DNA of 63,530 nt, the filler included, from an uncultured Clostridia bacterium (GTDB lineage: Bacteria > CAYTYR01 > UBA6262), in the NCBI GenBank assembly GCA_964441745.1. It is 3 parts of 3 records of this genome, joined end to end, with 100 filler letters (N's around TTAATTAATTAA, not from the genome) between each part and the next. Parts side by side here need not be neighbours in the genome. Positions count along the whole stretch, not along the records: positions 1 to 11,463 come from CAYTYR010000010.1; 2 more parts are not named here. One strand, written 5' to 3'. The stretch's first letter is position 1; every line of letters begins with the position of its first letter. The notes beneath the pieces were generated by a model, which searched no databases, was not told where the DNA came from, and saw only the letters and a program-made list of their open reading frames with translations. The position numbers were made by a program, and so were the translations under genes. Of the stretch, positions 1 to 63,530 are shown piece after piece.

Positions 1-73
1 TTTTAGCGCATCCACCTACCAAGAATAGAGCTAAAACCATTAAACAACCGCTTAACCATAGCTTGTTTTTCAT
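1..73 (-). CDS. Lipoprotein, N-terminus only (runs off window start)
   Basis: Manual translation MKNKLWLSGCLMVLALFLVGGCAK: basic N-region, hydrophobic core, lipobox-like VGGC; GGAGG RBS at 79-83. Confidence 0.7.
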   Translation of the reverse strand, partial: MKNKLWLSGCLMVLALFLVGGCAK

Positions 74-124
74 AATTTCCTCCTTTTTAATTACTTACTA
101 AATCTAAATTTAACAGTCTTTTAT

Positions 125-152
125 ATTATACAACCGCCAAACATAAAGTCAA
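125..152 (-). promoter_or_regulatory. Sigma70-type promoter TTGACT-N16-TATAAT for the lipoprotein gene
   Basis: Near-consensus -35/-10 hexamers just downstream of the uvrA stop. Confidence 0.6.
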
Positions 153-153
153 G

Positions 154-2943
154 CTATAAAAACTCTTTCAAATATTGCCCGGTATATGAATTCTTCTCTG
201 CGGCTACCTCTTCCGGCGTTCCGGCAATGATCAACTGCCCGCCGGCCTCTCCTCCCTCTGGTCCCAAATCGATGATCTGATCAGCGGTTTTAACCACATC
301 CAGATTATGCTCGATGATCAAGACGGTATTGCCTTTAGCCGTTAACCGATGCAAAACCTCCAGTAACTTATGGATATCGGCAAAATGCAGCCCAGTCGTT
401 GGTTCATCCAGGATATAGATTGTTTTGCCGGTACTGCGCCGGCCCAATTCTGCCGCTAATTTAACCCTTTGCGCTTCCCCGCCGGACAAGGTGGTAGCTG
501 ACTGGCCCAGCTTGATATACCCCAGCCCAACATCAAAGAGCGACTGCAAAGACCGGTGGATCTGGGGTATCTTTTCGAAGAAAGATAAAGCTTCTTCTAC
601 CGTCATCGCCAATACTTCAGCTATGGTTTTTCCCTTAAATTTAATTTCCAGCGTTTCCTGGTTAAACCTCGCTCCCTTACACTCTTCACACTTAATATAG
701 ACATTAGGCAGGAATTGCATCTCTATTTTAATAACCCCGTCTCCCTGGCAAGTCTCGCATCTGCCACCCTTGACATTAAAACTGAATCTTCCCGGTTCAT
801 ATCCCCTGGCCCGGGACTCAGGCAGTTTGCTGAATAATTCCCTGATCGGAGAGAATAAACCTGTATAAGTAGCCGGATTAGAACGTGGCGTCCGTCCGAT
901 TGGGGATTGGTCAACCATGATCACCTTATCGATCAGGTTCAGTCCCTTGATCGCGGTGAACTTGCCTGGCTTTTCCTTGGCGTTTCCTAATTTTTGGGCC
1001 AGGGCTTTGTAAATAACTTCATTTACTAACGTGCTTTTGCCTGAGCCGCTCACACCGGTGATACAGACAAATAGTCCTAATGGTATCTTGATGTCGATAT
1101 TTTTTAAGTTAAAATGGCTCGCCCCGATTATTTCCAGATATCTGTTTCCCGGTTTCCGCCTTTCCGCAGGCAGAGGGATCTTTATTTTGCCGCTTAAATA
1201 TTTACCGGTAAGAGAATCATTACAGTTTAAGATCGCCGGCAGTGGCCCCTGGCAGACGATCCTGCCCCCGTGTTCACCGGCGCCTGGACCAAGATCTAAA
1301 ATGTAGTCTGCTTTTTTCATGGTATCCACGTCATGTTCTACGATCAAGACAGTATTCCCCAGCCTTTTTAGTTCTTCCAGGCTGTTTAACAAGCGGGCGG
1401 TATCACGGGCATGCAGGCCGATCGTCGGCTCATCCAGGACATACAATACGCCAACCAGGCCGGAACCGATCTGGGTAGCCAGTTGTATCCGCTGGGCCTC
1501 TCCTCCGGCTAAAGTATTCGTCTCCCGGGCTAAAGTAAGGTAATCCAGGCCGACATCCAGTAAAAATTTCAGCCGGGCTTTTATTTCCTTCAATATCTGC
1601 TGGCTGATCTTTTGTTCTTTTTCACTCAAGGACAGGGTCTGAAAAAACTCCATGCACTGCCTGATAGATAATAAGACAACATCAGCGATCGATTTGTTCC
1701 CGATCTTGATGCTTAAAGCTTCCGGGCGCAGGCGCGCGCCTTGGCACGCCGGGCAAGGATGGGTCATCATATACTTATGGTATATTTCCTCCCGTACAAA
1801 ATCACTTTCTGTCTCTTTATAACGCCGCTGCAGATTAGTGATCACCCCTTCAAAAGTGCCGGCGCTATCACCAGATAAGATAATATCCTGTTTTTCCGGT
1901 GAAAGTTTTTTAAAAGGCGTTTCCAGCGAAATCCCGTACTTTTTTGATACCCCCGCCAGCAACTCGAAATACCAGTTATTCCAAGCTCCTTTCCAGCGGT
2001 GCCGCTTGGTAGTGATCGGCTGGCTCCACGGGACCAAAGCCCCCTCATAAATGGATAAGTTCCGGTCCGGGACCACCAGGTCAGGATCCACCTCGATCTT
2101 ATGCCCTAACCCGGTACATTCTGGACAGGCGCCCTGAGGCGCATTGAAAGAGAAAAACCGCGGCATTATTTCCGGCAGGCTGATGCCGCATTTTTGACAG
2201 GCATGATGTTCACTATAAACCTGGTCTTGTCCCGCTATATTGACCACTACCATGCCCTGGCCAAGCTTCAGCGCTGTTTCTACGGAATCCGCGATCCTGC
2301 TTTTTGAGCCTGGGGATACTTCGATCCGGTCCAGTAATACCAGGATATCATGCTTCTTCTTTTTATCCAGTTTGATGTCTTCTTCCAGGGCATATTGCTT
2401 ACCATCGATCCGGACCTTGAGATATCCTTCTTTGCGCACCCGCTCAAATAAATCCCGGTACTCTCCCTTGCGACCCTGCACCAGCGGAGACAGTATCTGG
2501 ACCTTAGCGCCAAAAGGAAGTTTATTGATCTGGGTGATGATCTGCTGGGCGGTTTGCGGTTGTATCGGTGAGCCGCATTGCGGGCAGAATGGCTTGCCGA
2601 TGCGGGCAAAGAGCAGACGCATATAATCATAGATTTCAGTGGTCGTCCCTACCGTGGACCGCGGATTGTGCGACATGGCTTTTTGCTGGATCGCGATCGC
2701 TGGAGACAAACCTTCAATATAATCAAGATCGGGTTTGTCCATTTGTTCCAGGAACTGGCGGGCATAGGCGCTTAATGATTCCACATAACGCCGCTGTCCT
2801 TCTGCGTAGATAGTATCAAAGGCCAACGATGACTTGCCTGAACCAGACATACCGGTGATCACGACCATCTGGTTCCGTGGTATTTCCACATCAATATTTT
2901 TTAAATTGTGCTCTCTGGCGCCTTTAATGATTATCTTGTCCAT
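154..2943 (-). CDS. uvrA: Excinuclease ABC subunit A
   Basis: GAREHNLKN start, two Walker A motifs ([16 protein letters not shown]), zinc-finger CxxC pairs, LAGGEAQR and LSGGEAQR signatures. Confidence 0.98.
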
Positions 2944-2955
2944 AATTTATCTTTA

Positions 2956-3117
2956 AAATTCTAAATCCTAAACAAAACCTAAGCCCTAAATTCAAATTTC
3001 AAAACACTACCCCATTTAATTTTGAGCAGGCGATATTGTTTACCTGTCCCCGCGTCTTTGATTTGTACCTTAGTACAAATCAGCAGGGGAGAGTTTAGAT
3101 ATTAGGATTTCGGATTT
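2956..3117. repeat. Empty heptamer-array inverted repeat (AAATYCT family) with a nested palindromic insert at 3043-3090
   Basis: Left arm aaattct-aaatcct-aaac..., right arm ...gtttagatattaggatttcggattt; same family as 9342, 14853 and 21892. Confidence 0.75.
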
Positions 3118-3895
3118 ATGCCTTCCCTATCAGTTCTTCGATCTTCTTTAATAATACTTGTGGTTCAAAAGGTTTAGTCATATAGGCGTTTGCCCCCAAT
3201 TGCCGGCCAAGGTTCCTGGATTCATCAGCACTGCGGGCAGTCAACATAATGATCGGGATATTTTTATAATTATTATCAAATTTGAGCATCCGGCATACCT
3301 TAAATCCATCTATCACCGGCAATACCAGGTCTAAAAGGATCAAATTGGGTACAACCTGATGCACCAGGTCTAAGCCAGTTTTTCCATCATGAGCCATAAA
3401 CACATTATAGCCATTGGCTTCCAGCCGGATTTTCAACATCCTGGCTATAGGCACTTCATCATCAACTACGACAATCTTTTTGCGGTTATCAGTTTCCAGC
3501 GGCACCTCTTTGGCCTGGGATTCCCCCAGCAGCTGTTCGGTCATATAGACAATAATATCCGCTGCCGCCGGTTTTTTCACATATTTGGCGATCCCCAGGT
3601 CCTGTGCCTCCAGTAAAGCATCCTTTTCATTTTCATCAGACAAGATCAGGATCGGCCAGTTTTTAGTGCGCTCGGTTGTTTTCAACCGGCGTATTACTTC
3701 CAGCATGCTGATGACCGGTATTTTATCATCGATCACCACCACATCAAAAGTATGTTCGGCAGTCATGATCTCATAAAGCCCGCGTTTGCCGTCACCGCTT
3801 ACGGTCACTTCAAAATTATTGGTATTGAACTTGGCTTTAAGCTCTTCCCCCAGCTCATAGTTATCACTTAAGATTAAAATACTTTTATTAACCAT
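3116..3895 (-). CDS. Tandem receiver-domain response regulator (REC-REC)
   Basis: Second domain canonical (VVVDDE, LLDLVLP, MLTA, KPF); first domain atypical (ILSDN, IDDKIP, KKP). Confidence 0.88.
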   Translation of the reverse strand: MVNKSILILSDNYELGEELKAKFNTNNFEVTVSGDGKRGLYEIMTAEHTFDVVVIDDKIPVISMLEVIRRLKTTERTKNWPILILSDENEKDALLEAQDLGIAKYVKKPAAADIIVYMTEQLLGESQAKEVPLETDNRKKIVVVDDEVPIARMLKIRLEANGYNVFMAHDGKTGLDLVHQVVPNLILLDLVLPVIDGFKVCRMLKFDNNYKNIPIIMLTARSADESRNLGRQLGANAYMTKPFEPQVLLKKIEELIGKA

Positions 3896-3906
3896 TTACG
3901 ACCTCT

Positions 3907-3986
3907 GCGTAAAGCGTATGGCGTATAGCGTATAGTAAATAATCACAAGTTTTTCCTATACGCTGAACGCTACCCGCTATCCGCTA
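3907..3986. repeat. Heptamer-array inverted repeat (GCGTATA family)
   Basis: gcgtaaa-gcgtatg-gcgtata-gcgtata ... ctatacg-ctgaacg-ctacccg-ctatccg; close sibling at 32398-32478. Confidence 0.85.
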
Positions 3987-3989
3987 CTT

Positions 3990-4355
3990 TTATTTTAAAA
4001 GTTTCCTGATCTTTTCCATTAATATTGCCGGCTCGAACGGTTTGGGCATATAATCATCCGCACCGGAGATCACTCCCAGGTCATTGGCTTGTTCCTCTGC
4101 TTTCACTGACAGCATTATCACCGGAATGTTCTTGAGAAATGGATCTCCCTTCAGCCGGCGGCATACTTCGAATCCATCCATTTTCGGCATCATGACATCC
4201 AGGATGATCAAGTCAGGCTTATACTGCTGGACTTTGGCTAAGCCTTCTTCACCGTCATAGGCGATATCTGTCTCATAACCAAAAGATTCCATGCGTATCT
4301 TTAGCAGTCTGGTGATCTGCTTCTCATCATCAACGATCAGTATCTTCTTTTTCAT
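3990..4355 (-). CDS. Single-domain response regulator receiver
   Basis: ILIVDDE, ILDVMMP, MLS, KPF motifs. Confidence 0.93.
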   Translation of the reverse strand: MKKKILIVDDEKQITRLLKIRMESFGYETDIAYDGEEGLAKVQQYKPDLIILDVMMPKMDGFEVCRRLKGDPFLKNIPVIMLSVKAEEQANDLGVISGADDYMPKPFEPAILMEKIRKLLK

Positions 4356-4365
4356 AGGGTTCCTT

Positions 4366-5820
4366 TTACAAAGGACGATCTTGCAAGTTGTTGTGAGCGA
4401 ATTCCAGCAATTCTTTCGACTTATTTTGATTGTCCGGATAGACCGCCTTGCCGATTTTTAACCAGGGTTTTTTGCCTTTGATCAGGACTTCGGCTTTATG
4501 CAGCGACTCGATGATCCTGTGCTCCACTGCCTTGACCCCTTCTGCATTAGCTTCAGGTAAAATTACGATCAGTTCCTCTGCTTCAATGATCACTTTGTCA
4601 TACGGGCGGCGCACGGTACGGCTGATCACCTGTTCAATCTTTTTCAGTTCCATTTCTATTTCAAAACCAGCCAGGTCTTTAAAATTTTCAACCTTGATGA
4701 CCATTACTGAAAACTTGGACTGGTAAATATAGGCTGTTTTGATCACTTCTTCCATGACCAGCGTCAGGTAATTCTTATGCTGGCGTTCTTCCAGGAACAA
4801 TTCATCTTCAGACTTTATTTTTATTTCTGACTCTTTCTGTCCGGAATAGCAGGGCAAAGTAAAGGTAAATTTACTTCCTTTACCTAATTCACTATGCACA
4901 GAGATACTCCCGCCATGGGCTTCGACCAGGCTTTTGGCAATAGACAATCCCAAACCACTGCCGCCGCTTTGCCTGGTGAGATGAGAGCCGATCTGGTAGA
5001 ATTTTTCAAAGATCCTGTCCACTTCTTCCTTCGGTATACCCAGGCCCGTATCCGCCACGCTGACTTCCACAAAACCCTCAACCTGGTCACTCTCTCTCAT
5101 TGGTATTCTTGCACTCGAAGCCACCGTGATCCGGCCGCCTTCACTGGTAAATTTAATGGCATTGTCTATCAGGTTAGTCACAACTTGCGTTATCTTGTCA
5201 GAGTCGCCAAATATCTTGGGCAGGTTCCGGGAAATATCAAATTCCAAGGCTATCCTTTTATCCTGCATTGTGCCTCGATAGCCATCCCTTAAATTTTCCA
5301 GCAGTTTATTCACATCAACTTCTCTTTTTGCCAGCTGCAACCGGCCAGCTTCGATGCGGCTGACATCCAGCAGGTCACTGATCAGGCGGCTTAAACGGCT
5401 GGCACCGTCCAAGGCCATATTCAGGCATTCTTTTTGCATCTCGTTCACTGGGCCAGTGGTCCCGTCCAGGTTTAGCCTGATGCCTTCTTTGATAATAGTC
5501 AGCGGCGTCCGTAATTCATGACTGACCATGGAAACAAATTCACTTTTGGTCTGGTTTAAGCGGCGCAATTCATTCGTCTGCTGGTTAAGCCGTTCATACG
5601 CAAAACTTAACTCATCATTCGCCGCCAGCAATTCAGACTGGGCTGCCTGCAACTCTTGCTGGCTGACCGTCAATTCTTTATTCTTTACTACACAGAGGTT
5701 ATCGCTTTGGCGCTTACGCCAGTAACCTATAGCCAGCAAAATTATCACTGAAAAGATCAGTAATAATAAAATGATCAGCAAATACACATTGATTGGCACA
5801 GTCACCGGTTCTCCCCCCAA
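4366..5820 (-). CDS. Membrane sensor histidine kinase with C-terminal degenerate GGDEF-like domain
   Basis: N-terminal TM helix, H-box [30 protein letters not shown]; tail resembles a GGDEF fold lacking GG(D/E)EF. Confidence 0.9.
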
Positions 5821-5842
5821 TTAAAGTGGGTTTAAAGCTATT

Positions 5843-7438
5843 TCAGAGGCTTAGCAGCGTATCTTTCTGCCATTGTAAATCATTTCTTTCAGGATAGTCA
5901 ATAGTATAATGCAAACCGCGGCTTTCCTTGCGTTTGATCGCTGATTTAATGATAATTTCCGCTACTGTGGCAATATTGCGCAACTCCAGCAAGTCACTGG
6001 TAATAATAAAATTCCAGTAATATTCGGCAATCTCCTTTTGTAACATCTCAATCCGGCGTTTAGCCCGGGCCAGGCGTTTTTCTGAGCGGACAATGCCGAC
6101 ATAGTTCCACATTAACCGTCTGATCTCATCCCAGTTATGCGTGACCATGATCGATTCGTCGCTTTCCACGGCCTTGCCGCTGTCCCAAGGTTTAACCGGA
6201 GGGAAGGAAACTTTACTTCGCACATCCAGGATCGCATCTTGCGAAGCGTTATGCGCATACACCATTGCTTCCAGCAAGGAGTTACTGGCCAGGCGGTTAG
6301 CGCCATGCAAACCAGAATGTGCCACTTCCCCAATAGCATAAAGCCGGTCAAGAGTTGTCCGGCCGTTCATATCAGTCATAATACCGCCGCACATATAATG
6401 AGCCGCCGGAGCCACCGGGATAGGCTGTTTTGTCAGATCAATGCCAAAAGACTTGCACTTTTTGTATATATTAGGGAATCTTTTCTTAATATAAGCGGCT
6501 GGTTTATGAGTAATATCTAAATAGACGCACTCATTACCAGTTCTCTTAAGCTCTGTATCGATCGCCCTGGCCACTATGTCCCGCGGCGCCAGATCTTTTA
6601 AGGGATGATATTTTTTCATGAAGGCCGTGCCGTCTTTCAGCCTGAGGATACCGCCCTCGCCGCGGACTGATTCGCTCACCAGGAATGATTTTGCCTCTGG
6701 GTGATAGAGACAGGTCGGATGGAATTGGATGAACTCCATATTGGCGATCTTCGCTCCCGCGCGATAGGCCATGGCTACGCCATCTCCGGTCGCTGTATCA
6801 GGATTACTCGTGAGCAGGTACACTTTCCCCGCTCCTCCGGTAGCCAAGACCGTTATCTTGGACTGGAAAGTAATAACTGCTTTTTTAGCAATATCCAGGA
6901 CATATGCTCCCCAGCAAGTATTATCATTCGTGTTTTTGATCAGGTTTATAGCCATATGATCTTCAAAGATGCTGATATTCTTTTCCCGTTTGACCCGGGC
7001 CAGTAATTTTTCTTCGATCTCCCGGCCGGTCAGATCCTGGGCATGGACAATGCGGCGCTTGGAGTGGCCGCCTTCCCTGGTCAAGTCCAAATGCTCCTCA
7101 TCTTTATCCCAGCGGGTAAATTTTACGCCATATTGCAACAGTTCGCGGATACGTGCCGGCGCGCTTTTGACGACCATAGCCACGACATCCGGATGACAAA
7201 GGCCAGCGCCAGCGATCAAGGTATCTTTAATATGCATTTGGAATGAATCCTCACTGCTCAACACCGCGGCCACACCGCCCTGGGCATAAAACGTGGAAGA
7301 TTCAGTAGCCTGTTTCTTGGTAATAATGGCTACCGTACCATGCCGAGCCACTTTCAGGGCAAACGACAGCCCCGCCACCCCGCTGCCAATGACGAGAAAA
7401 TCAAACTGTATTTGTTTAGGCTTGAGTTTTTTGCTCAT
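5843..7438 (-). CDS. nadB: L-aspartate oxidase
   Basis: GSGVAG FAD motif, [32 protein letters not shown]. Confidence 0.96.
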
Positions 7439-8373
7439 CCTGCCACCATATTATCGATCAATCGTGTTTTGCCGATATAAACAGCCACGGCAATTACAAC
7501 TTTTCCTTTGAGCAACTTTACCGGTTCAAGAGTTTCCGCATCCACAATCTCAAGATAATCAATCCTTCGACTTCCCCGGGGTATGCTCAGGATTAATACT
7601 GAGCGGCGCTTTTGACTGCGGCCTAAATGCCGCAGCTTAGCGCCGTCGAATGTATCAACCTGCGCCAGCAAATTACTTTCAATAACATTCCTGATCTCTT
7701 GCTTGATCTTATTTGCATCTTTCACTTTGCTCTTGATCATGGCCTTAGCGACTTTAAGAGCTTCATACAAACAGGTCGCTGACTTTCTTTCCTCAGGGTT
7801 CAAATACTGGTTACGCGAGCTCATAGCCAATCCGTCTTGCTCGCGGATGATCGGGCAAGCTACAATTTGAACTGCTATATTTAAATCTTGCAGCATCTGC
7901 TTAATGACTTGCACCTGCTGGTAATCTTTTTGCCCGAAATAGGCGTTGTCTGCCGGCACTGCGTTAAACAATTTATTGACGATCGTAGCCACACCGCGGA
8001 AATGCCCTGGACGCGACGCTCCGCACAGTCCCTGGGCAATTTTGCCCACTTCCACATAGGTCTGATATCCTGCCGGATACATTTCTTCTACGCTGGGATT
8101 GAAAATAACATCTGCTCCGGCACTCTTAGCCAAGCGCACATCTTTCGCCAAAGGTCTGGGATATTTTTTAAAATCTTCTTTTGGACCGAACTGCGTTGGA
8201 TTGACAAAAATGCTTACCACTACTAAGTCGTTTTCTTTGGCTGCCCTGCGAATCAGGCTCAAATGCCCCTCATGCAGCGCCCCCATCGTCGGCACGAAAC
8301 CTATCTTCTTGCCAGCTTTCTTGGCAGCAGCTACATATTTTTGCATTTGTTTAATCTTTTTTATACTCTTCAT
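7435..8373 (-). CDS. panC: Pantoate--beta-alanine ligase, carrying a 32-aa in-frame insertion
   Basis: [41 protein letters not shown] motifs. Confidence 0.96.
7563..7653. mobile_element. Palindromic MITE-like element inserted in frame in panC
   Basis: TCCTTCGAC...GCTCAGGATTAATACTGAGC...GTCGAATGT, flanked by ATCAA direct repeats (7558-7562, 7654-7658); sibling at 28638-28715. Confidence 0.8.
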
Positions 8374-8443
8374 AGGCCCTTCGGCGATTTCGCGGATTTT
8401 AAAAACGATTACGCGAATATATTAGTAACAGCGAGCCAAAACA

Positions 8444-9337
8444 TTATTTCAAGTACTTGTCAAAAAAGCTGACCACTCTTTTCTCATACTCTCTCGGCCA
8501 CAAGCTTCGCGCTTCCAGGTGATCCGCCTCCGGCGCTAGCCACAACTGCTTCGGCTCCCCGGCTGCCTTAAACAGCTCTTTCTGATTTTCCAGCGGTATC
8601 CGTTGATCCCTGTACCCGCCGATAATAAAGACCGGACGCGGTGAGATTTTTCCGATATATTTTGTGGCATCTGCTTTCCCGGCATTAAAACCGGCACGTA
8701 ATTGGGCGAACCAGATAGCTGGTGGGACAAATGGATACTTAGGCAATTTATAGAATAACTTGGCAAACCTGGTTACTGTTCCTGCAAAAGAAGCAAACCC
8801 GCTGTCTGCCACCACCGCTTTGATCCGCTGGTCATTAGCTGCGCCGATAATAGCTGTATTAGCTCCCATGGAGCAACCAAGCACGCCGATCTTGTTCTGA
8901 TCAATATCTTCGCGGGTCATTAAGTAATTAACTGCGCCAGCCAGGTCCCTGGTCTCGTTATAGCCCAGGGTACATTGCCCCTTGGTCTGGCCGTGCCCGC
9001 GGAAATCAAAGACTAAAACATTATACCTGTGGTGATGCAGTATTTCCGCGAAATTCAGGACATCACTTTTATTAGCGCCATAGCCATGCAGGACTATGAC
9101 TGTCGGCCTGTTTTTGGCGCCTGGGATAAAAAAACCGTTGGTCTTGATACCATCGGTAGAGGAAAAGGTCACATCTTCATAAGGCATCTCAAATGCTGAA
9201 GGCTTGGTATCCAGGTCATAGCGCTGCGGGACCAGGATCAGCCGTGACGCGCTCCATCCCCAGATTACCGTCATGGCAACGATAACCACTACTATGGAAA
9301 CCCAAACATTAACATGTATATTTGTAATATTATTCAT
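8444..9337 (-). CDS. Membrane-anchored alpha/beta hydrolase
   Basis: N-terminal TM, LHGYG, FDFRGHG, nucleophile elbow GCSMG, C-terminal Asp/His. Confidence 0.88.
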   Translation of the reverse strand: MNNITNIHVNVWVSIVVVIVAMTVIWGWSASRLILVPQRYDLDTKPSAFEMPYEDVTFSSTDGIKTNGFFIPGAKNRPTVIVLHGYGANKSDVLNFAEILHHHRYNVLVFDFRGHGQTKGQCTLGYNETRDLAGAVNYLMTREDIDQNKIGVLGCSMGANTAIIGAANDQRIKAVVADSGFASFAGTVTRFAKLFYKLPKYPFVPPAIWFAQLRAGFNAGKADATKYIGKISPRPVFIIGGYRDQRIPLENQKELFKAAGEPKQLWLAPEADHLEARSLWPREYEKRVVSFFDKYLK

Positions 9338-9341
9338 TTTA

Positions 9342-9804
9342 AAATTCTAAATCCTAATATCTAAATTCTAAACAAATCTAAATTTCAAATATCTAAATTT
9401 AAAATTACTTTGATTTTTCAACTATGGAGCCAAATATTTTCATTAGTTCTGTTGCTTCTTGCATTATTTGTATTTTTAGAGCTTCTTGATCTATGAGCGG
9501 CTCACTCAGAGTTATCCAATATCTACTTTCTTTTGCTTCCTTACGAGATATCTTAATACGCATTATAAAATCTTTTCTACTCAAGGCCTCATTAGCTTCA
9601 ATATAATTAGCCCCTACCGAAGCAGCTGATCTAAAAAGCTGCTTAGCAATTTCTATGTTTGAAACGGTTCTTGGAAGACAATTAACATAGTTAGCAACTT
9701 GTTTAGTAAATTGCATTGTCCTGGGTTCTAAATCATACTGTTTTGGGTTTCGAATTTCATTCATTTGGATTTATTTAGGATTTCGATATTAGAATTTAGA
9801 GTTT
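9342..9804. mobile_element. Four-helix-bundle gene cassette bounded by 42-bp heptamer-array inverted repeats
   Basis: Arms 9342-9383 and 9763-9804 match at 36 of 42 positions as an inverted repeat (manual alignment); AT-rich gene between them. Confidence 0.7.
9405..9764 (-). CDS. Four-helix-bundle protein (23S rRNA intervening-sequence protein family)
   Basis: QL.RSA.SVGANY.EA, SRKDF, KISRKEAKES.YW motifs typical of this family. Confidence 0.9.
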   Translation of the reverse strand: MNEIRNPKQYDLEPRTMQFTKQVANYVNCLPRTVSNIEIAKQLFRSAASVGANYIEANEALSRKDFIMRIKISRKEAKESRYWITLSEPLIDQEALKIQIMQEATELMKIFGSIVEKSK

Positions 9805-9807
9805 GCG

Positions 9808-10605
9808 CTAATAACTGTGTTTTTTGTCGGGGAATTTGCCGGATTCCACTTCTTGTTTATACTGCTTGAACGCCTGCAGCATCATCTTCCCCACCTCCGC
9901 ATATTTCTTCACGAATTTCGGCTTAAAATCCGGGAACAGTCCCAGCATATCGTTAGTCACTATTACCTGTCCGTCGCAATATTTACCTGCGCCGCAGCTG
10001 ATAGTCGGTATATCCAGACTTTCAGTGATTTCTTTCGCCAACTGCCAAGGGACACTTTCCAGCACTATGGAAAAAACGCCTGCTTCCTGCAGCAACAAGG
10101 CGTCCTCTTTTAATCTCTCCGCCTGTACTTTCTCCCGGCCTTGCACTTTGTATCCGCCCATCTTATGCACTGCCTGGGGAGTCAATCCGATATGCCCCAT
10201 GACCGGGATATCAGCGTCCAGCATCGCCTTGATCGTCTTGATCATTTCCCGTCCACCTTCGATCTTGACTGCCTCAGCGCCGCCTTCCTTGAGGAACCGT
10301 CCCGCATTGCGCACTGCCTCGCTGGGCTTGATCTGGTATGAAAGATACGGCATATCCGCAACTAACAAAGAAAGCTTATTGCCTCTTTTCACTGCCTTGA
10401 CATGATGCAGCATTTCTTCAATTGTCACCGGCAATGTCGTCTCATAGCCAAGCACTACCATCGCCAGGGAATCCCCAACCAAAAGGATATCAATGCCAGC
10501 TTCATTCATCAGCCTGGCCGTGGGATAATCATAGCAAGTGAGCATGGATATTTTTTGTTGCGCTTGTTTTTTAGTTTGTAAGGTTGTAATCGTTACTTTT
10601 CCCAT
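9808..10605 (-). CDS. panB: 3-methyl-2-oxobutanoate hydroxymethyltransferase
   Basis: MLTCYD, LVGDSL, ADMP, VKIEGG, GHIGLTPQ, PKFVK motifs. Confidence 0.97.
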   Translation of the reverse strand: MGKVTITTLQTKKQAQQKISMLTCYDYPTARLMNEAGIDILLVGDSLAMVVLGYETTLPVTIEEMLHHVKAVKRGNKLSLLVADMPYLSYQIKPSEAVRNAGRFLKEGGAEAVKIEGGREMIKTIKAMLDADIPVMGHIGLTPQAVHKMGGYKVQGREKVQAERLKEDALLLQEAGVFSIVLESVPWQLAKEITESLDIPTISCGAGKYCDGQVIVTNDMLGLFPDFKPKFVKKYAEVGKMMLQAFKQYKQEVESGKFPDKKHSY

Positions 10606-11066
10606 TTAAAGGTACTCCTATCTAAGGCCGGAGCAATTTCCTGGAGCGGCTTTAAGACAAAACCCCGTTTACTAATTTGGGGGGGAGGGATGATGAGTTT
10701 GCTACTATTCACTTTTCTGCCTTCGTACAGCAATATATCTATATCGATGAGCCGGGGTCCCCAGTGTACAGACTTCACACGTCCCATAGTTTTTTCAATA
10801 ACCTTAACCTGTTTTAATAACTGCAATGGAGTTAAGTTAGTTTTTGCTTCTACGACTGCGTTCAGGAAATCCGGCTGATTTAAATACCCGACTGGTTTTG
10901 TTTTATAGAATGAAGAAACTTTCGTTACTTTCATTTCCCGCCGTAATAACCTGATCGCTTCTCTTATATTCTTTCTCTTATTCCCCAAATTCGTCCCTAT
11001 TCCCAAGTATACTATTCGCTCTGCTGTCCGCTGTCCGCTGTCCGCTGTCCGCTGTTTAGCTACCAT
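10593..11066 (-). CDS. folK: 2-amino-4-hydroxy-6-hydroxymethyldihydropteridine diphosphokinase
   Basis: YLGIGTNLG, QPDFLNAV, WGPRLIDIDIL; N-terminus formed by a heptamer repeat. Confidence 0.94.
   Translation of the reverse strand: MVAKQRTADSGQRTAERIVYLGIGTNLGNKRKNIREAIRLLRREMKVTKVSSFYKTKPVGYLNQPDFLNAVVEAKTNLTPLQLLKQVKVIEKTMGRVKSVHWGPRLIDIDILLYEGRKVNSSKLIIPPPQISKRGFVLKPLQEIAPALDRSTFKWEK
11023..11055. repeat. Tandem heptamer (CTGTCCG) x about 4.5 inside the folK 5' end
   Basis: Directly visible; encodes QRTADSGQRTA. Confidence 0.9.
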
Positions 11067-11463
11067 TTTATCTTTTCGATACGTTTCAGCGCTTCCTGCA
11101 GGCGTTTCTTATCCTGGGTCAGAGCAAATCTGACGTATCCCTCTCCCGACGGTCCAAAGCCAATACCAGGAGTAGCTACAATACCCGCCTGCTCCAAGAG
11201 CACTGAAGAACAGTGCATCGAGGTGTAGCGCGGCGGGACTTCTGCCCAGACATAGAAGCTGGCCTTAGGCTTATCCACTTTCCAGCCCAGCTTTTTTAGT
11301 CCATCCACAAAAATATCACGGCGTTCCTGGAACACCTCCCGCATTTTATCGACGCATTTCTGATCCCCGGTCAAGGCCGCTATTCCGGCAAATTGCACTG
11401 CCTGGAACACGCCTGAATCAACATTTTCTTTTACTTTGGCCAATCCCTGCAATATCTTGGCAT
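11060..11463 (-). CDS. dapL: LL-diaminopimelate aminotransferase-like class I aminotransferase, C-terminal part (cut by gap)
   Basis: K.NVDSGVFQAVQ.AG, PKASFYVW, TPG.GFG.SGEGYVRFAL. Confidence 0.82.
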
Positions 11464-11563
11464 NNNNNNNNNNNNNNNNNNNNNNNNNNNNNNNNNNNNN
11501 NNNNNNNTTAATTAATTAANNNNNNNNNNNNNNNNNNNNNNNNNNNNNNNNNNNNNNNNNNNN
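11464..11563. other. Artificial contig linker (N44-TTAATTAATTAA-N44)
   Basis: 100-nt N block with a core giving stops in all six frames; identical design at 42568. Confidence 0.97.
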
Positions 11564-11625
11564 CGTTTTACCGTCTATATAGTAGATTTATTCATCCACT
11601 CACTTTGGAGATGACCCTTTTTCTT

Positions 11626-12441
11626 TTACCCTTTACGAAAAATCCGTTCGGTAATATTAAACCGTTCAAACAATCCTTCGTTGGTGCTCATTAACCCTTC
11701 AACCTTTCCCAGCACTAAAAATCCTTTAGGATTCAGGCTTTTATAAAAATTGATCAGTAATCTGGTTTGCATTTCCTTGGTCAAGTAGATCATTACATTA
11801 CGGCAGAAGATGATATCTAAATTCTTAAACGGTTCTTCCCGGATGAAATCCTGCTTAATAAACTTTACCAGGGATTTGATTTCATCTTTGATCTGGAACT
11901 TGTTGCCATCCTGGATAAAATACCGGGTCAATATTTCCGGGGGAGCATTTTCCAGGCTGGCGGTACCATAAATCCCAGCCCTTCCTTTATTCAGGCTGAT
12001 ATCATCAAAATCAGAAGCAAAGATGGTAATACTGTAATCATTGATTTTTTCTCCCAGCCGGTCAGCCAGGCATAAAGCAATGGAATATGGTTCTTCCCCG
12101 CTGGAACACCCACAGCTCCAAATACGCAGGATAGTGTTTTGTGTGTTATTCTTTTCGGCCAGCGCCACCGGCAAAACCGTCTTGTCAAAAGCATCATAAA
12201 CCGTAGTATCGCGAAAAAACTGCGTCACATTGATCGTGATATCATCAAAGAGCTTAATATATTCTTCCGGGTGACGGTCCAGGACATTGACATAATCAGT
12301 GAATGTGGTGACCTTCCAGGCCCGCATCCGCACGCCAAATCTTCTTTTTAAATAACTTTCCCGGTACTGCCGGCAGTCAAAACCGCGTTCCCTTAATATT
12401 TTTCGCACTAACAGTTCAAAATCAGGCTCTTCAAATGGCAT
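11626..12441 (-). CDS. cheR: Chemotaxis protein-glutamate O-methyltransferase
   Basis: TINVTQFFRD, RIWSCGCSSGEEPYSIA, DIIFCRNVMIY. Confidence 0.96.
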   Translation of the reverse strand: MPFEEPDFELLVRKILRERGFDCRQYRESYLKRRFGVRMRAWKVTTFTDYVNVLDRHPEEYIKLFDDITINVTQFFRDTTVYDAFDKTVLPVALAEKNNTQNTILRIWSCGCSSGEEPYSIALCLADRLGEKINDYSITIFASDFDDISLNKGRAGIYGTASLENAPPEILTRYFIQDGNKFQIKDEIKSLVKFIKQDFIREEPFKNLDIIFCRNVMIYLTKEMQTRLLINFYKSLNPKGFLVLGKVEGLMSTNEGLFERFNITERIFRKG

Positions 12442-12485
12442 TGTATTTTTATATTCCTAAATTTTAAGTTATTTCCCGCACCAAG

Positions 12486-13022
12486 CTATTCTTTCTTAGC
12501 CAAGGGCTCTTTCTTAGTACTGCCGCCGGGGATTTCTTCGGTCAGAGTTTTACTTATTTTTTCCAGGGTGATCTTCTCCAGGTCAGTTAAGACTTTTTCC
12601 AGGTCAAGCAAGATGATCAACCGCCGGTCCAGCTTGCCCACTCCTTTTAAATATTCTCCTTCGATATTGGTAATGGTTGGTGGCAGCGGCTCGATCGCCT
12701 CATTAGGCAGGCGCAATACTTCGCTCACGCTATCGACTACGAGCCCCACCGTCTGGCTGGACACTTCAGCAACAACAACGCGGGTATTGGCGTCTGCTTC
12801 TTTCTGCACTAAACCAAACCGGTCCCGCAGATCTATGATGGGTATTATTTTGCCGCGCAGGTTAATAACTCCCTCGACAAAAGAAGGCATGCCCGGAATA
12901 CGCGTGATACCTTGGGGACGGATAATTTCCTGCACCTGCCCAATGGCTACGCCATATTCTTCATTGGCTAAGCTGAAAACAACTAATTGGGAAGTCCCTT
13001 CCTGCTTTTTTTCCTGGATCAT
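12486..13022 (-). CDS. cheW: Chemotaxis adaptor CheW
   Basis: QLVVF.L..EEYG, EGVINLRG.IIPIIDL, VGLVVDSVSEV. Confidence 0.96.
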   Translation of the reverse strand: MIQEKKQEGTSQLVVFSLANEEYGVAIGQVQEIIRPQGITRIPGMPSFVEGVINLRGKIIPIIDLRDRFGLVQKEADANTRVVVAEVSSQTVGLVVDSVSEVLRLPNEAIEPLPPTITNIEGEYLKGVGKLDRRLIILLDLEKVLTDLEKITLEKISKTLTEEIPGGSTKKEPLAKKE

Positions 13023-13057
13023 GCTGCTGCATCCTCCTTCAACCTGCCCCTGAAACT

Positions 13058-13110
13058 AAAAAAACCTAATAACCTTTTACCCTGATTAGCAGCGGGGAAA
13101 AAGGCTTAGG
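13058..13110 (-). terminator. Intrinsic terminator-like hairpin in the cheW 5' leader
   Basis: Minus strand CCTAA-GCCTTTT...AAAAGGT-TATTAGG followed by T7, about 35 nt before the cheW ATG. Confidence 0.6.
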
Positions 13111-13196
13111 CTGGCATGATTTTTCCGGTTGCGTGCTGTGAACATTAATTAATAGCTCCGCCTAAAGAAGATTTCTTTCATCCCTCTATTAGAGAG

Positions 13197-13226
13197 ATTT
13201 TATTACATTAATCGGTCTTTTGTCAA
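13197..13226 (-). promoter_or_regulatory. Sigma70-type promoter TTGACA-N18-TAAAAT for cheW-cheR
   Basis: Perfect -35 and 5/6 -10 match. Confidence 0.55.
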
Positions 13227-13272
13227 GCTTAATAGCGCCGGGATACCAACTTCTTTTCGTTCGTCTTTGTTT

Positions 13273-14826
13273 TTATTTTTTCTGCGGTTCCAGTTTTTCC
13301 TTGTTTTGCGCGGAAAATTCTTCAATTTTCCCGCTGGAAACAATGCGCGGGGTGACAAAGATCATCAAATCTACCTTGTCCACACTATCATTATTTTTCC
13401 GGAAGAGTTGTCCCAAAATGGGGATACTGCCCAAAATGGGGATTTTATACACAGTACGGGTCTTTTTATTCGAGGTCAGGCCGCCAATAACGATCGTTTT
13501 ACCGTCGCGAACGTTCACTTTAGTAGTAGCCTTGCGCGTGGCCCGGATCGGGATGCCCACCCGTTCACCGGTCTGGAAACTCACTTCCGGTTCCAGCTCC
13601 AAGTTCACAATATTGCCTTCCTTAATGTGCGGAGTCACGGACATTATAATACCCACGTCAATAAATTCTGTGGCGTATTGCGGATTACCTTGGGCGTCAT
13701 AACCGGAAAACTGGTTATAAGGAAATTTCTCAGTTATCTCGATCTTGGCTTTTTCATTATTTACTACCGTGATCATTGGGCTCGATAAAACCTCTGCTTT
13801 ACTGGTAGTGACCAGGGCATTGATCATACCCCGGAATTTATCCGTCACTTCACCATACACCAGGCTGGCGCCTAGGGACTGCGTCGCAAAACCAAGATTA
13901 GCCGTATTTGTCGGCAGAGTATTGTATTGGGTATTGAGCGTCGCCATCTGGCCATGACTGCCTGGCTGGTAGATCCACTGAGCGCCGATCTCGTTGAGCA
14001 CCCCTGAATTTACTTCTATTACTTCAGCGCTGATAATAACCTGGGGCGTTTCCCGGTCCAGGTTAAGGATCAGATTGCTGATATCATCCAGGACCCCGGG
14101 CTGGTCTTTAATGATCAAGGCGTTAAGCCCTTCCTCCACATCAATAGTCCCGCTGGTAGAAATAGATTTAGCCACTGCCTCCTTGATCTTGCTGGCGCTG
14201 GCGAACTGCAGCCTGAACACTTTCGTGTATGCTTCCCCATTGCCGCCACCTCTTCTTTCCCCGCTGGCCGCTGACTTAATATCCAAAGCATCAATAACAT
14301 CTAAAATATTGTTAAAATTCTGATAAACATCAGTAATGATCAAGACCTTATTTTCCCGGTCGACACTGATCAGTCCTTGCGGTCCTAAAACATTGACCAG
14401 GGTATTTTTGATCACCAGCGGATCGACATTCTTGATGGTAAAAATACGCGTATCCAGTTTGGCCGCATCGATAGCTTTGACTTCAATAATGTTTTTGGCC
14501 GGGAAAACCTGGTAATTGAACCCATTGTTGACCAAGACGGAATTAAGCACTTCTTCCAGGGGAACATCCTTAAAATAAAAATTGATCTTTTTGCCCCGGA
14601 CTTTATGTACCAGATAAAAATTAATGTTGTTCTGCTGGGAGAGGAGGCGCAGCGAGTCATCCAGGTCAGCATTTTTGAAGTCAATGGAAATCTTTTTCTG
14701 CTTCATTAACTCCCAGAAATTCGGTTCGTTAGAAACCGGCGGTGACTCAGCGGCCAAAGCTATTCCAATGTTGCCAATGGCGCAGTAAAGCAGGATGCCT
14801 ATCAGTATTTTTGCTATTCTTTTCAT
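13273..14826 (-). CDS. pilQ: Type IV pilus / T2SS secretin (PilQ/GspD family)
   Basis: Signal peptide, ISIDFKNAD N0 domain, N3 repeats, QVIISAEVIEV, V.DGKTIVIGGL, KIP.LG.IP.LG.LF, LMIFVTPRI. Confidence 0.9.
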   Translation of the reverse strand: MKRIAKILIGILLYCAIGNIGIALAAESPPVSNEPNFWELMKQKKISIDFKNADLDDSLRLLSQQNNINFYLVHKVRGKKINFYFKDVPLEEVLNSVLVNNGFNYQVFPAKNIIEVKAIDAAKLDTRIFTIKNVDPLVIKNTLVNVLGPQGLISVDRENKVLIITDVYQNFNNILDVIDALDIKSAASGERRGGGNGEAYTKVFRLQFASASKIKEAVAKSISTSGTIDVEEGLNALIIKDQPGVLDDISNLILNLDRETPQVIISAEVIEVNSGVLNEIGAQWIYQPGSHGQMATLNTQYNTLPTNTANLGFATQSLGASLVYGEVTDKFRGMINALVTTSKAEVLSSPMITVVNNEKAKIEITEKFPYNQFSGYDAQGNPQYATEFIDVGIIMSVTPHIKEGNIVNLELEPEVSFQTGERVGIPIRATRKATTKVNVRDGKTIVIGGLTSNKKTRTVYKIPILGSIPILGQLFRKNNDSVDKVDLMIFVTPRIVSSGKIEEFSAQNKEKLEPQKK

Positions 14827-14852
14827 TGAGCTATACCCCCCTGTGGTAAGAC

Positions 14853-15010
14853 AAATCCGAATATCTAATTTCTAAATCCTAAACAATAATCAAGCGCTAA
14901 ATTCCAATTTTAAACTATCTATATCTGAGCTTTTAAAATTCTAAACACTTTGGTTTTGAACATTAAACATTTGAAATTGTCTATGATTTCAGGCTTAGGA
15001 TTTAGAATTT
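14853..15010. repeat. Empty heptamer-array inverted repeat (AAATYCT family)
   Basis: aaatccg-aatatct-aatttct-aaatcct-aaac ... ttaggatttagaattt, between pilP-like gene and pilQ. Confidence 0.75.
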
Positions 15011-15018
15011 GCTCCTCT

Positions 15019-15540
15019 TCATCCTCCCCTTACCCGCAGCGTTATAGTTTTGTCCTGTCCCTGCAAGATCACCCGGTTCTTTAAGATCGTGAGCACTTTA
15101 TATATTTTTTTCCCTTGTACCGGCAGCAAATCACCTTCACGCACTACCTGCCCGTTAATAATAGCCACGGCTTTGTTCTTGCTCCAGGCAATGCCCGAAA
15201 GGACAAGCGCTGGCTCTTCGTTTACCAGAGGCTTGGTCACTGTGACAGCGGTCCCTGGCTTTTGTTCCTCCCCGGCGCTATCCCCAATAAAAGGGTCCCG
15301 GCCCCAGGATTGGCCAGCCGCATCAGTTTTTTCCTGCGACAAAGGTTGTTCCTCCCTGCCAGGGACATTCTTTTCTGCTGGTGGAACCGCTGCAACTATT
15401 GCTATATCTGAATCAACTGGCTGGTCATCCGGAACCGGGGCCGGCGGGGAAAGAACCGCGGATTTATAAACAATGATACTGATTACCCCTAATCCCAACA
15501 GCAGGAATATTTTTTTCTTATCAGGAGGAGCTGCAGCCAT
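15019..15540 (-). CDS. Pilus assembly protein, PilP/GspB-like (alternative start 15552)
   Basis: TM helix, GRDPF motif, L.GI.W...AIING.VV.EGD beta domain; lies between pilO and the secretin. Confidence 0.65.
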   Translation of the reverse strand: MAAAPPDKKKIFLLLGLGVISIIVYKSAVLSPPAPVPDDQPVDSDIAIVAAVPPAEKNVPGREEQPLSQEKTDAAGQSWGRDPFIGDSAGEEQKPGTAVTVTKPLVNEEPALVLSGIAWSKNKAVAIINGQVVREGDLLPVQGKKIYKVLTILKNRVILQGQDKTITLRVRGG

Positions 15541-15541
15541 A

Positions 15542-16105
15542 CTATCCCTCATTATTTAATACATAGGTATAAACATTTATCGTTACATCTACATTAGGTA
15601 AAATGTCTTTGTTACGGAAGATTTTGATGCTTTCTACTTTAACCAAACGGGGCATTTCCCGCAAATTCGCCAGATACTCTCCCAAATTGCGGTACCGGCA
15701 GCGCAAGGTGATCTCGATCGGCAAACGATTATACATTAAATTTCCCTGCTGGTCGCCTGCTTCCAGCGGTTTAGTATTGATAGAAACATAATTAATATTA
15801 GCCTTATTAGCGACCTGCGCCAGGGCATTAAGTAATACGGGTATTTGTTTGGAGTCAGGCAGCTTGGTCTTGAAAATTTGCCATAATTCCTCCATTTTAT
15901 CTGCTTCTTCACGAATCGCATTCAAATTCCTCAAAAATTCATAAGCTTGCTGGATTTCATCATTAATCTTTAACACTTCAATCTTTTTTTGTGTTATTTT
16001 AAGCCTGGTTGGCTGGATCAATAGATATTGGAAAGCCAGGGCTATCATTGCAAAAAGCCCAAAATATTTTAGTACCATTTTTTCTTTAGTACCTAACTTT
16101 TTCAC
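15542..16105 (-). CDS. pilO: Type IV pilus assembly protein PilO
   Basis: TM plus coiled coil, LP..KQIP.LL, Y.RLPIEI...YRNLG.YL..L..MPRLV. Confidence 0.88.
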   Translation of the reverse strand: MKKLGTKEKMVLKYFGLFAMIALAFQYLLIQPTRLKITQKKIEVLKINDEIQQAYEFLRNLNAIREEADKMEELWQIFKTKLPDSKQIPVLLNALAQVANKANINYVSINTKPLEAGDQQGNLMYNRLPIEITLRCRYRNLGEYLANLREMPRLVKVESIKIFRNKDILPNVDVTINVYTYVLNNEG

Positions 16106-16155
16106 TATACTTTCCCTCTCAGTAAGATATCCTGCAGGTTATAAGCCGCCGGAAT

Positions 16156-17916
16156 TTAATCTTCTCCACCCTGGAAATTCCTCAATTTGCATTGTATTTC
16201 AAAACTAACATAATTTTTTATTTCCCCTTCTCCTTCCAGCCCTTTCGTTAAGGAATAAAGGTCAGTTTCCATAAAATAACTTGATTTTTCCAAAGCCTGC
16301 ATAAATTGTGCCAGGATGGCTTCTGGGCGCTCTCCTCCCAACAGTACCATCCCTTTAATATAAAGCACCGGTAATGGTAATATAACTGGTTCAGCGGCAG
16401 TAGTACCATCTTCGCCTGGCTGCGCTGGAACAGGAGCAACGGCATTGTCCGCTTCTTTTTCAAACTTAACTTCTTCCAGGATGATCCGCCGCGGGGTAAG
16501 ATTGCTCAACGCTTTTAGCATCTCAACCCATTTTGGATTTCCCATCATGAGCAGGTTTATTAAATTGCGGCGGGTACTCATTTTTTCTTTAAGCTGCCGC
16601 AACTCATAAGCTTTGGCTACTTGTTGTTTCAATTCAGTTAAGGTTACTTTATTGCCGGCAATGATTTTATTGTACGCCTGCAGAGTCGTATACAAGGAAA
16701 AATAGATCATGCTAAAAATAAAAATAATTAAAAAGCCAATTATTGCCGTCATGGCGCTGCGGGCTGTTTTAGTAGCCTGTTCCTTTAATTCCTGCGGTAA
16801 AAGATTGATCCCTTTAGTACCTTGCAGGCTGGCTCCCATGGCAATCGCCAAGCGCGGTCCAAGCTGGTCCAGTTCTTTTTTGCGGTCTTCCGGCATATCC
16901 ATTTCGAGCTTATTAAGGGGCCGGCAAATTTCTACGGTTAAGCCTAAAGCGCTATTTAAAAATTCCGGCAACCCTTTTAGTTCCGCGTTGCCTCCCAGCA
17001 GCACCACCTTACTTACCCGCTTGCCTCTTGATTCTTCGCGATAATAATCCAGTGACCGCCTGATCTCATTAGCCATGCGTTCCAGCGTCGGCCGCATCAG
17101 GGGAGAGATCTGCAGGCCGCTGAGTTCCGGGGTTATCTGCTGGGGATTTTTTTCATCCGGGATACCCCAGTCCTTTTTCAAGATCTCAGCCTGGTTGATA
17201 TCCAGCTCTACCTGCCCAGAATCTGAAATTAAAGTCCCCACCATCGCCCTGGTTATATTATTGCCGCCAAGGGGAATTTCCCGGTTAAAAACCAGGTGTT
17301 CCCCGCTAAAAATATTAATGGTAGTGGTTTCAGCCCCGGAGCTCACCGCGGCAATAGCTTCTTCTTCGTTAAGATAATCATTTTTGCGCAAAACATTCGC
17401 TAAGGCAAAAGGGGTAACAGTGATTGAGGCTGGCCTGATCTGGACATTCTGCAGCATAGATAAATGCTGGTCAATCACAAACTTCTCAACCGCCACTACC
17501 AGCAGCTCTATTTTTTTGGCATTTTTATCAATCACTTCACCGATAATATGGTAATCAAGAGCGGCGTTTTCTATCGGGAAGGGTATATGTTCTTTCGCTT
17601 CCCATTTGATCGCTTCCAGCAGTTCCTCTTTGGGCATATGGGGAATGAGAACTTTTCTCACCGATACCCGTTGGCCGGAAACTACTGTGATAATTTTCAT
17701 TTTCTTGAAGTTAATGCCTTCCAGGCATTTTTTTAAACCTTCAAGCACTACTTCTAAGGGAACGTTTTCCTTTTTTTCAGTGCTTAAAGGAAATTCTTCA
17801 ATGCGGAAGTCCACAATCGCCACGCCGCTAACGCTTTCCTTCAGCACCACTATTTTAACAGAAGTGGTCCCGATATCCAAGCCTAGTAACGGTTGTATAT
17901 TACGAATAAGTTTCAT
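16156..17916 (-). CDS. pilM: Fused PilM-PilN type IV pilus assembly protein
   Basis: Actin-like GLDIG...VK and LGG motifs, followed by the PilN signature INLLP, a TM helix and a PilN-like periplasmic domain. Confidence 0.88.
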   Translation of the reverse strand: MKLIRNIQPLLGLDIGTTSVKIVVLKESVSGVAIVDFRIEEFPLSTEKKENVPLEVVLEGLKKCLEGINFKKMKIITVVSGQRVSVRKVLIPHMPKEELLEAIKWEAKEHIPFPIENAALDYHIIGEVIDKNAKKIELLVVAVEKFVIDQHLSMLQNVQIRPASITVTPFALANVLRKNDYLNEEEAIAAVSSGAETTTINIFSGEHLVFNREIPLGGNNITRAMVGTLISDSGQVELDINQAEILKKDWGIPDEKNPQQITPELSGLQISPLMRPTLERMANEIRRSLDYYREESRGKRVSKVVLLGGNAELKGLPEFLNSALGLTVEICRPLNKLEMDMPEDRKKELDQLGPRLAIAMGASLQGTKGINLLPQELKEQATKTARSAMTAIIGFLIIFIFSMIYFSLYTTLQAYNKIIAGNKVTLTELKQQVAKAYELRQLKEKMSTRRNLINLLMMGNPKWVEMLKALSNLTPRRIILEEVKFEKEADNAVAPVPAQPGEDGTTAAEPVILPLPVLYIKGMVLLGGERPEAILAQFMQALEKSSYFMETDLYSLTKGLEGEGEIKNYVSFEIQCKLRNFQGGED

Positions 17917-17925
17917 GCCTAATCC

Positions 17926-18909
17926 TTAGAAAAAATTTCGTGCTGGAGATGGATCATAATAATTATCACTGCTAATCTCGTCCCAGATCGCCGTCATATT
18001 CGTAGTGGATAAAGTGCTCGGTAAGATTTTAGTTATAGTAGCCGGGAAAACAGTGCGGCTGTTTGAAAGCACACAACTGCGAATATATTTTTCTGTGTAG
18101 CTTGAGCCGCTCGTACTGTTAATTCGGCAGCGGCTTTTAATACGGATCCAGGGAATCTCTATTTCATCTATATCTACCCGGTTACCGTTCCAACTGGTAA
18201 TATCCCAGCGGACATAATTAACGTTACTGACCGGGGCGGGAAAGATATCATACCACTGGTTTATACCTGAGTCGACATTCCTGGTAAACCGCACTGCGTA
18301 GGTAATACCATCAGTAGAGGTAGACCAGGTATAGTTTGTCGGCCGACCGACCGGCGGATTGCCCTGACGACGAACCCGAATTTCATTGATCGTATAATTT
18401 GATCCAGCCGGGAACTGGATCGTTAGCTGTACTAAAGGTCCTGGATTATTAACTGTGCGCCAGTTTGAATTCATTGCCCCATCGACCGCGTCAGCCGGAA
18501 TATTCGCTCCTTGCCACGGGACATTAGAAGTAACCGCGACAATACCAAATGGCGCTGCTTTAGTACTGTCTGCTAAATTCCAGTTATCCAGAATAAATTC
18601 ATAACTAACCGCGGAATTAGTAGCCAAATTTTCAGTTATCGGGCCATAATTACTTAAAGCCCCATTATTAGGCTGTAAGGTATTCCAAATCCCGGCCCAG
18701 TCGTTTTGCAGATATTGCACCGCCCTAGCCTGGGCAGCTTCGGCAGCGTAAAATGCCTGCATCTCCCTTTGCTTAACCGCTACACTGACGGTACTCTGTG
18801 AATTAATTGCCAAATAAGCAAGCACTATGCCGGAAACCAGCATAACAAAAAAAAATACAAAGATAAAGGCAAAACCGGATTCATTAAGTTTTACTGTATA
18901 TTTTCCCAT
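17926..18909 (-). CDS. PilX-like minor pilin with discoidin (F5/8 type C)-like domain
   Basis: NESG/FAFI prepilin leader, QAFYAAEA PilX motif, AVDG...W...L.I.F...V.IDEIEI. Confidence 0.7.
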   Translation of the reverse strand: MGKYTVKLNESGFAFIFVFFFVMLVSGIVLAYLAINSQSTVSVAVKQREMQAFYAAEAAQARAVQYLQNDWAGIWNTLQPNNGALSNYGPITENLATNSAVSYEFILDNWNLADSTKAAPFGIVAVTSNVPWQGANIPADAVDGAMNSNWRTVNNPGPLVQLTIQFPAGSNYTINEIRVRRQGNPPVGRPTNYTWSTSTDGITYAVRFTRNVDSGINQWYDIFPAPVSNVNYVRWDITSWNGNRVDIDEIEIPWIRIKSRCRINSTSGSSYTEKYIRSCVLSNSRTVFPATITKILPSTLSTTNMTAIWDEISSDNYYDPSPARNFF

Positions 18910-19017
18910 GTTTTTAATCTGTGCCTGTCCCCCTGATAGTTATGCTTCAGCAGAACTAGGGGGGATAATCTTTCCTTAAAATCTGTGTAATCAAGTATAG
19001 AATTATTAAATTCTATA

Positions 19018-19536
19018 CTACAAATTACGCGGGTGGATCTCAAACCGTAATTCGAAATTCTGGCTATTCTTGGTAGCATTTAAGTTAATTGCTATTTGAT
19101 TCCCGATTCTTGAAAAAGAAGTAAGCGGAGGAGGGTTCAGATTGTGCGCGATTGTCTTGCCACTGCCAAAGATATTAACCTCTGTATAACGCAATTCATA
19201 AGAGGTATAGGGATACGTTGTCGGCCAGACCATATCGCTGGAATTATAGAGATAAAAAGTACAATTCTCAGCTAGGGGAGTTATGATATCAGTATTAGCC
19301 GTAAAACTCATTCTACCTTGGTTAGTAATAGTAAAGGTGCTGGCTTTGGCGAGATAATTGCTTATTATATCCCTGGCGATTGATGTTTCGATCATCAGAT
19401 CAAAATCATCCTTCCCGGTATTAAAAATCTTGATGACCGGCGGATAAAAAGTCACGGTTATCGCTAGTAAAACCGCCAAGAGCGCCATGGCTACTAATAA
19501 CTCTACAAGAGTGACTCCCTTTTCCTGGGGTATAAT
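19018..19536 (-). CDS. Minor pilin (prepilin N-terminal cleavage/methylation domain), probable ATT/ATA start
   Basis: Upstream of the tracked ATG the frame reads IIPQEKG/VTLVELLVAMAL; in-frame TAA directly upstream; AGAGGT RBS. Confidence 0.8.
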   Translation of the reverse strand: MIPQEKGVTLVELLVAMALLAVLLAITVTFYPPVIKIFNTGKDDFDLMIETSIARDIISNYLAKASTFTITNQGRMSFTANTDIITPLAENCTFYLYNSSDMVWPTTYPYTSYELRYTEVNIFGSGKTIAHNLNPPPLTSFSRIGNQIAINLNATKNSQNFELRFEIHPRNL

Positions 19537-19558
19537 CTTTTACCTCTTTTCCTGGTTT

Positions 19559-19936
19559 CTAATAATTTGCTACATATGTTTCCAGGTTTATGGAATTAGT
19601 GATGCCTTTGGACGCATTGTAAGAAACACGCACCACTACGTCTTTTATTTGTCCTGGCAGGCCTCCGATAGATGTGACAAAAATCTGGTATGAATAATCC
19701 AGGTAAGGGGCTGCATATGCTGTAACTGGCACAGCGATAACTCCGGCATACGGCAAATTTTTTATACTTTCCATCTGTCCCTTGGCCAAACCAAGAGCAA
19801 TAGTATTCATTTTAGCCAGTTTACTATGAGACTGCCCTTCACCCATAATAATAACAACTTCCGCCAGGCCAACAGCTAAAAGAGCAAAAGCAAAAATTAT
19901 TTCTATAATAGTGAAGCCTTGGTTATTTATTCGCAT
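19559..19936 (-). CDS. Minor pilin (PilV-like)
   Basis: NNQG/FTIIEII class III signal peptide; A..LA..QME. Confidence 0.85.
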   Translation of the reverse strand: MRINNQGFTIIEIIFAFALLAVGLAEVVIIMGEGQSHSKLAKMNTIALGLAKGQMESIKNLPYAGVIAVPVTAYAAPYLDYSYQIFVTSIGGLPGQIKDVVVRVSYNASKGITNSINLETYVANY

Positions 19937-19957
19937 TTTTACCTGTCAATAGGCATA

Positions 19958-20003
19958 AAGGTGGCTACCTGAGGTTTTTGTTAAAAACTTAAGTAGCCAC
20001 CTT
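19958..20003 (-). terminator. Strong hairpin 3' of the major pilin gene (terminator or mRNA stabiliser)
   Basis: AAGGTGGCTAC...GTAGCCACCTT 11-bp perfect outer stem; weak U-tract. Confidence 0.6.
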
Positions 20004-20036
20004 ATACACCTAACTAAATGATTCCTGTATTTAATA

Positions 20037-20615
20037 CTAATTGCTCTGCGGGCTTCCATTTGATACAAAAATAGCTGTTGACCCCGTCGGGAAGGTTACT
20101 GCTCCGGTAGCGCTAACTGTTGGTACCTGGTTCACCCTATTCGTACCGTTAGACCAGAGTACATAATACCCGTTAGCCGTACAATAATAACCATATTCCA
20201 GATTACCGGCGGCTGGAGAGAACGGGTCAATCAATTCAGCGTTTAACATAACCGGTCCGGTTGTTCCTAATGGGGTTGCGGCACTCCACGCCACCGTCAA
20301 ATGGGTAGTTTGCCATCCTGTTGTTACAGCTCTTAAAGCAGCTGTCCCGGCATTATAAAGAGCCATGGCTCCAGTATCTGTTGCATTCGGATATTTAGTT
20401 ATGCCATTGGAACGCGGTGCAGCAGCATAAGCTTCAACAGCGGTTCTCAGTGTAGCCAGGTTTGACCGGACTTTAGATTTCTGACCTTCATCCTGCATGC
20501 CTCTAAAACGCGGCAAGCTGATACCGATCAAAATAGCGATGATCGCCATTACGATCAGCAGTTCGATCAGGGTAAAACCTTTTTTACTTTTTAACAATCT
20601 CATCATTTTTTTCAC
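20037..20615 (-). CDS. Probable major type IV pilin / GspG-like pseudopilin
   Basis: KKG/FTLIELLIVMAIIAILIGI; strong GGAGG RBS; downstream hairpin; DPF...Y.Y..Y.LWS.G motif. Confidence 0.88.
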   Translation of the reverse strand: MKKMMRLLKSKKGFTLIELLIVMAIIAILIGISLPRFRGMQDEGQKSKVRSNLATLRTAVEAYAAAPRSNGITKYPNATDTGAMALYNAGTAALRAVTTGWQTTHLTVAWSAATPLGTTGPVMLNAELIDPFSPAAGNLEYGYYCTANGYYVLWSNGTNRVNQVPTVSATGAVTFPTGSTAIFVSNGSPQSN

Positions 20616-20663
20616 CTCCTCTCTCTATAAAATATACCACTTTTTCGTCTATAATTCAAGGGG

Positions 20664-21872
20664 TTATTTAACTACTTTCATCATCTCAAACATGGGCAAA
20701 AAGACACTTGCCAGCAGAAAACCCACTGCCGATCCGACCAGTATCAGGAACAATGGTTCGATCAAAGTGGTTAATTTTTTCACGCTGTAATTTACGCTGG
20801 TATCATAATAATCAGCGATCTTAGTCAACATCAGATCTAAACTGCCTGACTCTTCGCCTACCGCGATCATCTGGATAGTATCCGGGGGAAACTCTTCACT
20901 GATACGCAGAGGTTCAGCAATTTTACTCCCTTCGCTGACCCCGTCCCTAACTCTCTTGATCACCCGCGCGATGATCTCATTACCCACTACTTTTTCGACA
21001 ATTTCCAGGCCTTCCAGGATGGGTACGCCGCTGGCAGTTAAAGTAGAGAGAGTGCGGGCAAACCTGGCAATGGCCAGCTTCCTGGCTAATAACCCAATCA
21101 CCGGGAGTTTCAATAAATATTTATCAAATAAAAATTTCCCTTTAGCCGTTTTAAAATATTTTTTTAAGGCCGCAGCCAGAGCGATAAAACCACCGATGAT
21201 AACGTACCAGAATTTTTTGACGATCTGGCTAAAAATGAATACTATTTGCGTGGGCAAGGGGAGCTTGACCCCGGCTTTTAAAAACACATCCACGAACATC
21301 GGGATGAGAAAGATGGATAAAAACATAATAACACCAAACCCCACGATCACCAGGATGATCGGATAAACCATGGCTCCCTTGATTTTTTCTTCCAAATCAG
21401 CCTGGTGCTCGGCAAAAATAGCCAGGCGATTCATAACCTGGTCCAGAGTACCGCTAACCTCGCCGGCATGGACCATCTGGATCATCAAGGGCGTAAAAAC
21501 CTGCGGGTGCTTGGCTAGGGCGTCAGAAAAGGTACTGCCAGCCTCAATACTGCGATAAACATCCTGAATCACATCCCGAAACTTGCGGTTCTCCACTTGT
21601 TTAGTAAGCGTTCGTAAACTTGTTAATAAGGACAAGCCGGCAGCAATCATGTTAGCCAGCTGGACATTGAACAAGATCAGGTCCTGATTACTAACCTTGG
21701 TGAAGCGTTGGCCAAAACTAAGTTTTAATGCCGTTTTTTGTTCGGTAATTTCAGTGACAAAATAGCCAATGCCACTCAGCTTGATCGCCAAGGCTTCACG
21801 GTTTTTGGCTTCCATGATCCCTTTGATCTGTTTTCCTAATTCATCTCTGGCTTTATAAACAAAAAGCGGCAC
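20664..21872 (-). CDS. pilC: Type IV pilus inner-membrane platform protein (PilC/GspF); ORF extends to 21890
   Basis: F.YKARD..G, AGEVSG.LD, AMVYP, VGEESG.LD.ML, LIEP. Confidence 0.93.
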   Translation of the reverse strand: MPLFVYKARDELGKQIKGIMEAKNREALAIKLSGIGYFVTEITEQKTALKLSFGQRFTKVSNQDLILFNVQLANMIAAGLSLLTSLRTLTKQVENRKFRDVIQDVYRSIEAGSTFSDALAKHPQVFTPLMIQMVHAGEVSGTLDQVMNRLAIFAEHQADLEEKIKGAMVYPIILVIVGFGVIMFLSIFLIPMFVDVFLKAGVKLPLPTQIVFIFSQIVKKFWYVIIGGFIALAAALKKYFKTAKGKFLFDKYLLKLPVIGLLARKLAIARFARTLSTLTASGVPILEGLEIVEKVVGNEIIARVIKRVRDGVSEGSKIAEPLRISEEFPPDTIQMIAVGEESGSLDLMLTKIADYYDTSVNYSVKKLTTLIEPLFLILVGSAVGFLLASVFLPMFEMMKVVK

Positions 21873-21891
21873 ACACTCTCCCACAAGCACG

Positions 21892-21980
21892 AAATTCTAA
21901 TATCGAAATACTAAACGCTTTTGTTTTGGATTTAATCAATTTGAATTTATTTCGAATTTCGGATTTAGATATTCGAATTT
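21892..21980. repeat. Empty heptamer-array inverted repeat (AAATYCT family)
   Basis: aaattct-aatatcg-aaatact-aaac ... ttcgaatttcggatttagatattcgaattt, between pilB and pilC. Confidence 0.75.
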
Positions 21981-21984
21981 GTTC

Positions 21985-23685
21985 CTAGTCTTCCTGCGTG
22001 GCCCGGATCACTTCTTCCACCGTCGTGATTCCCTGTTTGACTTTAAGGAGGCCGTCATCACGCATGGTTTTCATGCCCGCGAGCACAGCTTCTTTTCTGA
22101 TCACATCCATGGAAGTTTTTTGTACGATCAGGCTGCGGATCTTATCGTTCGGCAGCAACAACTCAAAGATACATATACGTCCTTTATAACCTGTATTTAA
22201 ACATGTTTTACAGCCTTTACCATGATATATCTTGAGGTCTTTTTGCTTGGGGTCTAAGCCAGCCTGAACTAACAAAGCCTCTGGCGGCTGGTACTCTTCT
22301 TTGCAATTCGGGCAGATCTTACGGACTAAACGCTGGCCAATGATCGCCAACATTGAAGATGAAACCAGGAACGGTTCTACGCCCATATCCACTAACCTGG
22401 TGGCGGCGCCGGGGGCATTATTCGTGTGCAGGGTACTGAACACTAAATGGCCGGTCAGGGCGGCCTGGATCGCAATTTCCGCAGTTTCCACATCTCTTAT
22501 TTCACCTACCATCACAATGTCAGGATCTTGCCGCAAAATAGCCCGCAGGCCAGAAGCGAAAGTAAGTCCGGCCTTGACATTCACCTGGGCCTGGCGGATC
22601 AGCTTCAGACGGTATTCCACCGGATCTTCGACGGTGATAATATTTTTGTCAACAGTATTGATCACATTCAAGGAACTATAAAGAGTAGTGGTTTTACCGC
22701 TGCCGGTCGGGCCGGTGACCAAAACGATCCCATAAGATTTATGAATAGTATTAGTATATTCTTGCAGTATATCAGAGGCAAAGCCCAGCTGCTCCAAACC
22801 TAAAAGAGCTTTAGAAACATCCAATATTCTCATCACCACGTTTTCCCCATGGATTGTGGGTAAGGTGGAGACACGCATATCTACCTGGCGGTTTTCCACC
22901 TTGATCCTGAACCGGCCATCCTGAGGCACCCGTTTTTCAGCAATATCCATTTCACTCATGATCTTAAGGCGGGAAATAACAGCTGCCTGTAGATTTTTTG
23001 GCGGCGCCGGCACTTCCTGCATCACGCCATCGATCCGATACCGAATGCGCAGCATATTTTCTTCAGGCTCAACATGAATATCGCTGGCCCCGTCACGTAT
23101 AGCATTCAAGATAAGTATGTTCACTAGTTTGATAACCGGAGCTTCTTCAGCCAATTCAGCCAGTTTCTTGTTTTCAATATCATGCTCGCCAGTGCCCAGC
23201 AGTTCGCCTTGTTCCTCTTCGATCTTCTTGATCACTTCATCCATCGTCCCGGTAACGCCGTAATACTGATCAATAGCTTTCTTGATATCACTTTCCATGG
23301 CTAAGGCCGGCTCAACTGTACAACCAGCTTTTAAGCTTACCTCATCGATGGCAAAAACATTCAGCGGATCTACCATCGCCACGGTTAAAGTATCCCCGAT
23401 CTTGAATAAGGGGACCAACTGGTGTTTCCTGGCGACGAATTCCGGTACCAGATTGATCGTATCAGGATCCACGAGATAGTCTTTCAAGTCCACATGGGGA
23501 ATCCCTAATTGTTCACCCAGGAAGCTGATCAGCGCTTCTTCATTGATCAGGTTTAAGCGAACCAATACTTTACCCAGACGCTCGCCTGTTTCTTTCTGGA
23601 CTCGCAGCGCTTCATCTATCTGCTGTTTGCTGACCAGGCCGGCTTCTACCAGGATTTCGCCTAATTTTTTCTTTTCGCCTTTCAT
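21985..23685 (-). CDS. pilB: Type IV pilus assembly ATPase with N-terminal MshEN domain
   Basis: KLGEILV..G...ALRVQ...RLGKVLV (MshEN), GPTGSGKTT, LRQDPD.VMVGEIRD, zinc-binding CxxC pairs. Confidence 0.95.
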   Translation of the reverse strand: MKGEKKKLGEILVEAGLVSKQQIDEALRVQKETGERLGKVLVRLNLINEEALISFLGEQLGIPHVDLKDYLVDPDTINLVPEFVARKHQLVPLFKIGDTLTVAMVDPLNVFAIDEVSLKAGCTVEPALAMESDIKKAIDQYYGVTGTMDEVIKKIEEEQGELLGTGEHDIENKKLAELAEEAPVIKLVNILILNAIRDGASDIHVEPEENMLRIRYRIDGVMQEVPAPPKNLQAAVISRLKIMSEMDIAEKRVPQDGRFRIKVENRQVDMRVSTLPTIHGENVVMRILDVSKALLGLEQLGFASDILQEYTNTIHKSYGIVLVTGPTGSGKTTTLYSSLNVINTVDKNIITVEDPVEYRLKLIRQAQVNVKAGLTFASGLRAILRQDPDIVMVGEIRDVETAEIAIQAALTGHLVFSTLHTNNAPGAATRLVDMGVEPFLVSSSMLAIIGQRLVRKICPNCKEEYQPPEALLVQAGLDPKQKDLKIYHGKGCKTCLNTGYKGRICIFELLLPNDKIRSLIVQKTSMDVIRKEAVLAGMKTMRDDGLLKVKQGITTVEEVIRATQED

Positions 23686-24075
23686 TTAGACTCCGGTTTT
23701 TTTGGCATCAGCTAATACCTGATTTATTTTTTTAATCAATTCTTCAGGTTCAAAGGGTTTGGTCATATAACCGTCAGCTCCGGTCTTAAAACCTGTTTCT
23801 TTATCAACTTCCTGGATCCGCGCGGTCAGCATAATAATAGGAATATGCTTATACTTATCATCAAATTTAAGGATGCGGCAAACTTTAAATCCATCCATTT
23901 TAGGCAGCATGATATCCAAAACGATCAAATCAGGATTTTCCGTCCGGGCCATTTCTAATCCCTGGAAACCATCTGTCGCCAGGACAACCTCGAATCCCGC
24001 GCTTTCCAGATTGATCCGGTCTAATTCTCTGATCAAGGCATCATCTTCCACTACTAGTATTTTTTTGCCTGGCAT
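23686..24075 (-). CDS. Single-domain response regulator receiver
   Basis: ILVVEDD, LDIMLP, MLTA, TKPF. Confidence 0.93.
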   Translation of the reverse strand: MPGKKILVVEDDALIRELDRINLESAGFEVVLATDGFQGLEMARTENPDLIVLDIMLPKMDGFKVCRILKFDDKYKHIPIIMLTARIQEVDKETGFKTGADGYMTKPFEPEELIKKINQVLADAKKTGV

Positions 24076-24099
24076 GTTATCCCCCTTATATTAAGAACG

Positions 24100-24197
24100 G
24101 TTACGAGTTTCCGGTTTCCAGTTTCAGGTTTTGATAAATGCAAGTATTATTAATCCTCTATTTTTAACTCGCAACTCGTAACCTGAAACTTGTTAAC
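24100..24197. repeat. Heptamer-array inverted repeat (GTTWCNR family)
   Basis: gttacga-gtttccg-gtttcca-gtttcag ... aactcgc-aactcgt-aacctga-aacttgt. Confidence 0.75.
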
Positions 24198-24202
24198 TTT
24201 CT

Positions 24203-24565
24203 TTATTCTAACAGTTTAGCTATCTTTGCTGCTAATTCCAATGGCTCAAAAGGCTTGGTAATATATTCGTCTGCTCCAGCCTGGATCCCGGCTTCGAGCT
24301 CTTCTTTCTGCGCTTTGGCCGAAATCATAATCACTTTAATACCTTTCGTCGCGGGATTACTTTTGATCTGCCGGCACACATCATGGCCGTTCAGGTCAGG
24401 CATCATGACATCCAGCAAAACTAAATCAACTTTTTCTTTTAAAGCTTTTTCCAGGCCTTCCCGTCCGTTAGGAGCCCGGATAATTTCAAATTTAGTCGTA
24501 TCAAAACTAAATTCAAATAGATCCAGTATGAGCGGGTCATCATCAACTATCAATATTTTTTTCAT
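24203..24565 (-). CDS. Single-domain response regulator receiver
   Basis: ILIVDDD, LLDVMMP, MISA, TKPF. Confidence 0.93.
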   Translation of the reverse strand: MKKILIVDDDPLILDLFEFSFDTTKFEIIRAPNGREGLEKALKEKVDLVLLDVMMPDLNGHDVCRQIKSNPATKGIKVIMISAKAQKEELEAGIQAGADEYITKPFEPLELAAKIAKLLE

Positions 24566-24571
24566 CTGTTT

Positions 24572-27112
24572 TTATCCTATAATCCTGGCTATTTCACTTA
24601 CTAATTCTTTGACCTTAAAAGGCTTAGTTATATATTTGACCGCGCCTAATTCCAGGCCTTTGCGCTTATCTTCTTCCATTTTGCGGGCGGAGATGATTAA
24701 TACCGGTATTTTTTGAATGAACAGGTCTGGATCGCTTTTAAGCGTTTTCAGCACCGTATAACCATCGATTTTAGGCATCATGACATCCAGCAGAAGCAAG
24801 TCTGGTTTTATTTCCTTGGCCTTAGCCAGGGCTTCTTCACCATCGACAGCGACCTTGGTATTGTATCCTTCCTCCTGCAAGCTGATCTTAATCAATTCCA
24901 CCACATTAGGTTCATCATCGGCGATTAATATGGTCCCTCTTTTCTTGGTCCCGCGCACTCCCAGAATTTCGCTTACTTTACTTAAGAGTTGCTTCTTATC
25001 AACAGGCTTGGTTAAATAATCATTTACTCCTAATTGGCGGGTTTGGGATTCCCGGTCATGTAATATCGACACGATCATCACCGGGATATTTTTTGTTTGC
25101 GGATCTTCTTTAAGGGTCTTTAAAACCTGGATACCGTCAATATCCGGTAGTTTAATATCTAATAAGACCAAATCCGGGCGGCCTTCCCTGGCCCGCTCGA
25201 TGGCCTGGCGCCCGGTTAAGGCCCAAATCACATGATAGCCTTCATCTTCCAGGTAGATCTTATGCAAATTCAGGATATCCTGCTCATCGTCAACCAGCAA
25301 AATGGTTTTTTGGCCGGGCAAGGCGTGATTGGGACCGGCCGCCCTGATCAAATCATCATCGTTAGCCATCGGCCGGAAAGCCGGCAGAAGGAAACAAAAA
25401 CGACTGCCTTTATTCTCGCCATCGCTTTCAGCCCAAACCTTCCCTTCATGCATTTCAACGATGCGTTTAACAATGGCTAATCCTAGCCCGGCGCCGCCAG
25501 TCTGCCTGGTGGAAGATGAATCTACCTGATAAAACTTATCGAATATTTTTTCCAGTTCTCCTCCCGGAATTCCTATGCCGGTATCACTGATACGCGCTTC
25601 TACATTCCGGTCTTTTTCGAATATTTCAATTATCACCCGGCCATTCTCCGGCGTGAATTTTAAAGCATTCGTGAGAAAATTAGCTAATACCTGTATTAAT
25701 TTATCCTTATCCGCATAGACAAACGGCAGGTCATCTTGAATGATCGCGGTCAAGTTTATTTTTTTCTGGTCAAAATGAGCTCTCATCCGCTCAATGATAG
25801 TTTCAGTCAGGGCTTTGAGACTGACCGAGGACTTGTTCATCCGTACCTGCCCAGCCTCGATCCTGGACAAGTTAAGCAGATCCGTAATTAAATTAGTTAA
25901 ATGATCGCTTTGCTCTTCGACAATTTTTAGGAATCGTTTTTGGTTTTCATTAGTTTCCCCGGCCCGGCCAGCCAGCATGAGTGCGGTATAGCCCTTGATC
26001 GAAGTGAGCGGTGAGCGCAATTCATGTGAGACCATGGAAAGAAAATCACTTTTAGCCTGATTAAGCTCCCTGAGTTTGACTACTAATTGTTGTTCTTGTG
26101 AATAAAGACGGGCATTTTCCAGGGCAATAGCCGCTTGATCGCCAAAAGCTTTCACCAGATCAATTTGGTGCTGGGTAAATTGGCAAGTTTGCTTGGTATA
26201 GAGGCAAAAAGCGCCTTTAGCCGTATTTTTCATCACTAAAGGAACGCATAAAAGCGAAGCCATTTTTTCTTCAGAGACAATAGGTGATGACTGATAAGTG
26301 GCTTCCTGGCTAATATCAGGAATAATAACTACTCTTTTTTCCTGTACTGCTTTGCCAGTAATAGAGCCATCTAGCCTTACTTTCTCCGGGTGGTGGCTGA
26401 CCTTAACCCCAAAACTGGCACTAAGGACCAGATCTTGACCATCGTCACTCAACAGCCGCAAAGTACAGGCATCAGCTTTGGCAAATTCGGTTATCGCCTT
26501 GACAATAAAATCAAGGACTTCTTTGAGATCCAGGCTGGCGCTCATCATGGTACATAGTTTAATCAGGGATTGAAGTTCTTTTTGCTGCAGCTGGGTTTCT
26601 TTCTCAGCTTGCTTCAGGAGAGTAATATCATTAAAAAGATAGATAGAGCCAGCGATCTTGCCGGCATGGTAGAGCGGCAATATTTTGACCATGACCTCAA
26701 TAGCCCGGTCATTTTTAGAACGCAGGGAGGTCTGCACTAAGCGCGGGTCGCCGGCCTGCCGAAAATTAATTTCTTTTTTAAATTCATTCCTGGCTTGTTC
26801 CTCCACCAGTTCCAGCAGGTTCCTGCCCCGCAATTCCGCCGCTGTATATTCCAGGAATTTTTCCCCGCGGTAATTAATGAAAGTAATAGCCTCGGTCAGG
26901 TCACAAACTATGACCGCATCTATTCCTTCCGTCAGAACACTGACGGCAATCTCGGTTTCCTCATCCAGCCCGGTAATTTCCAGGTTCGGTTCTTCCTCTT
27001 TTTGTCCGAGTTTTTTTACGCCCCTGTTTTGTAGAAAAATACCGGCCAGCAGAACCGTAATAATACCTATAAAAAACATGAGGAATAGATTAAAGAGGTG
27101 GTTGATGGTCAT
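24572..27112 (-). CDS. Hybrid sensor kinase TM-PAS-GAF-HisKA-HATPase-REC-REC
   Basis: PAS-like (EGIDAVIV...IN), GAF (LCVPL...QAAIALENARL), SHELRSPL, GAGLGL, two receiver domains. Confidence 0.93.
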   Translation of the reverse strand: MTINHLFNLFLMFFIGIITVLLAGIFLQNRGVKKLGQKEEEPNLEITGLDEETEIAVSVLTEGIDAVIVCDLTEAITFINYRGEKFLEYTAAELRGRNLLELVEEQARNEFKKEINFRQAGDPRLVQTSLRSKNDRAIEVMVKILPLYHAGKIAGSIYLFNDITLLKQAEKETQLQQKELQSLIKLCTMMSASLDLKEVLDFIVKAITEFAKADACTLRLLSDDGQDLVLSASFGVKVSHHPEKVRLDGSITGKAVQEKRVVIIPDISQEATYQSSPIVSEEKMASLLCVPLVMKNTAKGAFCLYTKQTCQFTQHQIDLVKAFGDQAAIALENARLYSQEQQLVVKLRELNQAKSDFLSMVSHELRSPLTSIKGYTALMLAGRAGETNENQKRFLKIVEEQSDHLTNLITDLLNLSRIEAGQVRMNKSSVSLKALTETIIERMRAHFDQKKINLTAIIQDDLPFVYADKDKLIQVLANFLTNALKFTPENGRVIIEIFEKDRNVEARISDTGIGIPGGELEKIFDKFYQVDSSSTRQTGGAGLGLAIVKRIVEMHEGKVWAESDGENKGSRFCFLLPAFRPMANDDDLIRAAGPNHALPGQKTILLVDDEQDILNLHKIYLEDEGYHVIWALTGRQAIERAREGRPDLVLLDIKLPDIDGIQVLKTLKEDPQTKNIPVMIVSILHDRESQTRQLGVNDYLTKPVDKKQLLSKVSEILGVRGTKKRGTILIADDEPNVVELIKISLQEEGYNTKVAVDGEEALAKAKEIKPDLLLLDVMMPKIDGYTVLKTLKSDPDLFIQKIPVLIISARKMEEDKRKGLELGAVKYITKPFKVKELVSEIARIIG

Positions 27113-27143
27113 CGGTGATTGTGTACCTGCTTTTTAAGCTAGT

Positions 27144-28574
27144 TTAGAATATTTCCGAATAGATCATTACTTGGTTGCGGCCATGAGCTTTGCCCCAATT
27201 AAGCGCCTCTTGCGCCATTTTCAGCAGTTCTTCCTTGTCATCACTGTCCCCCGGGAAAGTGCCAACACCAATGGTTACAGTTATATTGATCACGCCATTA
27301 GGCACAACAAACCCATGATTTTCGACCAATTGCCGGATGCGGGAGGCCACTGACCTTGAGCCTTCCCTGGGAGTATTAGGCAGGATCATCACTACGCCAT
27401 CTCCCTCAAAACGAGCGGCAAAATCAACTTCGCGGGTATTGTTCATGACAATTTTTGCCAGCTCTTGCAGGATTGTATCCCCGACCGGATGGCCATAGGT
27501 ATCATTGTAGACCTTGAAATGATCCACATCCAGGATGAGCAGGGAAAGCTCTTGCTTGAACCTCCTGGCCCGGGCTAATTCTTCTCCCAGTCTTTGATTG
27601 AAATATTTTTGCACATAAAGCCTGGTCAAATTATCAATAATCGTGGCTTCTTCCATTTTTTTAGAGAGACGGATGCTATGGATAGCGGTAGCTAGCTGGT
27701 TGGCAAATAAGAGGAGGTACTTTTCATCTTCAGCAGACAGCAGCTGTTTGGAAAAAACATTGTCGATGGTTAATACACCAAGGTACTCGTCTTTGGTTTT
27801 AATAGGCAGGTTGATGATCGGTTTCTGCCTGATGTCATCAACTTGTTTAGAAAAGAGTGCATCCACAACTTCATTTACACCCGGCTTAACCGGATATTTA
27901 TATTCATCAATGGACCGGATGGTCCCCTGGCTGTCAACGGCTATTTTCCCTTGCAGTACATTTTTATCATGCTCGATTAAAAAGAGCTTCGCCCGGTCAA
28001 CGCCCAAGTGTTTAACAATACTTTTCAGGATTATTTCCAGGGCATCGCCCAGGTCAAGGGTCCTGACAATTGAATTATTGATCTTGGACAAGATCAATAA
28101 TTCATCAGTCAGGTTCTGGTTCCGGTCCTGCAGTAACGCGCTCTCCACGCCGATCCCAAACCTGGCGACAAACTCCTGGAAATGTTTCAGCTGATCTTCG
28201 CTCAAAGGAGTGCGGGTAACCACATTATCTACCCGGACCAGGCCAAATACGCCCCGTTCATTTTTCAGTGGCAGGTAAGCGCCTAATCCCCCATCACTCA
28301 TTACCAGCGCCCGTTTACCCAAAACCAGCTCTGTCAACTCCTGGTTACCGCTCTCACTGGAAACCTTTTCCTCCAGCTCGATCAGGCCTTTCTGGTCAAT
28401 GATAAAGCGGCTGCGATACACCTGTTCATTTTTATCCAGCATAAAAACTGCCGCCCGGTCACAATTAATATATTCCACTAATATTTGTAACCCGGTTTTC
28501 AAGACTGCATTTAATCCGTTTTTAATGTCCTTAAAGGCTTCTACTAATTCTTCCCAGATCTTTTTTTCGGTCAT
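27144..28574 (-). CDS. GAF-GAF-GGDEF protein with degenerate active site (EGDGV); ORF extends to 28601
   Basis: D.LT.LY, LDVDHFK.YND.YGH..GD, REVD I-site then RFEGDG; GGAGG RBS before the 28574 ATG. Confidence 0.88.
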   Translation of the reverse strand: MTEKKIWEELVEAFKDIKNGLNAVLKTGLQILVEYINCDRAAVFMLDKNEQVYRSRFIIDQKGLIELEEKVSSESGNQELTELVLGKRALVMSDGGLGAYLPLKNERGVFGLVRVDNVVTRTPLSEDQLKHFQEFVARFGIGVESALLQDRNQNLTDELLILSKINNSIVRTLDLGDALEIILKSIVKHLGVDRAKLFLIEHDKNVLQGKIAVDSQGTIRSIDEYKYPVKPGVNEVVDALFSKQVDDIRQKPIINLPIKTKDEYLGVLTIDNVFSKQLLSAEDEKYLLLFANQLATAIHSIRLSKKMEEATIIDNLTRLYVQKYFNQRLGEELARARRFKQELSLLILDVDHFKVYNDTYGHPVGDTILQELAKIVMNNTREVDFAARFEGDGVVMILPNTPREGSRSVASRIRQLVENHGFVVPNGVINITVTIGVGTFPGDSDDKEELLKMAQEALNWGKAHGRNQVMIYSEIF

Positions 28575-28604
28575 AGTTGCCTCCCAGCACAAACATTTCA
28601 CTTT

Positions 28605-28633
28605 AATCTAACATATCTACCCATTTTTGTCAA
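28605..28633 (-). promoter_or_regulatory. Sigma70 promoter TTGACA-N17-TAGATT with extended -10 TG
   Basis: Perfect -35, 17-nt spacer, TGn motif; heads the GGDEF-kinase-pil gene run. Confidence 0.7.
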
Positions 28634-28637
28634 TAAA

Positions 28638-28715
28638 TCCTTCGACTTTGCTCAGGATTAATACTGAGCGGCGCTAAACCTCGCTTTTTATATACGGTTT
28701 AGCGTCGTCGAATGT
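28638..28715. mobile_element. Palindromic MITE-like element, sibling of the panC insert
   Basis: TCCTTCGAC...GCTCAGGATTAATACTGAGCGGCGCT...GTCGAATGT, flanked by ATAAA direct repeats. Confidence 0.8.
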
Positions 28716-28721
28716 ATAAAA

Positions 28722-28754
28722 ACCCCTATCCATTTTTGCTCGATGAATAGGGGT
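28722..28754 (-). terminator. Hairpin terminator after the coiled-coil gene
   Basis: ACCCCTAT...ATAGGGGT stem followed by a short T run on the minus strand. Confidence 0.5.
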
Positions 28755-28788
28755 ATAAAATAAGCCTTATTTTACCGGTTTGCCGGGA

Positions 28789-29961
28789 TTAATTTCCACG
28801 CTCTACGGTCTCTATTTTTTGAAACCGCTTGTTCATTTCCGCAAACGTGGCATCCATGTCTTCAAAAATACGTTTCAAATCATTGATCTGGTCTTCCTGT
28901 TCCACCATTTTGTTGTGCATATGTTCTATATCGGCATTGACTTTATGCACATACTTGCTGTTTTCCTCCAGGCTTTTAGCAAACTTGTCCAATTCCGGGG
29001 GCTTGGTGGTCTCTTTCGGCATTTTACTTATCTCGGTTAAACTGCTTTGCATTTTAGTGACTATCTTACCAGACTCTTCCAGCTGTTTCTGGCTGTTCAC
29101 CAGCCATTCATTGAAGCGCCTGGTTTTATCGTATAAGTCTTCGATCCGTTTATTGATATTGGTAAAAAGCTCTTTGTGCTCTTCCTGCATTTTATACAAA
29201 ATTTCTTCGGTTTTACCGCTTTCTCCGCTTGATCGCAGCACATTATCAATCTGTTTATTAGTATCTTCTGCGCCTTTCTGCAATGCCGCCATCTTGGCTA
29301 GCAGGTCTTTATACTCAGTCTGCATCCGGGCGAGCGCTTCATCCGCTTTACCGCCCTGGGCGCCAGCTCGCAATACATTCTCGATCTGCTTTTTATTATC
29401 CTCAGTACCCTTTTGCAAAGATCCGAATTTGAGGACCAGGTCTTTGTACTCAGCCTGTATCCGCGCAAGCGCTTCATCCGTTTTACCACTCTGTGGAGCG
29501 GCTTTTTGCACGCTTTCTACCTGTTTCTTAGTTTCTTCGGTATAACGCTGCAAGGTGCCGACTTTAGCCATCAGATTCTTGTAATCTTCCTGCATTTTAC
29601 CCAGTATTTCATCAGTCTTGCCGCCCTGTCCGCCAGTACGCGGTACACTATCGACTACTTTTTTTAGCTCGTCAGCGCCTTTTTGCAGGGTAATAATCTG
29701 GGTATCCCACTTGTTGATCCGGCCGTATAAATCATCTACTTTACGATTAAGGTTCGTGTTCAGATTTTTAGCTTCGGCAAACATCGCATCATTCTCTTTG
29801 GTAAACTTTTTTAAAGCTTCGGGATCACCTGCCGGGAGAGTCCCTGCGGACAGGATACGATAGGCTTTGCGTAACCAGGAAATAAGGAAAAACACAATAA
29901 TTCCCATCACAAAAATCATGACATTAATGACAATTACATTGTATTCTTTCAAGAAACCCAT
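28789..29961 (-). CDS. Single-pass membrane coiled-coil protein with 45-aa tandem repeats, function unknown
   Basis: N-terminal TM; GK(T/A)DE.L..MQ.(E/D)YK.L...LQ...E...KQ...V unit recurring at 135-bp period. Confidence 0.8.
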   Translation of the reverse strand: MGFLKEYNVIVINVMIFVMGIIVFFLISWLRKAYRILSAGTLPAGDPEALKKFTKENDAMFAEAKNLNTNLNRKVDDLYGRINKWDTQIITLQKGADELKKVVDSVPRTGGQGGKTDEILGKMQEDYKNLMAKVGTLQRYTEETKKQVESVQKAAPQSGKTDEALARIQAEYKDLVLKFGSLQKGTEDNKKQIENVLRAGAQGGKADEALARMQTEYKDLLAKMAALQKGAEDTNKQIDNVLRSSGESGKTEEILYKMQEEHKELFTNINKRIEDLYDKTRRFNEWLVNSQKQLEESGKIVTKMQSSLTEISKMPKETTKPPELDKFAKSLEENSKYVHKVNADIEHMHNKMVEQEDQINDLKRIFEDMDATFAEMNKRFQKIETVERGN

Positions 29962-29977
29962 ACCCTCACCTCATCTT

Positions 29978-30886
29978 TCATTCTTCAAAAATAATATTAT
30001 CCACATATAACGTACTATTGGTCGGCGTACCCAGGTATTGCTCAAAGACTATAGCAAAATTACCCTTCATCTTGCTCCAATTTTTTACATCCGCAAAAGC
30101 TTTCAATGGTATTGAAACTTTCTGCCAGGTAGTACTGGCGCCATACGGCAGGAAATCACGTATATCTACTTTAAAGGCAGCCGTTCCATCTCCAAGTTCT
30201 ATTTCAAATACTTCCCCACCCTTAGCTCCTTTAACATTAAATGTGACCTTGTGATACTTGGTAAGATCAATACTATTTAATTTACTATAATATCCGGCAT
30301 AACCATTATTGACATTATACACCAATTTCAAAACACTGCCATTATCTTCTCCAGAACCAGCTGAGCTGCCTTTCTGGTACGATTCCAGGCAGAAACCACC
30401 GGTCCCGCCAAAAGTCCCGGTAAATCCGCCAATGGTACTGCGTTTAGACGCTTCGTTAAAGTTATCCATGACTAGCCTGGCCACTGGTACTGGTTTAGGA
30501 GGTTCAACAGGTTTTGATACTACCACCGGCTCTGGTTTAGGCTCTGGCTTAGGTTTAGGTAATGGCGGCAAAGGAGTTGGTTTAGGCGGTATTTTTACTT
30601 TTTCAATCTCCACTACTGGTGGCGCAGGAGGAGGTGGTGGTGTCGGCTTTGGTTTTTCTTTCACTACTACCGGTTGTGGAGAAGGTATTGGGTTTGGAGC
30701 TTCTACCACTACTAATGGCTCAGTAATAGGCGCTGCTACCTGCCCCGACCGGGAGGATATTTGCTGAAATATAAGCATACCCGCCATCAGCATGACCAGC
30801 GAATTGGCAATAGCGAATATGTTTAAGACGTTTTTATTTACTTGTATCACAGTACCCTCTAGTGTGGGTATTTGCACCCACTCCAC
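29978..30886 (-). CDS. Membrane-anchored protein with Pro-rich stalk and C-terminal carbohydrate-binding-like domain (CBM11/CIA30-like)
   Basis: TM, PKP/PPP linker, DL..Y..V.F.VKG..GGE.F..EL...WQKV.IPL..F...LYVDNI.F. Confidence 0.72.
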   Translation of the reverse strand: MEWVQIPTLEGTVIQVNKNVLNIFAIANSLVMLMAGMLIFQQISSRSGQVAAPITEPLVVVEAPNPIPSPQPVVVKEKPKPTPPPPPAPPVVEIEKVKIPPKPTPLPPLPKPKPEPKPEPVVVSKPVEPPKPVPVARLVMDNFNEASKRSTIGGFTGTFGGTGGFCLESYQKGSSAGSGEDNGSVLKLVYNVNNGYAGYYSKLNSIDLTKYHKVTFNVKGAKGGEVFEIELGDGTAAFKVDIRDFLPYGASTTWQKVSIPLKAFADVKNWSKMKGNFAIVFEQYLGTPTNSTLYVDNIIFEE

Positions 30887-30945
30887 TATAAATATGCCTT
30901 ATTTTTGGTTTCCAGTCAATACTTTTTACACATAAATATTATCAT

Positions 30946-31776
30946 TTACCAATACGCGGCGCGCTCAAGAATATATACTTTCACGGGCCGTTTGCCGAAT
31001 TTTTCGCTTTCTTTCCTCGTATTTAGTGATAGGTCTATTTTTTTACCCTTGATGGCGTTACCGGTATCAGCGGCATAGGCATAGCCATATCCCGGGATAT
31101 ACAACCTGGTGCGTAAAGGAATAACTTTAGGATCAACAGCCACTAATCCTCGCCTTAAGACGTATCCCAGAAAAGTATGTATGCCATCTCCTCCGGGATA
31201 ACACATCGGGTCGTAAGGATAATACGAGGTAGCGGTCATCCACATAGACTTTGCCCTGGTCAGGTCATATTCTTTAACTGCTTTACCTTGTTTATTTTTC
31301 AGTATGAGCTTATGTACTTTATTCTGCTCTACTGTTTCTTTAATGATCTCCCGGGAAAATTCGCGGCGGTCATGATATTTGACTTTTACCTGTCGCCAGC
31401 GCTGGCCGTAATAGCCGCGCTGCACTTCCGCCGGGCGTAAACTATTTCCAGTTTCACTGCGACTCGTTACCGTATATGGCAGTATTTCCTGGTTAGCAAC
31501 GATTTTCTCTTCGACCCTGGTAACCCTGATGGATTGTCCCGGTTTCAGACGCTGTCCAATATCCGGCTGGATAATATCCAGCGGGCCAAAACCGATCTTG
31601 CTGCTGCGCAGCACCTTTTCGACACGGCGGTCAACTCCACGGACACTGATCACCTTGCCGTCAACATACACATCCACCTTAGCGTAAACCCAATAATAGG
31701 GGATCAGGACGACGCTGCCTAAAAGAGCTAACGCTGTCCAGGCCTGCTGACTTTTTTTATTTTTATTGGCGTCCAT
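30946..31776 (-). CDS. G5 and 3D domain cell-wall protein (YabE-like); ORF extends to 31800
   Basis: ATSY...T..G...VAVDPKVIPL.T.LYIPGYG...AADTG.AIKG.KIDL (3D domain). Confidence 0.88.
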   Translation of the reverse strand: MDANKNKKSQQAWTALALLGSVVLIPYYWVYAKVDVYVDGKVISVRGVDRRVEKVLRSSKIGFGPLDIIQPDIGQRLKPGQSIRVTRVEEKIVANQEILPYTVTSRSETGNSLRPAEVQRGYYGQRWRQVKVKYHDRREFSREIIKETVEQNKVHKLILKNKQGKAVKEYDLTRAKSMWMTATSYYPYDPMCYPGGDGIHTFLGYVLRRGLVAVDPKVIPLRTRLYIPGYGYAYAADTGNAIKGKKIDLSLNTRKESEKFGKRPVKVYILERAAYW

Positions 31777-32380
31777 AGTTATTTTCCTGCATAATATCAT
31801 CGTAATGGCGCAGTTTGAAACGCACCCCTAATTCCTTTTCCACCAACTGCTGGACCGCTTTAATATTCACCGGCGGCAACGCCACCGCCGTGACAATGAT
31901 GTTAGCAATGTATGGTTTGCAGGCGAGAATAAACTCTTTTGTTTTTTGGTATGTCCCTGGGCCAAAGGCCGGCTGGCAGATCTGATTATACACATCCTCA
32001 TTCTCGGCATTCAGGCTAATACTAATTGTCGAGACATAAGGAGCTATCTCCGGGACAATATCACGCTGATGGATCAGGTTACCATGGCCATTAGTATTGA
32101 TGCGGACTGGGGTATTTTGTTCCTTTAAAACCTTACTCACGGCTATTACTTCCGGCAGTCGTAATAATGGTTCTCCATAACCGCAGAAGACTATTTCCCG
32201 AAAACGGGAGGGAGCCCCAATTGCTGCCAGGATCTCTTTTACTGACGGTTCCGCGGTCAAGGCCAGGTTATATCCCTGGATACTATCGGTTTTAAACCGT
32301 ACGCAAAAAGTACATTTATTAGTACAGCGGTTGGTAATATTTAAATATAGCGAATGCCCGATCTGGTAAACTATAGCCAA
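31763..32380 (-). CDS. TatD-associated radical SAM protein
   Basis: LYLNITNRCTNKCTFC (CxxxCxxC), EIVFCGYGEP, RINTNGHG; adjacent to tatD. Confidence 0.9.
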   Translation of the reverse strand: MAIVYQIGHSLYLNITNRCTNKCTFCVRFKTDSIQGYNLALTAEPSVKEILAAIGAPSRFREIVFCGYGEPLLRLPEVIAVSKVLKEQNTPVRINTNGHGNLIHQRDIVPEIAPYVSTISISLNAENEDVYNQICQPAFGPGTYQKTKEFILACKPYIANIIVTAVALPPVNIKAVQQLVEKELGVRFKLRHYDDIMQENNYGRQ

Positions 32381-32397
32381 TGAAAACCCTTTCCTGG

Positions 32398-32478
32398 AGC
32401 GTATAGCGTATAGCGTATGGCGGATAGCGGATAGTATTAAATCTTTTCTATACGCTAAACGCTACCCGCTTTACGCTA
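32398..32478. repeat. Heptamer-array inverted repeat (GCGTATA family), overlapping the tatD stop codon
   Basis: (gcgtata)2-gcgtatg-gcggata-gcggata ... ctatacg-ctaaacg-ctacccg-ctttacg. Confidence 0.85.
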
Positions 32479-33229
32479 GTTTAAATAACTTCCTGGCATT
32501 TTTTGTGGTTTGTTCGGCGACAACCGAAACTTCAATATTTTTTAGCGCCGCAATATTAGCCGCTATTTCTCCAAGATAGCTTGGTTCGTTGCGCTGTCCG
32601 CGATGAGCTTGCGGCGCCAGATAGGGAGCATCTGTTTCCAGCAGCAGCCGCTCCAGCGGTATCTCCCGGACCGCTGCCTGTAAATCCATAGCTTTAGGAA
32701 ATGTTACCGCACCGGTAACGCCTAAATACCATCCCAACTCGACCAGTTTCCGGGCCAAAAGAAGAGTTCCTGAAAAACAGTGTACAACTCCGGTTAATCC
32801 GGGAAAATCCTTTATTATCTCCAACACTTCTTCCCCGGCCTCCCGGCTATGAATAATTACCGGCAGAGATATTGTTGCCGCTAGCGTTAATTGCTCCCTA
32901 AAAACTTTTTTTTGCACATCCCGGGGAGACAGGTTCCGATAATAGTCCAAGCCTATCTCGCCAATAGCCACTACTTTTTTCTGCTGACTCAAGGCAGTTA
33001 GTAACGTACCGGTATTACCCTGCCAGGCGCTGGCATCATGAGGATGGATCCCTACGGAAGCAAAGACCTGCTCCTGTTGGAGGGCAAGTGATACGGCCCC
33101 CTGACTCGATATATAATCATAACCCACTGTAATAATCTGCTGGATTCCGGAGGCAAAGGCGCGTTTGATGACAGCATCCTGGTCTGATTGAAAAACCTGA
33201 CCCTGTAAATGGGCGTGAGTATCGATCAT
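32471..33229 (-). CDS. tatD: TatD family hydrolase
   Basis: IDTHAHL, GIHPH, IGEIGLDY, IIHSRE, HCFSG, LLETDAPYLAP. Confidence 0.95.
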   Translation of the reverse strand: MIDTHAHLQGQVFQSDQDAVIKRAFASGIQQIITVGYDYISSQGAVSLALQQEQVFASVGIHPHDASAWQGNTGTLLTALSQQKKVVAIGEIGLDYYRNLSPRDVQKKVFREQLTLAATISLPVIIHSREAGEEVLEIIKDFPGLTGVVHCFSGTLLLARKLVELGWYLGVTGAVTFPKAMDLQAAVREIPLERLLLETDAPYLAPQAHRGQRNEPSYLGEIAANIAALKNIEVSVVAEQTTKNARKLFKLA

Positions 33230-33239
33230 AAAAAGATTC

Positions 33240-34763
33240 TTAAATTAGTTTCGGAAATAACGGCACTCCTTTTTGCACTTTGGTCCCCGCAGGGATCTGT
33301 CCCAGACTAATATTTTTCAGGTTAATAGCCGATAAATTCTCAGATAGGCCAAGTTGTTCCCAAATTCTCGCCGCGCTGCCAGGCATGAACGGGTAAAGAT
33401 AGGCTGCCACAAGTCGTAAAACGTCGGTTAAGGTATATAAAACCACGGCTAGCCGGTCAAGATCTGTTTTAGCCAGTTTCCAGGGCGCTTCTTCTTCAAT
33501 ATATTTGTTGGCCAGGTCGATGATCGCCCAAATACTTTCCAGGGCCTGGCTAAAAGCTGCCTCAGCCAGTTTCTTTTCCACCTCGGCTAATAAATCCCCG
33601 ACTGGTTTTTCAAATTTATCAATGTGTTTCCCGGTACCGTTTACCGGAATAATCCCGTCAAAATATTTTTCCAGCATGGTTAAGGTCCGGTTGAGCAGGT
33701 TCCCCAGGTTGTTAGCCAGGTCAGCCTGATAACGAGCCTGCAAAGCAGTTTCGGAAAAATTGCCATCCAGTCCAAAGGGTACTTCCCGCAGCAGGAAATA
33801 GCGGTAAGCATCAATACCTACTTTAGCTATCACTGCATATGGATCCACCACGTTGCCCTTGGATTTGGACATTTTCTGACCTTCTACCGTCCACCAACCG
33901 TGAGCCACTACTTTCTTCGGCAGAGGCACATCCGCAGCCAGGAGCATGGTTGGCCAGATCACGGCATGGAATTTTAAAATATCTTTACCGATCATATGGA
34001 TATCCACCGGCCAGAAACGCTCAAACAAGTCCTGGTGTTTTTTATATCCTAAGGCGCTCAGGTAATTAACCAACGCGTCAAACCAGACATAAATTACCTG
34101 TTCCTGGTCAAAAGGACAGGTGATGCCCCAACTGATCCTGGATTTAGGCCGGGAGACGCTGAGGTCCTTAAGCCCGCCTTTGACAAAACTCATTATTTCA
34201 TTGAACCGCCCGTGGGGATGCACAAAATCAGGATGTGTTTCCAGGAATGCCAGTAACGGTTTCTCGTATTTAGACATTTTAAACAAATAAGTTTTTTCAC
34301 TGATCTTTTCCAGCTGGCAACCACAATCAGGACAAACTCCATTTTGAATCTGGGTTTCCTGCCAAAAAGTTTCACAAGGAACGCAATACCAGCCCTCATA
34401 CTGGCCGGGATAAATATCGCCTTTTTTATACAATTCCGCGAAAAATGCCTGCACCACTTCTTGATGGCGCGGCTCAGTGGTACGGATAAAATCATCCTGG
34501 CTGATCTCCAGCGCCTTCCAGAGATTCTGGTAGGTTAACACATTTTTATCAACCAGGGCTTGCGGTTCCATATTCAGGGCTTTAGCTGCCTGCGCCACTT
34601 TTTGCCCATGCTCGTCTGTCCCGGTTAAAAAATAAACCTGGTATCCAGTCAGGCGCTTGAACCTGGCCAGGACATCGCAGGCAATACTGGTATAAGAATG
34701 CCCGATATGCGGCTTATCATTGACATAATAGATCGGGGTGGTAATATAAAAAGATGGTTTCAT
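33240..34763 (-). CDS. metG: Methionine--tRNA ligase (short form)
   Basis: ITTPIYYVN..PHIGH, GTDEHG, YVWFDAL, KMSKS. Confidence 0.97.
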   Translation of the reverse strand: MKPSFYITTPIYYVNDKPHIGHSYTSIACDVLARFKRLTGYQVYFLTGTDEHGQKVAQAAKALNMEPQALVDKNVLTYQNLWKALEISQDDFIRTTEPRHQEVVQAFFAELYKKGDIYPGQYEGWYCVPCETFWQETQIQNGVCPDCGCQLEKISEKTYLFKMSKYEKPLLAFLETHPDFVHPHGRFNEIMSFVKGGLKDLSVSRPKSRISWGITCPFDQEQVIYVWFDALVNYLSALGYKKHQDLFERFWPVDIHMIGKDILKFHAVIWPTMLLAADVPLPKKVVAHGWWTVEGQKMSKSKGNVVDPYAVIAKVGIDAYRYFLLREVPFGLDGNFSETALQARYQADLANNLGNLLNRTLTMLEKYFDGIIPVNGTGKHIDKFEKPVGDLLAEVEKKLAEAAFSQALESIWAIIDLANKYIEEEAPWKLAKTDLDRLAVVLYTLTDVLRLVAAYLYPFMPGSAARIWEQLGLSENLSAINLKNISLGQIPAGTKVQKGVPLFPKLI

Positions 34764-35582
34764 CTACTTAACTTCTTTCTCATCTATATTCAGGCTTTTT
34801 ATGTCCGCTACTTTGTCTTCCCGGGTGGTGCCGTCTTCCATTTCCAGAGTCACGGTTTGCCGCAAAATATTAATCCCTCTCACCTTGCCTATTCCTTCTT
34901 TAACCTTGAGCTTGGTGTCTATCTCCGGATATCTTTTCTTTTCTTCCTGGTAAAATGTATATTCGTAAGACAAACAGCACATCAGGCGGCCGCACACGCC
35001 GGAAATTTTGCTCGAGGCCAATGATAATTCCTGTTCCTTGGCCATATCAATGGTCACCGGCTTAAAATCTTTCAGGAAAGTCACGCAGCAAAGCCGCCGG
35101 CCGCAGCAGCCAAAACCGCCCACCATTTTGGCTTCATCCCGCACACCCACCTGGCACATTTCTATCCTGGTCTTGAAAATATAGGCCAGATCTTTAACCA
35201 GTTCCCGGAAATCAACACGTTCCGGCGCAGTATAATAAATAAAAAGCTTACTGCGGCTAAAGGTGTATTCCACTGTTACCAGTTTCATGTTTAATTCGCG
35301 GTCTTCCACTTTTTCGACACATGAACAAAAAGCTTCTTCTTCTTTTTTTTGATTAAAGGTTATTTGGCTGCGGTCCTCGCGGGACAACCGCCGCACTACC
35401 TTGCGGATATCTGCCGGCAGTGTTTCTACTGTCCGGGGCAATGATAAAAGGGTCGCTACTTCCAGGCCATTTTCCGTATCGATCAGGCATTCTTCGCTGG
35501 AGGTAAGCTCTAATTGGTCAGAGACGTAAAAATATCCGACTTCTTTCAGTTTGCGATAAGCAGCTTGTACGATCTTAGGCAT
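34764..35582 (-). CDS. ricT: PSP1-domain protein (RicT/YaaT family)
   Basis: RVDFRELVKDLA..F.TRIE, G.CGR.LCC, KISG.CGRLMCCL.YE. Confidence 0.9.
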   Translation of the reverse strand: MPKIVQAAYRKLKEVGYFYVSDQLELTSSEECLIDTENGLEVATLLSLPRTVETLPADIRKVVRRLSREDRSQITFNQKKEEEAFCSCVEKVEDRELNMKLVTVEYTFSRSKLFIYYTAPERVDFRELVKDLAYIFKTRIEMCQVGVRDEAKMVGGFGCCGRRLCCVTFLKDFKPVTIDMAKEQELSLASSKISGVCGRLMCCLSYEYTFYQEEKKRYPEIDTKLKVKEGIGKVRGINILRQTVTLEMEDGTTREDKVADIKSLNIDEKEVK

Positions 35583-36507
35583 GTCTCATCCTTAAAAATA
35601 TATTTTCCAATACTAGTTGAAGATTTATATTAACGGTCAGATCTTTTTTAGCCCGCAAAATCAAATCAATAATTTCATCATCCTGTTGATAGTCTGGCGC
35701 TGATCCTTTCGGAAAGGCTCTAAACCGCTGCGCACAGACATATAAAAGCAGGTTGAGCCAGATTTCAGCCTGTTCCTTATCCCGGCCAAGCCTTTGCGCT
35801 TGGGCCAGGACCGCAGCCATATCTGTCTCTTTTATCTCCTGCAGAAAATCATCCAGCTCAGCTTTTATATCTAAAATCCCTTTTGCTAAATAGGTTTGGG
35901 CTAAGCCCAAACTGCCGCCGGCAAAATCCGCCAAAAAACTGGCCTGGCTATCTTCCAGTTGGCCTTGCTCCTGCAGGCAGCGCCTTACTTCCTCTGCCGG
36001 TAAAGGTTTAAATTCCACTTTTTGGCAGCGGGAGCGGATGGTCAACAGCAAGGCTGCGGGATTGGCTGTGATCAAGATAATTAAGGTGTTTAAAGGCGGC
36101 TCTTCCAGTGTCTTGAGCAGGCAATTAGCCGCATCTTTGGTTAAAATATGGGCATCATCAATGATATAAACTTTTTTCAACGCCTCAACCGGACGCAAGG
36201 AAATATCCGCGCGTAATTGAAAAATTTGTTCGATTTTAAGGTTCTTAGCTTTTTCTTCCCTGGTAATGATCTTCACTTCAGGATGATTGCGGCCGGCAAT
36301 TTTACGGCAACTGGCGCATTGCAGGCATGGCCCCTGGTCACTAAATTGACGGCAATTTAAGGCTTGTGCCAGGTGTAAAGCTACGCGCTTCTTACCAATA
36401 CCATCAAGCCCGCTAAAAAGCAAAGCAGAGGCCACATGACTATTTTTTACCGCCTCATACAACCGGGCAATAATATCTTGATGTCCAATAATTCCGCTGC
36501 TGTTCAT
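35575..36507 (-). CDS. holB: DNA polymerase III subunit delta'
   Basis: G.DGIGK, C..C.SC, AN.LLKTLEEPP, TIRSRCQ; follows tmk. Confidence 0.92.
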   Translation of the reverse strand: MNSSGIIGHQDIIARLYEAVKNSHVASALLFSGLDGIGKKRVALHLAQALNCRQFSDQGPCLQCASCRKIAGRNHPEVKIITREEKAKNLKIEQIFQLRADISLRPVEALKKVYIIDDAHILTKDAANCLLKTLEEPPLNTLIILITANPAALLLTIRSRCQKVEFKPLPAEEVRRCLQEQGQLEDSQASFLADFAGGSLGLAQTYLAKGILDIKAELDDFLQEIKETDMAAVLAQAQRLGRDKEQAEIWLNLLLYVCAQRFRAFPKGSAPDYQQDDEIIDLILRAKKDLTVNINLQLVLENIFLRMRHA

Positions 36508-37145
36508 TGTCCTAGTTTCTTATTGATCATACATCTTATTTGCTGCTGGATCTGCTCAATGGGGCCAGACCCGGAAATTTTTTTGATCCGTTGCGGCTCC
36601 TGCTCTGCCAGCTCAAGATAGCCCCGGCGGACACGCCGATGAAAACTGAGCTTTTCCAGTTCAAACCGGTCTTTGGACCCCTTAGCTTCAAGTACTTTTT
36701 TCAATCCCCGCTCCGGAGGGACATCTAATAAAAACGTCAGGTCCGGTATTAAACCGCCAGCCGCCAGATGGTTCATCTTTCTAATGAGTTTAAGATCGAC
36801 ACCACGTCCGTAACCCTGATAGGCCAGCGTAGCATCATTAAACCTTTCACAAACTACGACCACACCCCGGGCTAAGGCCGGATTAATAACTTCCTGCACA
36901 TGCTGGGACCGGCTCGCCCAATATAAAAAGAGCTCAGTTTCAGGGGTTATTTTATTATGCGGGGAAAGAAGCAGCCGGCGGATGCTTTCCGCGATCCGGT
37001 CACCGCCTGGTTCTCTGGTGTGCAGGACTTTGTATCCGGATTTTTTTAAGAACTTAATTAATAAAAGGGCTTGAGTGCTTTTCCCGCTGCCATCAGGTCC
37101 TTCCAAAGTGATAAATATACCTGGATATTTCATTGCCTTACTCAT
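36504..37145 (-). CDS. tmk: Thymidylate kinase
   Basis: FITLEGPDGSGKSTQ, TREPGG, AYQGYGRG, PDLT.LLD. Confidence 0.96.
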   Translation of the reverse strand: MSKAMKYPGIFITLEGPDGSGKSTQALLLIKFLKKSGYKVLHTREPGGDRIAESIRRLLLSPHNKITPETELFLYWASRSQHVQEVINPALARGVVVVCERFNDATLAYQGYGRGVDLKLIRKMNHLAAGGLIPDLTFLLDVPPERGLKKVLEAKGSKDRFELEKLSFHRRVRRGYLELAEQEPQRIKKISGSGPIEQIQQQIRCMINKKLGQ

Positions 37146-37632
37146 TCCGCAAATGGGTATAACTTGTCAGCGTAACTTTTTGACCTTTTTTTTCTGCTAC
37201 TAACTGGATCTTAACACAACGCAGGTCTTCTTCTAACGGCAGACTCGTCTCGTTCTTTTTTTCAAAAACCAGGCTGGTGACATCAGGCATTATATTACTT
37301 TCTATATTATTAAACCGTCTGACCAGGCTGCCATTTCCTAAATAATAGGCATAGCTTAAAACACCGGCATCTTTGTTTACCTGATAGGTGATCATACTAT
37401 TAGCCGGGACAGCGGCAGGATCTATGACCACTGTAGCCGCTGAGGCTCCTAGCAGGCTTTTGGTCATTTCATCCATCGCATTGCGCGCGTTTTGCTGGAG
37501 CTCCAGTTTAGCATAATTGGATGACCAGCTTTTTACACTGTTGGTAAAAAACCTGGAACTGCCGGCGATAACTATGGCCATAATCGCCACGGCGATCATG
37601 ACTTCTATGAGCGTATATCCTTTGCGATACAC
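37138..37632 (-). CDS. Minor pilin (PilW-like)
   Basis: RKG/YTLIEVMIAVAI; LQQNAR.AM. Confidence 0.85.
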   Translation of the reverse strand: MYRKGYTLIEVMIAVAIMAIVIAGSSRFFTNSVKSWSSNYAKLELQQNARNAMDEMTKSLLGASAATVVIDPAAVPANSMITYQVNKDAGVLSYAYYLGNGSLVRRFNNIESNIMPDVTSLVFEKKNETSLPLEEDLRCVKIQLVAEKKGQKVTLTSYTHLRNE

Positions 37633-37665
37633 TGGTCCCTCCGGGTATAGTGCCAGGCTTTTTGC

Positions 37666-38631
37666 TTAAATTTTTAATTCCTGCCAGGTTAAAAGATGGA
37701 ACGGGAAAAGATTGCCAGCCGCAATTATGCTTAACGCATCATACTCAACCCTGGGCGTGCCTGCATTGAAATTCATCTCACTACTGCCCGCACAGAGCAA
37801 AGCGCCATGAATTAAGCAATTCCCGTGCATGGTTACAGCTCCAAGCACATAAATCACGCCATTGAACACTGCTCCCCCGGACATATCAAAATCGCCATTG
37901 ACAATAAGAATGCCCGAGCCGTTCCAGGTGCTATTGAGCGTTACATTCCCATCTACCCAGGTGATCCCATGACAAGTAGGATTATTACCAGGATTGGTAT
38001 AATGAGTGGCGGCCAGCGCGGACATTGACGACATAGTCACCCCAAAAGTATCTTCAAAAGAAGGGAAAATGGCGTTCCCCCAGGAAGCAGCTGGTGGAAC
38101 AGCACCTGCCCCAGTAACGTTCTCCTCTTTTTGAATTTGTGGAGTTGTGCCAATAGGGACCAAAATAGCTGTGAGCGTGCCACCTGATATTTCACTATCC
38201 CCTTTTACTTTAACCGGCCCGTTGCATTGCACCGCGCTATTAACGGTGACATCGGCGCTTATTCTTTCGCAGAGGACTTTTACTTTCCTCTGAGAAGAGC
38301 CGATTTGCCCGGTCGAGATAATTTCCCTTTGGTCTGGATAGCCAGCCGGGGTGCTGACACTAACAGTAAATGTTCCCTCTCCTAAACTGGTATCTGTCTC
38401 GCCATTATAAGAACCACGGTCAAGTTCCCACATGGCTTGCCTGACCCCACCCTCAGCGACATAAAGCGCGGCGTTCAGTTTATTGCTCCTGGTACTTTTT
38501 TTAGCTTCGTTGCCGCTTAACAAGACCAGGCTTGCCCCGATGATAAAAACAATTAAAACTACGACCATGGCAAAAACTATGGTGTCGCCCTGATTATTCT
38601 GCTTATACCAATTCCGGGACAGTTTATACAT
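37666..38631 (-). CDS. PilX-like minor pilin with C-terminal beta-helix-like region
   Basis: NNQG leader, ALYVAEGG PilX motif, GILIV.GD..F.G.IYV.G, terminal WQE. Confidence 0.75.
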   Translation of the reverse strand: MYKLSRNWYKQNNQGDTIVFAMVVVLIVFIIGASLVLLSGNEAKKSTRSNKLNAALYVAEGGVRQAMWELDRGSYNGETDTSLGEGTFTVSVSTPAGYPDQREIISTGQIGSSQRKVKVLCERISADVTVNSAVQCNGPVKVKGDSEISGGTLTAILVPIGTTPQIQKEENVTGAGAVPPAASWGNAIFPSFEDTFGVTMSSMSALAATHYTNPGNNPTCHGITWVDGNVTLNSTWNGSGILIVNGDFDMSGGAVFNGVIYVLGAVTMHGNCLIHGALLCAGSSEMNFNAGTPRVEYDALSIIAAGNLFPFHLLTWQELKI

Positions 38632-38663
38632 AAATTATCTCCTCAAGCTTCTATATTCCTGTT

Positions 38664-39125
38664 TTATACTCCTTTTGCTACCAAACTCGTCAGAATAATC
38701 TCCTGTACTCTGCCCCGTTCATTCCAGCTAACTTTAACCTCCACTCTTTTAAGCCCTAAATCGCTTGCTGACGGACTTAAAACTCCACTTACCTTTTGCA
38801 TATAAGTGATGGTTACTTGCCGGGTAAAAATCAAAATCCCGTTTTGGGCCAAGGTTTGTGAAACTTCGAGCCCCCAGGGGTCCGGGGTCCACGAACCTAC
38901 TGGTAAGGTATCATACTCCCGGTTTATGATATCCTCCATTTTGGCCCGGGCGTAATTATTGGCCAAGGTCCCAAACTCACTGGTCTTGGAGGACATAGTG
39001 ACTGAAGCAAAAAGCCTGGCGACGATGAGCATGGCATAACCTAAGACCATGATCGCCACGCAAATTTCCAGTAAAGTAAAACCAGCTTGACGCTTTGATT
39101 TTTTTAGATTTTTTAGTCTGTGCAT
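38664..39125 (-). CDS. Minor pilin (PilV-like)
   Basis: RQAG/FTLLEI; A...A..KME; LKRVEVKVSW. Confidence 0.85.
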   Translation of the reverse strand: MHRLKNLKKSKRQAGFTLLEICVAIMVLGYAMLIVARLFASVTMSSKTSEFGTLANNYARAKMEDIINREYDTLPVGSWTPDPWGLEVSQTLAQNGILIFTRQVTITYMQKVSGVLSPSASDLGLKRVEVKVSWNERGRVQEIILTSLVAKGV

Positions 39126-39296
39126 AGTTAACTCCCCTATTTTCCCTCTCTATTATTATAAATATACCACTAACCCTATAGTATATCAATGCTTTTTTAG
39201 CTAAAAACAGTTAAAATAAACATCAATAGCCAGCGTTGCATTATGCACCACCAGCTATTATTATAGGGATTTCCTTTCCAGTATATTTTTAACACA

Positions 39297-39570
39297 GAGA
39301 GACAGGGTCTATCTTACGCTAAAGCTTCGGCAGATAAAATTCTCTCCAAACTTGCCTTACGAAGCCATCCTCCCCGCCTGTTTTTCCATAGGCGAAGTAA
39401 TGGCGGAGCTTTTTAACCGAAATTCGAACTTTCTTCGAAGAAAATCCTTCGACTACGCTCAAGACTTCGCTCTCTTGGTTCGCCCCCGCTCTGCGGGGTC
39501 GTAGGGCTTAAGTACTAAGACCTGGTTCCGGTCAAAAATTCCTTCCCACACCCCTTCCTTTTTGCCCGAA
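39297..39570 (+). repeat. 274-bp direct repeat, copy 1
   Basis: Identical to 40337-40610 except for 2 substitutions (manual comparison). Confidence 0.95.
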
Positions 39571-39580
39571 AAAGCTTCTA

Positions 39581-39907
39581 TTATTTGATTTTTAAAAGCT
39601 GTCTCTTTAGCGCAGGGATATCTTCTGTCACAGTGCGCCATACAGCTTCCAAGTCTACGCCAAAATATTCATGAATTAGCATATCCCTCATCCCAGCTAT
39701 GTCTTTCCAAGGAATATCTTTATGCTTATTTCTTATTGCAGAACTCAGATTCTTTGTTGCTTCTCCTATGATTTCTATTTGCCGTATCACTGCGCTTTGG
39801 ATAAGCTTACTTTCACGGAATTCTTTTTTAGTGCGCTTGGCTGTAAAGGTTTCTATGTCTCTAATTGCATCTTTAATATGCGCTAGATAAACTTTATCGC
39901 TTTTCAT
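39581..39907 (-). CDS. HEPN/DUF86 ribonuclease toxin (HepT-like)
   Basis: AVIRQIEIIGEA, IPW..IAGMRDMLIHEYF (RxxxxH). Confidence 0.92.
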   Translation of the reverse strand: MKSDKVYLAHIKDAIRDIETFTAKRTKKEFRESKLIQSAVIRQIEIIGEATKNLSSAIRNKHKDIPWKDIAGMRDMLIHEYFGVDLEAVWRTVTEDIPALKRQLLKIK

Positions 39908-40205
39908 ATAGCACCTTTATCTCATTTAATACATCCTTTTTCAAATAAGGGCTTAATCCTCCTACTGTCAACAGGTCTGTCTTCCTCTTAAAAACGTTCT
40001 GAAAATTCCTTTTTAATTGCACTAATCCTATCAGCCCTTTTTCTTTGCCCTTTTCAAATTTGATCAACACATCAACATCACTCTTAGCCCTTTGTTTGCC
40101 TCGAGCATATGAACCAAAAATGCCCAACATAATAATATCATTATTTTTGCATATTTTTGTTAACCTTGCAGATATCTTTTTGCTAGATATTATATTTATA
40201 GCCAT
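39894..40205 (-). CDS. Minimal nucleotidyltransferase antitoxin (MntA-like)
   Basis: FGSYARG.Q...SDVDVL; overlaps the HEPN gene. Confidence 0.92.
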   Translation of the reverse strand: MAINIISSKKISARLTKICKNNDIIMLGIFGSYARGKQRAKSDVDVLIKFEKGKEKGLIGLVQLKRNFQNVFKRKTDLLTVGGLSPYLKKDVLNEIKVLYEKR

Positions 40206-40336
40206 TTTATATCCCTTTTCCTCTTAATATTTTTACAGCTACTATTTTGATTTTGTATGAATACTCCGCATCAGAACTTTGTTGGAAGCAAACATTGGGG
40301 AATCCCCCCAGTTTTCAAAAATGTGAAAAAATGGCG

Positions 40337-40610
40337 GAGAGACAGGGTCTATCCTGCGCTAAAGCTTCGGCAGATAAAATTCTCTCCAAACTTGCCTTAC
40401 GAAGCCATCCTCCCCGCCTGTTTTTCCATAGGCGAAGTAATGGCGGAGCTTTTTAACCGAAATTCGAACTTTCTTCGAAGAAAATCCTTCGACTACGCTC
40501 AAGACTTCGCTCTCTTGGTTCGCCCCCGCTCTGCGGGGTCGTAGGGCTTAAGTACTAAGACCTGGTTCCGGTCAAAAATTCCTTCCCACACCCCTTCCTT
40601 TTTGCCCGAA
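40337..40610 (+). repeat. 274-bp direct repeat, copy 2, overlapping a tRNA-3'-end-like sequence
   Basis: TGGCGGAGAGACAGGG at 40332-40347 is the reverse complement of CCCTGTCTCTCCGCCA. Confidence 0.95.
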
Positions 40611-40672
40611 GAGAAACATTCGTCTTATAATAATTAGTCAAAAAAGAGTAAAATAATAGTAAAACAAAGTCC

Positions 40673-40701
40673 TTGACAAAATCAATTAAAAAGTGTATTT
40701 T
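40673..40701 (+). promoter_or_regulatory. Sigma70-type promoter TTGACA-N17-TATTTT, convergent on the NYN gene
   Basis: Perfect -35, 17-nt spacer, A-rich upstream region. Confidence 0.5.
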
Positions 40702-40709
40702 TGTATTAG

Positions 40710-40764
40710 ATCACGATGAGAGGTTATCCAAAGGGCTTGTCCCGCGGTAATACCTCTCTTTTTT
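40710..40764 (+). ncRNA. Candidate ~55-nt small RNA (hairpin plus U6) facing the NYN 3' end
   Basis: GAGAGGT...ACCTCTC stem with inner GGG/CCC hairpin and T6 tail, directly after the promoter. Confidence 0.35.
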
Positions 40765-41245
40765 ATTTGTATTCTAACTTATTTCTTAAATCATTCATAT
40801 ACACCATATCTAATGTAAACTTCCGCAATAAAGACGAATGTTTATACCTATTCGGTATAATCAATCTTTCCAGCTTATCCTTCTTTTTAAGATGTTCTAT
40901 TAGACAGTAAAAATCCCCGTCTCCTGATATTATTATAGCCTTTTCATAGTTTGGATATTCAATCATTGTATGCAGCACTAACTCAGCATCGATATTGCCT
41001 TTTACGGTACCGCTTGGTAAAGTCAAAGTCGGCTTAAACACCAATAAATATCCATAGTCTTGTAATTTGGTATATAGGGCTTGATTCGTTGCAATATAAC
41101 CTATAAATAAAAACGCCTTTGTGATCCCATATTTATCCCGAAGGTAAACCCGAAATCTTTTAAAATCAAGTTTCCATCCTTGATCATGTATAGACAAGTT
41201 TAAATTCTGGCTATCAATGAAAGCATAATTATTTTTTAATATCAC
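40763..41245 (-). CDS. NYN-domain (LabA/DUF88, PIN-like) nuclease
   Basis: AFIDSQNL, KGNIDAELV, IISGDGDF acidic motifs. Confidence 0.9.
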   Translation of the reverse strand: MILKNNYAFIDSQNLNLSIHDQGWKLDFKRFRVYLRDKYGITKAFLFIGYIATNQALYTKLQDYGYLLVFKPTLTLPSGTVKGNIDAELVLHTMIEYPNYEKAIIISGDGDFYCLIEHLKKKDKLERLIIPNRYKHSSLLRKFTLDMVYMNDLRNKLEYK

Positions 41246-41297
41246 TCATGCCCCTTAAATTCACTATTTGATTTTTCATCCCTTTTGTTTAATGTTA

Positions 41298-42519
41298 TTA
41301 CTTTACCACTGCTATCTTTGTTTTATAAGAACAGCCAGCGCCATCTACAAATAAGAGATATATACCAGATGCAACAGTTTGTCCACTATTATTTCTGCCA
41401 CTCCATTTAGTACTATCCTGTGTGTTATATGTAACATCTTTTACCGCTTCCCAAATAAGCTCTCCGACTATATTATATAACTTTATATGAACAGTACCTG
41501 TTTCTCTAGGAGCTATTATAATATATAAAGATTCATTTTTGTTAGGATTAATATAATTTTTATTTGTTACTTGTACCTTAACATCTCCAGAATCTATACC
41601 ATAGTAATTAAACATTTGATCATTTTGGTTTGAGGACATGGCATTGTAGCTTCTTAATAGAGGGTAAAAGATATGATCTTTTAATGTTGGGGTTACTGTA
41701 TAATCGCCTCCGGCCGATAGAGTAAGCAGCTCAAAGTACCCATTATTATCTGAATGAGTATTTGATGAAGTTGGACCAGATAAAGTTACCAACACATCGT
41801 TTAACGGTATGCCGCTAGAATTCTTAATATAACCTTTTATGTAGTATAAAGGTATATCAGGAGCGTCTTGTTCAATTACCGGCTGTCCCGTAGCAGACGA
41901 TCCCTTTACATCATATGCTTCAAAATAACTGCAATAATCGCTTCCGCCAGCTAAGGTTGTTGAATATGAATATATCTTACCATCAGTATATGTCGTGTCA
42001 TTATTATCAATTGCACTCATTGAAAACGGACTATTAGAAATTTCCTGCCCATTTTTTTTGATATGCAATTTCGGATATCCTGATTCTGGTGCGTCATTAT
42101 CAGAATCGCCATATTTTATTCGATATACAAATGTAGTGTTATACATTCCTGTTAAGGGATAAATCCCATTTGTGCTATAGTTTGCTTCATTTGTCCATTC
42201 TAAAATTGGAGTGTTATTACTTTCGCTAATTATTGGGCCATTTTGTTCTGCTATGGGAACTCCTGTTGCTGTTGAATCCCAAATATCATAAGCCTCAAAA
42301 TAATACGTATAGTCTATTCCTGTCGTTAGAGTAGCTGAATATACATATATTTTACCATCACTATATGTGGTATCTAAATTATCTGTTTCTACCATGCTAT
42401 AAGGAGAACCAGTAATTTCTAAGCCGTTTTTTTTAATATGAAGTTTTGGATATCCAGACTTTGGAATATCGTTATCAGAATCATTATACTTTATTCTAAA
42501 AGTATATGTATTACTAGTG
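41298..42519 (-). pseudogene. 5'-truncated secreted/surface protein with repeated Ig-like domains and FlgD/Por-like C-terminal domain
   Basis: Duplicated ~125-aa domain (D.DND.P.SGYPKLHIKKNG...DGKIY...YFEAYD); tail YN..GELI...W.G.N..G..VASGIY..IAVVK; frame opens mid-domain after a TAA near 42526 with no signal peptide; first usable ATG at 42395. Confidence 0.6.
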
Positions 42520-42567
42520 TGGTGTTACTAACAGATCTTTACATTTGAGATTTTTCTCATAATGCTT

Positions 42568-42667
42568 NNNNNNNNNNNNNNNNNNNNNNNNNNNNNNNNN
42601 NNNNNNNNNNNTTAATTAATTAANNNNNNNNNNNNNNNNNNNNNNNNNNNNNNNNNNNNNNNNNNNN
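42568..42667. other. Artificial contig linker
   Basis: N block with TTAATTAATTAA core. Confidence 0.97.
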
Positions 42668-42756
42668 ACGTGTATGCTTCCAAAACTGTCAGATTCATCC
42701 ACTTGAAAAGGAGAAGAGCCAAGAAAAATAAGTTAATAAAGAAGGAGGCGAGAAGT

Positions 42757-43122
42757 ATGGGGACTAAAATCCTGATCGTAGATGACTCAGCTTTTATGCG
42801 GATGACGCTCAAGAACATCCTTTCCAAAGAAGGCTATGAAATAGCCGGGGAAGCCGAAAACGCAGAACAAGCTGTAGCTAAATACACAGAAACGAAGCCG
42901 GACCTGGTAACCATGGATATCATTATGCCTGGAGACAACGGGATCAAGGCGGTAAAAGAGATCATGAAAGTCAATGCCAGCGCGCAGATCTTGATGGTCA
43001 GCGCCATGGGACAGGAAGCGCTGATCGTGGAAGCGATGCAGGCCGGCGCCAAAAATTTTATTATTAAACCTTTTCAGCCTGAAAAAGTGATTGAAGCGGT
43101 CCGTAAAGTACTGAAAACATAA
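42757..43122 (+). CDS. cheY: Chemotaxis response regulator CheY
   Basis: ILIVDDSAFMRM.LK.IL, TMDI.MP, VSAMGQ, KPF; GGAGG RBS before the 42757 ATG. Confidence 0.93.
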   Translation: MGTKILIVDDSAFMRMTLKNILSKEGYEIAGEAENAEQAVAKYTETKPDLVTMDIIMPGDNGIKAVKEIMKVNASAQILMVSAMGQEALIVEAMQAGAKNFIIKPFQPEKVIEAVRKVLKT

Positions 43123-43143
43123 CTCTGGAAGGGAGCCTTATTA

Positions 43144-44193
43144 GTGGACAAGATAAAAGTATTAGTTGTCGATGATTCTAATTTTATGCGTAAGATCATT
43201 ACGGACATGTTGAATTCTGACCCGCAGATAACAGTCATTGGAACGGCCAGTGACGGCCGCGAGACTGTGGAAAAGGTCAAAACCTTAAATCCGGATGTGA
43301 TCACTCTTGATATTATTATGCCGGAAATGGATGGTTTGACTGCGCTGGAACAGATCATGAAAATATGTCCGACTCCGGTAGTCATGTTCAGTAAAGTGAC
43401 TCGTGACGGAGCCGAAGCAACACTCAAGGCCCTGGAATTTGGCGCAGTAGATTTTGTGACTAAGCCGCAGGATGCGGATTTAGGCAGTATAAAAATGGAG
43501 ATCGACAAAGTCAAAGTAGAGTTAATAGATAAGATCAAGATCGCGGCCCGTATTGACCGCAATAAGTTAAAAGTGCTCTATCCAACAACCAGGATCAGGG
43601 AAAAGATCACTAAAGTGGCCGAACCGACCGAGCGGGTGATTTGCATCGGTTCTTCAGCCGGCGGGCCAAAAGTTTTAATGGAAATAATGCCGCAGTTCCC
43701 TTATGATTTAAACAGCGGTGTGCTGGTCGCCCAGCATATGCCTTCATTTTTTATTAAATCTTTTACCGAACGTCTCAGTAATATTTCCAAGATTAGCGTG
43801 CGCGAAGCCAAGATCGGCGATATTATCACCCCGGCGACGGCTTTTATGGCGCCGGAAAGCTATACTATTAAAGTAGAAAAAATAAAAAAAGGCGGAGCAG
43901 TTACTTTATCAAGTGAACCCTCGGTGCACCGGGTGAAACCGTGTATTGATGCGATGATGGAAGCAGCCGCGCAAGTATATGGCGCTAAAACAGTCGGCGT
44001 CTTACTCAGCGGCATGGGACGTGACGGGGTCAAAGGGCTGAAAGCGATTAAAGATGCCGGCGGGAAGACTATTGCCCAGGATGAATCATCCAGCATCGTT
44101 TTTGGCATGGCCAAAGCGGCGATCGAAGAGGGTGTAGTTGATAAGGTAGTCTCGGCTAATAAGATCATCGAAGAAGTCCTTAAATTAATTTAA
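43144..44193 (+). CDS. cheB: Chemotaxis response regulator protein-glutamate methylesterase
   Basis: Receiver domain plus GSSAGGP, QHMP, GMGRDG catalytic motifs. Confidence 0.96.
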   Translation: MDKIKVLVVDDSNFMRKIITDMLNSDPQITVIGTASDGRETVEKVKTLNPDVITLDIIMPEMDGLTALEQIMKICPTPVVMFSKVTRDGAEATLKALEFGAVDFVTKPQDADLGSIKMEIDKVKVELIDKIKIAARIDRNKLKVLYPTTRIREKITKVAEPTERVICIGSSAGGPKVLMEIMPQFPYDLNSGVLVAQHMPSFFIKSFTERLSNISKISVREAKIGDIITPATAFMAPESYTIKVEKIKKGGAVTLSSEPSVHRVKPCIDAMMEAAAQVYGAKTVGVLLSGMGRDGVKGLKAIKDAGGKTIAQDESSSIVFGMAKAAIEEGVVDKVVSANKIIEEVLKLI

Positions 44194-44205
44194 GAGGTTA
44201 TTTTT

Positions 44206-45828
44206 ATGACTGAGGATATGTCGCGCTACAAAGATATGTTTATCAGTGAAGCGACAGAATATTTACAGAATCTAAACAAATCACTGTTGGATCTGGAAAA
44301 AAATCCTGAAAAACTAGAATTACTAAATGAGATTTTCCGCTTGGCGCATACCATGAAAGGTATGGCCGCGACTATGGGCTACCAGAAAATTACTACCGTC
44401 GCGCACCAGATGGAAGATGTGCTGGACCGGCTGCGCAAGCAAGAGTTAAAAGTCACCCCGGAAATAATTGAAATCATGTTTAAATCCCTGGATGTGCTTG
44501 AACCGCTCCTGCAGGAAGTAGCCAGCGGGGAAGATAAAAAAGTTGATATTACCGAGACCATTGTTAAGTTAAAAATGATCATGGAGCAAAAGAAGCCGGA
44601 AGCTGACCAACCGGCGAAAGAAGCCGAACCCGGAGCTCCCGAAGCCGAAAAAAAAACTGTAAATAGCGAGAAAGATAAGAAAAGAGCGCAAACCAGCGTC
44701 AGGATAAATATCGAGCACCTTGACAATCTCATGAACCTGGTTGGCGAGCTGGTTATTAATAAAGCCAGGTTGTTCCAGATCGGGGCTAATTATAAATTAG
44801 GCGAACTTAATGAGAGCTTGACCCAGTTAGAGCGTATTACCGGTAGTTTACAGGAAGAAGTACTTAAAACCAGGATGATCCCTGTTTCCCATATTTTTGA
44901 CCGTTATCCACGGGTGGTCAGGGATTTGGCGAAACTTAAAAATAAAGAAATTAATTTTGAAATTGAAGGTTCAGATATTGAACTGGACCGGATGATCGTA
45001 GATGAGATTAACGATCCCCTGATCCATTTGATCAGGAATTCGGTGGATCATGGCATTGAGAGTCCGCAGGAGCGGGTTAAAAAAGGTAAAAATGAAACTG
45101 GCTATGTCAAGCTTTCTGCCAGACGTGAAAAAGGCTATGTGCGGATCGAGCTAATGGATGATGGTAAAGGCATGGATCCGAACGAAATAGCGCAGAAAGC
45201 GATTGAAAAAGGAATGTTGACCAAGGAAAAACTGGCCTTGATGAGTGAGCAGGAAATGCTCATGCTGATCTGCGAGCCTGGTTTTTCCACTGCTGACGAG
45301 ATTAGTGATATCAGCGGCCGCGGCGTAGGCATGGATGTGGTTAAGACCAAAGTGGAGGCATTCAATGGTTCAGTGACCATTGAAACGCAAAAGGGTAAGG
45401 GCTCTACCTTCATAATCAAGCTGCCCTTAACCCTGGCGATTATCCAGTCCTTAATGGTAAAAGTAGCGGATGAGGTCTATGCCATACCGCTTTCGAATAT
45501 TACAGAAATAAACTCTTTTGCTCCTGATCTGATTCGTACTATTGAAAAGAAAGAAGTGATCAAGATCAGGGAAGAGATCCTGCCCTTGGTCAGCTTGCGT
45601 GAAGTATTTAATTTGCCCAAGCGGGAATATGGTGAAGAAATATACGTGGTCACCGTAGAAGTGGGAGAAAAAAGGCTGGGGCTGATCGTAGATTCCCTTT
45701 ACAGCCGGGAAGAAATAGTGATTAAAACACTTAGCGGTATTTTAAAAAGAACCAAAGGTATTAGCGGGGCCACTATCCTGGGTGACGGACGGGTAGTGCT
45801 GATCGTGGATATAGCCGGAATCATGTAA
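44206..45828 (+). CDS. cheA: Chemotaxis histidine kinase CheA (no P2 domain)
   Basis: HPt FRLAHTMKG, LDNLMNLVGELVI, RNSVDHGIE, SGRGVGMDVV, C-terminal CheW-like domain. Confidence 0.96.
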   Translation: MTEDMSRYKDMFISEATEYLQNLNKSLLDLEKNPEKLELLNEIFRLAHTMKGMAATMGYQKITTVAHQMEDVLDRLRKQELKVTPEIIEIMFKSLDVLEPLLQEVASGEDKKVDITETIVKLKMIMEQKKPEADQPAKEAEPGAPEAEKKTVNSEKDKKRAQTSVRINIEHLDNLMNLVGELVINKARLFQIGANYKLGELNESLTQLERITGSLQEEVLKTRMIPVSHIFDRYPRVVRDLAKLKNKEINFEIEGSDIELDRMIVDEINDPLIHLIRNSVDHGIESPQERVKKGKNETGYVKLSARREKGYVRIELMDDGKGMDPNEIAQKAIEKGMLTKEKLALMSEQEMLMLICEPGFSTADEISDISGRGVGMDVVKTKVEAFNGSVTIETQKGKGSTFIIKLPLTLAIIQSLMVKVADEVYAIPLSNITEINSFAPDLIRTIEKKEVIKIREEILPLVSLREVFNLPKREYGEEIYVVTVEVGEKRLGLIVDSLYSREEIVIKTLSGILKRTKGISGATILGDGRVVLIVDIAGIM

Positions 45829-45863
45829 AGAAGAATGATTACGGAGATAAAAGAATAAGATTA

Positions 45864-45909
45864 TCCCCTGCTGATCCCAGTAAATCGGGATCAAAACCGC
45901 GGGGACAGG
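45864..45909. repeat. Short palindromic element TCCCCTGCTGAT-[stem-loop]-ATCAAA..CGCGGGGACAGG
   Basis: Same frame as the reverse complement of 3043-3090, with a different internal stem-loop. Confidence 0.75.
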
Positions 45910-45937
45910 CAGCGATTAAAACGTAAGAAGGTTATGA

Positions 45938-48076
45938 ATGGATAAAATATTTGCGTTAGATATTGGTACCAGGAAAGTAGCCGGCTTGGTAGCCACCAGT
46001 GAAAATGGGACTATCAATATTCTGGATTGCGAAATACGGGAACATCAGACCCGGGCCATGCTGGCTGGTCAAATACATGATGTTGACCGGGTGGCGGCGG
46101 TAGTGCAGGAAATTAAAACGGTCCTGGAACAACGACAAGGCGAAGCTATTAATAAAGTAGCGGTCGCCGTGGCTGGGCGCACCCTTAAAACCCGGCGCGG
46201 CCTGGCTGGCAAAGATATTAATTTTGAAAATGAAATTAACGCCTCAGATGTGCTGGATCTGGAATTAGCCGCGGTCCAGCAGATATTAAATAATCTGGGC
46301 AATCAACCGGAACAGGATCTGGCAGAACATTTTTATTGTGTCGGCTATAGTGTCGTCAGCTATTTTTTGGACCAGGAAAAAATTGACAATCTGGTGGGGC
46401 AAAAGGGATACAAGATCGGGGTAGAAATTATTACTACCTTCCTGCCCCGCATTGTTTTAGAAAGCATGTTTACCGTACTTAAAAAAACAGGACTTGAAGT
46501 AGCGGCTCTTACTTTAGAGCCAATTGCCGCGATCAACGCGATCATTCCGCCTGATATGCGCCGGCTTAACCTGGCGCTTGTGGATATTGGAGCCGGCACC
46601 AGCGATATCGCTATTACCAGCGGCGGCAGTGTTACTGCTTATGGTATGGTCCCTTCAGCCGGCGATATGATCACGGAGAAATTATGCGACCTGTATCTGC
46701 TTGATTTTTGCGTCGGGGAAAGAATAAAACGGCTTTTAGCCAGCCAGACGCAGGTTGAATTTACAGATATTTTTGGCAAACAATGGAGCCGGTCAACATT
46801 GCAGGTCCTGTCAGACCTGACTCCAGCGATCGAAGATCTTGCCGCTGCGATCAGTGCGAAGATCTTAGCTCTCAACTCGACTGCCCCTATCGCTTTGGTC
46901 TGCGTCGGTGGTGGCAGCTTGACTCCACTACTACAAGAGAAGCTGGCCCGCGCCCTGCATCTGCCCCGGGAACGCGTTGGGATCAGGGGGCCTGAATTAA
47001 TTTCCTGGATCAATAACCCAACCGGGAAACTTACCGGGCCTGAAGCGATAACCCCATTGGGTATTACCGCTATTGCCACTAAAGGTGAAGGGTTACAATT
47101 TGTTAATACTACGGTTAATGGGAAACATATACATTTACTGAATATCAATCAAAACCTTAATGTTTTAAGCGCTCTTTTAGCCAGCGGCATCAGTACTAAA
47201 AAAATGCACTCCCGGCCAGGATTATCTAAGACCTTTGAGCTTAATGGCGAATTGCGCATTATCCAGGGGACCTTAGGCCAATCTGCTACTGTCTTGTTGA
47301 ATAATGCCCCGGCGAGCCTGGAAGACACGATCAATGACCACAGCCAGATCATTTTTGAAGAAGCGCAGGACGGGCAGGACGGTCAGGCGAAAATCAGCGA
47401 TTTTATCAGCCTGATCTCTAACAAAAAAATAGTATTGAATAGTGAAGAGGTCTCAGCTGGCCCGGCGGTGTATATGAATAATGAACCAGTCTCTATGGAT
47501 ACAGAAATCCCGGATCTGGCTAAAATTGAAATAAAAGCAGATATTTCACTGCGGGGACTGCTGCGGCAGAAGTTTGATGTCAGCCAAGCCAGCGAACGCA
47601 GCATTGTCGTAACTATTGATAATGAACCAAGGATCATCACCCAGCAGAATTTCCATCTGGCTATTAATGGGCAGGAAGCCAGCTTGGAAGCGCCTTTGCA
47701 TGATGGCGATATTATTGATTATACGGCCAATAGCCCCCGGCATTATCAGCTGAAAGATGTGGTGCCGGAACCAATTATCGGCCGGGGTGCGCGCGTGTAT
47801 ATCAATGGCCAGGAATATACTATCGAAGGCCAGCGCGGGAAAATTATGATGAATGGACAGGAAGTATCGCCAGATGAATTTATTATCAACGGGGCTGATA
47901 TTAGGACCATCCCTGGTAAAAACGCCGATTTAATAGTAGTTGACCTGTTGCGCTATATTACCCTGGACATGGACCGGAATGCCGGGAAAAAATTAAAAAT
48001 GTTCGTTAATGGCCGTGAGGCTAATTTTACCACTGCGCTATCCCAAGGCGCAGAAGTTAAGCTTTACTTTGAATAG
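45938..48076 (+). CDS. Long FtsA-like actin-fold ATPase with C-terminal repeat extension
   Basis: FALDIGTRKV, GQIHDV, TLEPIAA, VDIGAGTSD, VGGGS; about 320-aa tail with repeated (V/I)NG..(A/V)S...I/L..GD units. Confidence 0.8.
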   Translation: MDKIFALDIGTRKVAGLVATSENGTINILDCEIREHQTRAMLAGQIHDVDRVAAVVQEIKTVLEQRQGEAINKVAVAVAGRTLKTRRGLAGKDINFENEINASDVLDLELAAVQQILNNLGNQPEQDLAEHFYCVGYSVVSYFLDQEKIDNLVGQKGYKIGVEIITTFLPRIVLESMFTVLKKTGLEVAALTLEPIAAINAIIPPDMRRLNLALVDIGAGTSDIAITSGGSVTAYGMVPSAGDMITEKLCDLYLLDFCVGERIKRLLASQTQVEFTDIFGKQWSRSTLQVLSDLTPAIEDLAAAISAKILALNSTAPIALVCVGGGSLTPLLQEKLARALHLPRERVGIRGPELISWINNPTGKLTGPEAITPLGITAIATKGEGLQFVNTTVNGKHIHLLNINQNLNVLSALLASGISTKKMHSRPGLSKTFELNGELRIIQGTLGQSATVLLNNAPASLEDTINDHSQIIFEEAQDGQDGQAKISDFISLISNKKIVLNSEEVSAGPAVYMNNEPVSMDTEIPDLAKIEIKADISLRGLLRQKFDVSQASERSIVVTIDNEPRIITQQNFHLAINGQEASLEAPLHDGDIIDYTANSPRHYQLKDVVPEPIIGRGARVYINGQEYTIEGQRGKIMMNGQEVSPDEFIINGADIRTIPGKNADLIVVDLLRYITLDMDRNAGKKLKMFVNGREANFTTALSQGAEVKLYFE

Positions 48077-48084
48077 GGGATATA

Positions 48085-48711
48085 ATGGTTGAAAAAGAAC
48101 TGCCTCAATTAAGTCCGAAACAGCTGGATGCTTTAAAAGAGTTCAGCTCGATTGGCGCTGGCAATGCGGCTACCGCCTTCTCCCAGATGCTGAACCGCTC
48201 GGTGATGATGACAGTTCCCAGTATTTATATCGTCCCGATCAATGATGTGCCGCAATATATGGGCGGCCCGGAAACCTTAGTTTGTGGTGTTTATACCCGG
48301 TTATTAGGGGATGTCTTTGGCAGTGTATTATTGACTTTCCCCCGGGACAGCGCCTTTGCGCTGACCGATATCCTGATGGGCAAGAATATAGGAGCCACTA
48401 AGATATTAACCGGTATGGGGCGGTCTTTATTAAAAGAAACCGGCATGATCGTGACTGGGTCATTTTTAACCGCTCTTTCCAAGATGGTCAAAACCACTAT
48501 TATCCCGCGGGTTCCTACGCTAACGCTGGATATGGTCGGCGCAATTATTGATTTTATTCTGATCGACCTGAGCCAGGAAGTGGAGTTTGCCATTGTCATT
48601 GAAATACGGTTTGAAGAAAAAGATTCCCATGTCAGCGGGCATTTTTTCCTCTTGCCTAATCCTGATTCATTAAAAATAATATTAAAAGCGATTGGAGTCG
48701 ACCATGATTGA
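48085..48711 (+). CDS. cheC: CheC family CheY-P phosphatase
   Basis: DALKE...IGAGNAATA.S, LTALS, DM.GAI, GHFFLLP. Confidence 0.88.
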   Translation: MVEKELPQLSPKQLDALKEFSSIGAGNAATAFSQMLNRSVMMTVPSIYIVPINDVPQYMGGPETLVCGVYTRLLGDVFGSVLLTFPRDSAFALTDILMGKNIGATKILTGMGRSLLKETGMIVTGSFLTALSKMVKTTIIPRVPTLTLDMVGAIIDFILIDLSQEVEFAIVIEIRFEEKDSHVSGHFFLLPNPDSLKIILKAIGVDHD

Positions 48712-49318
48712 TCTGAAAAATTTAACACCGTTCCAACTGGATGCCCTGAAAGAGATTGGCAATATCGGAGCTTCCCATGCGGATACGGCCCTTTCAGAGT
48801 TACTGCGCAAAAAAGTCTGGATCAGCGTGCCGGACGCAAAGGTTGTGCCTTTGGATGAAGTGCCGCAGGAATTCGGCGGCGCGGAAAAAATGGTAGTCGG
48901 CGTATATCTGCAAATGCAAGGTCAGATCAGCGGTAATATTCTGTTCTTCTTCAGCCAGGAAACAGCTATGACCCTGGCGGATATATTAATGAGCCGGCCG
49001 GTCGGCACGACCAAAGTGCTTAATGAAATGGACCAGTCAGCTATCAAGGAAACTGGCACTATTTTAGCTGGTTCATGCTTGACCGCGCTGTCAGCGCTCA
49101 CGAATAAGGAGATAATTCCTTCTATCCCGTATTATGCCATGGATATGCTGGGGGCCCTGGTTGATTTTATTATTATCAACCTGAGCCAAAACGCTGAATA
49201 TGCCTTGAGTATCCAGCTGGAATTTAGCGAATCAGAATATAAAATTGACGGAAGTTTCTTGTTATTACCTGACCCGCAGTCTTTGGAAGTGATTCTGACT
49301 TCTTTGGGCGTGGGCTGA
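48704..49318 (+). CDS. cheC: CheC family CheY-P phosphatase, second paralogue
   Basis: DALKEIGNIGA.HA.TALS, SAIKE.G.IL, DMLGA, FLLLPD. Confidence 0.9.
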   Translation: MIDLKNLTPFQLDALKEIGNIGASHADTALSELLRKKVWISVPDAKVVPLDEVPQEFGGAEKMVVGVYLQMQGQISGNILFFFSQETAMTLADILMSRPVGTTKVLNEMDQSAIKETGTILAGSCLTALSALTNKEIIPSIPYYAMDMLGALVDFIIINLSQNAEYALSIQLEFSESEYKIDGSFLLLPDPQSLEVILTSLGVG

Positions 49319-49339
49319 AGTGCGGGAAGGAGAGGAATA

Positions 49340-49825
49340 ATGGACGATCCAATTAAAGTGGGCATTGCTGATCTTAAGGTCAGCACCGCACCAAACAAAA
49401 TAGTGACGAACGCACTCGGTTCCTGTGTCGCCATTGTTTTGTATGATGCAGTGCATCGGATAGGCGGACTGGCTCATATCATGCTGCCCAGTACAGCCTT
49501 TTCGAAGATCCGTTCCAATCCAGCGAAGTTTGCTGACACGGCGGTCCCGGAAATGCTCAGCATGATGAAACAACTAGGCGCCACTAAAACTACCACCTCG
49601 GCCAAGATCATTGGCGGAGCGCAAATGTTTGCCAATGTGCTGGTAGAACCACTGGGAAATATCGGGCAGAGGAATGTGCAGGCAGCTAAGGAAGCATTAG
49701 TCAAGGAAAACATTAATATTGTGGCCGAAGATACTGGCGGCGATTGCGGCAAAAGTGTTGAAGTTAACCTGGATAACGGGGAAGTAACGGTCAGGTCTAT
49801 AAAATACGGAATAAATAAACTGTAA
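49340..49825 (+). CDS. cheD: Chemoreceptor glutamine deamidase CheD
   Basis: LGSCV, GGLAHIMLP, KFADTA, GGAQMF, IGQRN, EDTGG. Confidence 0.95.
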   Translation: MDDPIKVGIADLKVSTAPNKIVTNALGSCVAIVLYDAVHRIGGLAHIMLPSTAFSKIRSNPAKFADTAVPEMLSMMKQLGATKTTTSAKIIGGAQMFANVLVEPLGNIGQRNVQAAKEALVKENINIVAEDTGGDCGKSVEVNLDNGEVTVRSIKYGINKL

Positions 49826-49849
49826 AATAGATTGGCAGTAGGGGGAATA

Positions 49850-50230
49850 ATGGATAAAACAGCAAAAATACTAGTGGTTGACGATTCGCCTTTTATTTTG
49901 GAGATTATCGAGACTATTCTTAAAGACAGCGGGTTTGAAGTAATTACCGCTGATGATGGTGATAAGGCCTATGCCCGCGCTACTACGGAATCCCCTGACC
50001 TGATGGTGCTTGATCTGATGTTGCCCAAAAAGAACGGTTATGAAGTTTGCCAGATGCTAAAAAGTGATGAAAAATACCGGCACATACCTATTATCATGCT
50101 GACGGCCCGGGTGAACGAGGAAGATGAAGTAAAGGGAAAAGCGGCCGGGGCTAATGTCTATATGGGAAAACCTTTTGAGTTGGACGATCTGGTTGCTAAA
50201 GTTAAAGAACTTTTGCAGGCTAAAAAATAA
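49850..50230 (+). CDS. Single-domain response regulator receiver
   Basis: ILVVDD, LDLMLP, MLTA, KPF. Confidence 0.92.
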   Translation: MDKTAKILVVDDSPFILEIIETILKDSGFEVITADDGDKAYARATTESPDLMVLDLMLPKKNGYEVCQMLKSDEKYRHIPIIMLTARVNEEDEVKGKAAGANVYMGKPFELDDLVAKVKELLQAKK

Positions 50231-50260
50231 ATAGTTCCCGCTTGATTAATTTTTTGCCAG

Positions 50261-50305
50261 GCTAATCTTTTTAAACGAACTACCAAGATTAGCTTTCTTT
50301 TTTTT
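50261..50305 (+). terminator. Intrinsic terminator of the che operon
   Basis: GCTAATCTT...AAGATTAGC stem followed by a long T-rich tract. Confidence 0.65.
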
Positions 50306-50330
50306 GAGGAAAGCCGAATTGAACCTGGAA

Positions 50331-50359
50331 TTTACAATAGGATTTGGCATTTATATAGT
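50331..50359 (+). promoter_or_regulatory. Sigma70-type promoter TTTACA-N17-TATAGT for pcrA
   Basis: 5/6 matches at both hexamers with a 17-nt spacer. Confidence 0.55.
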
Positions 50360-50473
50360 ATTCACAAACTTTTTTGTGCAAAACTCCTGCGAGCTTTTTC
50401 ATCTCGGTGCTCAAACCTATTGCAAACTCCAGGTTGAAGAAGCAAATAGCACGAATAAAAAACTGAGAGTTTT

Positions 50474-52657
50474 ATGTTAAACAAGCTATTATCACAACTG
50501 AATCCGATGCAGCAAGAGGCAGTTAAGCATATAGACGGCCCTTTACTGATCATTGCCGGCGCCGGCAGCGGCAAAACCCGGGTTATTACTTATCGTATGG
50601 CTTATTTGCTGGCTAACAACGTGCCTGGCTGGAATATTCTGGCGGTAACTTTTACCAATAAAGCTGCCGAGGAAATGCGGGTCCGGGTGGATAAACTGGT
50701 CAAAGAGCTATTCCCTGGGAAGCATACTGCTAGTCCCCTGCTTTCAACCTTCCATTCATTCTGTGTGCGTGTTTTGCGCCAGGACATTGAGCCTCTTGGT
50801 TATAAGCGGAGCTTTGTCATTTATGATGAAAATGATTCTCTTAGCTTGATCAAGCAATGCCTGCGCGAGCTTGGCCTGGATGACAAAAAAGCCAAGCCTA
50901 AAGAAATACTTTATGCTATTGATAAAGCTAAAGATGATCTGTTGGATGCCGAGTCATATCAGATTTACGCTAACGCCAGCCATAATGATGTACGCCAGGC
51001 AGTAGCGGAGATCTATCGGCGCTACCAGAAGAAGCTTAAAGAAAACAATGCTCTTGATTTTGGCGATCTGATCATGTTAACCGTACATCTCTGGCAAGCT
51101 TTCCCGGAGGTATGGCAGCGGTACCAGGAACGCTTCCGCTATGTCATGGTAGACGAATACCAGGACACCAACCATGCCCAGTATATCCTGACCAAAATGC
51201 TGACCCATAAATACCAGAATCTTTGCGTGGTCGGGGATGAAGACCAGAGTATCTATATGTTCCGCGGCGCGGATATCCGCAATATCCTTGATTTTGAAAA
51301 AGATAATAAAAATTGCCAAGTGATCAAGCTGGAGCAAAACTACCGTTCTACCAAATATATCCTGGAAACCGCCCAAAAAGTCATCACCAACAATAAATCC
51401 CGCAAATATAAAGAATTATGGACTGATAATAAAAAAGGCGAACCAGTCAGCTTTTATGAAGTAGCTAATGAAACTGAAGAGGCGGGCCTTATTGCCAGCT
51501 CTATCCGCCGGTTGATCGGGGAAGGTGCCCTGCCCCGTGAGATCGCTATTTTTTACCGCACGAATGCCCAATCCAGGGTCTTTGAAGATGCCCTGCGCCG
51601 GGAAAATCTGCATTATGTAATAGTCGGCGGGATGCGTTTCTATGAACGCAAGGAAGTTAAAGATATCCTGGCCTATCTACGGGTGATGATCAATCCCCAG
51701 GATTCAGTTAATCTCAAGCGTATTATTAATGTGCCTAACCGGGGTATTGGCAAAACCAGCCTGGAAGTGATCGAGAAATTCGCGGAAAAACAGGGGATTT
51801 CCTTGACTGAAGCTCTTCAGCGGCTTGACCTGATTAAAGAATTACAAGACCGGGCCAAGAAAAACCTGCATGGATTCCTCCAGCAATTACAAAGGTGGCG
51901 GGAGGTACTGGGCGCCCTGTCAGCCAGTGAAGTAGCCGCTAAAATAATTGAAGAGTCACACTATATTAAGGAATTAGAAACAGATCCTCAGGAAGCCAGC
52001 GAACGTATTGCGAACGTCAAAGAATTAGTTTCAGCGATCAAAGAATTTGAAGAACAAAGTGAAGACCAGTCCCTGGAAACCTATCTGGAGCAAGTGGCCT
52101 TGATCTCAGATCTGGATACCTGGAAAGAGGAAAAGAATTATATTACCTTAATGACCCTGCATCTGGCCAAAGGGCTGGAATTTAATTATGTCTTCATGGC
52201 TGGGCTGGAAGAAGGATTACTGCCGCACATGAATTCCTTAGCCACAGAGATAGAACTGGAAGAGGAGCGGAGGCTATGCTATGTCGGGATGACCAGGGCC
52301 AAACAGCAGCTGGTGATCACCAGCGCTGCAGAGCGCCGGGTCAACGGCACCAGGCGGTGGAACATACCTTCGCGGTTTATTGCTGAAGCAGAGCTGGTGG
52401 AGAGAAAAAGGGAAGAGCAGACGGCAGACAGTAGATGGCAGCCGGCGGAAGATGCGCAAAAAATAATGGAAAGTCCAATTAGTTTGCCGCAAAGCACTAA
52501 ATTCAGGAAACATCAGCGGATCGAGCATGAAGTGTTTGGCGAAGGGAAGATCATAGAAGTTTCTGGCTCTGGGGAAGATGAGAAGGTAATTGTTGATTTT
52601 AACTCCGGGGTCCGCAAAAAACTTCTGGTCAAGGCTGCAAATCTCCGGAAATTATGA
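50474..52657 (+). CDS. pcrA: ATP-dependent DNA helicase PcrA/UvrD
   Basis: AGAGSGKT, TFTNKAA, VDEYQDTN, VGD.DQSIY.FRGA, KGLEF, EERRL.YV..TRA, C-terminal Tudor-like domain. Confidence 0.96.
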   Translation: MLNKLLSQLNPMQQEAVKHIDGPLLIIAGAGSGKTRVITYRMAYLLANNVPGWNILAVTFTNKAAEEMRVRVDKLVKELFPGKHTASPLLSTFHSFCVRVLRQDIEPLGYKRSFVIYDENDSLSLIKQCLRELGLDDKKAKPKEILYAIDKAKDDLLDAESYQIYANASHNDVRQAVAEIYRRYQKKLKENNALDFGDLIMLTVHLWQAFPEVWQRYQERFRYVMVDEYQDTNHAQYILTKMLTHKYQNLCVVGDEDQSIYMFRGADIRNILDFEKDNKNCQVIKLEQNYRSTKYILETAQKVITNNKSRKYKELWTDNKKGEPVSFYEVANETEEAGLIASSIRRLIGEGALPREIAIFYRTNAQSRVFEDALRRENLHYVIVGGMRFYERKEVKDILAYLRVMINPQDSVNLKRIINVPNRGIGKTSLEVIEKFAEKQGISLTEALQRLDLIKELQDRAKKNLHGFLQQLQRWREVLGALSASEVAAKIIEESHYIKELETDPQEASERIANVKELVSAIKEFEEQSEDQSLETYLEQVALISDLDTWKEEKNYITLMTLHLAKGLEFNYVFMAGLEEGLLPHMNSLATEIELEEERRLCYVGMTRAKQQLVITSAAERRVNGTRRWNIPSRFIAEAELVERKREEQTADSRWQPAEDAQKIMESPISLPQSTKFRKHQRIEHEVFGEGKIIEVSGSGEDEKVIVDFNSGVRKKLLVKAANLRKL
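52417..52451. repeat. Degenerate heptamer array inside the pcrA linker
   Basis: gcagacg-gcagaca-gtagatg-gcagccg-gcggaag. Confidence 0.6.
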
Positions 52658-52666
52658 TATACTATA

Positions 52667-52778
52667 AGAAACACCCCAAACCCCGCTCAAAGGGGCTCAC
52701 GCCCCTATTGCGCTCACTCGGCTGATTTGCCTGCGCAAATCAAAGCGCCGGCTCGCTATTACCCCTTGGGGTGTTTCT
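52667..52778. mobile_element. 112-bp MITE-like element with 13-bp perfect terminal inverted repeats
   Basis: AGAAACACCCCAA ... TTGGGGTGTTTCT, with several internal hairpins. Confidence 0.6.
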
Positions 52779-52814
52779 GAAAGATAGTACCTAAACCATG
52801 CTCAGGAGTCGAAA

Positions 52815-54458
52815 ATGCTAACAATTATATTCCTAATAGCTTGCGGCTTATTTGCGTTGGCCTATGTGAAATACGGCGGTTTTCTCAAAAGGCATTTTGA
52901 GCTGGATAATAAGAATAGCCCGCCTTCCTGTACTATGTATGATGGCGTAGACTATTGCCCGGCGCCAGCGATAGTACTTTTTGGGCATCATTTTTCTTCC
53001 ATCGCCGGCGCAGGCCCTGTCTTGGGCCCGATCATTGCCGGCGTGGCGTTTGGCTGGGGCCCGGTTTGGCTGTGGGTGATCATTGGCTCTATTTTTATCG
53101 GTGGAGTCCATGACTTTTCCAGCCTGGTTATTTCTATCCGTAACCGGGGACGGTCCATTGCTGAAATAGCTAATACATATATGTCCAGGAGGGCTTACCG
53201 GCTGATGCTGGTGTTCATCTGGCTTTGTCTGGTCTATGTCCTGACTGTTTTTACAGATTTAACCGCAGCGACGTTCAAAGCCAATGGCGGAGTTGCCACC
53301 TCTTCCTTATTATTCATCTTGCTGGCTATCGGCTTCGGAGTTTCTCTTTATCGATTAAAAATACCATTGCGCTGGGCTTCTTTGGTGTTTGTGCCATTGC
53401 TTTTTTTCTGTGTTTGGCTGGGTCAGCAGATACCTTTGAATAATATACCGGCAATTTTAGGTGATAAAGCTAAAACCTGGGATATAGTATTAATAATCTA
53501 TTGTTTTATCGCTTCTGTAACCCCAGTGTGGATTTTATTGCAGCCCAGGGATTACTTATCCAGTTTCTTGCTCTATAGTTCGATCCTGGGCGGATTTCTG
53601 GGGATACTTTTTGGCGGATTACCCCTCAAGTACCCGGCTTTTATAGGCTGGAACTCAGCTAGTGTCGGGCCAATGTTCCCGTTATTGTTTGTAACCGTGG
53701 CTTGCGGCGCGATTAGCGGTTTTCATTCTATAGTCGCCAGCGGGACTTCTTCCAAGCAAATTAAAAAAGAAACTGATGCTATCCCCATAGGATACGGAGC
53801 CATGTTGGTAGAAGGCCTCGTGGCAGTGATCGCCCTGAGCACTTTAATGATAATCGATGTTAGTGACCCATTAACTAAAAAAGCTCCCTTGGCTATTTAT
53901 GGCGCTGGTATAGCCAGGTTTTTGTCTCTCTTTGGGATCCCAGAAAAATTTGGCGCCTCTTTTGGGCTGCTGGCGCTTTCTACTTTTATTTTAACTACTT
54001 TGGATACGGCTACCAGGTTAGCCCGTTATATTTTTCAGGAATTCTTTAATCTGGAAGGGAAAAATACCCGTTATTTAGCTACCGCTATCACTTTATTCTT
54101 GCCCGCTGTTTTTGTCTTGATTACTATTAAAGATGCTAATGGGAATGTCGTCCCTGCCTGGCAAAGTATCTGGCCAATCTTTGGCGCTACCAACCAATTA
54201 TTAGCTGGCTTGGCGCTCATGATCGTAGCAGTATGGCTTAAAAAGAAAGGCAAACAGATCTGGTTCGTGGTTATTCCTATGATCTTTATGTTGGGGATGA
54301 CTTTATGGGCTTTGTTCCTGGTCATTATGCAGTACAAGCTGAGCTTGCTGGGATTTATAGGGGATGTGCTGATGTTGCTGGCGATGTTGCTTATTGTGGA
54401 AGCTATACAGATTTTTGAAGCAAAAAAACATCTTAAAAGAATATTAAAAAGAAAATAA
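52815..54458 (+). CDS. cstA: Carbon starvation protein A family transporter
   Basis: DGVDY.P, FGHHF.SIAGAGP..GP, LLQPRDY, ACGAISGFH, LDTATR, W..FG..NQLLA. Confidence 0.94.
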   Translation: MLTIIFLIACGLFALAYVKYGGFLKRHFELDNKNSPPSCTMYDGVDYCPAPAIVLFGHHFSSIAGAGPVLGPIIAGVAFGWGPVWLWVIIGSIFIGGVHDFSSLVISIRNRGRSIAEIANTYMSRRAYRLMLVFIWLCLVYVLTVFTDLTAATFKANGGVATSSLLFILLAIGFGVSLYRLKIPLRWASLVFVPLLFFCVWLGQQIPLNNIPAILGDKAKTWDIVLIIYCFIASVTPVWILLQPRDYLSSFLLYSSILGGFLGILFGGLPLKYPAFIGWNSASVGPMFPLLFVTVACGAISGFHSIVASGTSSKQIKKETDAIPIGYGAMLVEGLVAVIALSTLMIIDVSDPLTKKAPLAIYGAGIARFLSLFGIPEKFGASFGLLALSTFILTTLDTATRLARYIFQEFFNLEGKNTRYLATAITLFLPAVFVLITIKDANGNVVPAWQSIWPIFGATNQLLAGLALMIVAVWLKKKGKQIWFVVIPMIFMLGMTLWALFLVIMQYKLSLLGFIGDVLMLLAMLLIVEAIQIFEAKKHLKRILKRK

Positions 54459-54485
54459 TGCTCATGTATCTCATTGGAGCTAAAA

Positions 54486-54773
54486 ATGAAAATAACTAAA
54501 AAAGAAGTGGAATATGTGGCCCGGCTGGCACGGTTGTCGCTTAATGAGAAAGAAAAGGAAAAAATGACTGCCCAGCTTGATTCCATATTGCAATATGTAG
54601 ATACTTTAAGTAAGCTGGATACTAAAAATGTTGAGCCGACCAGCCATGTTCTGCCCTTAAATAATGTCTGGCGGGAAGATATAGCCAAGCCCAGTACTCC
54701 TCAAGAGGAGATCCTGGCTAATGCCCCGGAGCAGGCGGAAGGATTTTATAAAGTCAAGAAAGTCATCGAATAA
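54486..54773 (+). CDS. gatC: Asp/Glu-tRNA amidotransferase subunit C
   Basis: V..VA.LARL, DT..VEPT, RED, NAP. Confidence 0.94.
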   Translation: MKITKKEVEYVARLARLSLNEKEKEKMTAQLDSILQYVDTLSKLDTKNVEPTSHVLPLNNVWREDIAKPSTPQEEILANAPEQAEGFYKVKKVIE

Positions 54774-54775
54774 GG

Positions 54776-54892
54776 AGATTACACAGATTTTTAAGAGAGA
54801 TTACACAGATTAATGCGTCTTATTGTTTTTGTTTGAAATCGGTGTAATCCCTGTCCGCCTCTGGCGGAGCTTTCGTAATCGGTGTAATCAAT
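54776..54892. repeat. ~117-bp GATTACACAGAT/ATCGGTGTAATC inverted-repeat element, copy 1
   Basis: Near-identical to 56765-56882; partial copy at 55271-55283. Confidence 0.9.
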
Positions 54893-54897
54893 AGACC

Positions 54898-55266
54898 ATG
54901 AGACATATTGTGATTAAAACCGAAAAAGTAAAGATGGAAGCAGAACTGAACGAATCTAAGACTGCTGCGGCGATCTTAAACGCGTTGCCACTCGCTACTG
55001 AAATAAGCACTTGGGGCGAGGAGATATATTTTGAGATTCCGGTGAAAGTTGGCCTGGAAAATGGCGTGGAAGAAGTACAAATAGGTGATCTGGGATACTG
55101 GCCGCAAGGAAACTGTTTCTGCATTTTTTTTGGTTTGACGCCAATTTCCAGTGAGGGCAAGATCAAACCGGCCAGCGCCGTGAATATCATCGGTAAATTA
55201 TTAGCGGACCCGCAGGAATGGAAAAAAGTTCAAGCTGGTGAATGGATTTTAGTCGAAAAAATCTAA
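54898..55266 (+). CDS. Cyclophilin-like fold protein (TM1367/DUF369-like)
   Basis: TA..I..ALP...WG.EIYF, GD..YWP.G...CIFFG.TP. Confidence 0.8.
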   Translation: MRHIVIKTEKVKMEAELNESKTAAAILNALPLATEISTWGEEIYFEIPVKVGLENGVEEVQIGDLGYWPQGNCFCIFFGLTPISSEGKIKPASAVNIIGKLLADPQEWKKVQAGEWILVEKI

Positions 55267-55304
55267 GGGTGATTACACAGATTAATAACTGAAAAGGTAA
55301 AAAA

Positions 55305-56765
55305 ATGGAATTATTTAGATTAACGGCGCATGAATTAAGCGAGAAAATAAAAAAACAGGAAGTGACTTCCCGGGAAGTTACGGCCAGTGTTTTTCAGCGG
55401 ATTGACGCGGTAGAACCTAAAGTCAAAGCTTATGTCACGCTGCTCAAGGAAAACGCCTTCAAGCAGGCGGAAGAGATCGATCAGAAGATAAAAGCCGGTG
55501 AAACCACAGGGGCTTTAGCCGGCATCCCGATAGCGATCAAAGATAATATGAATCTTAAAGGAGCTAAATGCACCTGCTCCAGTAAAATACTGAATAATTT
55601 TATTTCTCCTTATAATGCCACGATCATCGATCTGCTAAAAAAACAGGATATGGTATTTATCGGGAAAACTAATATGGACGAATTTGCCATGGGGTCATCT
55701 ACTGAAACCAGTTATTTTGGCAAAACCTATAATCCCTGGAATCTGGAGACGATCCCGGGTGGTTCCAGCGGCGGCAGCGCTGCCAGCGTGGCTGCTGATG
55801 AAGCGATTATGGCCCTGGGCTCTGATACTGGCGGGTCCATCCGCCAGCCAGCTTCGTGCTGCGGGATTGTCGGGTTAAAGCCGACCTATGGCCGGGTGTC
55901 GCGTTTTGGCCTGGTTGCTTTTGCCTCTTCCCTGGATCAGATCGGACCATTAACCAAAGATGTCCAGGATGCTGCTTTACTGATGAATGCTATCGCCGCG
56001 TATGATAATAATGATTCTACCAGTGTGAATATTCTAACTCCTGACTATACTAAATCTTTAGTCAAAGATTTGACGGGATTAAGGATCGGGATTCCCAAAG
56101 AATATTTTGTGGCCGGCCTGGACAAAGAAGTGGAACAAAGCGTCAGGGAAGCAATTAGCTTACTGGAAAAGCAGGGGGCAAAAATTATGGAGATCTCCCT
56201 GCCGCACACTGAATATTGCCTGGCGGTTTATTATATCCTGGCGCCTTCAGAAGCCAGCGCTAACCTGGCCCGTTATGATGGGGTGAAATATGGTTATCGT
56301 ACTCCTGACGCTAAAGATCTATTGGAACAATATGAAAAGACCAGAGGCGAGGGTTTTGGCCCGGAGGTAAAACGGCGTATTATGCTGGGGACCTATGCTT
56401 TATCCAGCGGCTATTATGACGCCTATTATCTAAAAGCGCAAAAAGTGCGGACACTCATTAAGAATGATTTTGAAGAAGTTTTTAAGAATGTGGATGCTAT
56501 CGTCACCCCTACTGCTCCCACCGCTGCGTTTAAGATCGGGGAGAAAACCGATGACCCTCTGCAAATGTATCTTTCAGATATATTTACGATCTCGGTGAAT
56601 CTGGCCGGGATCCCGGCGCTCTCCCTGCCCTGCGGGTTCACTAAGAATAGAATGCCGATTGGGTTGCAGATCATGGCTAAGCATTTTGCCGAGGAGACGA
56701 TCTTTAAAGTAGCCTATGCCTATGAGCAGAACACTGCCTGGCATAAAGAAAAACCGAAACTATAA
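55305..56765 (+). CDS. gatA: Asp/Glu-tRNA amidotransferase subunit A
   Basis: [32 protein letters not shown] amidase signature, SSGYYDAYY. Confidence 0.97.
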
Positions 56766-56882
56766 GATTACACAGATTTTTAAGAGAGATTTCACAGATT
56801 AAAACGTCTTATTGTTTTTGCTTGAAATCGGTGTAATCCCTGCCTGCCGGCAGGCAGGTCTTTCGTAATCGGTGTAATCAAT
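56765..56882. repeat. ~118-bp inverted-repeat element, copy 2, with nested 20-bp perfect palindrome
   Basis: CCTGCCTGCCGGCAGGCAGG at 56839-56858. Confidence 0.9.
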
Positions 56883-56899
56883 TTTACCAGAGGTAAAAT

Positions 56900-58336
56900 A
56901 TGAAATACGAAGCAGTGATCGGGCTGGAAGTGCATGCCCAGTTAAAAACCAAATCAAAAATATTCTGCGGCTGTTCCACACAGTTCGGCGCAGAGCCCAA
57001 TACCCAGACCTGTCCGGTATGCATCGGCATGCCCGGCGTATTACCGGTCTTGAATAAGACAGCTATTGAACATATTATCAAAACTTCCCTGGCTCTTAAT
57101 TGCCGGGTCAATCCGATGAGCCGGTTTGCCAGAAAACAATATTTTTATCCTGACCTGCCGAAAAATTATCAGATCTCCCAGTATGAACAGCCAGTATCGG
57201 AACATGGCTACCTGGATGTCCAGGTTGACGGCAGTACTAAAAGACTGGGCATTACCCGCATCCACCTGGAAGAAGATGCCGGCAAACTTTTGCATGAGGT
57301 TGGCTCGCGGCAGATAGAGGGCAGTTATGTAGATCTGAACAGGACTGGCGTGCCGCTCATGGAAATTGTCTCTGAGCCGGATATGCGCACTCCGCAGGAA
57401 GCTTATGCGTATCTGACCGCGCTGAAAAGCGTTTTAGAATATCTTGATGTCAGTGATTGCAATATGGAAGAAGGCAGTCTCCGGTGCGATGCTAATGTCA
57501 GTATCCGGCCAATCGGGCAAAAAGAATTTGGCACAAAAGCTGAAGTGAAGAATATGAATTCTTTTAAGGGTGTACAGAAGGCCCTGGAATATGAGATTGA
57601 GAGACAGATCAAGGCCACGGAAGACGGCGAGCGGATAGTGCAGGAAACTCGTCTCTGGGATGCAGACAAGGAAATGACCTTTTCCATGCGTTCCAAGGAA
57701 GAGGCTCACGATTACCGCTATTTCCCTGAACCAGACCTGGTACCGGTACTGGTAGAAGAGAAATGGCTGGCAGAGATAAAGAAAACTTTGCCTGAGCTTT
57801 CAGAGCAGAAAAAAGAAAGATTTATCAAAGAGTATCATTTACCTGATTATGATGCCGGTGTATTGACTGCTGACCGGGCTGTTTCTGAGTATTTTGAGAA
57901 TACAGTCAAAGGTTATGCGAATCCGAAAGCTGCTTCTAACTGGATCATGGTGGAATTAATGGCGCAGTTGAATGCTGCCAATAAAACTATCATAAAATCT
58001 AAGATCACACCCGTGCATTTGAGAGCAATGCTGGAATTAATGGATAAGGGCACTATTTCCGGTAAGATCGCCAAGACTGTATTTGAAGAAATGTTCACCA
58101 CTGGTAAAATGCCGGAAATAGTAGTGAAAGAAAAAGGATTGGTACAGATCTCAGATGAAGGCGCGATCGCTAAAGTGATCGAAGAAGTATTAGCCGCCAA
58201 TGCTAAATCAGTAGAAGAATATAAAGCCGGTAAGACAGCGGCGATGAATTTCTTGCTGGGGCAGGTGATGAAGAAGACACAGGGCAAGGCTAATCCCGGA
58301 GTGGTGAATAAGATATTAAAGGAAAAACTGGGGTAG
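56900..58336 (+). CDS. gatB: Asp/Glu-tRNA amidotransferase subunit B
   Basis: [46 protein letters not shown]. Confidence 0.97.
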
Positions 58337-58341
58337 AAAAA

Positions 58342-58513
58342 ATCAGTGAACTGGTTATTTTTGTTTCCGCCTAAGAGATTGGCGGACTCCCTCTGGTCGC
58401 GCTTAAAGGTCTTAACCTCAATCATTGCTTCAGCCGCAGGCTGATCCGCCGATCTTTTTGGAGGATTGACTAAAATCGACAAGCTCGCTCAAAAAACAAC
58501 CAAGTTCCCTGAT
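58342..58513. mobile_element. MITE-like element with ~23-bp imperfect terminal inverted repeats at the left edge of the R-M island
   Basis: ATCAGTGAACTGGTTATTTTTG ... CAAAAAACAACCAAGTTCCCTGAT; internal TCCGCC..GGCGGA hairpins. Confidence 0.6.
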
Positions 58514-58572
58514 CTGAATATAAGCAGTTAAGTTCGGTTTACAGAGTAGTAATAACTTAAAAAGGAAAAAGA

Positions 58573-58945
58573 ATGCTAAAAACAGATGATTTGTTATCTA
58601 TAAAAGAGGCCAGTGAATGGGCAACACATTATTTGAAGAAAAATGTTACGGTTTCTAATATTTCATATCTTATTCAATATGGCCGCATAAAAAAGATAGA
58701 CGAAAGCGGAATGACGCAAGTATCCAAACAAGAATTAGCTGCTTATTATAAATCTTATAATGGCAACCGAGAAGTATCATGGAAAAATCAACTTGGAGAG
58801 GATTTGAATTGGGCGCTCTCTTTTGATCAATATAAAGAGGCAGATACCACAAAACATGTTCATAGGCTTCACCCTTATAAAGGAAAATTTATTCCGCAGC
58901 TTGTTGAGTGTTTTTTTTGACAATCACACTGATAATTCAGAAAGG
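58573..58945 (+). pseudogene. N-terminal remnant of a DNA methyltransferase
   Basis: HTH-like start then TTKHVHRLHPYKGKFIPQLVE; frame breaks in a T8 run, shifted frame continues DNHTDN then ends; no catalytic motifs. Confidence 0.75.
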
Positions 58946-58952
58946 ATGAATT

Positions 58953-59165
58953 ATGAAAACATATCAGGTTATACTTACTAAAAGTTATCTAGTGACGGTT
59001 AGTGCTAAAACAAAAGAACAGGCACGAAGAGTATGTGAGTTTTACACAAATGATATTCAGAATATTTCAACTATAGAAAACAGAGAAAAAGAAAATTTCC
59101 TGATTGAAAATATCGAGTGTACTGTGAATGAAACTTTTGATTGTCGTGAAATAAAAACAATATGA
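58953..59165 (+). CDS. Small hypothetical protein (DpnD/PcfM-like)
   Basis: KTYQV......V.V.A....QA pattern; AAGGA RBS; overlaps the methyltransferase start. Confidence 0.55.
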   Translation: MKTYQVILTKSYLVTVSAKTKEQARRVCEFYTNDIQNISTIENREKENFLIENIECTVNETFDCREIKTI

Positions 59166-60025
59166 AAGAGATTAAAACAAAAATCATTCAAGGTGATTGT
59201 AAAGATGTCCTGACAACAATTAATAATAATTCAATTGATTTAATTGTTACATCGCCGCCATATGCTGATAGACGAGAACATACTTATGGTGGGATAAAAC
59301 CCGAAAAATACATGGGTTGGTTTTTACCAATTAGCGAGCAACTTTTACGAGTTTTAAAACCCACAGGCACATTTATTTTAAATATTAAAGAAAAAGCTGA
59401 AAATGGTGAACGACATACTTATGTAATAGAATTGATTTTAGAATTGAGAAAGCAAGGTTGGCTTTGGACTGAAGAATTTATTTGGCATAAAAAAAATTGT
59501 TATCCTGGGAAATGGCCTAATCGTTTCAGAGATGCATGGGAGCGTTGTTTACAGTTTAATAAAACAAAAATATTCAATATGTATCAGGAAGAAGTAATGA
59601 TCCCTATTGGGAACTGGGCAAATGGAAGATTAAAAAATTTAAGTGAAACAGATAAAACCAGAGATAATTCACGTAGCGGGAGTGGTTTTGGTAAAAATAT
59701 ATCTAATTGGATAAATAGAGATAAAGCGTATCCTACAAATGTTTTACATTTTGCAACAGTTTGTAACAACAAAAACCATAGTGCTCCTTTTCCAGAAGAA
59801 TTACCAGAATGGTTTATCAAATTATTTACAAAAGAATTTGATTGGGTATTAGATCCGTTTGCAGGCTCAGGGACAACTTTAACTGTTGCAAAAAAAATGC
59901 ATCGTAACTCTATTGGTATAGAAATACTACCTGAATATGTGGAAATGATTAAAAATAATCAAGCAGAAAAAGAATTTGTATTATTTGAACCAAAGGTAAA
60001 ATATGAATCAGTTAAATCTAAATGA
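59162..60025 (+). CDS. Site-specific DNA methyltransferase (N4-C/N6-A, beta order)
   Basis: VTSPPY catalytic motif before H.APFP and VLDPFAGSGTT. Confidence 0.93.
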   Translation: MKEIKTKIIQGDCKDVLTTINNNSIDLIVTSPPYADRREHTYGGIKPEKYMGWFLPISEQLLRVLKPTGTFILNIKEKAENGERHTYVIELILELRKQGWLWTEEFIWHKKNCYPGKWPNRFRDAWERCLQFNKTKIFNMYQEEVMIPIGNWANGRLKNLSETDKTRDNSRSGSGFGKNISNWINRDKAYPTNVLHFATVCNNKNHSAPFPEELPEWFIKLFTKEFDWVLDPFAGSGTTLTVAKKMHRNSIGIEILPEYVEMIKNNQAEKEFVLFEPKVKYESVKSK

Positions 60026-60752
60026 AGTTTACGAATATGTTGAAAAACATATTTCCACTTTTCATCAGAAACGACTTGAATACATTACAACTACAACTGA
60101 ATTAGATAAAATACTTCAGCAGAAAAATCCTTATTTGTTCAGGGCCAAAAATATTTTGACTGCCCAAGACTTAATAAAAGGGTTTTTAGATGCTTTTCTT
60201 CAATCTCAGGAAGAAACTTTATTTGGTGAATTTATTGAAGGTTTGGCAATTTTTGTGTGCAACAGAGTTTTTAGTGCGAAAAAATCACAATTAACAGGAA
60301 TTGATTTAGAATTTGAGAAAGATAATGTTATTTATATAATTGAAATTAAAGCAGGTTGGAATTGGGGCAATGCAAGTCAAATCAAGCAGTTGAAAATTAA
60401 TTTTGAAAATGCTAAAAAGCTTTTAGAGAGACCTACAGGTAAAAAGGTAATTGCAATAAACGGCTGTTGCTTTGGCAACAAGAAAAATAAAAACCCGGGA
60501 AAAGATGGTTATTATAAAATTTGTGGTCAGGATTTTTGGCAATTGGTTTCGGGAAATGATAAATTTTACATTGATATTGTTGAGCCAATCGGATATAAGG
60601 CGAAACAAAAAAAAGAAGAATTTCTCGAAGCTTATGCTGTTGTCGTAAATAAATTTACATTAGAATTTGCCCAACGGTTTTGTATAGATGGAAAAATTGA
60701 TTGGAAAAATCTTTTGGAATTTAATTCAGGGAAAATAAAAAAACATAAATAA
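60003..60752 (+). CDS. Type II restriction endonuclease (PmeII-like)
   Basis: KNPYLF.AKN, SQEETLFG.F.E.LA, GIDLEF...EIK.G.NWGN PD-(D/E)xK core; overlaps the MTase gene. Confidence 0.8.
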   Translation: MNQLNLNEVYEYVEKHISTFHQKRLEYITTTTELDKILQQKNPYLFRAKNILTAQDLIKGFLDAFLQSQEETLFGEFIEGLAIFVCNRVFSAKKSQLTGIDLEFEKDNVIYIIEIKAGWNWGNASQIKQLKINFENAKKLLERPTGKKVIAINGCCFGNKKNKNPGKDGYYKICGQDFWQLVSGNDKFYIDIVEPIGYKAKQKKEEFLEAYAVVVNKFTLEFAQRFCIDGKIDWKNLLEFNSGKIKKHK

Positions 60753-60762
60753 TGGTTCCCTA

Positions 60763-61422
60763 TTGGGTAAAGATAGAATGGCTTTGTTTAGTTTTCTCCA
60801 TTCATTAAATACGACTTTTGGAACATCTATTTATGAGCCTGTCGCGAAAGAACTTGCTAAGCCAATTTTTAAGCAAGCTCATACTCAGTATAAGCTTGGG
60901 AATATTATAGCCCAAGAAGCTCAGAATGAAATTCAGAAGATAATGAATGACCTTTCTATTGATGGCGAAGTAAATAAGGCAAGCGAAACCGAGAGATTAC
61001 GAAAAGTAGCACAATTAGGAAATCAGAATAAACTAAAATCAGTAAAAGTTGATCTATTTCTTCTTTCAAAAGATGACGAGGTTTTTATGTTTGATCTGAA
61101 AACGGTTAAGCCAAATATAGGAGATTTTATATCCTATAAAAGAAATATGCTTGAATGGTTAGCAATTTACTTTTACGATCATCCAGCTGCTAAAGCAAAT
61201 TCTCTTATTGCGATCCCCTATAACCCTTATGAACCAAAGCCCTATGCAAGATGGACTATGAAGGGGATGTTAGATTTAGTCGAAGAGGTAAAAGTTGCTG
61301 AAGAGTTTTGGGACTTCGTAGGTGGAAAAGGAGCCTACGTCGATTTACTGGATTGTTTTGAAAAAGCTGGCATCGAATTAAGGCCAGAAATGGATAAGTA
61401 TTTTGAAAGATACAAAAAGTAA
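60763..61422 (+). pseudogene. TdeIII-family type II restriction endonuclease, apparently lacking its N-terminus
   Basis: Begins LGKDRMALFSF.HSLNT.FGTS; VDL...D.KT.KPN; PYNPYEP; no RBS, frame opens a few codons after the upstream stop. Confidence 0.65.
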
Positions 61423-61435
61423 AATAGGTGGTTTT

Positions 61436-61723
61436 ATGAAAAGAATTGAGGTAAAGCTGAAGAAGGGGATGGCCGAGGGGTATGAGATACAGCTGACCAA
61501 TACCAGGTTGGTTTTTGTGTTGACTAAAAAGGGTTATGTGATGTGCGGCTATTTAGACCTGACTACTGCTGATAAAGTTGGTGATATCGCTGCCTTGGTG
61601 CGCGGCGTAAGCACTGTTGAGGAGCTGTTAAAAGCTACAGTGCAAGGGGTTTCAGCGGCAGCGAAACAGCTTGGTGTCGAATTAGGCATGACCGGTGAAG
61701 CAGCATTAGAAAAAATGTTGTAA
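61436..61723 (+). CDS. YunC/DUF1805 family protein
   Basis: KGYVMCGYLD, AA.V.GV...EELL, G...GM.G.AL. Confidence 0.85.
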   Translation: MKRIEVKLKKGMAEGYEIQLTNTRLVFVLTKKGYVMCGYLDLTTADKVGDIAALVRGVSTVEELLKATVQGVSAAAKQLGVELGMTGEAALEKML

Positions 61724-61845
61724 ACCCCGTTAGAGATATAACGAGAACTATTTTAATGGCTTAAGCCTATATATAGAAAATCGATTTGCGAGCAATAAAA
61801 TCTCCCGGAAGCTGGAAAACGACAGTTTTCTATCTCTAACGGGGT
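61724..61845. mobile_element. 122-bp MITE with 15-bp perfect terminal inverted repeats
   Basis: ACCCCGTTAGAGATA ... TATCTCTAACGGGGT. Confidence 0.75.
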
Positions 61846-61859
61846 AAAAGGAGTTGGTT

Positions 61860-62072
61860 ATGGATAAAAAAACGCAGGAATTGTTTGAAATGTTTAACAC
61901 CGGCATAGAAAAAGAAAGGCAAGCCCAAGAATTCTATAAAGAACTTATTGAAAAAAGTACTTCAGACATGCAAAAACAAATTTTTCAGGCGTTTTTAAAA
62001 CAAGAAGAAGGCCATGAAAAACAATTGATGAATATGTATGCAGAACTGAAAGAAAGATACGGATTAAAATAG
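61860..62072 (+). CDS. Small ferritin/rubrerythrin-like protein (half domain)
   Basis: E......FY and EEGH motifs. Confidence 0.72.
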   Translation: MDKKTQELFEMFNTGIEKERQAQEFYKELIEKSTSDMQKQIFQAFLKQEEGHEKQLMNMYAELKERYGLK

Positions 62073-62073
62073 A

Positions 62074-63530
62074 ATGCCAACTTTAGTTAAACCCATTACC
62101 GTAAAAGAAAAAATAAACCTGAAAATAGAGAATTTAATCTTCGGCGGCGAGGGATTAGCCCATTACCGGGGATTTACCATTTTTTTGCCTTATGGCTGCC
62201 CTGGTGATGAGGTAGAGGCAGAGATTACGGAAATTAAAAAGGATTATGCCCGGGCCAAGATTACCAAAATTATTACTCCTTCCCCTGACCGCATTAGTCC
62301 CCCTTGCCCGTATTTTTACCATCTGGATGAACAGGTAGAGGATAAGCTTTTCTGCGGCGGGTGCGACTGGCAGAATATTAAATACGAGACCCAGCTGCAA
62401 TTAAAGACCTCCATGGTTAAGGATGCTTTAAAATATATTGCCCGTTTCAAAGATCCTCATGTACTGGATATTATTCCGGCTGAAAACCCATTTAATTATC
62501 GGAATAAAATGCAGTTAAAAGTAGGTTTAAGGGAAAAGGAAGAAGGCGGTAAAAAGATCGTTTGCGGTTTTTATGCCAAAAATACCCATCGGATCATTGA
62601 TATAGAAAAATGCCAGATCCAGACTGATACCGCTAATGAGATTCTGGCCCTGGCCCGTCAACTGCTGGGCGAATATGAACTGCCTGGTTATGATGAAGAA
62701 ACCCATCGCGGCCTGGTGCGCCATATTATCGTGCGGGCCGGAGTGAACACCGACCAATACATGCTGATCTTTGTCACCAAAGAAAAAGATTTTCCCAATA
62801 AAGCAGAGATCGCCGCTAAAATAATGGAACGTTTCCCGCAAGTGCTCAGCGTCATCCAGAATATCAATAAAGCCAAAACTAATGTCATTCTCGGTGAAGA
62901 TACCCTGATCATTGCCGGCAAGCAGAAGATCCAGGAGAAGATCAAGAATCTATTTTTTGATATCTCCCCGGTTTCTTTTTTTCAGACGAATACCCGGCAA
63001 GCAGAAAAATTATACGATACGGTTGTCAGCTTGGCTGAACTTTCCGGACAGGAAGTAGTCCTGGATGTGTATAGCGGCGCCGGAGCGATCGCTTTATATG
63101 TAGCTCCCCAGTCCCAGAAAGTCATTGGCATTGAATCCGGGCAAAGCGCCGTGAAAGACGCGATGTTTAATGCCGAATGGAACAAGATCGAGAATGTGGA
63201 ATTCCGTCTTGGCGAAGCCGAACTGGTATTGTCCCGGATGCACAAGCAGCAGATAAAACCAGATGTCATTATCGTGGATCCACCGCGCAAGGGACTGACC
63301 CAGAAAGTAATAGACGCGGTCATTAACCTGGCTCCCAAGAAAATAATCTATGTTTCCTGCGAGCCGTCTACTATGGCGCGTGATCTGCAGATCCTGCATA
63401 AGAAGCATTATAAACTGGACGTAGTGCAGCCGGTGGATATGTTCCCGCAAACCGCGCATATTGAATGCGTCGCTAAAATAGTAAAAACAATTAAAACAGA
63501 TGCAAACAAATTAATAGAACAGATGCAAAC
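62074..63530 (+). CDS. rlmD: 23S rRNA (uracil-5)-methyltransferase RlmD, runs off window end
   Basis: Manual translation (absent from ORF track): TRAM domain I..L..GGEG..PGD, CGGC.WQ, YRNK, SFFQTN, DPPRKG, YVSC, DMFPQT.H.E. Confidence 0.93.
   Translation, partial: MPTLVKPITVKEKINLKIENLIFGGEGLAHYRGFTIFLPYGCPGDEVEAEITEIKKDYARAKITKIITPSPDRISPPCPYFYHLDEQVEDKLFCGGCDWQNIKYETQLQLKTSMVKDALKYIARFKDPHVLDIIPAENPFNYRNKMQLKVGLREKEEGGKKIVCGFYAKNTHRIIDIEKCQIQTDTANEILALARQLLGEYELPGYDEETHRGLVRHIIVRAGVNTDQYMLIFVTKEKDFPNKAEIAAKIMERFPQVLSVIQNINKAKTNVILGEDTLIIAGKQKIQEKIKNLFFDISPVSFFQTNTRQAEKLYDTVVSLAELSGQEVVLDVYSGAGAIALYVAPQSQKVIGIESGQSAVKDAMFNAEWNKIENVEFRLGEAELVLSRMHKQQIKPDVIIVDPPRKGLTQKVIDAVINLAPKKIIYVSCEPSTMARDLQILHKKHYKLDVVQPVDMFPQTAHIECVAKIVKTIKTDANKLIEQMQ

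Follow-up and report, generated by a model that had tools for sequence, protein, structure and literature searches.

Why should a small gene for a four-helix-bundle protein lie between two inverted arrays of 7-nt units within a pantothenate operon, and what are the gene-less copies of the same arrays elsewhere in the genome? The locus belongs to a 63,530-nt stretch of DNA (hereafter, the window) from an uncultured Clostridia bacterium (GCA_964441745.1), the assembly of which is 2.07 Mb in size, has a G+C content of 44%, and is 98% complete. The window consists of three contigs joined end to end, C10 (1–11463), C20 (11564–42567), and C28 (42668 onward), and the four sites named in a first-pass annotation of this DNA (the gene-bearing cassette and three gene-less copies) are therefore not on one molecule as drawn. 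On the minus strand of C10, folK, panB, an ORF for 119 amino acids, an alpha/beta hydrolase gene, panC, and nadB follow one another in that order, and the cassette gene has the orientation of its host operon. The features of the locus are as follows.

9808–10605, minus strand: panB (ketopantoate hydroxymethyltransferase, profile match of 397 bits), the upstream host gene
9763–9804, minus strand: 5′ arm in the sense of the gene, running into the ATG; register in agreement with the phase-locked consensus of 116 homologous loci
9405–9764, minus strand: gene for the 119-amino-acid four-helix-bundle protein (PF05635/TIGR02436)
9342–9404, minus strand: 3′ arm in the sense of the gene, of which 9342–9383 pairs with the 5′ arm
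8444–9337, minus strand: alpha/beta hydrolase gene, the downstream host gene
7435–8373, minus strand: panC, after the hydrolase gene

The pairing arms (9342–9383 and 9763–9804) are 42 nt long, 86% complementary (36 of 42 positions), and 379 nt apart. Local alignment of the two flanks gave a score of 54, whereas 200 shuffles reached 31 at most (z 11.6), and the enclosure of the gene by inverted arms beside panB, described in the first-pass annotation, is real. Tandem Repeats Finder reported a period of 7 with the consensus AAATTCT at 9342–9403, and on the same side 9374–9405 is the second copy of a 32-nt block, the copies being 72% alike. Read in the sense of the gene, the 5′ arm is AAACTCT AAATTCT AATATCG AAATCCT AAATAAA TCCAAAT, and the heptad word of the cassette arms can be written as AAATYCK. 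The outer arm ends lie 3 nt from the panB stop codon and 4 nt from the hydrolase ATG, while the inner end of the 5′ arm reaches the ATG of the cassette ORF; the ATG abuts the arm, with no Shine-Dalgarno-like sequence before the gene. Searches of Rfam with the cassette and with region 2900–4100 returned no match. Both flanks have low complexity and a high A+T content, which speaks for arms that arose by chance or as slippage-prone simple sequence beside an unrelated small gene. However, the shuffles, the lack of arms in all 24 offset controls, and the conservation of word and register across phyla (the latter two described below) refute such an origin, to which we assign virtually no probability.

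The window protein scored 54.5 bits against PF05635 (cut-off 33.8) and 72.4 bits against TIGR02436 (cut-off 24); these were its only family matches, and no nuclease, recombinase, or HUH/Y1 transposase family was among them. PADLOC defence models assigned it to no family, and one paralogue gave a single stray, weak hit (E 0.0049). Its structure model (pLDDT 93.2) has helices at residues 13–29, 34–58, 63–86, and 91–118. The best fold matches were BT_0352 (2RLD, TM 0.75), which was also matched by sequence (E 2.8e-13), and Xcc0516 (2GSC, TM up to 0.79), and each of these two entries contains five chains. Of the motif GxxRxxxSxxxNxxE, as given in the accessible text of PMC3936711, the protein has R45, S49, N53, and E56, with Q42 instead of G at the first position.

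The first-pass annotation had linked this family to the intervening sequences (IVSs) of 23S rRNA and to Avd, the accessory protein of diversity-generating retroelements (DGRs). Both links hold: the accessible text of PMC4990558 describes an IVS that contains an ORF and has a stem cleaved by RNase III, and chains of Avd and of the DGR ribonucleoprotein matched our model at the fold level (TM ~0.7). An Avd role for the window protein could draw on this fold match and on a paralogue that reached 39.8 bits against the Avd model NF033474. However, that score is below the cut-off of 80, the window protein itself did not hit the model, and the genome, which is 98% complete, yielded no reverse transcriptase domain (PF00078). 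Short of a reverse transcriptase in an unassembled part of the source genome, this excludes a DGR role there, and we consider such a role extremely improbable.

The cassette has been inserted into a short spacer between panB and the hydrolase gene. This spacer is ~35 nt long and cassette-free in one member of the same genus (G001), ~33 nt and 0 nt long in two members of the same class (G007 and G008, respectively), and 470 nt long in the source genome, where it contains the cassette. The junction is thus empty in three relatives, and the cassette is not invariant. In three other members of the genus (G002, G003, and G004), the same junction holds a different, G+C-rich insert, which is ~470 nt long in G002 and G004, the locus of G003 being cut off; an Rfam search with the copy of G002 gave no match. 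Since the junction is filled by different inserts among relatives, it has been used for insertion repeatedly. A contig of 197 nt that comes from another study spans 9671–9861 with six differences, covering the gene start, the arm, and the end of panB, so a near relative has the cassette at the same junction. No transposase was found for the cassette, and the filled and empty spacers of the relatives share ~80% DNA identity, a divergence too great for a target-site duplication to be read. Each PF05635 subfamily is single-copy in the source genome, and paralogues are at most 43% identical, which gives no indication that the gene-bearing form has transposed recently.

The association of gene and heptads extends to the whole source genome, which has seven PF05635 genes, all with heptad arrays and each with its own word. 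Inverted arms are present at six of them (z 10.5, 5.9, 3.5, 3.6, 14.4, and 11.6), and the seventh, a 5′-truncated gene, has kept a single 75-nt AACTCGC array on its 3′ side. All seven cassettes are co-oriented with both neighbours, and a polysaccharide export operon carries three cassettes in successive gaps. The seven proteins form two groups, with one of which the A/T-rich words are associated. At matched thresholds, tandem arrays of period 7 numbered 144, versus 11 of period 6 and 23 of period 8. A looser scan yielded 239 arrays, including AGCGTAT (74, plus 10 degenerate), AAATTCT (26), ATGGCTT (21), GAGTTTT (19), and GCGAGTT (5). A cognate gene is present for each of the four largest heptad families, and other words have no gene partner in this genome (e.g., TCCGCTG with 16 arrays and GCGGATG with 8). 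These family counts come from a separate word scan because the heptad matrix derived from the window also accepts CTATACG, so that its totals (66 + 67 arrays vs. 8 in shuffles) mix AAATTCT with AGCGTAT.

Gene-less hairpins of the same kind occur in the window. The three copies listed in the first-pass annotation are real, with the boundaries given here, and a fourth hairpin belongs to a second heptad family.

2942–3124, unstranded: gene-less AAATTCT-type hairpin, its loop containing a separate ~50-nt palindromic repeat (3040–3090)
3905–3987, unstranded: gene-less hairpin of the AGCGTAT/ATACGCT family, the cognate gene of which is on another contig (C13:21119–21475)
14853–15010, unstranded: gene-less AAATTCT-type hairpin; in its 5′ arm, four heptads are followed by AAACAAT AATCAAG, which is the layout of the cassette
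21885–21980, unstranded: gene-less AAATTCT/AAATTCG-type hairpin with a loop of 27–41 nt

The source genome thus has one element family in both filled and gene-less form. A genome-wide scan for inverted arms of period 7, the check that had been proposed for cargo, found 65 hairpin pairs, of which 2 enclose a PF05635 gene and 61 are gene-less with loops of up to 214 nt. Two loops longer than 300 nt were rejected as cargo-bearing: C9:37872–38495, with a HIT-family gene, has arms of the wrong polarity, and C14:47654–48253, with a HEPN-like gene, has weak arms of 18 nt. PF05635 genes were the sole cargo found among the hairpins of this genome. The gene-less hairpins comprise 20 of the AAATTCT family, 15 of AGCGTAT, 6 of GAGTTTT, 4 of TTATGGC, 1 of CAGCGGA, and 15 whose degeneracy precludes classification. 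Their polarity is fixed, the left arm being of the same word type in 46 of 49 classified hairpins, and they fill the spacers in which they lie, with medians of 4 nt past the upstream stop codon and 17 nt ahead of the next start codon. Their position between co-oriented genes, which had been noted as invariable, carries no signal: it was seen for 57 of 64 hairpins, a proportion equal to the genome baseline of 86–91% for all adjacent gene pairs.

A composite of ~160 nt, of the type at 2942–3124, is present at no fewer than six places in the source genome with 72–86% identity and occurs in members of the same genus as well; given these many copies, it spreads, or has spread, as a unit. AAATTCT-type hairpins or arms are also present in four congeners (G002–G005), in which none of the PF05635 genes examined has AAATTCT arms (0 of 4 in G002, 0 of 4 in G003, 0 of 6 in G004, and 0 of 4 in G005). 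Hairpins can therefore outlive the gene. The most probable view of the gene-less hairpins is that they are derivatives from which the gene has been lost.

A comparable organization is that of REP/REPIN sequences and RAYT, in which a single-copy gene is accompanied by its own repeats in inverted order, hairpins populate intergenic regions, and a genome contains several families. A DNA system of this sort, in which a single-copy DNA-binding protein would act in trans to keep or spread its cognate hairpins while host enzymes do the chemistry, could explain why there is one gene for each word alongside many gene-less hairpins, why hairpin polarity is fixed, why the composite is dispersed, and why the gene has its own repeats, inverted relative to each other, on both sides. 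On the other hand, the protein has no match to a nuclease or recombinase family, the hairpins persist in congeners lacking a cognate gene, heptad families such as TCCGCTG have no gene in a 98% complete assembly, and the strong co-orientation with host transcription is not something that a DNA-only model requires. We regard this explanation as rather improbable.

The gene-less hairpins also account for a signal that resembled excision. In four DNA sequencing runs, joints skipping 363–398 nt between the arms were found, but their flanks diverge and the arms have 5–7 times the local depth, so the joints are gene-less hairpins of other loci. Of the suggestion of a mobile or excisable cassette, insertion is supported by a spacer that measures 0–35 nt in three relatives, and the joints gave no sign of DNA excision.

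We then surveyed PF05635 loci of other genomes. The family was found in 17 of 41 genomes sampled around the source genome. Of 24 loci in 14 other genomes, 21 had inverted arms above z 3.5, compared with none of 24 controls displaced by 1000 nt. Among 19 additional loci, 15 had arms above this threshold, and degenerate but visible arrays were seen in 2 more; arms were absent at two longer genes among these 19 (169–174 amino acids; L067 and L070). The period was mostly 7, with 8 and 9 also occurring (L044, L063, and L042). For the subfamily of the window protein, a genome of another family (G018) encodes a protein that is 65% identical and whose gene likewise has AAATTCT arms, and 80 loci, at 53–67% protein identity, were collected among the matches listed for species-representative genomes; they are distributed over Omnitrophota, Desulfobacterota, Patescibacteria, Planctomycetota, Chloroflexota, Bacteroidota, Ignavibacteriota, and other phyla. 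Flanks sufficient for arm tests were available at 76 of the 80. Inverted arms reached z ≥ 3.5 in 67 of these, the other 9 having no significant arms, and the heptad matrix derived from the window was matched by at least one arm in 60, compared with 2 of 72 and 2 of 71 regions further out; matches of the wrong polarity numbered 3 and 6 among the 76 loci. The gene-plus-arms unit recurs across many phyla at 53–67% protein identity.

With metagenome contigs added, 116 loci could be aligned at the start codon, and the 42 nt before the ATG keep a fixed register. The consensus consists of four AAAYNCK heptads, AAAC, AAATTCA, and AATG, with A at −1 in 98%, and no conserved Shine-Dalgarno sequence is found across the 116 loci. 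Since the register is locked to the ATG, the translation start belongs to the arm. The gene is co-oriented with both neighbours at 55 loci and opposed to the two of them at 1. At least 586 relatives of the subfamily were found in genome contigs and at least 565 in metagenome contigs. Viral contigs (IMG/VR) contained one partial relative, so carriage by phages is not indicated.

The arms occur in two forms, AAATTCT (T form) and AAATTCG (G form), and one column of the protein alignment tracks the form, namely residue 116, which is E in the window protein (tail SIVEKSK). The mean share of CG-type units by residue was as follows.

E116, 57 loci: 0.08
R116, 39 loci: 0.82
Q116, K116, H116, and N116 (8, 3, 2, and 4 loci, respectively): 0.58–0.83
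T116 and V116 (11 and 2 loci, respectively): 0–0.07

Concordance was 107 of 109 among loci with a clear arm type, R, K, Q, H, and N going with G, and E, T, and V with T or A. The source genome itself has mostly T-type units (72 T, 30 A, and 30 G), in line with E116. Statistically, residue 116 is strongly associated with heptad base 7. The Arg codons at position 116 are diverse (AGG, CGC, CGT, CGG, CGA, and AGA) and lie outside the repeats, which places the signal at the protein level. A reading of the base fits chemically, since the residues found with guanine are hydrogen-bond donors. These short proteins yield a tree of low resolution, by which arm type changed 9 times and residue class 10 times; well-supported branches provide only one independent pair, and 8 of 9 independent pairs in the best tree are as expected when branch support is ignored (sign test, p 0.039). 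We consider the covariation suggestive, though not proof, of recognition of the repeats by the protein. Together with the subfamily-specific heptads kept across phyla, this one residue–base covariation gives indirect support to the binding of heptads by the protein, which the first-pass annotation had raised as a possibility.

The level at which the arms act is a separate question. In a predicted fold of the sense RNA, the arms pair, the whole gene occupies the loop, and the AUG lies just inside the stem; the source genome encodes RNase III (rnc). These two points, the documented RNase III cutting of the Coxiella IVS stem (accessible text of PMC4990558), and the closeness of the hairpins to the adjoining stop and start codons would all suit an element that works by RNA structure only: the long transcript stem would be an RNase III site, a stabilizer, or a terminator-like insulator, and the heptads would be kept by leader or translation constraints, with no binding by the protein. 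Such an element does not, however, account well for the pattern of mismatches. The sense strand has no excess of G·U pairs, either in the gene-less hairpins of the source genome (45 sense vs. 57 antisense) or in 67 cassettes (145 vs. 166, p 0.26), and transversion mismatches are frequent between the arms of these cassettes (456). There is thus no evident selection for an RNA stem as such, and the arms behave as two inverted sets of binding units rather than as a stem maintained by compensatory changes. The retention of a separate word by each protein subfamily across phyla and the tracking of one heptad base by one protein residue also stand against a purely structural element, which we judge to be unlikely. 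Pairing or cleavage of the predicted stem is compatible with the G·U result.

We favour, with somewhat more confidence than doubt, an IVS-type cassette in an mRNA operon, in which a PF05635 gene is set in inverted heptad arms of ~42 nt and the protein binds its own heptads. The cassette would be transcribed together with its host operon, and the arms would be able to form a long stem by which the start codon is concealed; this stem may be a substrate for RNase III, as in rRNA IVSs. The protein would bind the heptads base-specifically, with residue 116 reading heptad base 7, and the approximately five units of each arm may be offered to five subunits, given that the solved relatives were crystallized as five chains. 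Binding would control translation of the protein itself and perhaps the fate of the stem.

A wider proposal, which we put forward tentatively, is that the PF05635 proteins, a large family, form rings and bind nucleic acids sequence-specifically, and that the specificity of each could be read from the heptads flanking its own gene by a residue-to-base code (residue 116 with base 7). Heptanucleotide repeat families, which have long lacked an explanation in many bacterial genomes, would then be the footprints of cassettes, and the 23S rRNA IVS would merely be the best-known site. PF05635/TIGR02436 is a very common family of unknown function, and the tie between subfamily and word gives it a testable activity, sequence-specific binding, with residue 116 as a candidate specificity residue. 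If the code holds, the proteins could serve as small, predictable nucleic-acid readers. The cassettes also offer an origin for dispersed heptanucleotide hairpins.

Among known systems, REPIN/RAYT resembles the cassette in that a gene is flanked by cognate repeats in inverted order, hairpin copies are dispersed, and several families, each with its own gene, are present in one genome. The cassette differs in its protein, which is a small four-helix bundle and lacks an HUH/Y1 transposase signature, in its repeats, which are heptad arrays instead of single palindromes, and in the strong co-orientation of its gene with host transcription. The STRR heptanucleotide repeats of cyanobacteria are intergenic tandem 7-nt words with several families per genome; we know of no protein partner or inverted-arm cassette for them. 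They share with the present elements the intergenic 7-nt arrays in several families, and we regard the link as a lead. Avd (PDB 4DWL and 8UB7), which belongs to a ribonucleoprotein, judging by the titles of these entries, has the same four-helix-bundle fold, whereas the cassette has no reverse transcriptase or template/variable repeats, and its protein does not reach the Avd model.

Genes for 23S_rRNA_IVP proteins have been found inside cas loci (18 cases, e.g., between cmr3 and cmr2), from which a functional CRISPR-Cas link was inferred (PMC3936711, accessible text). These genes are similarly wedged between co-oriented operon genes (Cmr3/Cmr2) and share the R..S..N..E residues, whereas flanking repeats are not mentioned in the passage of that article that names the family. 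The host operons of the present cassettes are unrelated (pantothenate and polysaccharide export), which fits insertion rather than partnership. We suggest that PF05635 genes in operons, including cas operons, reflect insertion instead of a functional link; the cassette reading would explain why they are wedged into unrelated operons.

The closest parallel is the rRNA IVS. The accessible text of PMC4990558 describes the IVS in helix 45 of Coxiella burnetii 23S rRNA as 428 nt long, with terminal inverted repeats, a 28-bp stem cut mid-way by RNase III, and an S23p ORF in the loop. Two to three tandem GACAGAT heptamers and a degenerate one precede the start codon, their number varying among strains, and the authors, in that text, did not generalize the layout. 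The same source cites an ORF-bearing Leptospira IVS (Ralph and McClelland 1993). IVSs have been suspected of being selfish or mobile elements; the family has also been found in rRNA inserts of CPR bacteria (accessible text of 10.1101/2024.02.27.582315). Cassette and IVS have in common a PF05635 ORF in the loop, long-stem inverted repeats, and heptamers directly before the start codon, and the IVS is transcribed within its host transcript, as the cassette probably is with its operon. They differ in location, the cassette lying between protein-coding genes (panB and the hydrolase gene) and not in rRNA, in the word (AAATYCK vs. GACAGAT in Coxiella), and in the dozens of gene-less hairpins that accompany the cassette. 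RNase III cleavage is documented for Coxiella, whereas it is presumed for the stem of the cassette. In a search of the literature outside subscription journals, no paper was found that ties PF05635/S23p to heptamer repeats as a class, the Coxiella description being the only record of the two together. The view of the locus as an undescribed system is qualified by the heptamers already noted upstream of the Coxiella IVS ORF (PMC4990558, accessible text), where they were not presented as general. The anatomy of the IVS was known already; what is new here is a heptad-armed, IVS-type cassette in an mRNA operon, together with its population of gene-less hairpins.

Three PF05635 cassettes, in which the four-helix-bundle gene is flanked by heptad arrays that as a rule form inverted arms, occupy successive intergenic gaps of one polysaccharide biosynthesis/export operon of the source genome, which encodes a UDP-glucose dehydrogenase, Poly_export/SLBB and Wzz/GNVR. 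An intein splicing domain lies within the dehydrogenase. The features concerned are as follows; distances that span the N runs are not real.

G000:C2:110900-121700 (L247): operon with the three PF05635 cassettes
window 3040-3090: palindromic repeat of about 50 nt, CCCGCGTCTTTGATTTGT...ACAAATCAGCAGGGG type
window 11012-11060: single GTCCGCT array of about 5 units
window 11464-11563 and 42568-42667: N runs, linking three separate contigs (C10, C20 and C28)

In some PF05635 subfamilies (L044, L063 and L042), the arm period is 8 (GTAAAGCT-like) or 9 (AACCGTTTA-like) rather than 7. In a cassette of another sampled genome (L080, G015:C33:18701-20015), the stretch from the four-helix-bundle gene to the 3' arm contains a tRNA gene, and therefore the arms can enclose cargo besides the PF05635 gene.

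The palindromic repeat, which had no match in Rfam, is present in many copies in the source genome and all five congeners (90–94% identity). It is nested within the loops of heptad hairpins and adjoins two cassettes on contig C2. The N-terminal end called for folK (ORF 10593-11066) coincides in part with the GTCCGCT array, and the true start of this gene is thus probably further downstream. Arrays of this heptad family (16 arrays) are mostly unpaired and have no PF05635 partner within the assembly.

At exactly the panB-hydrolase junction, where the source genome carries a cassette, three congeners have a different, G+C-rich insert that is not a PF05635 gene:

G002, L009:1025-1497: insert of about 470 nt
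G004, L010: insert of about 470 nt
G003, L036: insert cut off in the locus

The insert looks structured, and an Rfam search with the G002 copy returned no match. Two of these congeners also encode a longer PF05635 protein of 169–174 aa (L067 in G002 and L070 in G004), the start of which overlaps the upstream gene. Flanking arrays are absent around both genes, and the longer protein may represent a domesticated form or a non-cassette form.
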